Virus record (IMG/VR): IMGVR_UViG_3300038393_001218
Location: 1 to 44,271 of that record
Source of the DNA: a virus
Taxonomy: Duplodnaviria; Caudoviricetes
DNA: 44,271 bases
Reading direction: 5' to 3' (one strand)
Shown here: positions 1 through 44,271 of the stretch, piece after piece
How positions within the stretch are numbered: position 1 is the stretch's first letter
Layout of the letters: each line of letters opens with the position of its first letter
The notes under the pieces: model-generated
Database searches by the model: none
Seen by the model: the letters and a program-made list of their open reading frames with translations, nothing else
Told to the model about the DNA's origin: nothing
Made by a program: the position numbers and the translations under genes

Positions 1-264
1 GTTCGGATGATCTATTATCTGCGGAGCGACATTGACCGCGTGTTTGCGGCGGTTGCTCATGCCGAGGTTCCGACCGTCGTTCTATGCGGCAACAAGAACC
101 GCGCTGCGCGCTGGAGATCCAGTATTCCCGATGACGAAGGCGGCCCCTTCAACTTCTATGCCTCCCGTGAGGGGATGTCTGAGTTGCTCAAGCGGCACGG
201 GTACATGATTAGCGCCGAAGTTGCCGAAGGGGATGAGATTGTCGTCGGTGTGTTGGCGGGCTGA
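1..264 (+). CDS. 5'-truncated ORF, probably the C-terminal part of a class I SAM-dependent methyltransferase
   Basis: Frame is open from base 1 (VRMIYYL...). Alternating beta/alpha pattern resembles a methyltransferase C-terminus; motif I is not in the window. Confidence 0.4.
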   Translation, partial: VRMIYYLRSDIDRVFAAVAHAEVPTVVLCGNKNRAARWRSSIPDDEGGPFNFYASREGMSELLKRHGYMISAEVAEGDEIVVGVLAG

Positions 265-315
265 TTACCCGACAGTTTCAGGCTCTTCGCCTAGAGTCAG
301 TGCTACCGCCAACAC

Positions 316-780
316 ATGAGATGGGTAAATCCTTCGTCTGTTCGTTTCAAGATCACTCCGCATCATGATCTTAGGGGTGAGAAAGATGGCGATTGGGATA
401 TCGAGCGCCGTTTTCCAGTAGTGGAAGCAGTGAAGTACAGGGCTATTGTTCAACGTTACTGCGACGGGCTTCCGTGGGAAGAAACCGACCTCTTCGCTGA
501 CACATACGCGCGACGGATCAAGTCAGAACCGATCCGGGGCGAAGCGACCATGCAAGATTTGCTCAGGCAGTATTACACCCGCGTTGACGGGATGTTCGAC
601 GACCTGAAGCGCAATGGGTTTCGGGCCAACAGCCCACTGCCGAAGTTGCTGATCGGCCGCGATGGCGAAGTGTTCATCGGCAACCAGGGCAACCATCGGC
701 TCGCAATGGCTCAAGTTCTGGGGCTCGATAAATTCGCAGGGGAAGTGATTTGCAGGCATCCGTGCTTGACCGCAGCATAA
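316..780 (+). CDS. ParB/Srx-like N-terminal domain protein (no HTH)
   Basis: IGRDGEVFIGNQGNHRLAMAQVLG matches the ParB/Srx GxHR motif; GDWD near the N-terminus. Confidence 0.6.
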   Translation: MRWVNPSSVRFKITPHHDLRGEKDGDWDIERRFPVVEAVKYRAIVQRYCDGLPWEETDLFADTYARRIKSEPIRGEATMQDLLRQYYTRVDGMFDDLKRNGFRANSPLPKLLIGRDGEVFIGNQGNHRLAMAQVLGLDKFAGEVICRHPCLTAA

Positions 781-1694
781 CGGGCGTCCCGCCAATCCCG
801 GCGATGACTACCGATGCCGAGCGCGAATGCTACTACCGCTTGACGAAAGACGCGGCTGGCAAAGGCGAGATCGTCGAGCTCGGCGCGTGGCTTGGAGCTT
901 CGACCGCCTACATCGCGGCAGGGGTTCGCGACAGCGGCGTCCAGACCAAGGCGCACGTTTACGACAAGTTCGAATCCAAGATCGGCCACATCGACAAGGT
1001 CAAAGCCTTTTATGAAAAGCACGGGCTGGACAAAGCCCCCACCGGCCCGTGCCTCCAATCGTTCACGGACAACCTTGGACCGCTGATTGATTACGTCGAG
1101 CCGCACGCCGGCCAGATCGAGAACATGCAGTGGGACGACAAGCCCATTGCCCTGCTAGTCACGGACGCGCCCAAGCGAGTTCCGGCGATCTCTTCCGTGC
1201 TCACCAAATTGAGGCACGCACTACAGCCAGGCTCGATCATGGCGTGGCAGGATTTCTGCCACTTCCCGAGCTACGAGATTCCGGCATGTCTCTATCGATT
1301 GAGAGAGCATCTGGAGTTCGTTGAGGCTGTGGTTCCGGGGACTACGTTGGTGTTTCGCGTCAAGTCGTCATGGAGGGCTGAGGAAGTTTCGCCTGAGGTG
1401 CTAGCGCTGAGCCGTTGGACCCATGAGGAAATCGACGAGGCCTGGGTTTATTGGTCCGAGTTTGTGCCGGAAGAAAAGGCGCTGCTCTTCGATTGCGGCG
1501 CGGCAATGTTTCTCAGCGATATTGGCGAGCAAGAGAAGGCTTCGTATCTTTTGCAGGCAATCGATTGGAAGGCGATGCGCCACAATCGACCCGAAGTTCG
1601 TAAAAAGTGGCGTTACCTTAAATCCAAGCGTCCCGATTTTGTCGTCCGCTATCATCCATTGTTTGCGTATCTGGAGAGTCAGGGGGCTATTTAG
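762..1694 (+). CDS. Class I SAM-dependent methyltransferase (Methyltransf_24-like, probably O-methyltransferase)
   Basis: IVELGAWLGAST motif I, HVYDKF, IALLVTDA, LQPGSIMAWQDF. Start uncertain (750/762/804). Confidence 0.75.
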   Translation: MLDRSITGVPPIPAMTTDAERECYYRLTKDAAGKGEIVELGAWLGASTAYIAAGVRDSGVQTKAHVYDKFESKIGHIDKVKAFYEKHGLDKAPTGPCLQSFTDNLGPLIDYVEPHAGQIENMQWDDKPIALLVTDAPKRVPAISSVLTKLRHALQPGSIMAWQDFCHFPSYEIPACLYRLREHLEFVEAVVPGTTLVFRVKSSWRAEEVSPEVLALSRWTHEEIDEAWVYWSEFVPEEKALLFDCGAAMFLSDIGEQEKASYLLQAIDWKAMRHNRPEVRKKWRYLKSKRPDFVVRYHPLFAYLESQGAI

Positions 1695-1891
1695 CCGCGC
1701 AGCCCTTCGATAAACTCCTGCTTTTCCTGATCCGTCAGAGGGGCGTCGTCTTCATCAATGCCGTAGAACTTAACGGCAGCGTAAAACCCAGTCATCCAAG
1801 CATCAGCAAGATCGTCACCGGCCTTATACGGGCATCCGAGAGACTTCAGCGCGTCTGGACCAATGAGGGTCGAGATTTTCTTGGGTTTCAT
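1691..1891 (-). CDS. Hypothetical protein, 66 aa, acidic C-terminus
   Basis: GGAG RBS before ATG 1891; ATGA overlap with the upstream RHH gene. Confidence 0.6.
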   Translation of the reverse strand: MKPKKISTLIGPDALKSLGCPYKAGDDLADAWMTGFYAAVKFYGIDEDDAPLTDQEKQEFIEGLRG

Positions 1892-2049
1892 ATGGCCTTC
1901 TCCGTTTCCAATGCCTTGAGGATCAATCGCCGGACGGCTTCGGCTCGGCTCGGTAAGCCAACTTGTTTCGCACGCCATTTGTCCAGCTTTGTGATGAGGC
2001 TCGGCTCGGCTGAAAATATGAAACGCGCCGTCTTTTTCTCTTTTGCCAT
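1888..2049 (-). CDS. Ribbon-helix-helix (CopG/Arc-like) DNA-binding protein, 53 aa (not in ORF track)
   Basis: MAKEKKTARFIFSAEPSLITKLDKWRAKQVGLPSRAEAVRRLILKALETEKAI: beta strand, then LDxWR...PSRAEAVRRL. Confidence 0.75.
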   Translation of the reverse strand: MAKEKKTARFIFSAEPSLITKLDKWRAKQVGLPSRAEAVRRLILKALETEKAI

Positions 2050-2061
2050 TTGAGCGCACTT

Positions 2062-2104
2062 ATATCAGTTTTGAGTTGCAGTCTAGCAGCATAACTGATA
2101 TCAC
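2062..2104. promoter_or_regulatory. Divergent promoter region with inverted repeat ATATCAGTT-N22-AACTGATAT (probable RHH operator)
   Basis: Inverted repeat at 2062-2070 and 2093-2101. TTGCAG-N17-TATCAC lies 7 nt before the HNH ATG. Confidence 0.55.
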
Positions 2105-2111
2105 CTTTTGT

Positions 2112-2708
2112 ATGGAAAATTGGAAAGCTGTGCCCGGCTTTGAGGGGCTTTATGAGGTTTCGGATAAGGGGCGAGTTAGAAGCTTAGACAGGGTTGTGAT
2201 TAAAAGGGTCTCCAGTAGCGGCCCACCAATACCAATCCATAGGCGCGGTAAAGTCTTGAAGGGCGGCTTGGACACGCACGGATACCGAATGGTTCAACTG
2301 TGTGTGGACTGCCAAAACAAAACAAGGCTGGTTCACCAGCTAGTCTTAGAGGCTTTTGTTGGCCCTCGCTCGGATGGAGAAGAGTGTCGCCATCTTAACG
2401 GCGAGAGAGATGACAACGGACTCGCTAATTTGGCGTGGGGAACGGCTCTCCAAAACACCGCCGACAAGGTTCGACACGGTACTATCCGTGCTCCGCGAGG
2501 AGCGGATCACGGACTAGCAACGCTTAACGAAGATGCCGTGCGCGATATTCGTCGCAGCGCGGCTTCTGGCGAAGCGACCGATTCAATTGCTGCTAGGCAC
2601 GGCATTAGCACGACGCACGTCCGGCGAATTGTGCGGAAACAGGCATGGAGTTGGCTGGATGAAGGAAATGACCGTGCTTTGCTGGCTATGGGACCAGCCG
2701 GGCGGTAG
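2112..2708 (+). CDS. NUMOD4-HNH homing endonuclease with C-terminal HTH
   Basis: ENWKAVPGFEGLYEVSDKGRVRS (NUMOD4); VHQLVLEAF..CRHLNGERDDNGLANLAW (HNH). Confidence 0.9.
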   Translation: MENWKAVPGFEGLYEVSDKGRVRSLDRVVIKRVSSSGPPIPIHRRGKVLKGGLDTHGYRMVQLCVDCQNKTRLVHQLVLEAFVGPRSDGEECRHLNGERDDNGLANLAWGTALQNTADKVRHGTIRAPRGADHGLATLNEDAVRDIRRSAASGEATDSIAARHGISTTHVRRIVRKQAWSWLDEGNDRALLAMGPAGR

Positions 2709-3378
2709 GACCAAATTCACCGGGGAACACGTTTCGATTTGGGCCAACATGGTCCGCCGCAACCTCAAGATGCCACACCGCATCGCGTGCGTTACCAATA
2801 CGCCCAAGGGTATCGACAAGAGCATAAAGATCATCAAGCCGCCCGGCGACTTCGAGGACGTATTCCCGCGCTGGGGACCGGCCAAGCCGAATTGCTACCG
2901 CCGTCTGTCGATGTTCCGCAGGGACGCAGCCGACATCTTCGGCGAGCGGTTCGTTTGCATGGATCTGGATTGCGTTGTCGGCGGCTCTCTTGATCCGCTG
3001 TTCGACCGTCCGGAAGATCTGGTGCTGTTCAAGGGCACTCAGCAGGACCGCCCGTACAATGGCTCGATGATGCTCATTAGAGCGGGTTGCAGGCCAGAGG
3101 TTTTCGAGAAGTTCGACCAAAAGGGCGCGAATATCTCCGGGGACATCTTCGTCGGTTCGGATCAAGCGTGGTTGGCTTATGTTCTCGGCCGCAAGGAGAA
3201 GGTCTGGAGCGAGCGCGACGGCGTCTATTGGTACGGCAGCGTTCATTACAAAGTGCGCGACCGCAAAACCAATCCGCGCCTCCTATTCTTCCCCGGCAAG
3301 ATCAAGCCGTGGACGCTCGCGCCGCTCAAGATTGATCCGTTCACCACTGAATATTATCGGATAAGGGAGGCCGCGTAG
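2659..3378 (+). CDS. GT-A fold glycosyltransferase (GT8-like)
   Basis: CMDLDCVV (DxD), YNGSMM, GSDQAWL, FFPGKIKPW; GGAG before ATG 2659. Confidence 0.75.
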   Translation: MKEMTVLCWLWDQPGGRTKFTGEHVSIWANMVRRNLKMPHRIACVTNTPKGIDKSIKIIKPPGDFEDVFPRWGPAKPNCYRRLSMFRRDAADIFGERFVCMDLDCVVGGSLDPLFDRPEDLVLFKGTQQDRPYNGSMMLIRAGCRPEVFEKFDQKGANISGDIFVGSDQAWLAYVLGRKEKVWSERDGVYWYGSVHYKVRDRKTNPRLLFFPGKIKPWTLAPLKIDPFTTEYYRIREAA

Positions 3379-4742
3379 TGAACATATTTGGTCTCCAAAT
3401 CACGCGGGCAGAGAAGACGCTTTCGCCTCCCGACAGCCGCGGATCGTGGTGGCCCGTGATAAGGGAACCGTTTTCAGGAGCGTGGCAGAGAAACGAAGAA
3501 CTCAGCAACGACGCGCAGATGGCGTTCTTCGCTGTTTTCGCCTGTCATACGCTGATCAGCTCCGATCTTTCAAAGAACCGTATTCGCTTGGTCGCTCAGA
3601 ATGGGCAGGTCTGGCAGGAGACGACAAACCCGGCGTTCTCGCCAGTTCTCCGCAAGCCTAATAGCTTTCAGAACCGCATCCAGTTCATCGAGAATTGGGT
3701 CAATTCAAAGCTTTCCAGAGGCAACACTTACGTCCTGAAAGAACGAGACGGACGTGGTGTCGTTGTTGCCCTCTACATTCTCAATCCGGATCGCGTTCAG
3801 CCGTTGGTGAGCGATAACGGGCAGGTCTTTTACCGGCTCTCACAAGACAATCTTTCCGCGATCACGAGTTCAGACACAATCGTTCCAGCGCGTGAGATCA
3901 TCCACGACAGGTTCAATTGCCTGTTCCACCCGCTTGTCGGGATTTCGCCGCTCTACGCCGCGGCTCTCGCGGCAACGCAGGGCACCAACATCCAGCGCTC
4001 GACTGCGCGGCTGGCGTCCAACGGTGTCCGACCGGGCGGTATCCTGACTGCTCCTGGCAAGATCGACCCCGAGAACGCCAAGCGCCTCAAGGAAACGTGG
4101 GAGACGCAATACGCTGGCCCCCAAGGCGCGGCGAAAATCGCAATTCTCGGTGACGGGCTGAAGTTCGAATCCCTGACCATGACCGCCGATGAGGCGCAGC
4201 TGATCGAACAGTTGAAGTTCACGGCTGAGATGATCTGCTCGGTCTATCACGTTCCACCGTACAAGATCGGTGTGGGTCCGCTGCCGAGCTACAACAATGT
4301 CCAAGCACTCAACGTCGAGTATTTCAGCCAGTGCCTGCAGAAGCATATCGAAGACATTGAACTGTGCCTGGATGAAGGGCTAGGCATCGGCGAGGGCGTG
4401 ACCATCAACGGCCAGGTCTACGGAACTGAGTTCGACGTAGACAATCTGCTCCGCATGGACAGCATCACACAGATGGACGTGCTGGAGAAGTCCAAGGGCA
4501 AGCTGACAGTCAACGAGCAGCGCGCCAAACTCGGCCAGTTGCCCGTTGAAGGCGGCGAAACAGTCTACCTTCAGGAGCAGGATCACAGCCTCGCCTGGCT
4601 TGCCAAGCGCGATGCGGAGCCGATCGAGGCGCCAGCCGCACCGCCTCAAGATCCTGCGGCGAATGACAATGCTGCGGCAGCGCAGCGCGCGATGGCGATA
4701 GCCACGATTGCGAAAGGACTAGCCGAATGCTCGACGGCGTAG
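3378..4742 (+). CDS. HK97-family portal protein
   Basis: PNSFQNRIQF, GNTYV, EIIHDR, GISPL, PGGIL, ICSVYHVPPYKIG. Confidence 0.95.
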   Translation: MNIFGLQITRAEKTLSPPDSRGSWWPVIREPFSGAWQRNEELSNDAQMAFFAVFACHTLISSDLSKNRIRLVAQNGQVWQETTNPAFSPVLRKPNSFQNRIQFIENWVNSKLSRGNTYVLKERDGRGVVVALYILNPDRVQPLVSDNGQVFYRLSQDNLSAITSSDTIVPAREIIHDRFNCLFHPLVGISPLYAAALAATQGTNIQRSTARLASNGVRPGGILTAPGKIDPENAKRLKETWETQYAGPQGAAKIAILGDGLKFESLTMTADEAQLIEQLKFTAEMICSVYHVPPYKIGVGPLPSYNNVQALNVEYFSQCLQKHIEDIELCLDEGLGIGEGVTINGQVYGTEFDVDNLLRMDSITQMDVLEKSKGKLTVNEQRAKLGQLPVEGGETVYLQEQDHSLAWLAKRDAEPIEAPAAPPQDPAANDNAAAAQRAMAIATIAKGLAECSTA

Positions 4743-5509
4743 AGTTCGGCAATGAAGTCGTTGCGCTCGTGCGCGGCTACGTCGAGCGCGAAGTTGCTCC
4801 GCTGAAGGCTGAGAATGCCGAACTCAAGGAGCGGCTGGCAGCGCTTGAGGCGCGGCCCAATCCAGAGAAGGGTGACACTGGCGAGCCCGGCGTGGATGGT
4901 GTTTCGCCCGAACCGGAGGCCGTTGCCGCGGCGCTGTTGCCAGTGGCAGAGGAATTGATTGCCGAAGCAGTTTCAAAGGCCGTCGCTGATCTGCCTCCAC
5001 CGGAGAAGGGCGATCCGGGAGAGCGCGGCGAAAAAGGTGAGCCGGGCAAGGACGGTAGCGACGGACAAGCGGGCACTGATGGCAAGGACGGCCGAGGCGT
5101 CAAGGATCTGCTGATCGACCGTGACGGTCAACTCGTTGCGACGATGGATGACGGCGAAATGAAGATGCTTGGTCCTGTAATCGGCAAGGACGGAGCGCCG
5201 GGCAGGGATGGTCGCGACGGTTTCCAACTTGAGGACTTCGATTGCCGCGTCCTTGATGATGATCGCACGCTGGAGCTTTCATTCCGTTCCGGCGACCACG
5301 AGCATATCGCCACGCTGAAATGGCCTACGGTCATTGACCGTGGTGTCTACAAGGCTGGCGAGCAATACGATGCCGGTGACGGTGCTACTTGGGCGGGTTC
5401 TTATTGGATCGCCCAGCGTGACAATCCCGGAAAGCCAGATACTCCCGATAGTGGCTGGCGTCTTGCCGTGAAGCGCGGTCGCGACGGAAAGGACGCGAAG
5501 ATTGGCTGA
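4727..5509 (+). CDS. Collagen-like (Gly-X-Y) virion-associated protein
   Basis: GXY runs (GDPGERGEKGEPGKDG...); C-terminal DRGVY...GWRLAVKRGRDG domain. Confidence 0.75.
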   Translation: MLDGVEFGNEVVALVRGYVEREVAPLKAENAELKERLAALEARPNPEKGDTGEPGVDGVSPEPEAVAAALLPVAEELIAEAVSKAVADLPPPEKGDPGERGEKGEPGKDGSDGQAGTDGKDGRGVKDLLIDRDGQLVATMDDGEMKMLGPVIGKDGAPGRDGRDGFQLEDFDCRVLDDDRTLELSFRSGDHEHIATLKWPTVIDRGVYKAGEQYDAGDGATWAGSYWIAQRDNPGKPDTPDSGWRLAVKRGRDGKDAKIG

Positions 5510-6047
5510 GCCTGTCACCTTGGCTGAGGCCAAGTCGCAGTGCCGGATGGATGACGACAACAGCCAGGACACCTTCATCACATCATTGATTGCGCCGGCC
5601 AGAGCCTATGTCGAGCGTTGCAGCCGCCTTCTGTTTGTCAGCGGCGCACGAACCGAGACGTTCACCCGCTGGGGCGATTATCTGGAGATCTGGCGCTATC
5701 CGGTAACGAGCGTCGATACGGTTACATATTCGACCACTGCCGACCCTGATGACGACGCTGATTACACCGGCTTCGTTGCAAACCTTGGCTTTCCGGTCAG
5801 GATCAGCCCAGCGGTAAGCGACAGTTTTCCGGACCTGATCACGGGTGGAACAGTCACCGTCACCTATACGGGTGGAGCGCTTGCGAGCACAGACGAAGCC
5901 TATCTGATCGGCAAGCGCGCGATGCTCATTCTGATCGGGCATTGGTTCGAATTCAGGGAAGCCGCGATGACTGGAATTGTCTCCAACGAGATCGCCTTTG
6001 CGGTCACGTCGCTGCTCGAAGATATCAGCCCGGTTTCGGCTTACTGA
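5502..6047 (+). CDS. Head-tail connector (HK97 gp6-like)
   Basis: EPVTLAEAKSQCR; AMLILIGHWFEFRE. Confidence 0.9.
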   Translation: MAEPVTLAEAKSQCRMDDDNSQDTFITSLIAPARAYVERCSRLLFVSGARTETFTRWGDYLEIWRYPVTSVDTVTYSTTADPDDDADYTGFVANLGFPVRISPAVSDSFPDLITGGTVTVTYTGGALASTDEAYLIGKRAMLILIGHWFEFREAAMTGIVSNEIAFAVTSLLEDISPVSAY

Positions 6048-6388
6048 TGCCCAGCGCAAGCCAGCGGACCGAGCTGATCATCTTCGAGCGGTTCACGCCG
6101 ACCGAGGATGAATATGGCGAGGAGCTTCCGGTATGGTCAACGTATGCCACGCGCCGCGCATATGTCAGGTTCGGCACCGCACAGGAGAAGCGCGAGGCGG
6201 CACAGGAGGGTTCACACCAAACCGCTACCTTTGAATGCGAAACATCGGCCACGTTAAGGGCCGTAACCACCAGGGACCGCATTTCCTATTTGAGCGATCC
6301 TGAAGTGCCGACCTCTTATTGGGATCTGAGCGAGATTGCGCCGCTCGACACCAAGACAATCCGCTTCACCGGGACGAGAAAACTGTGA
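6047..6388 (+). CDS. Head closure / head-tail adaptor
   Basis: DEYGE...W motif; TGATG coupling to the connector gene; synteny. Confidence 0.8.
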   Translation: MPSASQRTELIIFERFTPTEDEYGEELPVWSTYATRRAYVRFGTAQEKREAAQEGSHQTATFECETSATLRAVTTRDRISYLSDPEVPTSYWDLSEIAPLDTKTIRFTGTRKL

Positions 6389-6834
6389 GCGACATTACGG
6401 CGAAGGTCGAATGGCTGGTCGGTTCCGACCAAGCCCTCGCCGAAGTCGGCAAGAAATCTACGCAGAAGAACATTCTCGTTCGTACACTGAAGAAAGCTGC
6501 CAAGCCGATCGATGACGAAGCCTCAGCGCTTGCTCCGAAAGAAACGGGCAAGCTGGAGATCAGCATCATCACCGGGACAAAACTAACACGGCGCCAGCGC
6601 TCCAGCGCCTACAAGGCTGGGACGCTGGGGGTTGCCGAGGTTTACGTAGGGACCGCGCTGAGCCGTGGCCTGTTTCAGGAGTTCGGCACGTATAAGATGC
6701 CAGCCCATCCGTTCATGCGCCCAGCATGGGAGCACAATAAGGAAAAGGCCGAGCAAATAATCGGCACCGAGCTTTGGGTTGAGATCAAGAAGGCTGTCGA
6801 TCGCGCCGCGCGCAAGCGGGCCAAAGCTGGCTAG
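6385..6834 (+). CDS. HK97 gp10-like tail component
   Basis: APKETGKL...QEFGTYKMPAHPFMRPAW. Confidence 0.9.
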   Translation: MSDITAKVEWLVGSDQALAEVGKKSTQKNILVRTLKKAAKPIDDEASALAPKETGKLEISIITGTKLTRRQRSSAYKAGTLGVAEVYVGTALSRGLFQEFGTYKMPAHPFMRPAWEHNKEKAEQIIGTELWVEIKKAVDRAARKRAKAG

Positions 6835-7224
6835 ATGGATTGGCAGGGTGCGATGCTCGCGCGGCTTCGTGCCGCCGCGGGTGTGACGGCATTGGTAGGC
6901 GCGAAGACCTACTGGGAAAACGCGCCGCAAGGTGTCTCTCGGCCATACGTTACTTTACTCGATGTCACTCAACTGAGACCACAGACGCTCAAGGGCTGGG
7001 ATCTTGAGGCGGCGCGGGTCCAGATCGACGTTTGGACCGACACTTACGCTTCCAAGCAGGCGATCATGGAAGCCGTTCTCACGGCTGTGGTCCCTGGTGG
7101 CACATTTAACGGCAACACCTTTCAGCGGGCCGACATAGACTTAGGCCCGCGCGATATCCCCGAGCGGGACGGGGACACGATTATTTTCCGCAAATCAGCA
7201 GACCTGATCATCCACCACACTTAA
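6835..7224 (+). CDS. Tail terminator (DUF3168-like)
   Basis: RPYVTL, RVQIDVW; position before the tail tube gene. Confidence 0.8.
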   Translation: MDWQGAMLARLRAAAGVTALVGAKTYWENAPQGVSRPYVTLLDVTQLRPQTLKGWDLEAARVQIDVWTDTYASKQAIMEAVLTAVVPGGTFNGNTFQRADIDLGPRDIPERDGDTIIFRKSADLIIHHT

Positions 7225-7240
7225 AGGAAGGGCAAAGCCA

Positions 7241-7699
7241 ATGACCGAGGCCCGGATCGGCTGGGGCGGCGAGCTCCACGTGTCAACGGACAATACCGAA
7301 GCGAACCTTGTTGAGCTTGTCGAAGTCGTAGAATGCGGCTTTCCGAGCGACGAGACCGAGGAAGTTGAGGCCACGCACCTCAAGTCTCCCGGCCGGCGCA
7401 AGGAGTTTATTGCTGGCCTGATCGACGGCGGCGAGTTCACCGCCACGCTTAATTATGTGCCGGGAGCAGCTACCGACTTGCTGCTTACCGCAGCTAAGGA
7501 TGCGGGCACGATCCGCAAAATCCGCATCGTCATTCCCGACGATAGCGGAACCGGCGCGGCTGACTGGAACATCGTCACCAGCGCGTTCGTGAAGAAGTAT
7601 GCTCCCGATACCATGTCGGTGGGCAACAAGATCACGGCGACGGCGACGTTCCGCGTTACTGGCGCACAAGAGCAGGGAACTGGGTCGAGCGGTTCCTAA
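7241..7699 (+). CDS. Major tail (tube) protein
   Basis: EVEATHLKSPGRRKEFIAGLIDGGE; strong RBS. Confidence 0.9.
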   Translation: MTEARIGWGGELHVSTDNTEANLVELVEVVECGFPSDETEEVEATHLKSPGRRKEFIAGLIDGGEFTATLNYVPGAATDLLLTAAKDAGTIRKIRIVIPDDSGTGAADWNIVTSAFVKKYAPDTMSVGNKITATATFRVTGAQEQGTGSSGS

Positions 7700-8079
7700 T
7701 GAGCCTGGTCGCATTCGGGCATGAAGAACAGGTAACGGTCGGCGATCTATCGCTGACTTTGCGGTTGGACTTTGGCGTCATCACCATCATGGAAGGTGCG
7801 CTCAAGGTCGATATGCCGTCGATCGTTGCCAACTTCAGAAGCGGGCATCCCCAGCTTAGCGTTCTCGGTCAGATGCTCTGGGCAATGCTGCGTGAACATC
7901 ATCCTGGAGTGACGCTGGATCAGGCGGCGGGGATCATGTTCTCCGAGGATGCCGGAAAAGTGGGATACGCGCTCGACGCCCTTCTTGAGCGCGCATTCCC
8001 AGTGGTGACGGAGGATAGGAAGAAACCAAACCCTCCGAAGCGAAATGGTCGGTCGAAGAGTTCCGCAGGGAATGGGTAG
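7699..8079 (+). CDS. Tail assembly chaperone (G)
   Basis: Lies between tube and tape measure genes; contains a slippery site near its 3' end. Confidence 0.8.
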   Translation: MSLVAFGHEEQVTVGDLSLTLRLDFGVITIMEGALKVDMPSIVANFRSGHPQLSVLGQMLWAMLREHHPGVTLDQAAGIMFSEDAGKVGYALDALLERAFPVVTEDRKKPNPPKRNGRSKSSAGNG

Positions 8080-8363
8080 CGGCCGGCTTCAGACCTGCTG
8101 ATTTCTGGAAGGAGACACCGCGCAGCTTCGTCAATGCGATGGAGGGGGCTGCGCGCGGTGTCCAACGACAAGTCGATCTCGCAATAGTTGGGGCATGGCA
8201 TTCTGAAGCCTTCGCGAGAACCAAGCGGCTCAACAAGATGTCGTCATATCTGAGCAAGGACCAGCCTTCGCCTAGGTCGAATCACGCGCAAGCTTTGGCC
8301 TTCTTTCATGGGCTTAAGGCGCGGGGCGTTCCAGTGAAAATCTCTAAGCGTGAGATCAATTAG
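8028..8363 (+). CDS. Tail assembly chaperone T segment, reached by -1 frameshift at A AAC CCT (8028-8034)
   Basis: The -1 frame is open from 8019 (TAG at 8016) to 8363 and encodes GFRPADFWKETPR. Confidence 0.7.
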   Translation, partial: KPSEAKWSVEEFRREWVAAGFRPADFWKETPRSFVNAMEGAARGVQRQVDLAIVGAWHSEAFARTKRLNKMSSYLSKDQPSPRSNHAQALAFFHGLKARGVPVKISKREIN

Positions 8364-8533
8364 GGCACTTCGCAATGTTGTCCCGTCTGCGCCTCACAAG
8401 CTCGGTGAGCTGCAAGAATGGTGTTGGTGGTGTCGCTCTTGGGAGCGGTGCTGAAAATCAGGGCCGACGCGACAAGAATGACCACGACCAGACATCCGAT
8501 CATATGAAACCGCTTGTGCATTGGGCGTTGCAT
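8360..8533 (-). CDS. Small antisense membrane/exported protein (moron-like)
   Basis: IGCLVVVILVASALIF hydrophobic segment, C-terminal Cys pair; fills the gap between chaperone and tape measure genes. Start uncertain. Confidence 0.5.
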   Translation of the reverse strand: MQRPMHKRFHMIGCLVVVILVASALIFSTAPKSDTTNTILAAHRACEAQTGQHCEVP

Positions 8534-8557
8534 TACTTCAATCTCAAAGGAATTTGA

Positions 8558-10801
8558 ATGGCCGGAGCTCTGATCGGCGCACTGAGAGTCAGTCTCAGCG
8601 CCGAGACATCCGCATTCGAAGCGGGAATGAGGCGCTCGCAGCGTCAGGCCGCGCAAACCGCTTCGTCTATCGAGCGTTCGTTCAACAGCATTAAGGGGGC
8701 GCTGAAGGCTGGCATTGCCGGTTTTGTCAGTGGCATCGGCGTTAGGACTTTTATAGAGGCTGGAAAGGCAGCGCTGGAATATGCCGGCCACCTTGGTGAG
8801 CTCGCTGACACGCTGGGCCTGACCAGCAAAGACCTTCAGACTTTCAGTTACGCAGCCGGGCAGGTGGGCGTTTCACAGGAGCAGTTAGAGACTGGCATCC
8901 AGAAGCTGACCACCACCTTGGGGCAACTCAAGCTGGGGGCGGAGGCTCCTCGCAAGGCCTTTGATGCGCTCGGCAAGGGCTTTGCTGATCAAGTCGCAGC
9001 GGCCCCCAATACTGGCGCCGCATTCCGTCTGATTGCGGAGAAGCTGGAAACCGTATCAGACCGCTCAAAGCGCGCTGCGTTTGAAATGGCTGCGATGGGG
9101 AAGTCGGGCGCAAAGCTCGACAACCTTTTGTCAGGGTCTCAGGGACGACTCAACGAGCTGTCTGATGCCGCTGAGAAGTTGGGCATTGTCCTTAGCGACG
9201 AGCAAATCCGTAAAGCGGACGAAACGGCCGACAAGATTGCTGCACTTCAGACCGTTCTCAAGGCTCAGATAGCTGGTGAAGTTGCGGATAATTCCGACGC
9301 TATTCTCGGTCTTGCCAATTCCTTGATGTCTCTGGTCCATGTGCTCGGACAGGCGGCCACGGGATGGAGGGTATTGGTCGCAGAGTTCAAGGCCGGAGCG
9401 GCGGCCCTAGCTAATTTCCAAAACCCGTTCGCCGCGGCTGATCAGGCGGCGGATGCGATCCGGGCTGGCGGCATCGCCTATGGTGTCGGCAGCGTCACAA
9501 TGAAGTTGCCTACTCCCACGATGAAAAGACCGGCATCGTCGGGAACGGGTAGCATTGGTCAGTTCCTTGCAGAAAAGGAGAAAAAAAAGAAACCCAAGGA
9601 AGATCACACAGCCGAGAAACTGGCCCGCGAAGCATACGAGCTTCAGCGCGAAGAACTGGACGCGCAGCATAACATTCTGGACGCTAAGAAAGACCTGGCC
9701 TCTGATTACGTCGAGCAGACCACGCTTAGCGTTCAGATCCTCGATAATGAGCGCGAGCAGTATAAGGCCGATCTTGATTACAAGGTAAAACAATACGCGC
9801 TGAGCAAGGGACAGGACGGGATCACCAAGGCCCAGGAAGCCCACCTTCTAGCCGAATATGACATTGCCGACAGCCTCAAGCGTCAGAAACTCATTCAGGA
9901 TGAGCAGGAACAAGCCCAGCGCGATTCACAGGAGCTAACGCAGCACGATTACGACCGTCGCCGGGACGTGCTGGAGAGTTCCGACGCCATCGCTACCACC
10001 CAAGCCGAACGGCGAAGGATTGAACTGGATCTTCTCGATCTCGCTTATGAGCAGAAGCGCCAAGCTCTTCAGAATACCATTGATACGAGCAAAGACCAGA
10101 AAGCAATCGAGGACGCCCGCCGCGACCTCATCAACCTGAAGGCCACTTACGCCAATGATCGCCAAGGCGTCATGCAACGGACACGCGGGCCGCTGGAAGA
10201 TTATCTAGCCCGCATCCCTCATACTGCTGATCAGGTCAACGAAGCGCTCCAGAACCTTGAGGTTCAGGGATTGGATGGTTTGGCCGACGCACTTTCCCAT
10301 GTCGGGGAAGGTTGGAAGGCTATGCGGGACATAGCCCTCCAGACCATTCAGGACATCGTTTCCGCATTGATCAAAATGCAGATCGAGAAGATGTTCTTTA
10401 ATCTGCTCGGGGCAGCGTCTGGCGGATTGGGCGGCGGATTGGGAAGTTTCGGGGGTCCGATGGCACTCACCGGCTCTTTGGCTGGCGGTGCTTCGGTTTT
10501 GGGTTCGGTTCCGCTATCTGGTGCGTTCGGTGCTCTGCCTGGTTTTGCTGGCGGCGGTTCGTTCAACGTCATGGGTCGCACTGGCGTCGATAAGAACGTA
10601 CTGTCGCTCAACGGTCTGCAAATCGCGAAGGTTAGCTACGGCGAGCGGGTGACTGTCGGCAACGACAACATGCCGCGCGGTGGTGGGGTCACGGTCCATG
10701 CTCCGATCACGATCACATCTCCGGTGTCGAGAGAAACGGCAGGGCAACTTGGCCGCGAGCTCAATGCGCGCATCGCACAGGCGAGAACGAAAGGTTTCTA
10801 G
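8558..10801 (+). CDS. Tape measure protein (747 aa)
   Basis: IGALRVSLSAETSAF N-terminus, Ala-rich helical body, FAGGGSF near the C-terminus. Confidence 0.95.
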   Translation: MAGALIGALRVSLSAETSAFEAGMRRSQRQAAQTASSIERSFNSIKGALKAGIAGFVSGIGVRTFIEAGKAALEYAGHLGELADTLGLTSKDLQTFSYAAGQVGVSQEQLETGIQKLTTTLGQLKLGAEAPRKAFDALGKGFADQVAAAPNTGAAFRLIAEKLETVSDRSKRAAFEMAAMGKSGAKLDNLLSGSQGRLNELSDAAEKLGIVLSDEQIRKADETADKIAALQTVLKAQIAGEVADNSDAILGLANSLMSLVHVLGQAATGWRVLVAEFKAGAAALANFQNPFAAADQAADAIRAGGIAYGVGSVTMKLPTPTMKRPASSGTGSIGQFLAEKEKKKKPKEDHTAEKLAREAYELQREELDAQHNILDAKKDLASDYVEQTTLSVQILDNEREQYKADLDYKVKQYALSKGQDGITKAQEAHLLAEYDIADSLKRQKLIQDEQEQAQRDSQELTQHDYDRRRDVLESSDAIATTQAERRRIELDLLDLAYEQKRQALQNTIDTSKDQKAIEDARRDLINLKATYANDRQGVMQRTRGPLEDYLARIPHTADQVNEALQNLEVQGLDGLADALSHVGEGWKAMRDIALQTIQDIVSALIKMQIEKMFFNLLGAASGGLGGGLGSFGGPMALTGSLAGGASVLGSVPLSGAFGALPGFAGGGSFNVMGRTGVDKNVLSLNGLQIAKVSYGERVTVGNDNMPRGGGVTVHAPITITSPVSRETAGQLGRELNARIAQARTKGF

Positions 10802-11215
10802 ATGACGGACCTCGTAATAACGGCCGCCAGTGTGATCGCCGGTTCGGGCGCGAGAAAGGTTCTCGGTACGGCTGGCGCAACAATCACCGCTGGCAAGGTG
10901 GTTTATCTCGACACCTCAGACAGCAAATACAAACTGGCCGATAACAACAGCTCAACCGCCGCTATTCGCTCTCCGGCTGGTATTGCGCTCAACGGCGCTT
11001 CGAACGGTCAACCCTTGGTCGTTCACGAGGAAGGATTGCTCACCATCGGCGCGACATTGGAGCCCGGAGCCGTTTACTTCCTCTCAGATACACCGGGAGG
11101 GATTTGCCCTGTCGCTGATCTGGCATCCGGGGAATATCCGACGATCCTTGGTATAGCCACCTCGACCACAGTTCTCGATATCGACATTCTGGAAGCCGGG
11201 GTTGCGGTTTCCTAA
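10802..11215 (+). CDS. Small beta-rich virion protein (decoration/cement-like)
   Basis: AGATITAGKVVY...LAD...GIALNGA...YFLSDTPGGI. Confidence 0.55.
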   Translation: MTDLVITAASVIAGSGARKVLGTAGATITAGKVVYLDTSDSKYKLADNNSSTAAIRSPAGIALNGASNGQPLVVHEEGLLTIGATLEPGAVYFLSDTPGGICPVADLASGEYPTILGIATSTTVLDIDILEAGVAVS

Positions 11216-11586
11216 TGCCGATCGCTACCCGGCTCACCGAGAATATCGAAATCGGTGCGATCCGCATTCACGGCCAGGATTCACTTGAGGTAGTCACTAC
11301 CGATGGCGGCAAGGAAGTCCGCAACCTCCGCGCTGAGGATGAGCCGCGACGTTACCAAGTAGCTCTGCCAACGGTCGATATCGAAGGCGGTGACACCACC
11401 GATTACGATTCCGTGCGGCAGACCTGGGCCGACAGTGGGCGCGGACTGGACCCGTTCTGGTTTCACGATTTCGTTGATGATGAGGATGTTCTGGTTCGCT
11501 TTGAAAGCGAGCTGCAAATCACCGCACCTGCTGGTCATCTAAGACACATCGACACGTTCACGCTAAAGGAGTGCCTAGGTGAGTAA
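11215..11586 (+). CDS. Distal tail protein (short DUF2460-like)
   Basis: GGKEVRN, GRGLDPFWFHD, VLVRFE; synteny with the GTA-type baseplate. Confidence 0.7.
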   Translation: MPIATRLTENIEIGAIRIHGQDSLEVVTTDGGKEVRNLRAEDEPRRYQVALPTVDIEGGDTTDYDSVRQTWADSGRGLDPFWFHDFVDDEDVLVRFESELQITAPAGHLRHIDTFTLKECLGE

Positions 11587-12442
11587 GACGCTGAGCGCCG
11601 GGCTTACAGGACATATCGCCACCCGCTCTCACCGCCGCTGCGATATGTTTCTTGCAGAACTATCCGATGGAACGAGCGTCGGTATTACAGGCAACAGCAG
11701 GAATATCGATTTCGACCTTGGCGACGGCTTAGTGGCGTATGATGCTGGAACTGGCATTCTCATGTCTAACTTGGCGGCGTCCTGCGGTTTGGAAGCGGAT
11801 AATTATGAGGTTCGTGGACCGATAACCGATACCGCACCGTTCAGGCTGGAAGACTTCCTTGGCGGTCGTTGGAATTATGCTCGCACCTATCGCTTCCAAG
11901 TAAACTACAAAAGCCTTTCAGATGGTGCGATCAAGCAGCTCGCTGGTAACGTGACAGAAGCGCGGATTGAGGGCGGCAAGTTCATCCTTGAAGTTCGCTC
12001 TGATGTGGACCGCTACAACCAGACGGTTGGCAGGGTCATCACCGATCAATGCGATGCCGATTTTGCCGATCAGATACAATGCTTCGCTACGACCACAACG
12101 GTTGTCGGGACGGTCACTGCCGTAACCGATGCAATGCGGTTCACCGTGTCGTTTACCGGTTCCTACGCGAATGACTTCTTCAACAAGGGGACAGTTGAGT
12201 TCCTGACTGGAGTTCTGGCCGGAACAGACAAGATCGAGATCGAGGACTGGACCTCTGCCGGAGCAATTACATTGTTCGCTCCAGCCGTCGAGTCTCCGGC
12301 GATTGGTGACACGATGACGGTTCGTGATGGCTGCGGAAAGTCGCGGGCTGATTGCATCGCGCACAACGCGATTGAGTGGTTCCGTGGCTATCCCGAGGTG
12401 CCCGGCAGGCGGGCGCTGATGCCGGCCATTCCGGGGCAATGA
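11579..12442 (+). CDS. Baseplate hub protein (DUF2163/BR0599-like)
   Basis: CDADFADQIQC, GCGKSRADC, FRGYPEVPG. Confidence 0.9.
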   Translation: MSKTLSAGLTGHIATRSHRRCDMFLAELSDGTSVGITGNSRNIDFDLGDGLVAYDAGTGILMSNLAASCGLEADNYEVRGPITDTAPFRLEDFLGGRWNYARTYRFQVNYKSLSDGAIKQLAGNVTEARIEGGKFILEVRSDVDRYNQTVGRVITDQCDADFADQIQCFATTTTVVGTVTAVTDAMRFTVSFTGSYANDFFNKGTVEFLTGVLAGTDKIEIEDWTSAGAITLFAPAVESPAIGDTMTVRDGCGKSRADCIAHNAIEWFRGYPEVPGRRALMPAIPGQ

Positions 12443-12867
12443 CGCGGGGCGAGCAGATAGCTGCGGCGCTTCCGTCATGGGACAGGACGCCGTTCGAGGA
12501 TCATCAGCGCTGCAAAGGCGTGGGAGCGGACTGCAAGGGCTTCTTCTGGGGCGTCACTGATGAACTTGGATTTCCCGAGGCTCAATCGGAATACGCTAGG
12601 GACGTTAGCTACAACCTCCGCAAGCGTGACGGCATTCCTTCCAAGCGATTGAAGGAAGGCATGGCCGCTTTGTTCGATCCTGTTTCGGGAGAGTGGAAGC
12701 CTGGCGATGTATTGCTTTGCCAGGTTGGCGGTCATCCTGCTCACATCGCGCTCTGGGATGGGGAGAGAGCGTGGAGCTCGCTTCCCGGAAGCGGCGTCAG
12801 GTCAAGAACTCTTCGCAGCCTGTTTCATAAATTCCCGCTCGATAGCGTGTGGCGCTGGAGGGATTAA
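12439..12867 (+). CDS. NlpC/P60 tail-tip peptidase
   Basis: TPF..Q..KGVGADCKG; PGDVLL; HIAL. Confidence 0.85.
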   Translation: MTRGEQIAAALPSWDRTPFEDHQRCKGVGADCKGFFWGVTDELGFPEAQSEYARDVSYNLRKRDGIPSKRLKEGMAALFDPVSGEWKPGDVLLCQVGGHPAHIALWDGERAWSSLPGSGVRSRTLRSLFHKFPLDSVWRWRD

Positions 12868-15800
12868 ATGCCGATCCCTAAGATAGTCGTCACCGTCGCG
12901 TTGATGGCGGCGCAAACTGCGCTTCAGATGACGCAGAAGGTTCGCGGCCCGCGTCTTGATGACCTTAAAACAACTACGGCGGAATACGGCACTCCGATTC
13001 CGAGGTTCTGGGGCAAGCGCAAGTTCAACTGTCCGGTCATCTGGGCCGCCGATCTCATTGAAACCCGACACACCTCAAAAGGAAAGGCAGGCAAGAACAC
13101 TCAGTATAAGTATTTCGCCGACTTCGCGATCCTGATTTGCGACCACGAAATCGACGCCGTTACGCGGATCTGGATGGACGAAAAGCTCGTCTATCAAACG
13201 ACCGATGTTGGACCGACTTCGGTCGGGGCAGCAGCTGGTTTGACGGTCGGCGGCAACATGCGGGTGTATCTGGGGACCGAAACTCAGGACGCCGATCCGT
13301 TGATGGAGGCATGGTGCGACGACAAGTACGGCGCCAATTCCTGCCCAGCCTATCGCGGTTCTTCATACATCGTTTTCGAGCGTTTGCCGGTCAACAATTT
13401 CGGTAACCGCATTCCCAACATCACGGTTGAGGCGGTAAGTTCCAAAGCCCCAGCATATCCGCATGAGCAATTGACGGGCGGCGTTACGCTTAGCGGCGCA
13501 TGCTACGGGCGCAAGTCCGATGGAGCCATTGATTTCACTCGGCTGTATTTGGCGGGCGGCTCGCATTTCCAGATCTGGGATGTTCCGTCTCGCACCCTTC
13601 TGGTTGATATTTCAACTAGCGTTGGAACTAGTCATCTAGGCACGAATAGCGACGGCTCGTTCTACGGGCAGAACTCCAGCAAGACGGCGCTGATCAGTGA
13701 AGGCGGCGCTGCCGTTATTGTAGGCGGCAGCATGTCCTCCGGTGCCTGGGTAACGAACGCCGGCACCTTTGGAATAACTGGGGCCACCTCAGGAAGCATC
13801 GTTGCGCCAGACGGCGGGACGGGATCGATCATTACGACCACAGGCTTCCATCCGGCCTGGTATTTCGACGATCTCGATGGGACCAGTTGGGCAATCGGTG
13901 GGCAAAGGACAGGCTCCAGCTACACCACAGGTTTCGGGTTTTATAACCTGATGACGGCCACTGAATATCTTATTTCGGCCGCAACCAGCGGGGCAGCTTA
14001 CGCCTTCGACAATGGGGCGGACCAGTTTTTCGTATGGCAGGATGACACGATCTATCTGGTTGATAAGGCGACCATGACAATTGTGGACGGTCCTGTCTCG
14101 ACCAACTCATATAACGGAAGCAACCAGGCGCCGTTCGTTGGAGTGGATCAGGGCGCCAAAACCATATGGATCGGCTTCACCCAATATTCGACGCAGGATT
14201 TGAGCGAACTGGAGACATTCAGCTCAAGTTCGTGGGCAACCGGGACCAGCGACGATTCCCCGATTTATGATCCGATCAACGATGCGATCTGGACGAAGGG
14301 GACATTGGATAGCGGCATCACCATCCGTTATCTCAACCGCGTCAGCCCGCTCGGCGTCACGCTGCAAACCATTGTCGATTCTGTTTCCGATTGGGTTGAC
14401 CTGACCGAGAAAGACACTTCGGCGCTAACTCAGCCAATTCTCGGCTACTCAGTAACCCAAGGCACCGGCAAAGATATGATTGGTCCGCTGCTCGACATCC
14501 ACGATGTTGACGCACGGCCGCATGACTTTGAGGTTCAGTTCCTCAATAGGGGATCGGCACCTTCCGGAACATTGCTGACCGAAGACTTCGTTCGCGCTGA
14601 CAATCGCTATACTGTAACGATTAAGCAAGACACGGACCTGCCGCGCAAGCTAACGTTCAATTTCGCTGATAACGACCATGAGCAACAGCCCAATAACGCG
14701 ATTGCTCAGAGGCCATTTGATGCGGTGGATTCGACCCGCGAGGAAACGGTTGACCTCTCGACCTATGCCGACACCGCAGATGGAGCTCAGCAGAAGGCCG
14801 ACAGGTATTTAAGGCGCATCTGGAACAGCCGAGAGGGGATCAAGAACAGCCTTACTCCCCAAGTCCTAGCCATAGAGCCCGGAGACGTGAAGACGCTTTC
14901 ACTAGACGGGGTTCTGAGGAACGCCCGGCTCGACAAGCTGACTTACACTCAGACGGGCATAGAGTGCGAGTGGATCAGGGATGAGGTTTCCGTTGCTGCC
15001 GTCAACACCGCCACGACCGGCGCGGCGATGGACAACAGCGATCCACAGACGATCACTATTCCATCTCCGGTAAAGGGCTTCATTCTCGACGCTCCGCTGA
15101 TTCAGGACGCGGACAACGATGTGAACCCGGTTCTCTATGAGGCGGCCGGTTCCTACAATACGGGGACCGATACGGGGGCCACAGTCAACCGAGGGGATGA
15201 CGGGACTTATGACGAGCTGTTCGGCTCGATCGACGCGACCAACCTTGCAACCTGGGGATACGCGACTTCAGCATTAGCGACTGCCAATCCCAATCTGTGG
15301 GACAGAGGCAATAGCGTTGATGTTCAAATCTTCGGAACGCTGACTTCGGCGACCGAAGCTGAGATTGATGCTGATCCGACGCTGAATCTTATGGCGATCG
15401 GTGTAGATGGCCGCTGGGAATACGTTCAGCCAGCAACAGCCACGCTTACGGGTACATCAGGCACAGCCAATCTTTACACGCTCTCCGTTTTCAAACGAGG
15501 CCGAAGGGGAACCGAGGGTAATGTTGGAAACCATGAGGTCGGAGACCAGATCCTTCTGCTAAACAAGGCCATTCCGGTTGAAGTCGGGACTGACGACATC
15601 GGTGATTCCATGTCGTTCAAGATCCAGTCGATTGGCAGGGACGTGGATGCGGCTGGAGCGATTGACCTTACTTACGATGGCAATACGCTGAAGCCTTACG
15701 CGCCGGCCAGTATCAAATGGATCTATGACGGCACTGACCTCCAGGGCACGATCATAAGACGGACGCGGGTTGGCGGTGCTTGGGTTGGCGGTTCGACCAT

Positions 15801-16008
15801 TCCACTAAGCGAAAACTCGGAAGCCTATGAGGTGGACGTTTACAATGGAGCCACCTTCAAGCGCACTATCTCAGTCAGCGGAACTAATGTCTTCAGTTAC
15901 ACGGCAGCAATGGCTGCCGCAGACGGGATTACGCTTCCAACGCCACCGACGATCAACGCCTACCAGATCAGCGACACGGTTGGTCGCGGCTTCGCCCTAG
16001 CAGCTTAA
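12868..16008 (+). CDS. GTA-type central tail / host-specificity protein (megatron-like)
   Basis: YGTPIPRFWG, PAYRGSSYIVFERLPVNNFGNRIPN, RGRRGT, RRTRVGG, E.YEVDV. Confidence 0.9.
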   Translation: MPIPKIVVTVALMAAQTALQMTQKVRGPRLDDLKTTTAEYGTPIPRFWGKRKFNCPVIWAADLIETRHTSKGKAGKNTQYKYFADFAILICDHEIDAVTRIWMDEKLVYQTTDVGPTSVGAAAGLTVGGNMRVYLGTETQDADPLMEAWCDDKYGANSCPAYRGSSYIVFERLPVNNFGNRIPNITVEAVSSKAPAYPHEQLTGGVTLSGACYGRKSDGAIDFTRLYLAGGSHFQIWDVPSRTLLVDISTSVGTSHLGTNSDGSFYGQNSSKTALISEGGAAVIVGGSMSSGAWVTNAGTFGITGATSGSIVAPDGGTGSIITTTGFHPAWYFDDLDGTSWAIGGQRTGSSYTTGFGFYNLMTATEYLISAATSGAAYAFDNGADQFFVWQDDTIYLVDKATMTIVDGPVSTNSYNGSNQAPFVGVDQGAKTIWIGFTQYSTQDLSELETFSSSSWATGTSDDSPIYDPINDAIWTKGTLDSGITIRYLNRVSPLGVTLQTIVDSVSDWVDLTEKDTSALTQPILGYSVTQGTGKDMIGPLLDIHDVDARPHDFEVQFLNRGSAPSGTLLTEDFVRADNRYTVTIKQDTDLPRKLTFNFADNDHEQQPNNAIAQRPFDAVDSTREETVDLSTYADTADGAQQKADRYLRRIWNSREGIKNSLTPQVLAIEPGDVKTLSLDGVLRNARLDKLTYTQTGIECEWIRDEVSVAAVNTATTGAAMDNSDPQTITIPSPVKGFILDAPLIQDADNDVNPVLYEAAGSYNTGTDTGATVNRGDDGTYDELFGSIDATNLATWGYATSALATANPNLWDRGNSVDVQIFGTLTSATEAEIDADPTLNLMAIGVDGRWEYVQPATATLTGTSGTANLYTLSVFKRGRRGTEGNVGNHEVGDQILLLNKAIPVEVGTDDIGDSMSFKIQSIGRDVDAAGAIDLTYDGNTLKPYAPASIKWIYDGTDLQGTIIRRTRVGGAWVGGSTIPLSENSEAYEVDVYNGATFKRTISVSGTNVFSYTAAMAAADGITLPTPPTINAYQISDTVGRGFALAA

Positions 16009-16016
16009 GGACACCC

Positions 16017-17438
16017 ATGACCACATCACCGAGGCTCGGTTATACCGAGCTGACGGCTGGCCAAGCCGTGCCCGAAACTACGGTCAATGAAATCGACCGT
16101 TATCTGGAGGCGTTTGCCAACGGTTGCCATTTCAAGAGCCGCGCCAGCAATCCAGCCGAGCCAGGCTCACCAGCAGACGGTGACTGCTATCTACTGACCG
16201 GAACTCCCACTGGAACGCACTGGGCAGGCCACGGCGGGAAGATCGCACTCTACATCAACACGGCATGGGTTTTCATCACCGCAAAGGAAGGCTTCATTGC
16301 CTGGGTTGACGATGAAGATGTGGTGATCGCCTATAACGGAGCAACTTGGGCTTCGCTGGGATCGGCGGCGGGGGCATTGCTCGCCGCCAATAATCTCTCC
16401 GATGTTGTTAGCGCAGCGACCTCAGCAACCAATTTGGGCCTTGGAACAGCCAATTCTCCACAGTTCGCGGGTGTCAATGTAGGTCATGCGTCCGATACCA
16501 CTATCACTCGCGCGGCGGCTGGCGATATCGCCGTTGAGGGCAACACGGTTTACAGAGCTGGCGGGACTGACGTTGCGGTAGCGGACGGAGGAACCGGCGC
16601 CTCCACAGCCGCTGCGGCGGCGACCAACTTAGGGCTCGGCACTGGCGACTCACCCCAATTCACGGCAATCAATATCGGCCATGCTAGTGATACGACCGTA
16701 ACAAGGACTGGCGCTGGCGACATAGCTGTCGAAGGCAATGCAATATACCGTGCCGGAGGAACCGATGTTCCTGTAACTGACGGAGGCACTGGATCTAGCA
16801 CTGCCTCTGGAGCGCGCACGAACCTCGGCGCAACTACGGTTGGCGGGAATCTCTTCACGCTCACTAATCCGAGCGCAATCACCTTCCTCCGCGTCAACGC
16901 CGACAATACGGTCGATGCTTTAAGCGCATCCTCATTCCGCACCGCCATAGGAGCGGGAACGGGCGGCGGCGATCTTTCTGGTCCCGCGTCTTCAGTCGAT
17001 AACCATGTCGCCATCTTCGACAGCACTACGGGCAAGCTGCTGAAAGATGGCGGTGTCGGGATATTGGCTAATGGCTGCACGATTACGCCGCAGGCAACTC
17101 CCGCGACCAATGAGGTTGGTTATCTCGGCTGTCCGCAGAACACGCAGAACGGCACCTATACTACCGTCATGTCGGATGCTGGAAAGCACATCTACCACAC
17201 ATCCGGCTCGACCCACACTTGGACAATCGACAGCAATGCCAACGTCGCCTACCCAATTGGGACGATCCTCACTTTCATCAACGAAAATGGTGGCGGCAAC
17301 GTCACCCTCGCTATTACCTCTGACACGCTGCGCTGGGGCTCTTCGACTGGATCGAGGACACTAGCGGCCAACGGAACGGCGACAGCAATTAAGGTTGCTT
17401 CCACCACTTGGCGCCTGACTGGGGACGGCATCACTTGA
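16017..17438 (+). CDS. Tail fibre with N-terminal DUF2793-like domain
   Basis: SPRLG..L.AGQA..E.TVNE; PADGDCYLL..PTG.WAG; GGTG repeats. Confidence 0.85.
   Translation: MTTSPRLGYTELTAGQAVPETTVNEIDRYLEAFANGCHFKSRASNPAEPGSPADGDCYLLTGTPTGTHWAGHGGKIALYINTAWVFITAKEGFIAWVDDEDVVIAYNGATWASLGSAAGALLAANNLSDVVSAATSATNLGLGTANSPQFAGVNVGHASDTTITRAAAGDIAVEGNTVYRAGGTDVAVADGGTGASTAAAAATNLGLGTGDSPQFTAINIGHASDTTVTRTGAGDIAVEGNAIYRAGGTDVPVTDGGTGSSTASGARTNLGATTVGGNLFTLTNPSAITFLRVNADNTVDALSASSFRTAIGAGTGGGDLSGPASSVDNHVAIFDSTTGKLLKDGGVGILANGCTITPQATPATNEVGYLGCPQNTQNGTYTTVMSDAGKHIYHTSGSTHTWTIDSNANVAYPIGTILTFINENGGGNVTLAITSDTLRWGSSTGSRTLAANGTATAIKVASTTWRLTGDGIT
16425..16829 (+). repeat. Tandem 195-bp (65-aa) repeat in the tail fibre: two copies plus the start of a third
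   Basis: xTNLG units begin at 16425, 16620 and 16815. Confidence 0.9.
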
Positions 17439-18460
17439 GCGGCGCTCTTACTCGGATGCTTGGTCGGCAGGCGAGCTCTGCATTCAGCTCTTCCACGATC
17501 ACAGTGCCATCTGGCAAAACCGCTTCAGACCTGACCAATTATCCCGTCTATCTTAGACTATCCGACATGCCATCCGGTTTCTGGTCCGCAGTTGCATCTG
17601 ACGGCGGAAACATAAGAATCAAACAATCCGGATCAGTCATTCCCTTCGAAGTGGTGACGATAGATACCACGGGGCACACAGGAACAATCTTCTTCAAGGC
17701 ATCTACACTAGCCACTGCGGCGGACAACGTATTCACGCTCGATCTTACTGGCGGCGCACTTCTGGCCGTCAATGACGCTAATGGCCGCAACAATGTCTGG
17801 TCAGCGTTCGACTGGGTATGGATGGCCAATGGTACAGGTGACCTTACCGACCGAACCGGAGGGGCGGACGGAAGCCGCACCAACACCTTCAGCGCGGCCA
17901 CGTCGATGGGTCTCAATCCGCAAGGGACGGGTGTTCAGTGCAGCGGCTCGACTACCAGGCTGGACTTTGGAAGCAGAACGTCGAGAACGGTGTTCACTCT
18001 TGGCGGCTCGGTCAGGCTCGATGTTTCATCGGTCAGCACGAGCCGCACATGGCTCATGTATTGCACCAGCACATCTGTTCGCGTGGGCATGTCAGCCCGC
18101 GACACAACCACCGATAACTGGTCGGCATGGGACAACTCGAACAGCTGGCTTGGAACGACTGGGCCCAGTCTCTCTTCGACGGTCAGCACCGCTTCGCGCT
18201 TCCATCTTGTCTATAACGGATCGACCAACCGGAAATATTATTCGAACGGTGCTATTCATCAGACCAGCGGGGCGATCACGGCAAGGCCAAACACTGATGT
18301 AACCTACGTTGTTGGGGCGGCGAATACGAGCAGCGCGGAAGGCTATCTCAATGGATATCTATCATATCTCTATAGCCGTCCAGAAGCGCTGAGCGCCGAC
18401 TACATCGCGGCGGAATATTCCAATATCAACGCTCCGGCGAGCTTCTACACGATCACTTAA
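17435..18460 (+). CDS. DUF2341-like / LamG-type (lectin fold) receptor-binding protein
   Basis: DLTNYPVYL, DGGNIRI, NVWS, ALSADYIAAEYSN; TTG start overlapping the fibre stop codon. Confidence 0.65.
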   Translation: MSGALTRMLGRQASSAFSSSTITVPSGKTASDLTNYPVYLRLSDMPSGFWSAVASDGGNIRIKQSGSVIPFEVVTIDTTGHTGTIFFKASTLATAADNVFTLDLTGGALLAVNDANGRNNVWSAFDWVWMANGTGDLTDRTGGADGSRTNTFSAATSMGLNPQGTGVQCSGSTTRLDFGSRTSRTVFTLGGSVRLDVSSVSTSRTWLMYCTSTSVRVGMSARDTTTDNWSAWDNSNSWLGTTGPSLSSTVSTASRFHLVYNGSTNRKYYSNGAIHQTSGAITARPNTDVTYVVGAANTSSAEGYLNGYLSYLYSRPEALSADYIAAEYSNINAPASFYTIT

Positions 18461-18587
18461 GCCCGAGAATACGCAATACGTCTCCGACATGCCTGAAGCC
18501 ATCCAACGCGGCGATGCAAAACAGGCACCACGCAACAAACACGATTAGCGCGATAAATTCCTTCGGCGTGGTGGTCCATTTGTTCAT
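18453..18587 (-). CDS. Small single-TM protein, 44 aa (moron)
   Basis: FIALIVFVAWCLFCIAAL; ATGA-coupled to the upstream gene. Confidence 0.55.
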   Translation of the reverse strand: MNKWTTTPKEFIALIVFVAWCLFCIAALDGFRHVGDVLRILGLK

Positions 18588-18721
18588 TCGATCACCTTGC
18601 TTCCGAAGATCAGGCTGAGAGCTCCTCCGAGTACGGCGAGCATAAATACGACCGCAATCGGAACGCCCAACCACTTCTCGGACGGCCAATCGGCAAGTGT
18701 CGGGAATAGACGCTTGAGCAT
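18584..18721 (-). CDS. Small single-TM protein, 45 aa (moron)
   Basis: GGGAG RBS; LGVPIAVVFMLAVLGGALSLIF. Confidence 0.6.
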   Translation of the reverse strand: MLKRLFPTLADWPSEKWLGVPIAVVFMLAVLGGALSLIFGSKVIE

Positions 18722-18739
18722 GAGCTTCTCCCAACTCCG

Positions 18740-18768
18740 AACATAACGCAAATTAAACAAGAGGCCAA
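18740..18768 (-). promoter_or_regulatory. Putative sigma70 promoter for the moron pair
   Basis: TTGGCC-N17-TATGTT in an AT-rich intergenic stretch. Confidence 0.45.
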
Positions 18769-18786
18769 CCAGAAGGAGGCAGTCCG

Positions 18787-18903
18787 ATGGACAACGATAA
18801 GCCGCACCCAGAACATCCAGACACACCAAGTCCGAAAGATCCGCCCATCACGCCAGATGGTGGAGGCTCTGGAGATCCACCACCGCCCCCGCCCAAGCAG
18901 TGA
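18787..18903 (+). CDS. Proline-rich 38-aa peptide (not in ORF track)
   Basis: AAGGAGG RBS; MDNDKPHPEHPDTPSPKDPPITPDGGGSGDPPPPPPKQ; GTGA overlap with the next gene. Confidence 0.7.
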   Translation: MDNDKPHPEHPDTPSPKDPPITPDGGGSGDPPPPPPKQ

Positions 18904-19403
18904 GCTGGCCGCATATCCTGATTTATGCTGTCGTGATCGGGGTCGGACTGCCATCAGCGGTTCGTAACCCAGTTGCGGCGGCGTTGGTCGTAAACTGGGC
19001 CATAGGTGAGTTCTCATGGATGGTGAGCGGCGACAACCTCCCGCTCACCATTTACTTCATGGCCGATATTGCTGTCCTCGCAGTGATCTGTGCCAAGGCG
19101 ACATGGCGGGAAGGATGCCGAACCTACCCGTCATTTCGTGAGCAGCTCAGATGCTTTGGCCGCGCCCTGACCCTGTGGGATCGTTGGCTGATCGCCAGCT
19201 ACATTCTGGCGGCGTGGCCGATCTACGCTCTGACGATTAGCCCGTGGCTCAAATGGTGGTGCCTTTACTGGCTTGTAATCGCCCAGTTCCTGATGGCGGG
19301 CGGTGAAGCAATTCAATCCATGCTCGGTTCAAGAAAGGGGCGCGTAATGCCTGATCGACCACCGGGCGGCTTCGCATTCGTCGGAGCCGGAGATGGGGCT
19401 TGA
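18900..19403 (+). CDS. Integral membrane protein, about 5 TM segments
   Basis: Five hydrophobic segments containing polar residues (N, D, Q). Confidence 0.75.
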   Translation: MSWPHILIYAVVIGVGLPSAVRNPVAAALVVNWAIGEFSWMVSGDNLPLTIYFMADIAVLAVICAKATWREGCRTYPSFREQLRCFGRALTLWDRWLIASYILAAWPIYALTISPWLKWWCLYWLVIAQFLMAGGEAIQSMLGSRKGRVMPDRPPGGFAFVGAGDGA

Positions 19404-19782
19404 CCGCCTCGCATTTAGCCAGCTGTTCAACACCTCCTCGGCGGCGTGGGCGGCTGTTCTCATCCTCGCGCTGTTTGTTGCCAGGTTGTGGAGCGGCGCG
19501 CCGGCCATTCTCGATAAATGGTTGGCGTGGAAAGCAGCAAAGGCGGCCGAGCGCACAGCCTATTGGGACCGTCTGCTGAAAGAAATCAGTCGGCTCGATG
19601 AGCGTTGCGACCATCTCCAAGGCGAAGTTGACGAATGCCGCAAGCGCGAGGGCGAGTGGATGCAGCGCGCCATTGCGGCTGAAGCTTACCAACTCGGTGA
19701 AGGCGAAGCGCTCCAGAAAGCGCAGCGCATCGTGTCTGCTGAGCGGCAGATGGATGCCGACAAGAAGGGGAAGCCCGAATGA
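19393..19782 (+). CDS. Single-TM plus coiled-coil protein (holin/antiholin candidate)
   Basis: AAWAAVLILALFVARLW followed by a charged heptad region; directly precedes the endolysin. Confidence 0.6.
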   Translation: MGLDRLAFSQLFNTSSAAWAAVLILALFVARLWSGAPAILDKWLAWKAAKAAERTAYWDRLLKEISRLDERCDHLQGEVDECRKREGEWMQRAIAAEAYQLGEGEALQKAQRIVSAERQMDADKKGKPE

Positions 19783-20540
19783 CCGCCGAAGCCGCATTCG
19801 ACGCTCTGCGCGCATACAAACGCGAGCTGACGGGCGAGGGGCTATCACAAGCTGACGTCGATGCGGCGAACGCGCTATTCGCGACATGGCAACCGAGCCG
19901 CAATCCGACAGCGCTGGGCGACAGCGGGAAATTCTTCGACGCCATCCGTCCGCTGTTCGGCTCGCTCGCGCAACCCCAGGTCGATGGATGCGAGGCGCTG
20001 TTGCAGGCGTTCGGGGTATCGCGCTGGCCATTGGCGTGGGCGGCCTATGGATTGGCCACTGCTTTCCACGAGACCAACAAGACGATGCAGCCTGTCGAGG
20101 AGGCGTACTGGCTGAGCGATTCCGCAGCCGCCGCCTACTTCTTCAAGATGTACGATTCGCAAGGCTCGCGGCCCGATGTAGCAAAGCGGCTCGGCAATAC
20201 GCAGCCGGGAGACGGCGCGAAATACTGCGGGCGCGGTTTCGTGCAGCTAACTGGCCGCCGCAACTATTCGGATATGGCCGAACACACCGGCGCCGATCTC
20301 GCCAATCATTCCGAGCTCGCGCTGAGACCGGACATCGCCGCGAGGATCATGGTTTTCGGAATGGAGGCGGGAAGCTTCACCGGGAAGAAGCTCGCTGACT
20401 ATCTGCCGCTCTCGGGACAGGCAGGTTTCGATGCCTACACCCAAGCCCGCCGCATCATCAACGCGCTCGATAAAGCCCAAGAGATCGCCAACGAAGCCCT
20501 GAGGTTTGAAGCCGCCCTGATCGCAGGAAATTGGCGATGA
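19779..20540 (+). CDS. Endolysin, glycoside hydrolase family 19-like
   Basis: LATAFHET, LGNTQPGDGAKYCGRGFVQLTGRRNY, ARRIIN. Confidence 0.9.
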   Translation: MTAEAAFDALRAYKRELTGEGLSQADVDAANALFATWQPSRNPTALGDSGKFFDAIRPLFGSLAQPQVDGCEALLQAFGVSRWPLAWAAYGLATAFHETNKTMQPVEEAYWLSDSAAAAYFFKMYDSQGSRPDVAKRLGNTQPGDGAKYCGRGFVQLTGRRNYSDMAEHTGADLANHSELALRPDIAARIMVFGMEAGSFTGKKLADYLPLSGQAGFDAYTQARRIINALDKAQEIANEALRFEAALIAGNWR

Positions 20541-20887
20541 CCGAAGATCCCAAGAAAGCCAGCGGCGTGTTCCGTTTCGTGATTGGGTTGCTGACGATGG
20601 CAACGGCAATCGGCGGGTTCGCCGGGCTGTTCTTCGTCCCCATCCCGCACGGCAACGAGAACGCGATCATGTTTGCCCTTGGCTCGGTGTTCGGCTGGGC
20701 CGCGTCGGTTGTCGCGAGCGAGTATGGTGCGACGACGATCGGCCGCTCTGTTGCCGAGAGCGCGGTGCGAAGCATCGAGCGCCAGAACATTGCCAACGAG
20801 CCGCTAACTGCGACGGGCGAACCTACACCCGTCACCGTCACCAATGAGTCGGACAACCCCATTCCTGTTCAGGAGAATACACCATGA
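20537..20887 (+). CDS. Two-TM holin candidate
   Basis: Two hydrophobic helices, FVPIPHGNEN loop; follows the endolysin. Confidence 0.6.
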   Translation: MTEDPKKASGVFRFVIGLLTMATAIGGFAGLFFVPIPHGNENAIMFALGSVFGWAASVVASEYGATTIGRSVAESAVRSIERQNIANEPLTATGEPTPVTVTNESDNPIPVQENTP

Positions 20888-21045
20888 GCATTCTCATATT
20901 CGCCTTGATCGTCATCGTCCTTCTCGCCCTGCTCGTCTGGGCGGTGGACATGCTGCCCTTGGGCTCGCCGTTCAACAACATCGTCAAGGTGCTCATCATC
21001 GTCATCGGTGTGCTGGTGATCGCTCAGAAAGCAGGGTTGTTATGA
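20884..21045 (+). CDS. Small two-TM membrane protein, 53 aa (not in ORF track)
   Basis: AGGAG RBS; MSILIFALIVIVLLALLVWAVDMLPLGSPFNNIVKVLIIVIGVLVIAQKAGLL. Confidence 0.7.
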   Translation: MSILIFALIVIVLLALLVWAVDMLPLGSPFNNIVKVLIIVIGVLVIAQKAGLL

Positions 21046-21437
21046 TCTCTCTCCTCTTCCTCGCGCCGGTCCTCGTCCACATTGAGGGCCATGCCTATGA
21101 CTGCGGCTCTCCGAGAATCGATGCTCACGGCAATGTGTCGATGGCTGGCGATTGTTACCGAAGGGTCGCCGCGCTCTTCGTCCATGCTCCCGGCCATCAG
21201 TGCCGAGTGCCAACAGCGGCATATGACTACGCCGACGCCATCGATGAGCATGTCGTGAGCAATGAGATGTCCAGAGCTGACGCAAAAGCGATGGAGAGGT
21301 TCGGCTATTGCCTATGCGGACCTGAGGGCACGGTAGATTGGGATCCACGGCCGCATAATCCCGGAGGATATTTCGCGCACCCGAGCTGTAACCGCAACGG
21401 CTGGAACGGCCATCGCTACGTGGGAAAACGAAGATGA
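21042..21437 (+). CDS. Hypothetical Cys-containing, possibly exported protein
   Basis: ATGA overlap; short hydrophobic N-terminus; six Cys residues. Confidence 0.5.
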   Translation: MISLLFLAPVLVHIEGHAYDCGSPRIDAHGNVSMAGDCYRRVAALFVHAPGHQCRVPTAAYDYADAIDEHVVSNEMSRADAKAMERFGYCLCGPEGTVDWDPRPHNPGGYFAHPSCNRNGWNGHRYVGKRR

Positions 21438-21556
21438 TCCGCCGCTTCATCCATTGGTGGCGATCCTCGGTGACAGGGCGCTTTGTCAGCCGCGCCTACG
21501 CCAAGGAGCATCCCGACACCACCGAAGAGCAAAAACGTCCCATGCGCGACGATTAA
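21434..21556 (+). CDS. Hypothetical 40-aa protein (not in ORF track)
   Basis: MIRRFIHWWRSSVTGRFVSRAYAKEHPDTTEEQKRPMRDD; ATGA overlap. Confidence 0.55.
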   Translation: MIRRFIHWWRSSVTGRFVSRAYAKEHPDTTEEQKRPMRDD

Positions 21557-21574
21557 CTCTGAAGGAGAACGACC

Positions 21575-21697
21575 ATGCCTAAGATCGATCCCAGCGCCGA
21601 ATACCGTGTCGCCAAGACTTGGGCAAACGGCCATGTGCTCATTGCGGTGATCGCCGCCGCTATCGCCGGGTTCATTCTCGGCGCGCTGTTGCTCTGA
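21575..21697 (+). CDS. 40-aa protein with C-terminal TM segment (not in ORF track)
   Basis: AAGGAG RBS; ...HVLIAVIAAAIAGFILGALLL. Confidence 0.65.
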   Translation: MPKIDPSAEYRVAKTWANGHVLIAVIAAAIAGFILGALLL

Positions 21698-22137
21698 TGT
21701 TCGGCTTCTCCACCGTCAAGCTCATTGGGCTTGCCATAGCTGCAGCCTCGATCCTGTCGTTCGTGCTGCTGGCCTTCCACTGGAAGAACACGATGACCGA
21801 GCGAGGAGAAAAGCTCACCGCCATCTGTCAAGCAACCCGAGCGGCATCCGGTCAGCCCAAGCTTAAATGCTCCGAGGTTCCGGCACAGATCCAGTTCATG
21901 GGTGAAGCCATCGGCACGCTGACCACCGCCATCCATAAGCAGAATGACGCGGTTGCCGCAATGGGGGAGAAGACCGCTCAGCTGCAAGCCGAGAGCGCGA
22001 AAGCCTCTCAGGCGGCTCAGGAACGCGCTCAAGGCGCTCAGGCTACCTCGACACGTCTGGAGGCGTCTTCGCGCTCTGGTGAGCGTCAGGCGAAGCCCTG
22101 TGAGCTTTCCAAGGAACTGAAGGGATCGTGGCAATGA
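21697..22137 (+). CDS. i-spanin (Rz-like)
   Basis: N-terminal TM, coiled coil, C-terminal Cys; upstream of a lipoprotein. Confidence 0.75.
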   Translation: MFGFSTVKLIGLAIAAASILSFVLLAFHWKNTMTERGEKLTAICQATRAASGQPKLKCSEVPAQIQFMGEAIGTLTTAIHKQNDAVAAMGEKTAQLQAESAKASQAAQERAQGAQATSTRLEASSRSGERQAKPCELSKELKGSWQ

Positions 22138-22436
22138 AATTGATAATTATATTATTGCCGCTCGCGCTAGCCGCTTGCCAGACCCCTGCCGTCCGCACCC
22201 AAACGGTTGAGGTCAAGGTTCCCGTCTCGGTTCAGCCGATCAAGGCCGAGCAAGTGCCAGCTGTCCCGTCGCCGCTTGGTCCTCGTCCCTCAAGCCCATC
22301 AGCCGCCGCCGACATGCTTCTAGCGAAGGTGTGCCAGTTCGTCGGCTACGCGCTGAAGGCCGATCCTCTGCTGAGACTGTCGGCCGGCGAGCAACCCAAA
22401 ATACTTCCGAAGTATCCCGAATGCGGAGAGAGATGA
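22134..22436 (+). CDS. o-spanin (Rz1-like lipoprotein)
   Basis: MKLIIILLPLALAAC lipobox; Pro-rich mature part. Confidence 0.75.
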   Translation: MKLIIILLPLALAACQTPAVRTQTVEVKVPVSVQPIKAEQVPAVPSPLGPRPSSPSAAADMLLAKVCQFVGYALKADPLLRLSAGEQPKILPKYPECGER

Positions 22437-23740
22437 TGAACCGCTATCTCCTAGCCCTACTGGCCACGGTGTGCATCTCCGTTCCTGCCCAAGCCAAGGT
22501 CTGCCGCGACAGTCATGGACGGTTCGTGAAGTGTCCGACGCAGACTTGCTCTGACGGCACGGTGATCCCACTGACCAGCACATGTCCCACGCCAACGCCG
22601 ACACCAACTCCGACGCCCACGCCAGTTCCAACCACCATCACCTATCCCGTGGTGTCCCCTAATGGTCTCAAGGGCGAGTTCGACGTCGCTGACACTTTCG
22701 ACGTGAATACGACGCTGATGCCCACGGTCGAGACGGTTCCCGCGAGTGCAGATCCTGTTGGCGCGTTCCGCTTCACCTGCCTTGCCGGGCAACTCGCAAA
22801 GGATGACCCGATCGTCTATCCGGGACAGCCTGGTGCGTCGCATCTCCACCAGTTCTTCGGCAACACTGCGACGAACGCCAATTCGACCTATCAGAGCTTG
22901 CGGACGAGCGGCGGCTCGACTTGCACGGTCAACGGACTCAGCGTGTCGCCGCAGCGCACTGCTTACTGGATGCCGGCAATGCTCGATGGAGTGGGAAATG
23001 TCGTCAAACCGGACTTCATCCTCACCTATTACAAGCAATTGCCGACCGGCAACCCGGAGTGCAAGGGTGCTCCTGATGCTACCCATGTCGGATTTTGTGT
23101 GCCGATCCCTAACGGTATCAGGTTCATCGTCGGATACAATATGGCGACTGGAAACGGCGGCCCGACATCCGACCCCAATGGCCCATTCTCAGCCGATTAC
23201 TGGGGTGAGGGATTCGAGTGCGAAAGCCCCGATCAGCAGACCTCAAGGACTGGTTTCAAACACTCGTTCCAGGAGATAATCGATACCGGCAAGTGCCTTG
23301 TCGGCGACTATCTGCGCGTGGCTATCGCCTTTCCCGATTGTTGGGATGGAAAGAACCTGGACACTGCCGACCACAGGTCACATCTGGCCTATCCGAACGG
23401 CGCGCTGATCGACAACTTCCTGCCCGCCTGTCCCGCGGATCATCCTTATTCGATCCCGCAGATTGCTGAGCAAGTGTTCTTTCGCGTCGATGCCAATTTC
23501 CTCGCCGGCAAGTGGGAATTATCCTGCGATCAGATGACGGGTGGGAAGCCAAAAGGGGCATGCCTTCACTTCGACTATTGGGAGGCCTGGTCACCAGTGG
23601 TCAAGAACATGTGGCAGACCGGCTGCATCGATGGTCATCTAAGCTGCAATGTCGGTGAAATGGGCAACGGCCAGTCGATCATCGGAATGCAGCAAACGCA
23701 TCCCACCCATGTGCTGGTGCCACTGTCGTCGATACCTTAG
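22433..23740 (+). CDS. Secreted DUF1996-like protein with PT linker
   Basis: Signal peptide (AQA), (PT)n linker, DDPIVYPGQPGASHLHQFFGN, AYWMP, FPDCWDGKNLDTADHRSHLAY, CPADHP, HFDYW. Confidence 0.85.
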   Translation: MMNRYLLALLATVCISVPAQAKVCRDSHGRFVKCPTQTCSDGTVIPLTSTCPTPTPTPTPTPTPVPTTITYPVVSPNGLKGEFDVADTFDVNTTLMPTVETVPASADPVGAFRFTCLAGQLAKDDPIVYPGQPGASHLHQFFGNTATNANSTYQSLRTSGGSTCTVNGLSVSPQRTAYWMPAMLDGVGNVVKPDFILTYYKQLPTGNPECKGAPDATHVGFCVPIPNGIRFIVGYNMATGNGGPTSDPNGPFSADYWGEGFECESPDQQTSRTGFKHSFQEIIDTGKCLVGDYLRVAIAFPDCWDGKNLDTADHRSHLAYPNGALIDNFLPACPADHPYSIPQIAEQVFFRVDANFLAGKWELSCDQMTGGKPKGACLHFDYWEAWSPVVKNMWQTGCIDGHLSCNVGEMGNGQSIIGMQQTHPTHVLVPLSSIP

Positions 23741-23943
23741 ATCGCTCCATTGGTTCGTCGCTGTCGTTCAGCTTCGGCCTCACGCAACGCATCCCTCTCC
23801 TTAAGCAGGGTAGAGATCGCTTCTAGCAACGCGCGCAAATCTGGCTTGCAGACAACCGTGTGGCCATTGTGAATCGTGCCGCCATAGCTGACTGCTAGGG
23901 CGCGTTTGGCCCGCTCGATCAGCTTCTCATAGTCACTCGGCAT
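23737..23943 (-). CDS. Hypothetical protein
   Basis: Part of a chain of overlapping leftward genes. Confidence 0.55.
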   Translation of the reverse strand: MPSDYEKLIERAKRALAVSYGGTIHNGHTVVCKPDLRALLEAISTLLKERDALREAEAERQRRTNGAI

Positions 23944-24145
23944 TGCTTGTGTCCTTCGGGGCTTGGCAGGTGTTCCACGCATCCTTGGCGTCAACAGCGC
24001 AGCGCTCCCAAGGTCCGGTAGCGTGACAATTCTCACAGTGTACGTTGAATACAAGCCCGTGACCGTTGTCGCTGATAGCGAGCTTGTCGCCATTGCAGAA
24101 CGGGCATGACACGAAGTCCTCGCGTTTCAGCTCAACCTCACCCAT
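23933..24145 (-). CDS. Lar-family restriction alleviation protein
   Basis: CPFCNG...VHCENCHATGP...AKDAWN. Confidence 0.8.
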   Translation of the reverse strand: MGEVELKREDFVSCPFCNGDKLAISDNGHGLVFNVHCENCHATGPWERCAVDAKDAWNTCQAPKDTSNAE

Positions 24146-24281
24146 TACGACTTCCCTTCTGAAAGCGCTTGAGAAAATAGTTGATGTTGCGGTCGTTCTC
24201 TTCATAGCGCTCGGTTGGCGTTTGGCCGCAGCCGTGAGGGCAGCGGAACAGGTAGCCGTAGTCGCCATGCGCACAACGCAT
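24138..24281 (-). CDS. Hypothetical 47-aa protein (not in ORF track)
   Basis: AGGAG RBS; MRCAHGDYGYLFRCPHGC...; coupled overlaps. Confidence 0.5.
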   Translation of the reverse strand: MRCAHGDYGYLFRCPHGCGQTPTERYEENDRNINYFLKRFQKGSRNG

Positions 24282-24451
24282 CACGGTTCTCCTGCTGTCT
24301 GTGAGCGAAGGTTAACGACCGGTATGTTATCGAGCTGTCGCATTCTTCCCGCCACCGGATCGTAAGTGAAGCTGACCATGTGCGCCTGATCTGGGCGGAG
24401 TTTCGGGTCTTCGTAAATATCGATCCCTAAAAACGATCCGACCTTTTTCAC
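24281..24451 (-). CDS. Hypothetical 56-aa protein (not in ORF track)
   Basis: GGAGG RBS, GTG start overlapping the previous stop codon. Confidence 0.5.
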   Translation of the reverse strand: MKKVGSFLGIDIYEDPKLRPDQAHMVSFTYDPVAGRMRQLDNIPVVNLRSQTAGEP

Positions 24452-24837
24452 GACTTCCCTCCTTCAGCTCGTGCTCTTAGGGCGGCGGCGCAGAGAGCGA
24501 GTGCGGGAGTTGCGGCCCTGCTTTCCTTGCCCGAATAGTAGGGATAGCGCACCAGCGCCTCGCCGTGGTCGAGATATACTTCGATGCTGGCGATCATCCA
24601 CTCCGGCACCAGTGTCACCGCTGCGTCGAGGGAGGCGGTGTAGCTGGGAATGCAGACCAGCGGACTTTCGCGATCAGCCTCCTTAGCAATCTCCGCCACA
24701 GTGTTGTGCGGTGAGCCAGCCATTAAACTCTCTAGCCGCTTGGCTGCTGGCCCGCATTCAATCGCGATTGCCACGTCCAACTCGCGCTGTGGCCCCGTCG
24801 CCTTCTCGCACCGCTCAGCAAGCTCCAACTTATCCAT
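24448..24837 (-). CDS. Conserved phage protein (ABA-sandwich / BC1872-like)
   Basis: RELDVAIA, PSYTASLDAAVTLVP, AATPALALCAAALRA. Confidence 0.65.
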   Translation of the reverse strand: MDKLELAERCEKATGPQRELDVAIAIECGPAAKRLESLMAGSPHNTVAEIAKEADRESPLVCIPSYTASLDAAVTLVPEWMIASIEVYLDHGEALVRYPYYSGKESRAATPALALCAAALRARAEGGKS

Positions 24838-25093
24838 CCTGCTTCTCGTTTGGGGAAAGGGCGGCGCGCGCCTCATCCTGCATTTGCTCGTGCGGCTGAT
24901 CCGCCCAATCGGTCACGCACTCGCCTGTTTCGATGCGCTGCAACGCGACCTTGAACCGCTCGTTCTCCTCCATCACCGGTTCGATGAGCGCGAGAACGGA
25001 ATCGGCTGCGTCACCGAAATCTGACGGCCCGTACTGTGTTGGCGCGCGCCAGTTGTCATAAATCGCCCGCGCGATCTTTTCCCGCATCGTCAT
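24830..25093 (-). CDS. Hypothetical protein
   Basis: MREKIARAI N-terminus; part of the operon chain. Confidence 0.55.
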   Translation of the reverse strand: MTMREKIARAIYDNWRAPTQYGPSDFGDAADSVLALIEPVMEENERFKVALQRIETGECVTDWADQPHEQMQDEARAALSPNEKQDG

Positions 25094-25177
25094 ATCAGCA
25101 AGTCCTATCGTCGATGATTTTGGCAAGGTAGTAGAGGCCCACAATTGCCAGCATGAGCAGGAGGGTTTGTGCGGGGG

Positions 25178-25558
25178 TCACAGTTTGGGCTCCCGCATCT
25201 CAGTCATGGGTGACTCCTCGGTGAGGACGGCGACAACGGCTTCGTAAGCCTCGTGAACCAGATCGCTCGCACTCAATATGCCGCTCGCTCTGAGCCTGTC
25301 GGATAGAATGAACATTGCCTCGCGCACCTGTTCGTCTTGAGTCCGCAGCCGTTCGTTTTCCTTCACCAGCTCCTCGATCTCCCGCATAGTGTAAGTCGAG
25401 AATCGAGTGATTTGGCCTTCACGGAGCGCGCGGGCTTCCTTGTAGAGCTTATTCGCAGCAGCCACGCGAAGAGGATTGTCGCTTTCGCCTTTTTCGAGTT
25501 CCCGAGCGCGGCGCACAAGTTCCTGTGCCCGCATTTCTCCATCTTCACCTGTTGTCAT
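25178..25558 (-). CDS. Hypothetical coiled-coil protein
   Basis: ATGA coupling with the upstream gene. Confidence 0.55.
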   Translation of the reverse strand: MTTGEDGEMRAQELVRRARELEKGESDNPLRVAAANKLYKEARALREGQITRFSTYTMREIEELVKENERLRTQDEQVREAMFILSDRLRASGILSASDLVHEAYEAVVAVLTEESPMTEMREPKL

Positions 25559-25770
25559 GAGGATGCACCTTCGAGCTTGGCTACGACGCACGACCTGATG
25601 TATCTCAGCCGTGTCGTCATTCGGCGGTTGTTGGCGTTCTTATCGATTTGCTTGTCGAGCCACTCCAGCGCTTCAAGCTCTGCCAGACGAAACAGCAACG
25701 CGTCCTTTTCGCTGACTACCGGACTTGGTGAGCCCGACGCATGAGGTTTCACGCTCCTACCGGTCATCAT
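25555..25770 (-). CDS. Hypothetical protein
   Basis: Coupled overlaps on both sides. Confidence 0.5.
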   Translation of the reverse strand: MMTGRSVKPHASGSPSPVVSEKDALLFRLAELEALEWLDKQIDKNANNRRMTTRLRYIRSCVVAKLEGASS

Positions 25771-25958
25771 ACGTCACCTTCGAGCTTGGCGAGGAGGGCG
25801 TCGAGGTCGTTGATGCTGTCAGCGATCCACGCGTCAGGATGCCCCTTGTAGAGATAGTCGCCGCGCTTCGTGCATTGATGCTCAGCTGCGTCCACGAGCC
25901 TTTGCCGGATCGTCCCAAGCACAATAGGCAGCGCTGCCCCTGCTTCTTGGTTTGTCAT
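25767..25958 (-). CDS. Hypothetical protein
   Basis: GGAG RBS; coupled overlaps. Confidence 0.5.
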   Translation of the reverse strand: MTNQEAGAALPIVLGTIRQRLVDAAEHQCTKRGDYLYKGHPDAWIADSINDLDALLAKLEGDV

Positions 25959-26413
25959 GCTGACAATTCTCCATGATAAAGCCGCACCAGATCTCCGACA
26001 CGGAATCCGCCAGAGTAGTCTCCGGGCACGTCGCAATAGATGCGGTAATCATCGCCAGCAGGCCGAACGGCTAAGTAGGTCCAGACTTTCTTGCTGCCTT
26101 CCCTTTCGTCCTGAGAGCCAGCCACACTGATACTTTCGATGACGACTGGTGCTCCGGTGCAAGCCTCTTTAGGATCCTTCAGCGGGGGATAGGTAACGCG
26201 CGGTGGGCGAGGCACGCTCAGATATTCCGTACGCACTATCCGCTTTGAAATGACATCGCGCTTCACCGGCACCATGTTTCCCATGACGGTTCCGATGTAG
26301 GAGCACCCCCACGCGCCAGTTCCTAGAAACGCGCTGAGAATGGCGGCCAAATATACCCGCTGCCTCACCGTGGCGTCTCGGAAAAGCGCCCGAAGTTCGC
26401 CGCCAATGGTCAC
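25955..26413 (-). CDS. Membrane-anchored hypothetical protein
   Basis: VYLAAILSAFLGTGAWGC TM segment; beta-rich C-terminus. Confidence 0.55.
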   Translation of the reverse strand: MTIGGELRALFRDATVRQRVYLAAILSAFLGTGAWGCSYIGTVMGNMVPVKRDVISKRIVRTEYLSVPRPPRVTYPPLKDPKEACTGAPVVIESISVAGSQDEREGSKKVWTYLAVRPAGDDYRIYCDVPGDYSGGFRVGDLVRLYHGELSA

Positions 26414-26431
26414 TCTGCTTCTCGATGTGGG

Positions 26432-26944
26432 TTAGGTGTGGTCATGATCGCCTCCTTGGGCGTCTCCCTTCGGGCTGCGTTGTTGTTCGCGCACGAGGCG
26501 ATACGCATGGGACCGGCTGATACCGTACTTCGCAGAAAGCTTGCGGCCACCTAAGCCGCGCTTCGCATCATCGCGAATCTGCGCCACTGTTCCGTCAGAC
26601 AACCGAATGCCGTTTGTGCGCGAAAACGTTCCGTGCATGATTTGATGCCTGGTGTTTTCGGAGCGCGTTACCCACGCCAGATTGTCGGGACAGTTGTTGC
26701 CCTTATCGCCATTAAGATGGGCGCACTCTAAACCCAGTGGACACGGGCCGTGAAATGCCTCGGCGACTAGCCGATGGACCTTCCGTTTAACGCACCGGCC
26801 GTTCACCGTCAGATTGACGTAGCGGTATCCGTAGCGGTCAATCGCCCCGTAGAGACGTTGCCCAGTGCGACAGTTGTGAATGTGCCCACCTTCGGACGCG
26901 GCGTAGCCGATGCACGAGGGGATGACGCGCCAACGCTTACTCAT
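26432..26944 (-). CDS. HNH homing endonuclease with C-terminal HTH, inserted in hairpin element C
   Basis: VHRLVAEAFHG..CAHLNGDKGNNCPDNLAWVTRSEN. Confidence 0.9.
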   Translation of the reverse strand: MSKRWRVIPSCIGYAASEGGHIHNCRTGQRLYGAIDRYGYRYVNLTVNGRCVKRKVHRLVAEAFHGPCPLGLECAHLNGDKGNNCPDNLAWVTRSENTRHQIMHGTFSRTNGIRLSDGTVAQIRDDAKRGLGGRKLSAKYGISRSHAYRLVREQQRSPKGDAQGGDHDHT

Positions 26945-27002
26945 TACTGCCAGCCTTCGGCCTCAGCCCCTTCGGGTCTTCGCGGAGTGGCATCCCTGAC
27001 GC
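26460..27002 (-). repeat. GAA-hairpin element copy C, split (5' half 27002-26947, 3' half 26478-26460)
   Basis: GCGTCAGGGAT...GCCGAAGGCTGGCAG / GCAGCCCGAAGGGAGACGC; closing stem GCGTC/GACGC. Confidence 0.7.
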
Positions 27003-27320
27003 GGAGAACGCGCCATCTGGTACGCCATTTCCAGTTAGCCAGAGCCAGCCCTTGCGGACCATGAAGGTGAGAGAGTGCTGCGAATGGGTGGTGACGGGCT
27101 TGCAGGCATCTGTGACCACATCAGGGCTTTGCTTTGCGAGAACCGCGAACGAAAAACACTGCATCGTGTCAGCGCCGAGATCGTAGCCGCTATTCACGCC
27201 ACACGTGAAAGCCGCGATAGCGATACCCACCGACAGGCCGAGACAACGAAGATTGGCTCGGTGCGAAGCACGACCAGCGCGGGCCTGAAAGGCATCGCCA
27301 GAACTATGTCGGTTAGGCAT
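26937..27320 (-). CDS. Hypothetical protein whose ends are encoded by inverted hairpin elements A and C
   Basis: Coupled overlaps on both sides; unique core at 27003-27213. Confidence 0.5.
   Translation of the reverse strand: MPNRHSSGDAFQARAGRASHRANLRCLGLSVGIAIAAFTCGVNSGYDLGADTMQCFSFAVLAKQSPDVVTDACKPVTTHSQHSLTFMVRKGWLWLTGNGVPDGAFSASGMPLREDPKGLRPKAGSNE
27214..27298 (+). repeat. GAA-hairpin element copy A
   Basis: GCGAT AGCGAT..GCCGAGAC..GGCTCGG TGCGAAGCA..AGCGCGG GCCTGAAAGGC ATCGC. Confidence 0.8.
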
Positions 27321-27645
27321 TGTCGGACCCTTTCTGGGTGGTGGCCTGGGAAGCCACGCACCCTAAATGCTCGCGTAGGAAGTGGACCGCCGTTTGCTCT
27401 GGAATCCATCCTTCGTAATCGCCGCGATGCCCGAACGGCCAAAATCCTTCATCTCGGAAGAACTCGACCAGCGGGCCAATCTCATTCAGCTTCTCGCGCA
27501 GCTTGGCATTGGCGGCCGACAAGTCGCGCACTTGACGCTCGGCCTTTTCCGCTCGGTTCGTTTGCTCGCTAAGCGCCGCAACAACATCGCGGACGTATTT
27601 CACGCGCTCCGGATCGAATAAGCGCCCAGAATCAGTCATCATCAT
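27313..27645 (-). CDS. Hypothetical coiled-coil protein
   Basis: First gene left of attP; AGGGG upstream; start at one of three tandem ATGs. Confidence 0.55.
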   Translation of the reverse strand: MMMTDSGRLFDPERVKYVRDVVAALSEQTNRAEKAERQVRDLSAANAKLREKLNEIGPLVEFFRDEGFWPFGHRGDYEGWIPEQTAVHFLREHLGCVASQATTQKGSDNA

Positions 27646-27794
27646 TCCCCTGATGTGATGGGAGTAGTGCACAGGGGCCGAAAGTTCGCTGTGAACCTTC
27701 TACCGCGAACCAAGCGCGAACATGGCGCATCAGAATGCAGAGCGGCCCTAGGGAAAGCGCCCACAAAACAACGCGTACCGCTAGGAGCAACGCG

Positions 27795-27839
27795 TTCGGG
27801 AGGCAGGGGCCGGAGGTTCGAATCCTCTCTCCCCGACCA
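27795..27839 (+). other. attP core: 3' half of tRNA-Pro(CGG), from anticodon loop to CCA
   Basis: TTCGGGAGGCAGGGGCCGGAGGTTCGAATCCTCTCTCCCCGACCA contains a T-arm and CCA but has no 5' half; lies just downstream of the int region. Confidence 0.85.
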
Positions 27840-27903
27840 AGCATTTCCGCCATTTCCACGTGAAACAGCGCAGGGGCCGAAGGTTCGTTTGAACCTCTGG
27901 CGG

Positions 27904-28221
27904 TCATTTTGAAGGCTCGGAAGGTTCTTCGGAGCGGACAAGATCGACCGCAGCTTGGTGGCCGGCGACCGCCTCATCCCAAGTGGAATAGCGCCACATG
28001 TCTTGATCGTACGCGCCGCCGGAAATCAGCGTCTCAAAGATGAGTGGAGGGCCTTCGCCGTATTGGTGGTCGAGGCCGAGAAACACGGTGGAAATCCACA
28101 CGTCGCCGATCTGGTCGCGAGCTACACGGCGCTTTTCCATGTCGTTGAACGCAGTTGCCCACTCCATAAGCTCTGCGGGCCTAACTGTGTGGTCGTCGTT
28201 CAGCACATAATGTTCGCTCAT
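27904..28221 (-). CDS. Conserved phage hypothetical protein
   Basis: ISTVFLGLDH..PPLIFETLI..RYSTWDEAVAGH. Confidence 0.7.
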   Translation of the reverse strand: MSEHYVLNDDHTVRPAELMEWATAFNDMEKRRVARDQIGDVWISTVFLGLDHQYGEGPPLIFETLISGGAYDQDMWRYSTWDEAVAGHQAAVDLVRSEEPSEPSK

Positions 28222-29201
28222 TTTCCCCTCCGTACCGCTTCGGACACGCGCCGCAGATGTCCCGGCGAGAAGCGAGCATAGTGCTTTTCCGTAGTGGCGC
28301 TGTCGTCATGGCCCATGAACTGCGCTAACTCGGCCATGCTCACCCCAGCCTCAGCAGCCCATACCGCGCCAGTGTGGCGGAGCGTATAAGGCGTGACGTG
28401 GATTCCCGACCGAGCAGAGGCAGCCTGGAACGCCTTCTTGATCGACTTGACCTGCTGCGCCCCCCTCTCCACCACAAATTGGCTCTGGCGGCCCGTATAA
28501 GCCGTTCTCAGCGCCGCCAAGGCTTCGTCGTTGAGCGGGACCACAGGACGCCTCTTGCGCGTCTGGCGGCGTCCTACGGGGTTCAGATCGACAGTTCCCC
28601 TTTCGAAGTCCACCCGGTTCCATGTCAGCTCAAGAATTGCAGTCGGTCGGGCCATCGTCGCCAAGCCCAATTCGACATAGAGCCGGGCATGGGGAGCCTT
28701 TACCTCCCTGAACCATCGCTCGAACTCGGAACGTGTTAAATGTCGCACCTTGCGCTCTGGCGGTTCCGGCCTCCAGATGTTCGGCGCCTTGCGGATTAGG
28801 TCTCGCTCAAGAGCCCATCTGAGGGCAACCGACAGCATCCCCAGTTCATAGCGGATCGTCGCATCCGCCATTTCCCGCCTTTTAGCGTAGGACTGCGCCA
28901 TCTCCCGATCGATTAGATGCGGCTCGACGTTCTCCCAGAACGGGCGCATGGCTTTCCACGCGTCTTTCTGGCGAGCGGTCGAGGCTATGCCTTCAGCCTC
29001 GCGGTCGGCGATGTAGGCGCTCACGATCTTGCCCACGGTCCATGATGAACGGTCGTGTCCGGCCTTCCACCCGCGCCTAGCCTCCGCTTCAGCCCCAGGA
29101 CGGTCGGTTGCCTGAAGCCGCTCTCGGTGTCGTCGTCCTCCAGCGTCTCGATAGACGATGGCGTAACCGCTTCTGAACCGCTGGACCGTATATTCTGGCA
29201 C
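28218..29201 (-). CDS. int: Tyrosine integrase
   Basis: TMARPTAILEL (R), K, TPYTLRHT, MGH, catalytic Y in KHYARF. Confidence 0.95.
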   Translation of the reverse strand: MPEYTVQRFRSGYAIVYRDAGGRRHRERLQATDRPGAEAEARRGWKAGHDRSSWTVGKIVSAYIADREAEGIASTARQKDAWKAMRPFWENVEPHLIDREMAQSYAKRREMADATIRYELGMLSVALRWALERDLIRKAPNIWRPEPPERKVRHLTRSEFERWFREVKAPHARLYVELGLATMARPTAILELTWNRVDFERGTVDLNPVGRRQTRKRRPVVPLNDEALAALRTAYTGRQSQFVVERGAQQVKSIKKAFQAASARSGIHVTPYTLRHTGAVWAAEAGVSMAELAQFMGHDDSATTEKHYARFSPGHLRRVSEAVRRGK

Positions 29202-29353
29202 TCGAATCTCGCGACCTCTTCAGCCGGTATCCGTATGAGTGTGCCAAGCCGGAAGCAACCGAGCTCGCCGTCACGGATCAGCTTGCGGATTACCCCTTCG
29301 GAGCATTCCCAAGCATCTGCCAATGAGGCAACCGTGAAGGCGCGAGCACTCAC
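29021..29353 (-). CDS. xis: Excisionase-like HTH protein
   Basis: FTVASLADAWECSEGVIRKLIRDGELGCFRLGTLIRIP; overlaps the start of int. Confidence 0.75.
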   Translation of the reverse strand: MSARAFTVASLADAWECSEGVIRKLIRDGELGCFRLGTLIRIPAEEVARFECQNIRSSGSEAVTPSSIETLEDDDTESGFRQPTVLGLKRRLGAGGRPDTTVHHGPWARS

Positions 29354-29517
29354 CGCCACAAGTTCCTCTTCACCCGATCCGGAAGATAGACTGGCGCTCT
29401 CCTGTCACCGGATATGTGGACAGCTGACCAATCGCGCTTCTCGATGTCGGCACGGTTCAGCGCAGCAATGTCGAGCGGCTGTTCATTGACAATGCGGAGG
29501 GATGGTTTGGCGGTCAT
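29350..29517 (-). CDS. Hypothetical 55-aa protein (not in ORF track)
   Basis: ATGA and GTGA coupling on the two sides. Confidence 0.5.
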   Translation of the reverse strand: MTAKPSLRIVNEQPLDIAALNRADIEKRDWSAVHISGDRRAPVYLPDRVKRNLWR

Positions 29518-29723
29518 GCTGCGATCCTAGGCGGTGCCGGCCACAGTTGCTCTCCGGAAACAGTCTCTATCCGTATCGTTCCGGGGTTGAGGCGTGCGTG
29601 TTCCGCCAGATCATCGTCTGCTGGCAGGTCGATAATGTAAAAGCCCTCTGCTCGCCTGAACACGCGAGGAACCCAATGATGGCGCGGCGGGAGCGGCTTC
29701 CCGTTGGCGTAGCTGTCGCTCAT
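29514..29723 (-). CDS. Hypothetical protein
   Basis: Strong AAGGAGG RBS. Confidence 0.6.
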   Translation of the reverse strand: MSDSYANGKPLPPRHHWVPRVFRRAEGFYIIDLPADDDLAEHARLNPGTIRIETVSGEQLWPAPPRIAA

Positions 29724-29754
29724 CTCACCCCCTCCTTATCGTTTCTGTGGTGTG

Positions 29755-30096
29755 TCACCGGAGGTTCATCTTCGCGCGCTCGGTGGCGTTCGCGGTTCTC
29801 CAGGCATCGAACCGCATCCGCTTGGCTTCCGCCTGGGCCTTCAGCGCCTCCGCATCGTAAGCGGCCAGTTCCCAATCGACACAGGCGGCTTCGTAAACAG
29901 GATCGGCCTCGGCCATCTGTTCACTGGTCCCGACCGCGTTCCCGTCGCCCTTGTATTTGACGAACAGGGTGGCGCGGACGCGCTTGCGGCGCAGATCGGC
30001 GGCTTCCGCGGCGACCTTGGCTTTGCCAGCGCGGACGAACAGTTCCTCGGCTTCGTTGATCGCCTGGTCGATCCCGTGATGCACCATCGCGTTCAT
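29755..30096 (-). CDS. Helical protein of the recombination module
   Basis: AEADPVY...DAWRTANATERA; GGAGG RBS. Confidence 0.65.
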   Translation of the reverse strand: MNAMVHHGIDQAINEAEELFVRAGKAKVAAEAADLRRKRVRATLFVKYKGDGNAVGTSEQMAEADPVYEAACVDWELAAYDAEALKAQAEAKRMRFDAWRTANATERAKMNLR

Positions 30097-30437
30097 GCGT
30101 CCACCCTCCGATATGTGTCGGCAAAGGCCATCGCCTCCGCGAGCAGGTCGATCCCGTACTTTTCAAAGAAGCCCTGATGGCTCAACCCCTCAACGCTGAT
30201 CGGATCGCTCGCCTTTGGATCGAACACCTTCTGATGGTGTGGTGGGCATAGCGGGACAACCAGCCAGTCATCTTTGGAGAAGCGGCCTGGCTTGTCAGCA
30301 TAGCCGGTCACATGGTGGACGGTCGGAGCCGCGCCGCAGACGAGGCAGACGTTCTCCTTGGCGATCCATTCGTGATAGTCTCGTGCCGACACTGGCTTAT
30401 ATCTCCGTTTGGCTTTGAGGGCTGTTCGACGCATCAA
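30093..30437 (-). CDS. Ref/DUF968-like HNH-fold nuclease
   Basis: CLVCG..TVHH..VVPLCPPHH..F.EKYG. Confidence 0.7.
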   Translation of the reverse strand: MMRRTALKAKRRYKPVSARDYHEWIAKENVCLVCGAAPTVHHVTGYADKPGRFSKDDWLVVPLCPPHHQKVFDPKASDPISVEGLSHQGFFEKYGIDLLAEAMAFADTYRRVDA

Positions 30438-30697
30438 AACGGAACGAAATCATCGTCCAGCCCGGACATGTGATCCGAGTTTGTTGAGATCACCGGGCGC
30501 TCAGCACCGCGCGCCTCCTTCGGTTTGAACGACAGCGAGATCCACTTCTCGCCGTTGGGGCGTATCTTTGTCCAACCAGACGCCCAATATTCGACGCCGC
30601 CGATCATCACTGTTCCAGTGAGATTGGGATGCGTTTCCTTCTCGCGCTTGTCGTTCTTGAAGAGCGATCCGCTAAGGTCGCGTTGCTCGTAAGCCAT
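30434..30697 (-). CDS. Single-stranded DNA-binding protein
   Basis: GSLFKNDK..HPNLTG..YWASGW; acidic DDDFVPF tail. Confidence 0.75.
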   Translation of the reverse strand: MAYEQRDLSGSLFKNDKREKETHPNLTGTVMIGGVEYWASGWTKIRPNGEKWISLSFKPKEARGAERPVISTNSDHMSGLDDDFVPF

Positions 30698-31437
30698 CAA
30701 CGTGTCTCCAATTCTGCGATTTGTTTCAGGCCGCGCCTCGTGTCGCGAACCTCGATCTCCAATGGCACAAAGTCGGGCGGCGTATTCGGCCCATCCGACC
30801 ACCAATCGGGCAAGTCGCGTTTAAGCTGATCCACGAAAGCCTTAACCTCTTCGTCCTTGGCCCACTCGTCGAACTCCTCTAGGCTGCCCATGCCGCGCAG
30901 TGTGCGGGCGAACTCCCTTGCAGCCTTCTCCAGCTTGGGCAGGGTGTCGTAGGGGCCGTCTAGCTTGGCGCTCTTCCTGGGCGGCGCCTCACCCGTTGTA
31001 GGGCGGTCGTTTGCAGCCCTCGAAGCAGCGTTGCCGTCATCGTCCTCAGTCGGCACACCAAAGGCCGTTACGAGGGCATAGCGGCGGGCATAGGTAAGCG
31101 CTGAGCCGAAGCCTTGCGCGTCACGCTTGTTCGCCGGCACATAGAGCTTGCCGAAGTCGATCTGGCCGCCGCTGATGTGGCGGACATAGGTTGAGACGAT
31201 AACGCCATCCTCGCTCGGCTCGCTGCACTGGATGAAGTAGAGGTTGTGCGCGGCGAGGATCGGGCGCAGTGCTTCGATCACACTACCCAGGTCCGCGTAC
31301 TTGGACTTGAAGTGCGGGTTGATCTTGTCCTTGGTGACGGCCTCAATCTCTGCGAATGCCGCTGCCATTGCCACGTCGATAGAGCCGCGTTCGTTTAGCT
31401 CATCTTCAACCGTGCGTAGTTTTGCCTGACTAGCCAT
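30697..31437 (-). CDS. erf: ERF-family single-strand annealing protein
   Basis: NPHFKSKYADL; QGFGSALTYARRYAL; EDDDGN. Confidence 0.95.
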   Translation of the reverse strand: MASQAKLRTVEDELNERGSIDVAMAAAFAEIEAVTKDKINPHFKSKYADLGSVIEALRPILAAHNLYFIQCSEPSEDGVIVSTYVRHISGGQIDFGKLYVPANKRDAQGFGSALTYARRYALVTAFGVPTEDDDGNAASRAANDRPTTGEAPPRKSAKLDGPYDTLPKLEKAAREFARTLRGMGSLEEFDEWAKDEEVKAFVDQLKRDLPDWWSDGPNTPPDFVPLEIEVRDTRRGLKQIAELETR

Positions 31438-31621
31438 TTCTAGGCTCCTGTTCTTGCGAAAGGGATGGCGCGCGAAGCGCCGAGACCGAAGGGCTCGGGT
31501 CCCTCTCAGGACCGCCAAGCCCGGTGCCGAAGGCATTCGCCCAGAGACGATCACAGACGTCCCCGATATCGTGACCACGAATGCTCTCATTTGCTTTGGT
31601 GATGGTGGAGCGGAGGGTCAT
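31430..31621 (-). CDS. Short ORF spanning element B
   Basis: GGAGG RBS and coupled overlaps; much of it is element sequence. Confidence 0.4.
   Translation of the reverse strand: MTLRSTITKANESIRGHDIGDVCDRLWANAFGTGLGGPERDPSPSVSALRAPSLSQEQEPRNG
31456..31540 (+). repeat. GAA-hairpin element copy B
   Basis: GCGAA AGGGAT GGCGCGCGAAGC GCCGAGAC CGAAG GGCTCGG..AGCCCGG TGCCGAAGGCA TTCGC. Confidence 0.8.
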
Positions 31622-31887
31622 GCCGCGCGCCTCCGCTTCAACAGCGGATCACCAGTGGGCTCTGCATCACCCTCACGAAGAGCAATGAGACGGAATGCCT
31701 CCGTTACGGCGGGGTTGCCGAACTCGCTGAACTCACAACCGCTAAGGATGCGCTCGATGTACCACTCGATCTTCGCATCCCATTCGTCTTGCTTTTGCTC
31801 AGCAGTTCGAACTCGCATCCCAAGGGACCGTGCGAACTCGGCGCCGCTGACCTTGCCGGCGTCTGCGGTGATGAGGCGGTCGGTCAT
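31618..31887 (-). CDS. Hypothetical protein
   Basis: GGAGG RBS; ATGA coupling. Confidence 0.55.
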   Translation of the reverse strand: MTDRLITADAGKVSGAEFARSLGMRVRTAEQKQDEWDAKIEWYIERILSGCEFSEFGNPAVTEAFRLIALREGDAEPTGDPLLKRRRAA

Positions 31888-32351
31888 GCGGCCTCCAGAT
31901 GCCTTGCGCGCTGAAGCTGCTTGGCGAGGCGGTCGTAGAGAACGACATTCACGGTCGCGGCGAGGTTCATGCAAAACCGCGTTGGCACCATCACCTTGCG
32001 CGGGCACCAATCTAGGATCGCTTTGCCTAGCGTTCCGTCCTCTGGCCCGAAGATGTAGAAGGCGCTTTCGGGGTGGAAAAAGTCGGGCAGTGAGGTCGCA
32101 TCATCGACCAGATCGACTGCGACAGGAGTAGCGCCATAAGGTACTAATTCTTTGAGATTCCCGCGCAAAACTGGTATATGCCGATGACCGGCGACGGTGT
32201 TTGCTGGCGACTTGATCCAGCGGTTATCAATCCGCTGGCCACTGAGCATCACGCTCGCCACATCGTAGCACATGGCTGCGCGGATCACGCCGCCGACATT
32301 CGCCTTATCCTTGGGCAGGTGAAGGCCGATTGCCGCGAACCCGCGCGTCAC
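31884..32351 (-). CDS. SpoU/TrmH-family (SPOUT) RNA 2'-O-methyltransferase
   Basis: PKDKANVGGVIRAA (motif 1), YIFGPEDG (motif 2), VPTRFCMNLAATVNVVLYD (motif 3). Confidence 0.9.
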   Translation of the reverse strand: MTRGFAAIGLHLPKDKANVGGVIRAAMCYDVASVMLSGQRIDNRWIKSPANTVAGHRHIPVLRGNLKELVPYGATPVAVDLVDDATSLPDFFHPESAFYIFGPEDGTLGKAILDWCPRKVMVPTRFCMNLAATVNVVLYDRLAKQLQRARHLEAA

Positions 32352-32575
32352 AGCTGCACCGCCAGCATCGCGCCGATAACCGCCGCAACCACACACATGA
32401 TCGCTACTTCCCACCACGCTATCGGCGGATGCACCCGTAGCTTGAGCTGGTTGACTCTGAGGTCGATTGGATCGTCGCGAAACGCTTTTCCCTGACGAGC
32501 ATAGGATTGCTCGATTGTGGTCGGGCGGTGCAGGGGGATCACTTCGCCCCAAGGTGTTTGTGCGGGGCGGGTCAT
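32348..32575 (-). CDS. Small protein with C-terminal TM segment
   Basis: WWEVAIMCVVAAVIGAMLAV; coupled overlaps. Confidence 0.55.
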   Translation of the reverse strand: MTRPAQTPWGEVIPLHRPTTIEQSYARQGKAFRDDPIDLRVNQLKLRVHPPIAWWEVAIMCVVAAVIGAMLAVQL

Positions 32576-32721
32576 GCTGACACGCGCAGAAGCCAGTCAC
32601 GGCTACCGTCCGCACGAAGCGCATAGCTCACGCTGTAACCGAAGCCGTGGCGCTGTTTCAGACGCTCGCCGGCAACCTCAGCTGATCGGCGGCTCCAGAA
32701 AAACTCTGAGTGGATAACCAC
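32572..32721 (-). CDS. First PL-operon gene, 49 aa (not in ORF track)
   Basis: GGGGA RBS plus GTG; MVIHSEFFWSRRSAEVAGERLKQRHG... Confidence 0.5.
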   Translation of the reverse strand: MVIHSEFFWSRRSAEVAGERLKQRHGFGYSVSYALRADGSRDWLLRVSA

Positions 32722-32757
32722 TGTTCATCCCCATCAGACGGAATGTCTGTATGAGGA

Positions 32758-32811
32758 GGTGGTATGCGATTATCGCAACATGGTCAAGCTATTATTTTGC
32801 GAAAATCGCAA
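32758..32811 (-). promoter_or_regulatory. PL promoter with operators TGCGATTATCGCA (32765-32777) and TGCGAAAATCGCA (32798-32810)
   Basis: Palindromic 13-mers 33 bp apart flanking a TTGACC -35 (32787-32782). Confidence 0.75.
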
Positions 32812-32813
32812 CG

Positions 32814-33377
32814 CTATAGATCACTGACCCTTTTCTTAGCGCGGCCAATGACGGTGAAAGTCTCGCGTCCGGGGTAGATGACTTGATGAGCTGGGTTGGT
32901 CGAACAGGGCTCTAGCCGAGCGGGTTCATCCATGTAGCGCTTGAAGGTTGTTTCGCCTTCTTCGTTACGAATGACGTAATAGCGTCCGGGGAGCAGATCG
33001 AGGTCGCGCGGATCGATGATGATCCCTTCGCCTTCCTTGGCGACGAGATCCATTGAATCGCCTTCTACGATAACAACGAAAGCATCTTTACTCAGCGCCT
33101 TGTCGGGACTGGGCATGTAGCCCCTCACTTCCTCAAAACCCTGACGCCAGGCTCCGGCACTTATTAGCCCAACGATTGGTAGCAACGCGGGTACGTTATC
33201 CGAGTTGCCGCCCATTCCGTAATAGGTTGATAACTTATTTGCTTCTTCGACCGTTAACCTTCGCTTGCCGCTCATGATCTTCGACATTTTGTCGGGAGCC
33301 ATTCCCAACATGCGCGCGAGGCCGGCTTGGCTGTCGCCGTTCTCCTTCATCAGCCGCTTCAGCGTTTCGATGTCCAT
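32814..33377 (-). CDS. cI: CI-like repressor (XRE HTH plus S24 peptidase)
   Basis: SQAGLARMLGM..MSKIMSGKR; VEGDSM (Ser), TFKRY (Lys); ISAG cleavage-site-like sequence. Confidence 0.92.
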   Translation of the reverse strand: MDIETLKRLMKENGDSQAGLARMLGMAPDKMSKIMSGKRRLTVEEANKLSTYYGMGGNSDNVPALLPIVGLISAGAWRQGFEEVRGYMPSPDKALSKDAFVVIVEGDSMDLVAKEGEGIIIDPRDLDLLPGRYYVIRNEEGETTFKRYMDEPARLEPCSTNPAHQVIYPGRETFTVIGRAKKRVSDL

Positions 33378-33379
33378 GT

Positions 33380-33465
33380 AGCCATTATCGCCAAACTGGC
33401 AATATATTCTTGCGCGATTAACGCACGGCAGCGGTTGACAAGTGGTTGCGATTATCGCATCACTG
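33380..33465. promoter_or_regulatory. OR region: three operator-like sites (33380, 33413, 33447), PR (TTGACA at 33435) and PRM (-10 GATAAT at 33389-33384)
   Basis: 33447-33459 is identical to the 32765 operator; the other two match 11/13 and 10/13 at 33-34 bp spacing. Confidence 0.75.
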
Positions 33466-33469
33466 CGGA

Positions 33470-33682
33470 ATGCAACAGACATACGCAGATCGGGTGATCG
33501 ACGCGCTAGGGGGTACGACCGTTGTTGCGACAGCGATCGATGCTCCAACATCGACCGTCCACAGTTGGCGTAAGATTGGCATTCCATCTTCTCGCCTAGC
33601 TCACCTGAAGCTCATCGCGGAGAAGTCGGGCATAACGCTCCCCGAACCGCCATCTGCCCTACCGCAAGACGCCGCAGCATGA
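33470..33682 (+). CDS. cro: Cro-like HTH protein
   Basis: VIDALGGTTVVA..STVHSWRKIGIP; divergent from cI. Confidence 0.85.
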   Translation: MQQTYADRVIDALGGTTVVATAIDAPTSTVHSWRKIGIPSSRLAHLKLIAEKSGITLPEPPSALPQDAAA

Positions 33683-33773
33683 TCGCATGGCCCGCTCCTG
33701 CCATGCAGTTGAGCCGAGGGCCTGAATTGCCCCTTGGACCCTCGGCTCGTTCGATTGCGCGAGTGCCCTGATC

Positions 33774-33998
33774 GTGAGCGGGGGATGGCAACATTGGGAA
33801 ACCGCGCCCGTCAACGAGGTCGTTGATTGGTGGATTGCGTCTGACCACGATGACGGATGGCGTAAGACCGGCTATCGCTGCAACAGCGCCGATCCTCTTT
33901 GCATCGTTGAAGAGAATGGAGGCCTTTACTGGCCGCACGAAAACGGCGGATGGCCCACCCACTGGATGCCTCTCCCCGAACCTCCGGAGGGCACCTGA
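33774..33998 (+). CDS. DUF551-like phage protein
   Basis: WQHWETAP...PTHWMPLPEPP. Confidence 0.75.
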   Translation: MSGGWQHWETAPVNEVVDWWIASDHDDGWRKTGYRCNSADPLCIVEENGGLYWPHENGGWPTHWMPLPEPPEGT

Positions 33999-34289
33999 AT
34001 GAGCGCTCTCTACACCGCTCTCGCTATTTTGGGCTGGCTCACCTTCTGCGCTCTCATCGCATGGTTTGTCGGTAGCTTCGTCGATTTTGCTGCGCAGCTT
34101 TTCGATGATGAGGACGGCAAGGTTGCCGATGCTTGGGGCGATGTCCCCGCTCTCCATGAGGAGATGAGGCCCGCCCGTGCTTTCAAGCGAGGGGGGATAG
34201 TCGCTGCCGAGCTCAGCGAGCGGGCCGATACGCACAACACACATTCTGTTCTTCTTTCCGGTCCTCTTAGCGGGACAGGAACCTTATAA
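33999..34289 (+). CDS. Hypothetical protein with N-terminal TM segment
   Basis: GGAGG RBS; hydrophobic N-terminus. Confidence 0.5.
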   Translation: MSALYTALAILGWLTFCALIAWFVGSFVDFAAQLFDDEDGKVADAWGDVPALHEEMRPARAFKRGGIVAAELSERADTHNTHSVLLSGPLSGTGTL

Positions 34290-34633
34290 TGAACGCGGAT
34301 TTAACAGCCAATCCGCACGTATGCGGTATTAGCGTCCTCGGTAAGCGGCACGCCTCCGTCCTAGACGACATCGGCTCGGCGCTTCTCATCATCAAACAGC
34401 AGCGTGGTCTCACCCTCGTTGAGATGGGTGAGGACATTCGCAAGAGCGACGACACGATTGCCCGCTACATCGCTGGCGAGAAGGAAATGGGCGTCGTCAC
34501 ATGGCTGCGTGCCGTTGAAGCTTATCCCGAGCTTCCGAACCTTGTCTCCGAGAGCGCCACAGAGCGCGAGCTACGCGCCAAGCAGCAGCCGCTCGACTTG
34601 GAGCTTACCCGCCAACGGAGTCAGGCAGCATGA
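34289..34633 (+). CDS. HTH regulator (CII-like position)
   Basis: GLTLVEMGEDIRKSDDTIARYIAGE. Confidence 0.65.
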   Translation: MNADLTANPHVCGISVLGKRHASVLDDIGSALLIIKQQRGLTLVEMGEDIRKSDDTIARYIAGEKEMGVVTWLRAVEAYPELPNLVSESATERELRAKQQPLDLELTRQRSQAA

Positions 34634-35292
34634 GCCGCGTCGAGCATATCGGGCGGGCTACGCTTTACCTTGGGGATTGCCGGGACATTCTGCCGACGCT
34701 TCCCAAGGTGGACGCGGTTGTGACTGATCCTCCTTATGGGATTGGCAAGCGGCTTACTTCTGGCGGCGCGCGCTCTGGTGGTTGGCATCGGATGGTCGCC
34801 AGTGACGCGCACGAATGGGATGTCCGCCCAGAGCCAGAACTGTTTGATTCTCTGTTCGCACTCTCAACTGACCAGATCATTTGGGGCGGCAACTTCTTTG
34901 GTCTGCCTCCGTGCGAAAAACCGCTCTGTTGGGATAAAGTTCGCCCGAACCAGAAGAACGTCAGCGAATGGGAATATGCGTGGACCTCATTGGTAGGCCG
35001 CGCTCAGATGATCCAGCACTGCGCTAACGGCGGCTTCGTCATTGACGCGCCGCGCGAGCACCCGACCCAGAAGCCGCTTCCGGTGATGAAGTGGTGCCTC
35101 GACTTCCTTCCGAATGCCCAAACTATCTTGGACCCGTTCATGGGCAGCGGAACTACGGGCGTTGCAGCTATCCAAGCTGGCCGCTCTTTTATCGGCATCG
35201 AGCGCGATCCTGACTACTTCGCAATCGCAGTTCGCCGCATCCGTGAGGCTAATGGCGACGACGCCGGCCCCCTATTTGGAGAGGCGGCGTGA
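34630..35292 (+). CDS. N6-adenine/N4-cytosine DNA methyltransferase (beta class), orphan
   Basis: VTDPPYG precedes HPTQKP and LDPFMGSGTTG. Confidence 0.92.
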   Translation: MSRVEHIGRATLYLGDCRDILPTLPKVDAVVTDPPYGIGKRLTSGGARSGGWHRMVASDAHEWDVRPEPELFDSLFALSTDQIIWGGNFFGLPPCEKPLCWDKVRPNQKNVSEWEYAWTSLVGRAQMIQHCANGGFVIDAPREHPTQKPLPVMKWCLDFLPNAQTILDPFMGSGTTGVAAIQAGRSFIGIERDPDYFAIAVRRIREANGDDAGPLFGEAA

Positions 35293-35474
35293 GGGTTGTC
35301 GCAGACCTGAATCATCCGCAGCCTGAGCGGTTTGCTGTTCTTGAGGTTCATTTAGACCAGCGGGACGGCGATGGTTGCCGAGCCACCGTGCTGTCTCTGC
35401 ACATGGATAGAGCCGAGGCAGAGAGGGCGGCTCGAACATCTAGCAATAACAGTTCCGAGGGGACCGCGGCATGA
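35289..35474 (+). CDS. Hypothetical protein
   Basis: GAGG RBS; coupled overlaps. Confidence 0.5.
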   Translation: MRVVADLNHPQPERFAVLEVHLDQRDGDGCRATVLSLHMDRAEAERAARTSSNNSSEGTAA

Positions 35475-35671
35475 CCAGGAAATCAGATGGATATACCAAT
35501 CCGACGTGGTTCAACGCTGCGCTTCGTGAGGCATCGTTCATTTTAGAGGACATCCTCTGGGAAACTCACAACGAAAGCGATGAATACGCGCCGATAGTCC
35601 GCGCGATCGACGCCCTTCAGGATGCCGACTTAGCCTTAGAACGCGCTGCCGCGAGAGGGAGCGCCGCATGA
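35471..35671 (+). CDS. Hypothetical protein
   Basis: Coupled overlaps. Confidence 0.55.
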   Translation: MTRKSDGYTNPTWFNAALREASFILEDILWETHNESDEYAPIVRAIDALQDADLALERAAARGSAA

Positions 35672-35841
35672 ACTTCCTCCGCAACTGGCTCTTCCGTCAC
35701 TCCTGTAACCGCACAATCGCAAGCGCTCGTGAGCTGGCGCTTCACGGAGCAAGAAAGCGCGAACAAGCCTGGATCGCATTGCGCGATGCAAAGACCGAGC
35801 AACTACGGCGAGAGATTGAGCTGAAGCGGGGGCTGGCGTGA
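35668..35841 (+). CDS. Hypothetical 57-aa protein (not in ORF track)
   Basis: GGGAG RBS; ATGA and TGATG coupling. Confidence 0.55.
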   Translation: MNFLRNWLFRHSCNRTIASARELALHGARKREQAWIALRDAKTEQLRREIELKRGLA

Positions 35842-36977
35842 TGCGCTACCTCTCAGTCTGCTCCGGCATCGAAGCCGCCACCGTCGCTTGGCATCCGCTC
35901 GGATGGGAAGCTGCTGCGTTCAGCGAGATCGAGGCATTCCCGCGCGCCGTGCTGGCCTATCACTACCCCGATGTGCCGTGCCACGGCGACTTTACCACAA
36001 TCGGAGCCGATGAGTATGGCCCAATTGACCTTCTTGTCGGAGGCACCCCCTGTCAGAGCTTCAGTGTCGCTGGCCTTAGAGGCGGACTGGCTGATGAGCG
36101 CGGCAACCTGGCCCTCGAATATCTTAGGCTGGCTGACCGCAAACGGCCCCAGTGGCTGGTTTGGGAGAACGTCCCCGGCGTCCTGTCATCGAACGGAGGA
36201 CGGGACTTTGGTGCCATTCTCGGGGGCATGGTCGAACTCGGGTATAGCTTCGCCTACCGAGTGCTTGACGCTCAGTTCTTTGGAGTTCCCCAACGGCGCC
36301 GCCGCGTCTTCGTTGTCGGACATCTTGGAGATTGGCGACGTGCCGCAGCGGTTCTATTTGAGCGCCACAGCCTGTCGGGGAATCCTGCGCCGAGCCGTGA
36401 AGCGGGGCAAGCAACTGCCGGAACCCTTAAGGCTTGCGCTGGAAAGAGCGGCACTCCCAATGGAGCCGAAGAAGCCGATCGACTGATCGTCTCTCAGTGG
36501 GGCGACCAAGCGGGAGCGCTCACGGCTCGGCACGACAGCAGCCCGTGTGCGGATCGAGGACAGAACATCATCGCGTTCAGCGGCCAGTCGCTCGGTTGCG
36601 ATAGCGATTTAGCCCCAACGCTCGACACCGGCGCCGAACACCATAACCGCAGCATCCATGCGTTCATGGAGAATGTCCGCGCAGAGTTGCGGATTTCGGA
36701 GCAAACCGACGCTCTTACCCGCGGTGGCGGGAAGCCGGGCCAAGGCTATGCCGCTGCGATGGTGGGATCTCAGGTCCGCCGTCTGACGGTTCCAGAGTGC
36801 GAACGCCTCCAGGGCTTCCCCGACGATTACACACTAGTTCCCTATCGCGGAAACCTCGCTGCTGATGGTCCACGATACAAAGCGCTCGGCAATTCGATGG
36901 CTGTTCCGGTGATGCGCTGGATCGGTGAGCGGATTGCAATGGTCGAAGCGCTTCAATCGCAAAGCCTCGCCGCATGA
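35841..36977 (+). CDS. C5-cytosine DNA methyltransferase, orphan
   Basis: SVCSGIEA (I), GGTPCQSFS (IV), WENVPG (VI), PQRRRRVF (VIII), RRLTVPECERLQGFP (IX), YKALGNS (X). Confidence 0.95.
   Translation: MRYLSVCSGIEAATVAWHPLGWEAAAFSEIEAFPRAVLAYHYPDVPCHGDFTTIGADEYGPIDLLVGGTPCQSFSVAGLRGGLADERGNLALEYLRLADRKRPQWLVWENVPGVLSSNGGRDFGAILGGMVELGYSFAYRVLDAQFFGVPQRRRRVFVVGHLGDWRRAAAVLFERHSLSGNPAPSREAGQATAGTLKACAGKSGTPNGAEEADRLIVSQWGDQAGALTARHDSSPCADRGQNIIAFSGQSLGCDSDLAPTLDTGAEHHNRSIHAFMENVRAELRISEQTDALTRGGGKPGQGYAAAMVGSQVRRLTVPECERLQGFPDDYTLVPYRGNLAADGPRYKALGNSMAVPVMRWIGERIAMVEALQSQSLAA
36016..36486 (+). CDS. Nested +1-frame ORF inside the C5 methyltransferase (M.EcoHK31I beta-like)
   Basis: GGAG RBS at 36003; WSNSGIA..SSLSDILE..FYLS..GILRRA..RGKQLP. 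Confidence 0.6.
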   Translation: MAQLTFLSEAPPVRASVSLALEADWLMSAATWPSNILGWLTANGPSGWFGRTSPASCHRTEDGTLVPFSGAWSNSGIASPTECLTLSSLEFPNGAAASSLSDILEIGDVPQRFYLSATACRGILRRAVKRGKQLPEPLRLALERAALPMEPKKPID

Positions 36978-37342
36978 CCCCACAAACCCAAACACCAGAG
37001 GGGTCGGTGCTGATCGAGCTGCCTTGGCCAGACTCAAAGCTCGCCGGCCATCACAACGTCCATTGGCGTGCGCTTCAGCCGGTAAAGGCCAAACATAAGA
37101 CTTGGGCCAAGTTCGCTGCGCTCGCGGCCGACATCACCGTTCCAGAGACAGGTGATATCCGCGTGTCAGCTACGTTCTACCCGCCCAATAAACGCGGCGA
37201 TAGAGTGAATTACCCCATTCTCGCCAAGCCTTACTGGGATGGGATCGCTGAAGCGCTCGGCGTCAATGACCGACGCTTTCTCCCCTCATATCATTTTGCC
37301 GAGCCGGTCTCAAACCCGCGCGTCGTGGTGGTGATCGGATGA
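36974..37342 (+). CDS. RusA-like Holliday junction resolvase
   Basis: IELPWP, FYPPNKRGDRVN, KPYWDGIAEALGVNDRRF. Confidence 0.8.
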   Translation: MTPQTQTPEGSVLIELPWPDSKLAGHHNVHWRALQPVKAKHKTWAKFAALAADITVPETGDIRVSATFYPPNKRGDRVNYPILAKPYWDGIAEALGVNDRRFLPSYHFAEPVSNPRVVVVIG

Positions 37343-37554
37343 ACGCCATTCCCATCACAATAGGACAACGGGCCATGTTCATCCCACACAGCGGCTACGC
37401 GCGCAGCGAGCTCTCCAAGCTCGACCGGTTCGCGGAGTATTTGGCTAACGGTTTGTCGGTGCCTGAGGCTGCGCGAGCAGTCGGCTGGCAGGCATCGCAC
37501 GGCAACTCGATGCTCCAGCGCATCCGCAAGCAGCTGGGAGCGCAAGCCAAATGA
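37339..37554 (+). CDS. Small HTH protein
   Basis: LANGLSVPEAARAVG. Confidence 0.6.
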   Translation: MNAIPITIGQRAMFIPHSGYARSELSKLDRFAEYLANGLSVPEAARAVGWQASHGNSMLQRIRKQLGAQAK

Positions 37555-37880
37555 TGGAACCTATCGAACTGCCCTCACGCACGCGCGTCTCACATCGCCC
37601 GACAACGCAGATCCAAGAGCTCGTCGCAGTCTCCTATGGGCTGCATCCCAAACACATGGTGTCGCCAGAACGACGACGAGACATCGCCTGGCCCCGCCAG
37701 ATCGCGATGTATCTCACGCGGCAGCTCACGCAAAGGTCGCTCCCAAGCATTGGTGAGGCGTTCGGCCACCGCGACCACACCACCGTCATCCACGCCATAA
37801 AAGCCGTCGAGAAGAGGATGCAAGCCGATCCTCTCTATCGCGCTGACGTCCAAGCTCTGCGGAAGGCGCTGACGAAGTGA
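37551..37880 (+). CDS. Stand-alone DnaA C-terminal (domain IV) DNA-binding protein
   Basis: PRQIAMYLTRQLTQRSLPSIGEAFGHRDHTTVIHA. Confidence 0.9.
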   Translation: MMEPIELPSRTRVSHRPTTQIQELVAVSYGLHPKHMVSPERRRDIAWPRQIAMYLTRQLTQRSLPSIGEAFGHRDHTTVIHAIKAVEKRMQADPLYRADVQALRKALTK

Positions 37881-38443
37881 GCTCCATCCAAGCAATGACG
37901 CATGTGTGGAATCTCGAACTAGCGTCGGCTGAGGAACGTGCAGTCATGCTTTGGCTCGCTGGCACGGGCGGCGGCCTTGGCTGGCCTGTTAATCCTGACT
38001 GGATCGACATGGGCGTGTTTGCTTGCTGCGGCCACGAACGCGCATGTGCTGTTACTTATGATCTCGTTGACCGCGGCTTGCTCATCTGGGGCGGCGTCGA
38101 AGAAGGATCACATAGCTGGCTGTGGATCAAATATGACGGCGAATATTACGAGCCCATAGATTGGACTCAGGAAACCAAAACCCGCTCCAAGCGCGTGGCA
38201 GCTTTGATCGAGAGGGATGGACCTGGTTGTTCATACTGCAACTGTACCCCCGTTAGCTACGAGGTAGATCACTTCGTTCCTCGCGCGAAAGGCGGGGAAG
38301 ATAGGATGAACAACCTCCTGCTCGCCTGCAAGGAGTGCAACCGGGCGAAGCGGGACAGTTTACCTGAGGACTATCTGCGCGATCGTCCTGAGCTGTTTCA
38401 CGTACTCAGCACAAACCTCAAATATCTCCACGAGGATTTATGA
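37877..38443 (+). CDS. HNH endonuclease with initiator-like N-terminal domain
   Basis: RDGPGCSYC..EVDHFVPRAKGG..NNLLLACKECNRAK. Confidence 0.85.
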   Translation: MSSIQAMTHVWNLELASAEERAVMLWLAGTGGGLGWPVNPDWIDMGVFACCGHERACAVTYDLVDRGLLIWGGVEEGSHSWLWIKYDGEYYEPIDWTQETKTRSKRVAALIERDGPGCSYCNCTPVSYEVDHFVPRAKGGEDRMNNLLLACKECNRAKRDSLPEDYLRDRPELFHVLSTNLKYLHEDL

Positions 38444-39207
38444 GCCGCTGGTATCGCGCCTATGAAGGGACCGTAACCGATCCCAAGCTCGGCGAAGCGG
38501 CAATGATGGCCGGCGTCTCGCGATCAGTTGCTATCGCTGCTTGGCATTGTCTGCTGGAGAGCGCGGCGTCGCGCAACAACTGTGGAAGCTTCGACACTTC
38601 GGCGCGCCGGATCGCTGTCATTCTGTGCGAGCCTCCTGCCGGCATCGAGGCACTATTCGCCGCCTTCGATGAGCTCGGAATGATTGGCGACGGCGCCGTT
38701 GCATCCTGGAGCAAACGCCAATTCCAAAGCGACGACAGTAAGGAACGGGTTGCCAAACACCGCGCCAAGAAACGGCGGGAAACCGCTACAAATGGAAGCG
38801 GCAACGAATGTGTGACGCCGTGTAACGGCGAGGTAACGCCCTCATATACAGAGACAGAGACAGAGACAGAAGAAGGGGTTTCTAACGAAACCTTTGTCGC
38901 TGAGCCTGAAGATTCCGAAAGCGAAGAAGGGCTCGTGCTGAAGCCTGAGCACCTTTCGGAAGCCTGGAACTCTGGTCCAGCCACCAAGGGCGCGGTTCAG
39001 TCAAAGCGGATGGGGCCGAAGCGGCGGCGCAAAGCCATATCCTTCCTCCGCAACCACCCAATCGACGACATCACCGAGGCCATTTCTGCGGTGGCCGAGT
39101 CCGACTTTCTCTGCGGTCGGACAAAAGAAGGGTTCCGAGCGGACATCGAGTTCCTGTTTTCCGACACTCATATGAACCGGCTGCTGGAGGGATTTTATGC
39201 CCGCTAA
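38440..39207 (+). CDS. Replication initiator protein
   Basis: MSRWYR..DPKL; WSKRQFQSDDSKERVAKHR; TETETE linker; C-terminal FLCG..FRADIEFL..LLEGFY. Confidence 0.8.
   Translation: MSRWYRAYEGTVTDPKLGEAAMMAGVSRSVAIAAWHCLLESAASRNNCGSFDTSARRIAVILCEPPAGIEALFAAFDELGMIGDGAVASWSKRQFQSDDSKERVAKHRAKKRRETATNGSGNECVTPCNGEVTPSYTETETETEEGVSNETFVAEPEDSESEEGLVLKPEHLSEAWNSGPATKGAVQSKRMGPKRRRKAISFLRNHPIDDITEAISAVAESDFLCGRTKEGFRADIEFLFSDTHMNRLLEGFYAR
38769..38871 (+). repeat. Putative origin: GTAACG-like hexamers at 10-11 bp spacing plus ACAGAG x4
   Basis: Hexamers at 38769, 38779, 38801, 38812, 38822, 38833; ACAGAG/A at 38848-38871. Confidence 0.5.
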
Positions 39208-39403
39208 CCCATTGATGAAGGCGATCGATCCAGCTTTCGACCGCAGTAACTGGACGCTGAAAGAGCATCGCGACCACGCCAATGCCCAGCTCGTGCTCAA
39301 GAACATCAATGAGGATCGCCGCAGAAAAGGCATGGGCCAAGTTCGCTGGGTAATTCGCGACGGTCGCGTTGTCTGCGAGATCTCATCCACCGGAGGAAGG
39401 TAA
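39197..39403 (+). CDS. Hypothetical protein
   Basis: GGAGG RBS; overlaps the initiator stop codon. Confidence 0.6.
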   Translation: MPANPLMKAIDPAFDRSNWTLKEHRDHANAQLVLKNINEDRRRKGMGQVRWVIRDGRVVCEISSTGGR

Positions 39404-39570
39404 TGGCGTCTGCTGTTCGCGTATTGGGCGGATTCGCCCGCTGGTACTGGAACCGCGTGAAGGAATTTCCGCTGGTCGTTGCCGCGTTCACTGCCGGCTG
39501 TCTGTTCGAGGCGATTTTGATCACGTTCCCGCCGGTTCTCAAGGCGGTGATGCACTGGGCTTTGGGTTAA
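39403..39570 (+). CDS. Small membrane protein, 55 aa (not in ORF track)
   Basis: GGAGG RBS; FPLVVAAFTAGCLFEAILITF. Confidence 0.5.
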   Translation: MASAVRVLGGFARWYWNRVKEFPLVVAAFTAGCLFEAILITFPPVLKAVMHWALG

Positions 39571-39583
39571 TCGGGAGGGAAGA

Positions 39584-40273
39584 ATGGCAACGGCAGCAAT
39601 GAAGTTTCCCAAGCGAAGGCGTCGGTTCGAGACAGAGGTGCATCACGGCCAGCGCGTCCTTCCGCCTGAGGAAGGGAAGCTTCTGTTGCTGGACGTAACC
39701 ATGCGAATGGATGCGCGCCGGCTACAGCGGAGGCTGGAACGTGCAACCCAGCGCCACGAAGGTTTTCCCGAGCGTCAATCGGTAGCAATTGCCATGCTCG
39801 CTGTTGAAGAGCAAATCGTCAAAGCGTTGTGGACGATCGCCCGCCAACCGTTGGGAAGAATTGCACCGATCCAGAGCGGACGTTGCGGGATCGAATATAT
39901 CCATGATCGCAGCGACGTTCACTCGATCTACGCCGATGCTGCTGGTGGGAAGTGGGATACGGTTGCCCCACGTCCATCACTGCCAAGCGCAAAGGACATC
40001 AGCCAAGCGAACAGGGTTCAGGACTGGCTGCTCTATGTGGAGGACGAGGAGCAACGCAAGCTGTTAGTGGTCGGCGCTACATCCAAGCGTGGCGACGCAG
40101 GCCGTTCTATTGCGTGGCCACGTCTGCGATCTGGTTTGCCGCAATATGGCGGATACACTGTGCGGACACTTCAGCGCCGCTATGACGAAGCACTGCGAAT
40201 AATTGTCAACGAACTAACTATTGCGCGCATGTCGTCTTTGTCGCATAAGTGCTGTTCAGCGAATGTAATCTGA
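39584..40273 (+). CDS. Probable late-gene regulator (Q-like position, C-terminal HTH)
   Basis: Last early gene; DWLLYV..RKLL..IAWPRL..RTLQRRYDEAL. Confidence 0.6.
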   Translation: MATAAMKFPKRRRRFETEVHHGQRVLPPEEGKLLLLDVTMRMDARRLQRRLERATQRHEGFPERQSVAIAMLAVEEQIVKALWTIARQPLGRIAPIQSGRCGIEYIHDRSDVHSIYADAAGGKWDTVAPRPSLPSAKDISQANRVQDWLLYVEDEEQRKLLVVGATSKRGDAGRSIAWPRLRSGLPQYGGYTVRTLQRRYDEALRIIVNELTIARMSSLSHKCCSANVI

Positions 40274-40390
40274 AGAATTGCGCCTGCGGCCACACCGGCT
40301 CGCAGGCGCTTCTCGTTTCGGGCATCGGATTGATTCGACAGCCCGACCCGGCGCCGCTCCTTCATCAACCCCTGAGCAGCGAGCGCCGGG
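40221..40390 (+). promoter_or_regulatory. Putative late promoter (TTGCGC-N17-CATAAG) and three tandem leader hairpins
   Basis: Stems at 40280-40309 (followed by TTCTCGTTT), 40318-40346 and 40347-40390. Confidence 0.5.
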
Positions 40391-40406
40391 AAACATTGGA
40401 GGCGTC

Positions 40407-40694
40407 ATGCAGCGCCAACCTGTTCGCACTGAGAGGCTAAGAGGTCGAAGAGCTGTTGAGCAAAGACAGCGCCGCCTCAAGCGAACGCATGGGTTATGCG
40501 AAGACTGCCTAGCTTGCGGTGCTACCCAGGTAGCTACTGCTGTTGACCACGTCATACCACTCGCGCTCGGTGGATCAGACGAAGACGACAACACTCGCAA
40601 CCTATGCGACTATCACCATCAACTCCGCACCTCTGAACAATTTGGCAGGGTGAAGCGAGCAGCGATAGGTAGTGATGGATGGCCAGCGCTGTAA
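40407..40694 (+). CDS. Terminase-associated HNH endonuclease (HK97 gp74-like)
   Basis: LCEDC..ATAVDHVIPLALGGSD..N.RNLCDYHH..IGSDGWP; upstream of terS. Confidence 0.88.
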   Translation: MQRQPVRTERLRGRRAVEQRQRRLKRTHGLCEDCLACGATQVATAVDHVIPLALGGSDEDDNTRNLCDYHHQLRTSEQFGRVKRAAIGSDGWPAL

Positions 40695-40805
40695 GCGGGG
40701 GGTATCATAAGATCCCAACCGCTTCAGACGGAAACCGGCGCACAACCACAAAAACTATAAACCGTAACATTGCCTCGCGCACGCGCGTAACAACCGGAGA
40801 TCATC
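40695..40805. other. Probable cos region
   Basis: HNH-terS intergenic gap beginning with a G run, the usual cos position in HK97-like phages; cut site not identified. Confidence 0.45.
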
Positions 40806-41228
40806 ATGGCTCGCAAGTCGGCCGCCGCTCTCGCGGTCGTTGGTGGAACTGACATTGACGGGCGCCCTGGCCCTCCTTCTGATCTGACCGAGTTTCAGGT
40901 TGAGGTCTGGGTGCGGACAGTCTCCAATGAATCAGCCGATACCTTCAAGACAGCAGCACTTCAGCAGCTGTTGAAGGAGTATTGCCGGCACGTTGAAACA
41001 GCCGATCGCCTGTCAAGAAAAGTCGATCGAGCAACCTGCGAGGGATCGAACATGCCCTTTCAGGAAGTCGAGGCGCTAATCCGGATGCGTGCGCGTGAGA
41101 CTGCCGCCCTCACGGACAAAGCTACGAAACTCAGGCTGACCAACCAGAGCCGCTATACTCCAGGCGCTGCGGGGACGGCGGCAAAGAACGCTGCTCCAGC
41201 GAAGAAGCCTTGGCAAAGCGTGGGTTAA
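40806..41228 (+). CDS. terS: Terminase small subunit
   Basis: PPSDL..W..LLKEYCRH..ATKLRLTNQSR; GGAG RBS. Confidence 0.85.
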   Translation: MARKSAAALAVVGGTDIDGRPGPPSDLTEFQVEVWVRTVSNESADTFKTAALQQLLKEYCRHVETADRLSRKVDRATCEGSNMPFQEVEALIRMRARETAALTDKATKLRLTNQSRYTPGAAGTAAKNAAPAKKPWQSVG

Positions 41229-42733
41229 ACAGAGCTCAGCGCAACATCGCATGGGTTCAGCAATATTGTAGAGTTCCGGAAGGCAAGGATGTTGGCAAGC
41301 CAGTTGTCCTGAGATCATGGCAGCGTAAGGAGATTGAAAAGATTTACGGCTCACCTACGCGGCGGGCAATTATCAGCTTTGGGCGGAAAAACGGGAAAAG
41401 TGCGCTAGCTTCCTTCCTGCTTTTGCTTCACCTTTGCGGTCCTGAAGCACGCCCCAATTCGCAGCTATATTCTGCGGCTCAGTCGAGAGAGCAAGCTGCG
41501 ATCCTGTTCAACCTTGCGGCTAAGTGCGTTCGCATGTCTCCGGACCTTCATTCGGTTATCATAATTCGCGACACGGCCAAGGAATTGGTCTGTGCCGAGA
41601 TCGGGACGAAGTATCGGGCTCTCTCGGCAGATGCGTCAACCGCTTATGGGTTGAGCCCGGTATTTACGGTTCATGACGAGCTCGGCCAGGTCAAAGGGCC
41701 ACGGTCGGAACTGTACGAAGCTCTGGAAACCGCTTCCGGAGCGCACGAAGATCCACTCACGGTCATCATCTCTACGCAGGCTCCGACTGACGGAGACTTG
41801 CTTTCGATTCTGATCGACGATGCGGAGAAAGGCGAAGATCCGCGGGTTAAGGTCAGTCTCTATTCGGCTGATCCAGATGCTGATCCATTTACCGAAAAGG
41901 CGATCAAGCAGGCCAACCCGGCGTTCGGGGATTTCCAGAACGCGAAAGAGACGCTGGCGATGGCGGAAGACGCGCGCCGAATGCCATCGCGGGAGCCCGA
42001 GTTTCGCAATCTGATCCTGAACCAGCGCGTCGAGATGAACTCGCCGTTCATTTCGAAGTCGGTTTGGCAATCGTGCGGCGGGGAAGTTTCCGAAGAATGG
42101 GAAGGCGAAGAGTTCGCCGGCCTCGATCTTTCTGCCACGGCCGATCTTACGGCGTTCGTTCCGATTTGCTGGGTCAAGGATGCGTGGGAGGTAAAACCCA
42201 CTTTCTGGCTTCCAGGCGAGGGGCTGAGGGAGAAGGCCAGAACTGACAGGGTGCCTTACGATGTGTGGCACGCTGACGGACAGCTTCAAACGACACCGGG
42301 TAGAGCGGTTGAATATGAGTTCGTGGCGCGGTGGATTTACGAGCACTGCGCGATACGGAATTTCAGGATCAAGATCGCCTTCGACCGTTGGGGCATGAAA
42401 CACCTTCGGCCTTGGTTGTTGAAGGCTGGTTTCAGCGAGGAGCAGATTGAGGCGATATTCGTCGAGTTCGGGCAGGGCTTCCAGTCAATGAGCCCGGCTC
42501 TGAGGGACACGGAATCGGCTCTGCTTGCTGGGAAAGTAAGGCACGGCAATCATCCGGTTCTGACGATGTGCGCGGCCAATGCGGTGGTGGCGACTGATCC
42601 AGCAGGTGGACGTAAGCTCAATAAAACGAAGTCGGCAACCCGGATTGACGGAATGGTGGCGCTGGCAATGGCGTTCGGGATTGCTCCCGATGTCGTTGAG
42701 GCGCCTGCCGCCTACGAAATGATGATCATTTAG
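41210..42733 (+). CDS. terL: Terminase large subunit
   Basis: GRKNGKS Walker A, VHDELG Walker B, GLDLS, FDRW, RIDGMVALAMA. Confidence 0.96.
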   Translation: MAKRGLNRAQRNIAWVQQYCRVPEGKDVGKPVVLRSWQRKEIEKIYGSPTRRAIISFGRKNGKSALASFLLLLHLCGPEARPNSQLYSAAQSREQAAILFNLAAKCVRMSPDLHSVIIIRDTAKELVCAEIGTKYRALSADASTAYGLSPVFTVHDELGQVKGPRSELYEALETASGAHEDPLTVIISTQAPTDGDLLSILIDDAEKGEDPRVKVSLYSADPDADPFTEKAIKQANPAFGDFQNAKETLAMAEDARRMPSREPEFRNLILNQRVEMNSPFISKSVWQSCGGEVSEEWEGEEFAGLDLSATADLTAFVPICWVKDAWEVKPTFWLPGEGLREKARTDRVPYDVWHADGQLQTTPGRAVEYEFVARWIYEHCAIRNFRIKIAFDRWGMKHLRPWLLKAGFSEEQIEAIFVEFGQGFQSMSPALRDTESALLAGKVRHGNHPVLTMCAANAVVATDPAGGRKLNKTKSATRIDGMVALAMAFGIAPDVVEAPAAYEMMII

Positions 42734-42742
42734 GAGGCTCCG

Positions 42743-43399
42743 ATGCAAAATCGCGCCTACTCGAAACTGGAAATCAAGGCGGTCGATGACCGCAAGCGGG
42801 TTATTACCGGAACGGCCACAACCCCTTCCGTTGACCGCGTTGGAGACATTATCGATCCGCTCGGCGTTGAGTTTGATAACCCACTTCCGTTTCTGTGGAT
42901 GCATGACCATCAAACGCCAGTCGGCGAGGTTCGCTTCGACAAGCCGACGAAAGCAGGCATCAATTTCACTGCCGAGTTTGTCCATCCTGACACGGTAGAG
43001 TCGGTCACGCTCAAGGATCGGCTTCAGCTCGCGTGGGATTCGGTCAAAACAGGATTGGTTCGCGCCGTCAGTGTTGGCTTTCGCCCGTTGGAGTGGGTGT
43101 GGATTGATGGCGGCGGCATCCGATACGACAAGAGCGAAGTATACGAGCTCAGCGGAGTAGTGGTCCCGGCCAACGCCGACGCGCTCATTTCTGGCGTGAA
43201 AAGCCTTTATGGCGTCACCGACCTAGACATCGTGAAAGCCGTAGACGCCGAGGCTAGGCGCGAACACGGCGTTCCAGATCCCGAAATTCCAGCCCAGCCC
43301 AAGGACGAAGCCGCGACCGGCAAATCCGTCCGTGTGGTGAAGCTGGCACCAGCCCGCGACCGGGCGCCATTCGTCGTGCGCGAGATCAAGCGCACCTGA
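42743..43399 (+). CDS. HK97-type prohead protease
   Basis: DRVGDII, FLWMHDH, AVSVGF, YELSGVVVPAN. Confidence 0.93.
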   Translation: MQNRAYSKLEIKAVDDRKRVITGTATTPSVDRVGDIIDPLGVEFDNPLPFLWMHDHQTPVGEVRFDKPTKAGINFTAEFVHPDTVESVTLKDRLQLAWDSVKTGLVRAVSVGFRPLEWVWIDGGGIRYDKSEVYELSGVVVPANADALISGVKSLYGVTDLDIVKAVDAEARREHGVPDPEIPAQPKDEAATGKSVRVVKLAPARDRAPFVVREIKRT

Positions 43400-43405
43400 C
43401 CCATC

Positions 43406-43453
43406 GGACAAGCCACGCCGTGAGGCGTCGCGTCCCAGCGCCCCTTCGGGGGC
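43406..43453 (+). promoter_or_regulatory. Two tetraloop hairpins ahead of the capsid RBS
   Basis: ACGCC-GTGA-GGCGT (GNRA) within GGAC/GTCC; GCCCC-TTCG-GGGGC (UUCG). Confidence 0.6.
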
Positions 43454-43468
43454 CAGAAGGAACTCAAA

Positions 43469-44271
43469 ATGGCAGACATTGCTGAGCAAATCCGCGCGTT
43501 CGAAGAGAAGCGCGCGAGCCTGGTCGCTGCGAACGAAGCGATCATGCAGAAGGCCGCCGATGACGGCTCCACGCTCGACGCCGAGCAGGAAGAGACGTTC
43601 GACGGCAACAAGGCCGATCTCGACGCCATCGACAAGCATCTCGACCGTCTCCGTTCAATGGAGAAGCTGGCGGCCACGAAGGCTGTTCCGGTTCAGGGCG
43701 GCAACTCGAAAGAGGGCGCCGAGAACCGCGAGGGCAGGATTGTCGTCAAGTCGCAGCCGAAGCTTGAGCAGGGCATCGAGTTCGCCCGGCTCGTCAAGTC
43801 TCTCGGCATGGCAAACGGTGATATGGGCCGAGCGGTTCGTATTGCCGAATCCCGCTATGGCGAGGACAGCAACTCAGTCGGCGCCCTCAAGCGCATGTAT
43901 GAGCGTGGTCAAAATCGCCTCGAATGGGAAGGCCACGAGAAGAGCAACGTTCTCGCCGGCTCGACTCTTTCCGGCAACTGGGCGGCAGACTTGGTGCTTG
44001 ATGAGGGGGGCTATTTCGCCGACTTCGCCGAGTATCTCCGTCCTGCGACCATCGTTGGGCGGATTCCAGGTCTGCGCCAAATTCCGTTCCGCACCGCTCT
44101 GGGAAGTTCGACCAGCGGCGGCGCCGGTTACTGGGTCGGTGAGGGTCTCGCGAAGCCGCTGACTTCGTTCAATTTCGACAAGACATTTCTTGAGCCTCTG
44201 AAGTGTGCCAACATCGCGGTCCTGACCGAAGAGCTCCTCATGAGCTCAGCGGCATCTGCCGAGGCGTTGGT
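43469..44271 (+). CDS. HK97-fold major capsid protein, 3'-truncated (not in ORF track)
   Basis: MADIAEQIRAFEEKR coiled-coil delta domain; FAEYLRPATIVGR, YWVGEGLAKP, LTEELL; open to the window end. Confidence 0.93.
   Translation, partial: MADIAEQIRAFEEKRASLVAANEAIMQKAADDGSTLDAEQEETFDGNKADLDAIDKHLDRLRSMEKLAATKAVPVQGGNSKEGAENREGRIVVKSQPKLEQGIEFARLVKSLGMANGDMGRAVRIAESRYGEDSNSVGALKRMYERGQNRLEWEGHEKSNVLAGSTLSGNWAADLVLDEGGYFADFAEYLRPATIVGRIPGLRQIPFRTALGSSTSGGAGYWVGEGLAKPLTSFNFDKTFLEPLKCANIAVLTEELLMSSAASAEAL

What the first reader, a model, noticed from the sequence alone, without database searches (positions are those of the whole stretch)
26460..31540. Dispersed ~90-nt multi-hairpin element with GAA triloops and compensatory changes (three copies, both orientations)
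Copies: A 27214-27298 (+), B 31456-31540 (+), C 27002-26460 (-, split). Shared layout: GCGnn-AGsGAT-[variable]-GC(C/G)(G/A)AGAC-[hairpin]-GGCT-[hairpin]-AGCsCG-[hairpin]-nnCGCC. The closing stem co-varies: GCGAT/ATCGC (A), GCGAA/TTCGC (B), GCGTC/GACGC (C). A second pairing co-varies: GCG/CGC (A), GGG/CCC (B, C). Most hairpins are capped by C-GAA-G (GTGCGAAGCAC, TGCCGAAGGCA, CCCGAAGGG). Established: d(GCGAAGC) is an exceptionally stable DNA mini-hairpin. A and B are antisense and C is sense to local transcription, and all are read through by ORFs. Inference: a folded ssDNA element (recombination/cassette site, priming signal or miniature mobile element) rather than a cis-acting mRNA structure.
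Basis: partly seen in the sequence, partly recalled or inferred. Interest (0 to 1): 0.88.

Follow-up and report, generated by a model that had tools for sequence, protein, structure and literature searches.

The report
Shared folded-DNA signal of mobile elements
The three look-alike stretches are copies of a widespread, branched ~85-base DNA fold that, wherever the single strand could be told, lies on the strand that travels single-stranded (packaged strand of small DNA phages, transferred strand of the F plasmid and its kin), so it is likely an overlooked start signal for rebuilding the second strand; in this phage a back-to-back pair also brackets a swappable piece of gene.

Summary
A, B and C belong to a large family with a covarying branched fold (98% of cells paired, 11 of 14 pairs with double changes) and DNA-type GNA loops. 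No Rfam match. The strand rule is the main result: virion strand in 7/7 microviruses and 66/66 inoviruses (45 Pf-like), transferred strand in 17/17 copies on F, R100, R46, R388, pTer331 and two other plasmids. In Pf1 the slot holds an unrelated module. The element lies about 95 nt outside F's tested ssiD/Frpo fragment and does not match phiX174, G4, M13 or ColE1 origins, but its 3' end (NNCGC-CC) resembles the M13 minus-strand primer site. Best reading: a host-read complementary-strand priming signal (0.6), untested. In tailed phages copies form back-to-back pairs around exchangeable cargo; relative L650 has the same flanks, a different cargo and an intact C. Correction: the HNH gene replaced six core bases of C rather than sitting in a loop. 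This scan noted the family before on another phage (e1-3289784); I found no paper describing it.

The parts
27214..27300 (+). Copy A of the element, with the unpaired CC after the closing stem
   Evidence: syntenic copy in L650 keeps the fold with a different inner half
31456..31542 (+). Copy B; lies on the template strand of the ERF gene, 18 nt before its ATG (31437), with the ribosome site between them
   Evidence: same placement in Sphingopyxis phage VSN-002; homologues L011, L028
26947..27002 (-). Copy C, 5' part (closing stem 5' arm through the AG of the second stem)
   Evidence: identical over 60 nt to the intact copy in L650
26458..26474 (-). Copy C, 3' part (last GAA hairpin, closing stem 3' arm, CC)
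26475..26946 (-). 472-nt insertion that replaces 6 nt of C and carries most of an HNH endonuclease gene (ORF 26432-26944, phrog_59)
   Evidence: (joint 26474-26947 with six other letters in runs X1, X5)
27003..27213 (.). Exchangeable cargo between the back-to-back pair C and A; L650 has an unrelated 384-nt cargo at this site
26937..27320 (-). ORF (127 aa, no PHROG match) that starts 20 nt outside A, reads antisense through A, through the cargo and sense through C
   Evidence: same start and same C-derived peptide in L650
30697..31437 (-). ERF-like ssDNA annealing protein gene next to B (context; candidate agent of cargo exchange)
   Evidence: phrog_155, E 6e-38

Best explanation
The element is a branched DNA fold that sits on the single-stranded form of ssDNA phages and conjugative plasmids and likely serves as a start signal at which a host enzyme primes the complementary strand. 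Shown: fold by covariation (closing stem GCGNN/NNCGC, two stems each with a fixed A.G mismatch, a four-way and a three-way junction, GNA-capped arms, unpaired CC at the 3' foot); strand rule; position in the slot where ssDNA phages keep their complementary-strand origin. Inferred: SSB-coated ssDNA leaves this fold standing, a host enzyme binds it and lays a primer that starts at the unpaired CC (pppGGGCG...) and reads into the stem. My pick for the enzyme is RNA polymerase acting without -10/-35 boxes, as at the M13 minus-strand origin (0.35 of the 0.6; primase or primosome 0.25). In tailed phages, back-to-back copies would re-prime both strands across a small accessory gene when the region is made single-stranded, and their ~80 nt of homology would let ERF-type recombination swap the enclosed cargo.
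For: Strand rule: 7/7 microviruses with a capsid gene, 45/45 Pf-like and 21/21 other Rep_trans or Zot-bearing contigs, 17/17 copies on seven plasmid records and 5/5 genome loci beside ardC. In microvirus KT264808 it fills the gap behind the capsid gene, where G4's complementary-strand origin is annotated. Pf1 lacks it and has an unrelated AT-rich segment of similar length in the same slot. Present on F, R100, R46, R388; absent from the parts read of R751 and ColIb-P9, which carry their own primase (primase content recalled). G at position -1, which would pair the 3' CC, occurs in 3 of 110 copies. The M13 origin hairpin ends in ATCGCCC, has a C-GTA-G loop and shares GGTTCACG and GGCCATCGCCC with one subtype; a profile of the element's 3' ends ranks that M13 site first on the M13 + strand. 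M13ori is read by RNA polymerase without promoter boxes and gives an 18-nt primer (PMC7430646, passages).
Against: No activity was measured. The experimentally defined F ssiD/Frpo fragment works without it and ends about 95 nt before it. R1 finds nothing in M13, phiX174, G4, Pf3 or ColE1; the M13 likeness is post hoc, its 9.6-bit score is no higher than the top scores in four other phage genomes (9.6-12.2 bits), only 4 of 97 copies carry GGCCATCG, and M13's hairpin is unbranched. Rifampicin did not block F conversion (bioRxiv 10.64898/2026.01.09.698686), which limits an RNA-polymerase role. R6K lacks it although it has no primase, and pTer331 has it although PromA plasmids are recalled to encode one. 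The strand counts include many close relatives. Priming does not by itself explain sharp junctions at the 5' edge in single copies nor why dsDNA phages keep several copies.
Confidence: 0.6

Rival explanations
1. Same priming role but a different reader: a DnaG primase site (G4-type) or a PriA/helicase loading site (phiX174 pas-type). A helicase loaded here would run 5' to 3' along an entering T-strand, and back-to-back pairs would launch diverging forks. This share is counted inside the 0.6 of the best explanation.
For: F conversion is rifampicin-resistant and looks discontinuous; leading-region position on the T-strand; multi-hairpin build like G4's origin; 29 back-to-back against 7 face-to-face and 3 direct neighbours within 800 nt.
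Against: No R1 match in phiX174 or G4, nor in the F RepFIA region; no conserved CTG at the 3' foot (CC then A/G/T/C); pairs enclose unrelated coding DNA of ordinary G+C, not an origin-like spacer.
Confidence: 0.25
2. A structure-recognised breakage and joining site (an attC-like or HUH-like site, or the end of a tiny mobile unit) whose 5' edge is cut and joined to foreign DNA; inverted pairs form a gene-capture platform that supplies a start codon and fuses captured fragments in frame.
For: Unrelated DNA begins within 0-4 nt of the 5' G in L161/L143, L153/L182/L201, L092/L193, L147/L181, window/L650 and microviruses L155 versus L194/L167; one ORF usually runs through both copies; a ribosome site plus start lies in the 3' flank of 70 of 110 copies against 21 of 110 for the 5' flank.
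Against: Homologous recombination inside 80-nt repeats gives the same pattern, and L650's A-like copy is such a hybrid (outer half shared, inner half different). Plasmid repeats break at the 3' edge instead. No shared recombinase lies beside it. No empty site at B in four runs; no target duplication seen by eye. Does not explain a single copy on the virion strand of microviruses.
Confidence: 0.18
3. A protective device for single-stranded DNA: a very stable fold that halts exonucleases at its foot, or a junction mimic that binds host proteins, with no priming role.
For: Strand rule; GNA mini-hairpins are known to resist nucleases (recalled); neighbours are establishment genes such as ardC, ssb, psiB, parB; junctions at both edges fit resection stops.
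Against: A circular virion genome has no end to protect; the fixed sequences (two G-A-Y/R-G-C stems, CGCCC) exceed what stability needs; the Pf1 slot swap fits alternative origins better.
Confidence: 0.12
4. A structured RNA (regulatory or catalytic).
For: In ssDNA phages it is sense to the genes; 16 of 97 parsed copies have a G-T/G-U pair at one stem position; 31 GNRA-type four-base loops.
Against: Antisense to adjacent leading genes in all plasmid cases; both orientations in tailed phages; GNA triloops dominate and UUCG is absent; no Rfam family.
Confidence: 0.04

Closest known systems
Frpo / ssiD single-stranded promoter and priming signal of plasmid F (PMC9849209, PMC11541004, PMC7690428; passages and Supplementary Table 2 seen)
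   Same: T-strand, leading region, upstream of ssb and of the oriT-proximal operon; both F copies lie inside the duplicated Frpo1/Frpo2 unit.
   Different: Lies about 95 nt 3' of the tested 351-nt ssiD fragment and does not overlap ssiE; no -10/-35 boxes; 85 nt and branched; absent from ColIb-P9, whose ssi1-3 are Frpo homologues. Two candidate sequences in that table (Frpo* 2 and 6) contain it without remark.
M13 minus-strand origin read by RNA polymerase (PMC7430646, PMC7948647; passages seen)
   Same: Virion strand, GNA-capped hairpin, closing end ATCGCCC followed by single strand, no promoter boxes; shared words GGTTCACG and GGCCATCGCCC with one subtype.
   Different: M13's is one unbranched stem; R1 does not hit M13; the 3' CC is paired in M13 and unpaired in the element.
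phiX174 primosome assembly site and G4 complementary-strand origin
   Same: Position behind the capsid gene on the virion strand; several hairpins, GAA-type loops.
   Different: No sequence or model match; no conserved CTG.
IncN CUP repeats and IncW R388 long direct repeats (PMC5371602, PMC3490853; passages seen; Delver and Belogurov 1997 not seen)
   Same: R46 holds three divergent copies and R388 two identical copies ahead of leading operons; an IncN-like plasmid holds four.
   Different: CUPs are described as promoter and ArdK-binding regions and recombination substrates, with no ssDNA fold in the passages seen; the element is a sub-module also found in phages.
Integron attC sites
   Same: Folded ssDNA with covarying stems; associated with exchangeable coding DNA.
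   Different: Inverted pairs rather than direct arrays, branched fold, no GTTRRRY core, no integrase neighbour.

Membership tests
Single-strand initiation signal / single-strand origin (functional class) | Lies on the strand that becomes single-stranded | tested here: met
Single-strand initiation signal / single-strand origin (functional class) | Conserved secondary structure on that strand | tested here: met
Single-strand initiation signal / single-strand origin (functional class) | Orientation-dependent rescue of an origin-less M13, or primer synthesis in vitro | not testable with these tools
   bench assay needed
Frpo/ssi single-stranded promoter | Overlap or homology with the tested Frpo/ssiD/ssi1-3 sequences | tested here: not met
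   95 nt outside ssiD; no hit in ColIb-P9 10-60 kb
Frpo/ssi single-stranded promoter | Long stem rebuilding -35 and -10 boxes | tested here: not met
   by inspection of alignment A1: G+C-rich, no TATAAT-like word; no promoter scan was run
M13-type RNA polymerase origin | Hairpin with a 3' single-stranded start site of the CGCCC(T) kind | tested here: inconclusive
   same end word and top rank in M13, but score within chance range and fold differs
M13-type RNA polymerase origin | Rifampicin-sensitive synthesis of an 18-20 nt primer | not testable with these tools
   bench assay needed
G4-type primase site | 5'-CTG-3' at the 3' foot of the first hairpin (recalled) | tested here: not met
   foot is CGC-CC-(A/G/T/C)
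phiX174-type primosome assembly site | Similarity to phiX174, ColE1 or F pas | tested here: not met
   no R1 hit in phiX174, ColE1, or F 30-58 kb
phiX174-type primosome assembly site | PriA ATPase stimulation | not testable with these tools
   bench assay needed
Integron attC | Direct array of sites with a cognate tyrosine integrase | tested here: not met
   29 back-to-back, 7 face-to-face, 3 direct; no IntI neighbour among the ORFs scanned
Miniature mobile element (REP/MITE-like) | Empty-site allele or target duplication | tested here: inconclusive
   none seen at B in four runs or at A/C in L650; contigs show presence only
Group I intron-like host of a homing endonuclease | Endonuclease gene in a peripheral loop, core intact | tested here: not met
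   insertion replaces the 3' strand of a core stem; two distant HNH relatives lack the element
Any Rfam family | Match at gathering score or E<=5 | tested here: not met

The most novel reading that the evidence does not exclude
One undescribed folded-DNA signal is used across F-like, IncN, IncW and PromA plasmids, Pf and other inoviruses, microviruses and tailed phages as the missing complementary-strand start site, read by a host enzyme through shape and two A.G-mismatch stems; tailed phages have turned inverted pairs of it into an integrase-free gene-capture platform that joins foreign DNA at the element's 5' edge and expresses it as an in-frame fusion.
Probability: 0.3. Interest if true: 0.92.

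Novelty: new variant of a known kind. Interest (0 to 1): 0.8.

Why it matters
How an entering plasmid strand is primed without RNA polymerase-dependent Frpo activity, and where gokushoviruses and Pf phages start their second strand, are open points. This element gives one concrete 85-nt candidate, present twice on F and covered at 80% or more in 3,736 of 72,556 PLSDB plasmids, testable with classic assays. It also explains a recurring spurious peptide at the ends of phage 'hypothetical proteins' and points to a repeat-bounded route for accessory-gene exchange in temperate phages.

Tried and rejected
Rfam: no match in the window, in eight homologous loci at E<=5 apart from one chance miRNA hit off the element, or in three records apart from an attI leader. 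ARAGORN found no tRNA. blastn of the window copies against named phages gave chance hits only. HNH-in-loop idea rejected; a loose pattern for other HNH-bearing copies gave chance matches only (121 loci, 8 regex matches, none an element); none of 13 C-subtype copies carried an insertion (14 rows, one not an element). GC skew shows no switch at the A/C pair. Folding single copies as DNA or RNA did not separate the strands well. No RNA holder was listed for the region. Literature: ten searches, including six core 13-15-mers in full text (0 papers), found no description; Nomura 1991, Masai and Arai 1997, Delver and Belogurov 1997 and Zenkin 2006 were not seen, and figures and a scanned supplement of PMC11541004 could not be read. 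The Pf4 PA0719 mutants of PMC12328805 (passages) alter the start codon only, so their normal replication does not test the element. The extent of the Frpo deletions in PMC9849209 was not found in its supplements. RSF1010 was not in the collection, so it was not compared.
Full report
Setting. The window is a whole 44-kb virus record with terminase, portal, integrase, ERF, SSB, RusA and several HNH genes: a temperate-type tailed phage. The three copies lie in the leftward-read accessory arm.

Observation. A, B and C are present as described. A core pattern and model R1 find these three places only. C is interrupted by a 472-nt insertion (26475-26946) with an HNH gene. The uninterrupted allele exists: IMG/VR locus L650 is identical to C over its first 60 nt and continues with six bases that complete the second stem, and contigs in two of four soil or rhizosphere runs join 26474 to 26947 through the same six bases (such joints may come from related phages). 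So the HNH gene replaced part of the core; C is either dead or refolds by borrowing the CCC of its last hairpin.

Family and fold. A pattern from B and C gave 122 loci in IMG/VR (27 of 64 parts scanned, about 290 estimated), from which, with the window, 71 distinct full-length copies were parsed (at least one, L040, is chance). Model R1 (63 sequences) gave 123 matches in 75 sources. On 104 distinct rows, 98.0% of cells pair, 11 of 14 pairs change on both sides, and no shuffle of 500 reaches this; slid controls give 26-50% (the alignment is fitted to the structure and search patterns fixed some bases). The fold: closing stem GCGNN/NNCGC followed by unpaired CC; A; stem GGG-A.G-T/A and a variable extension; a four-way junction with a hairpin, a G, a stem CSRAG-A.G-C and another hairpin; and a last hairpin before the closing stem. 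Of 293 three-base loops 188 are GNA and 4 the reverse form; none of 200 four-base loops is UUCG. That C-GNA-G mini-hairpins are unusually stable in DNA is established knowledge, not tested here. Rfam has no match. In GTDB a pattern scan estimated about 2,600 stretches; 59 of the 80 listed loci were confirmed by R1, mostly Alphaproteobacteria, with some Beta- and Gammaproteobacteria, Nitrospira, Fibrobacter and Acidobacteria. The F copy is covered at 80% or more in 3,736 PLSDB plasmids.

Strand rule. In microviruses with a recognised capsid gene the element is on the coding strand in 7 of 7 (three are close relatives). Of 80 listed loci from an inovirus-type pattern (117 found), 45 were Pf-like and all 45 had it on the coding strand; 27 of the other 35 were sent to Pfam, 21 had Rep_trans or Zot, and all 21 agreed. 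That the coding strand is the packaged strand in these families is recalled. On plasmids it lies on the template strand of the leading-region genes, the transferred strand according to PMC11541004 (passages): F 2, R100 2, R46 3, R388 2, pTer331 2, an IncN-like plasmid 4, an IncF-like region 2, 17 of 17, and beside ardC in 5 of 5 genome loci. Sense in one group and antisense in the other, it is the single-stranded DNA form that unifies them. No hit was found in phiX174, G4, M13, Pf3, Pf1, ColE1, R6K, ColIb-P9 (10-60 kb) or R751 (1-50 kb). In Pf1 the segment that holds the element in Pf prophages is replaced by an unrelated AT-rich one between otherwise near-identical flanks, as expected of interchangeable origins.

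Relation to tested signals. Both F copies sit at the edge of the duplicated Frpo1/Frpo2 unit, but the tested ssiD fragment ends about 95 nt before the element and ssiE lies elsewhere. The M13 minus-strand hairpin (5706-5736) ends in ATCGCCC, carries a C-GTA-G loop and shares two words with one subtype. A profile of the element's last ten bases ranks this site first on the M13 + strand, though at a score that other genomes reach by chance; GTTCACG followed within 20 nt by CGCCC arose in 4 of 2,000 shuffles of M13 (post hoc). RNA polymerase reads M13ori without promoter boxes and makes an 18-nt primer (PMC7430646); that the primer begins AGGGCG is recalled. G is avoided just 5' of the closing stem (3 of 110 at -1), which keeps the 3' CC free, where a primer would start. 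Against an RNA-polymerase-only role, F conversion proceeds in rifampicin (bioRxiv 10.64898/2026.01.09.698686, parts 1-3 of 4 read).

Tailed phages. In multi-hit loci, neighbours within 800 nt were back-to-back 29 times, face-to-face 7, direct 3. The DNA between back-to-back copies is unrelated from locus to locus, and one ORF usually runs from a start just outside one copy, through the cargo, to the far copy. L161 and L143 share outer flanks but not cargo; L650 does the same against this window. In a flank comparison of 110 copies, 13 pairs shared only the 3' flank, 4 only the 5' flank, 7 both; about three of the 13 are alignment shifts or weak. Plasmid repeats break at the 3' edge. Recombination within the 80-nt repeats explains swaps between existing pairs (L650's A-like copy shares only the outer half with A), but the first capture of cargo is unexplained. 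B stands alone on the template strand 18 nt before ERF, as in phage VSN-002.

Verdict. Shown: a real, covarying, DNA-type fold with a strict single-strand rule, spread across plasmids and three phage groups, and cargo exchange between inverted pairs. Inferred: priming of the complementary strand by a host enzyme (0.6; RNA polymerase 0.35, primase or primosome 0.25), with a site-specific joining role (0.18), a protective role (0.12) and RNA (0.04) as rivals. It works like an ssi/sso but fails membership of each characterised type tested. Ten paper searches found no description; several older primary papers could not be seen.

Noticed in passing
window 27775-27850 (-): A tRNA-Pro-like 3' half (ending in the T-arm) behind the integrase, not called by ARAGORN; very high read depth from other organisms. 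Probably the attP core.
   Followed up: no
window 25778-25800, 25920-25954, 26415-26445, 27307-27344, 27622-27660 (-): Short gene-start stretches are shared with L650 and are joined to one another in soil contigs (e.g. 25800 to 26413, 27340 to 27622): gene-boundary linkers used for module shuffling.
   Followed up: partly
PMC11541004 Supplementary Table 2, Frpo* 4 and 5: A different structured sequence occupies the slot where Frpo* 2 and 6 have the element: possibly a second interchangeable module. Not found in my loci.
   Followed up: partly
L332 (Pf1) about 7080-7270: AT-rich segment replacing the element in Pf1; candidate alternative minus-strand origin (DNA fold z -0.5).
   Followed up: partly
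L155 2600-2716 versus L194, L167: A microvirus carries about 100 extra nt with a small ORF directly 5' of the element, absent in two close relatives.
   Followed up: partly
L229, L248, L283, L216: Copies in Alphaproteobacteria lie next to ATP-dependent ligase or Ku genes.
   Followed up: no
L154, L141, L159, L161 and others: Translation of the sense copy gives the recurring C-terminal peptide of the type AQAIEARRAET..GSVHESAV in predicted phage proteins, a likely source of false protein similarity.
   Followed up: no
window 43444-43452 (-): A lone CCCC-GAA-GGGG hairpin behind the head protease gene, not part of the family.
   Followed up: no
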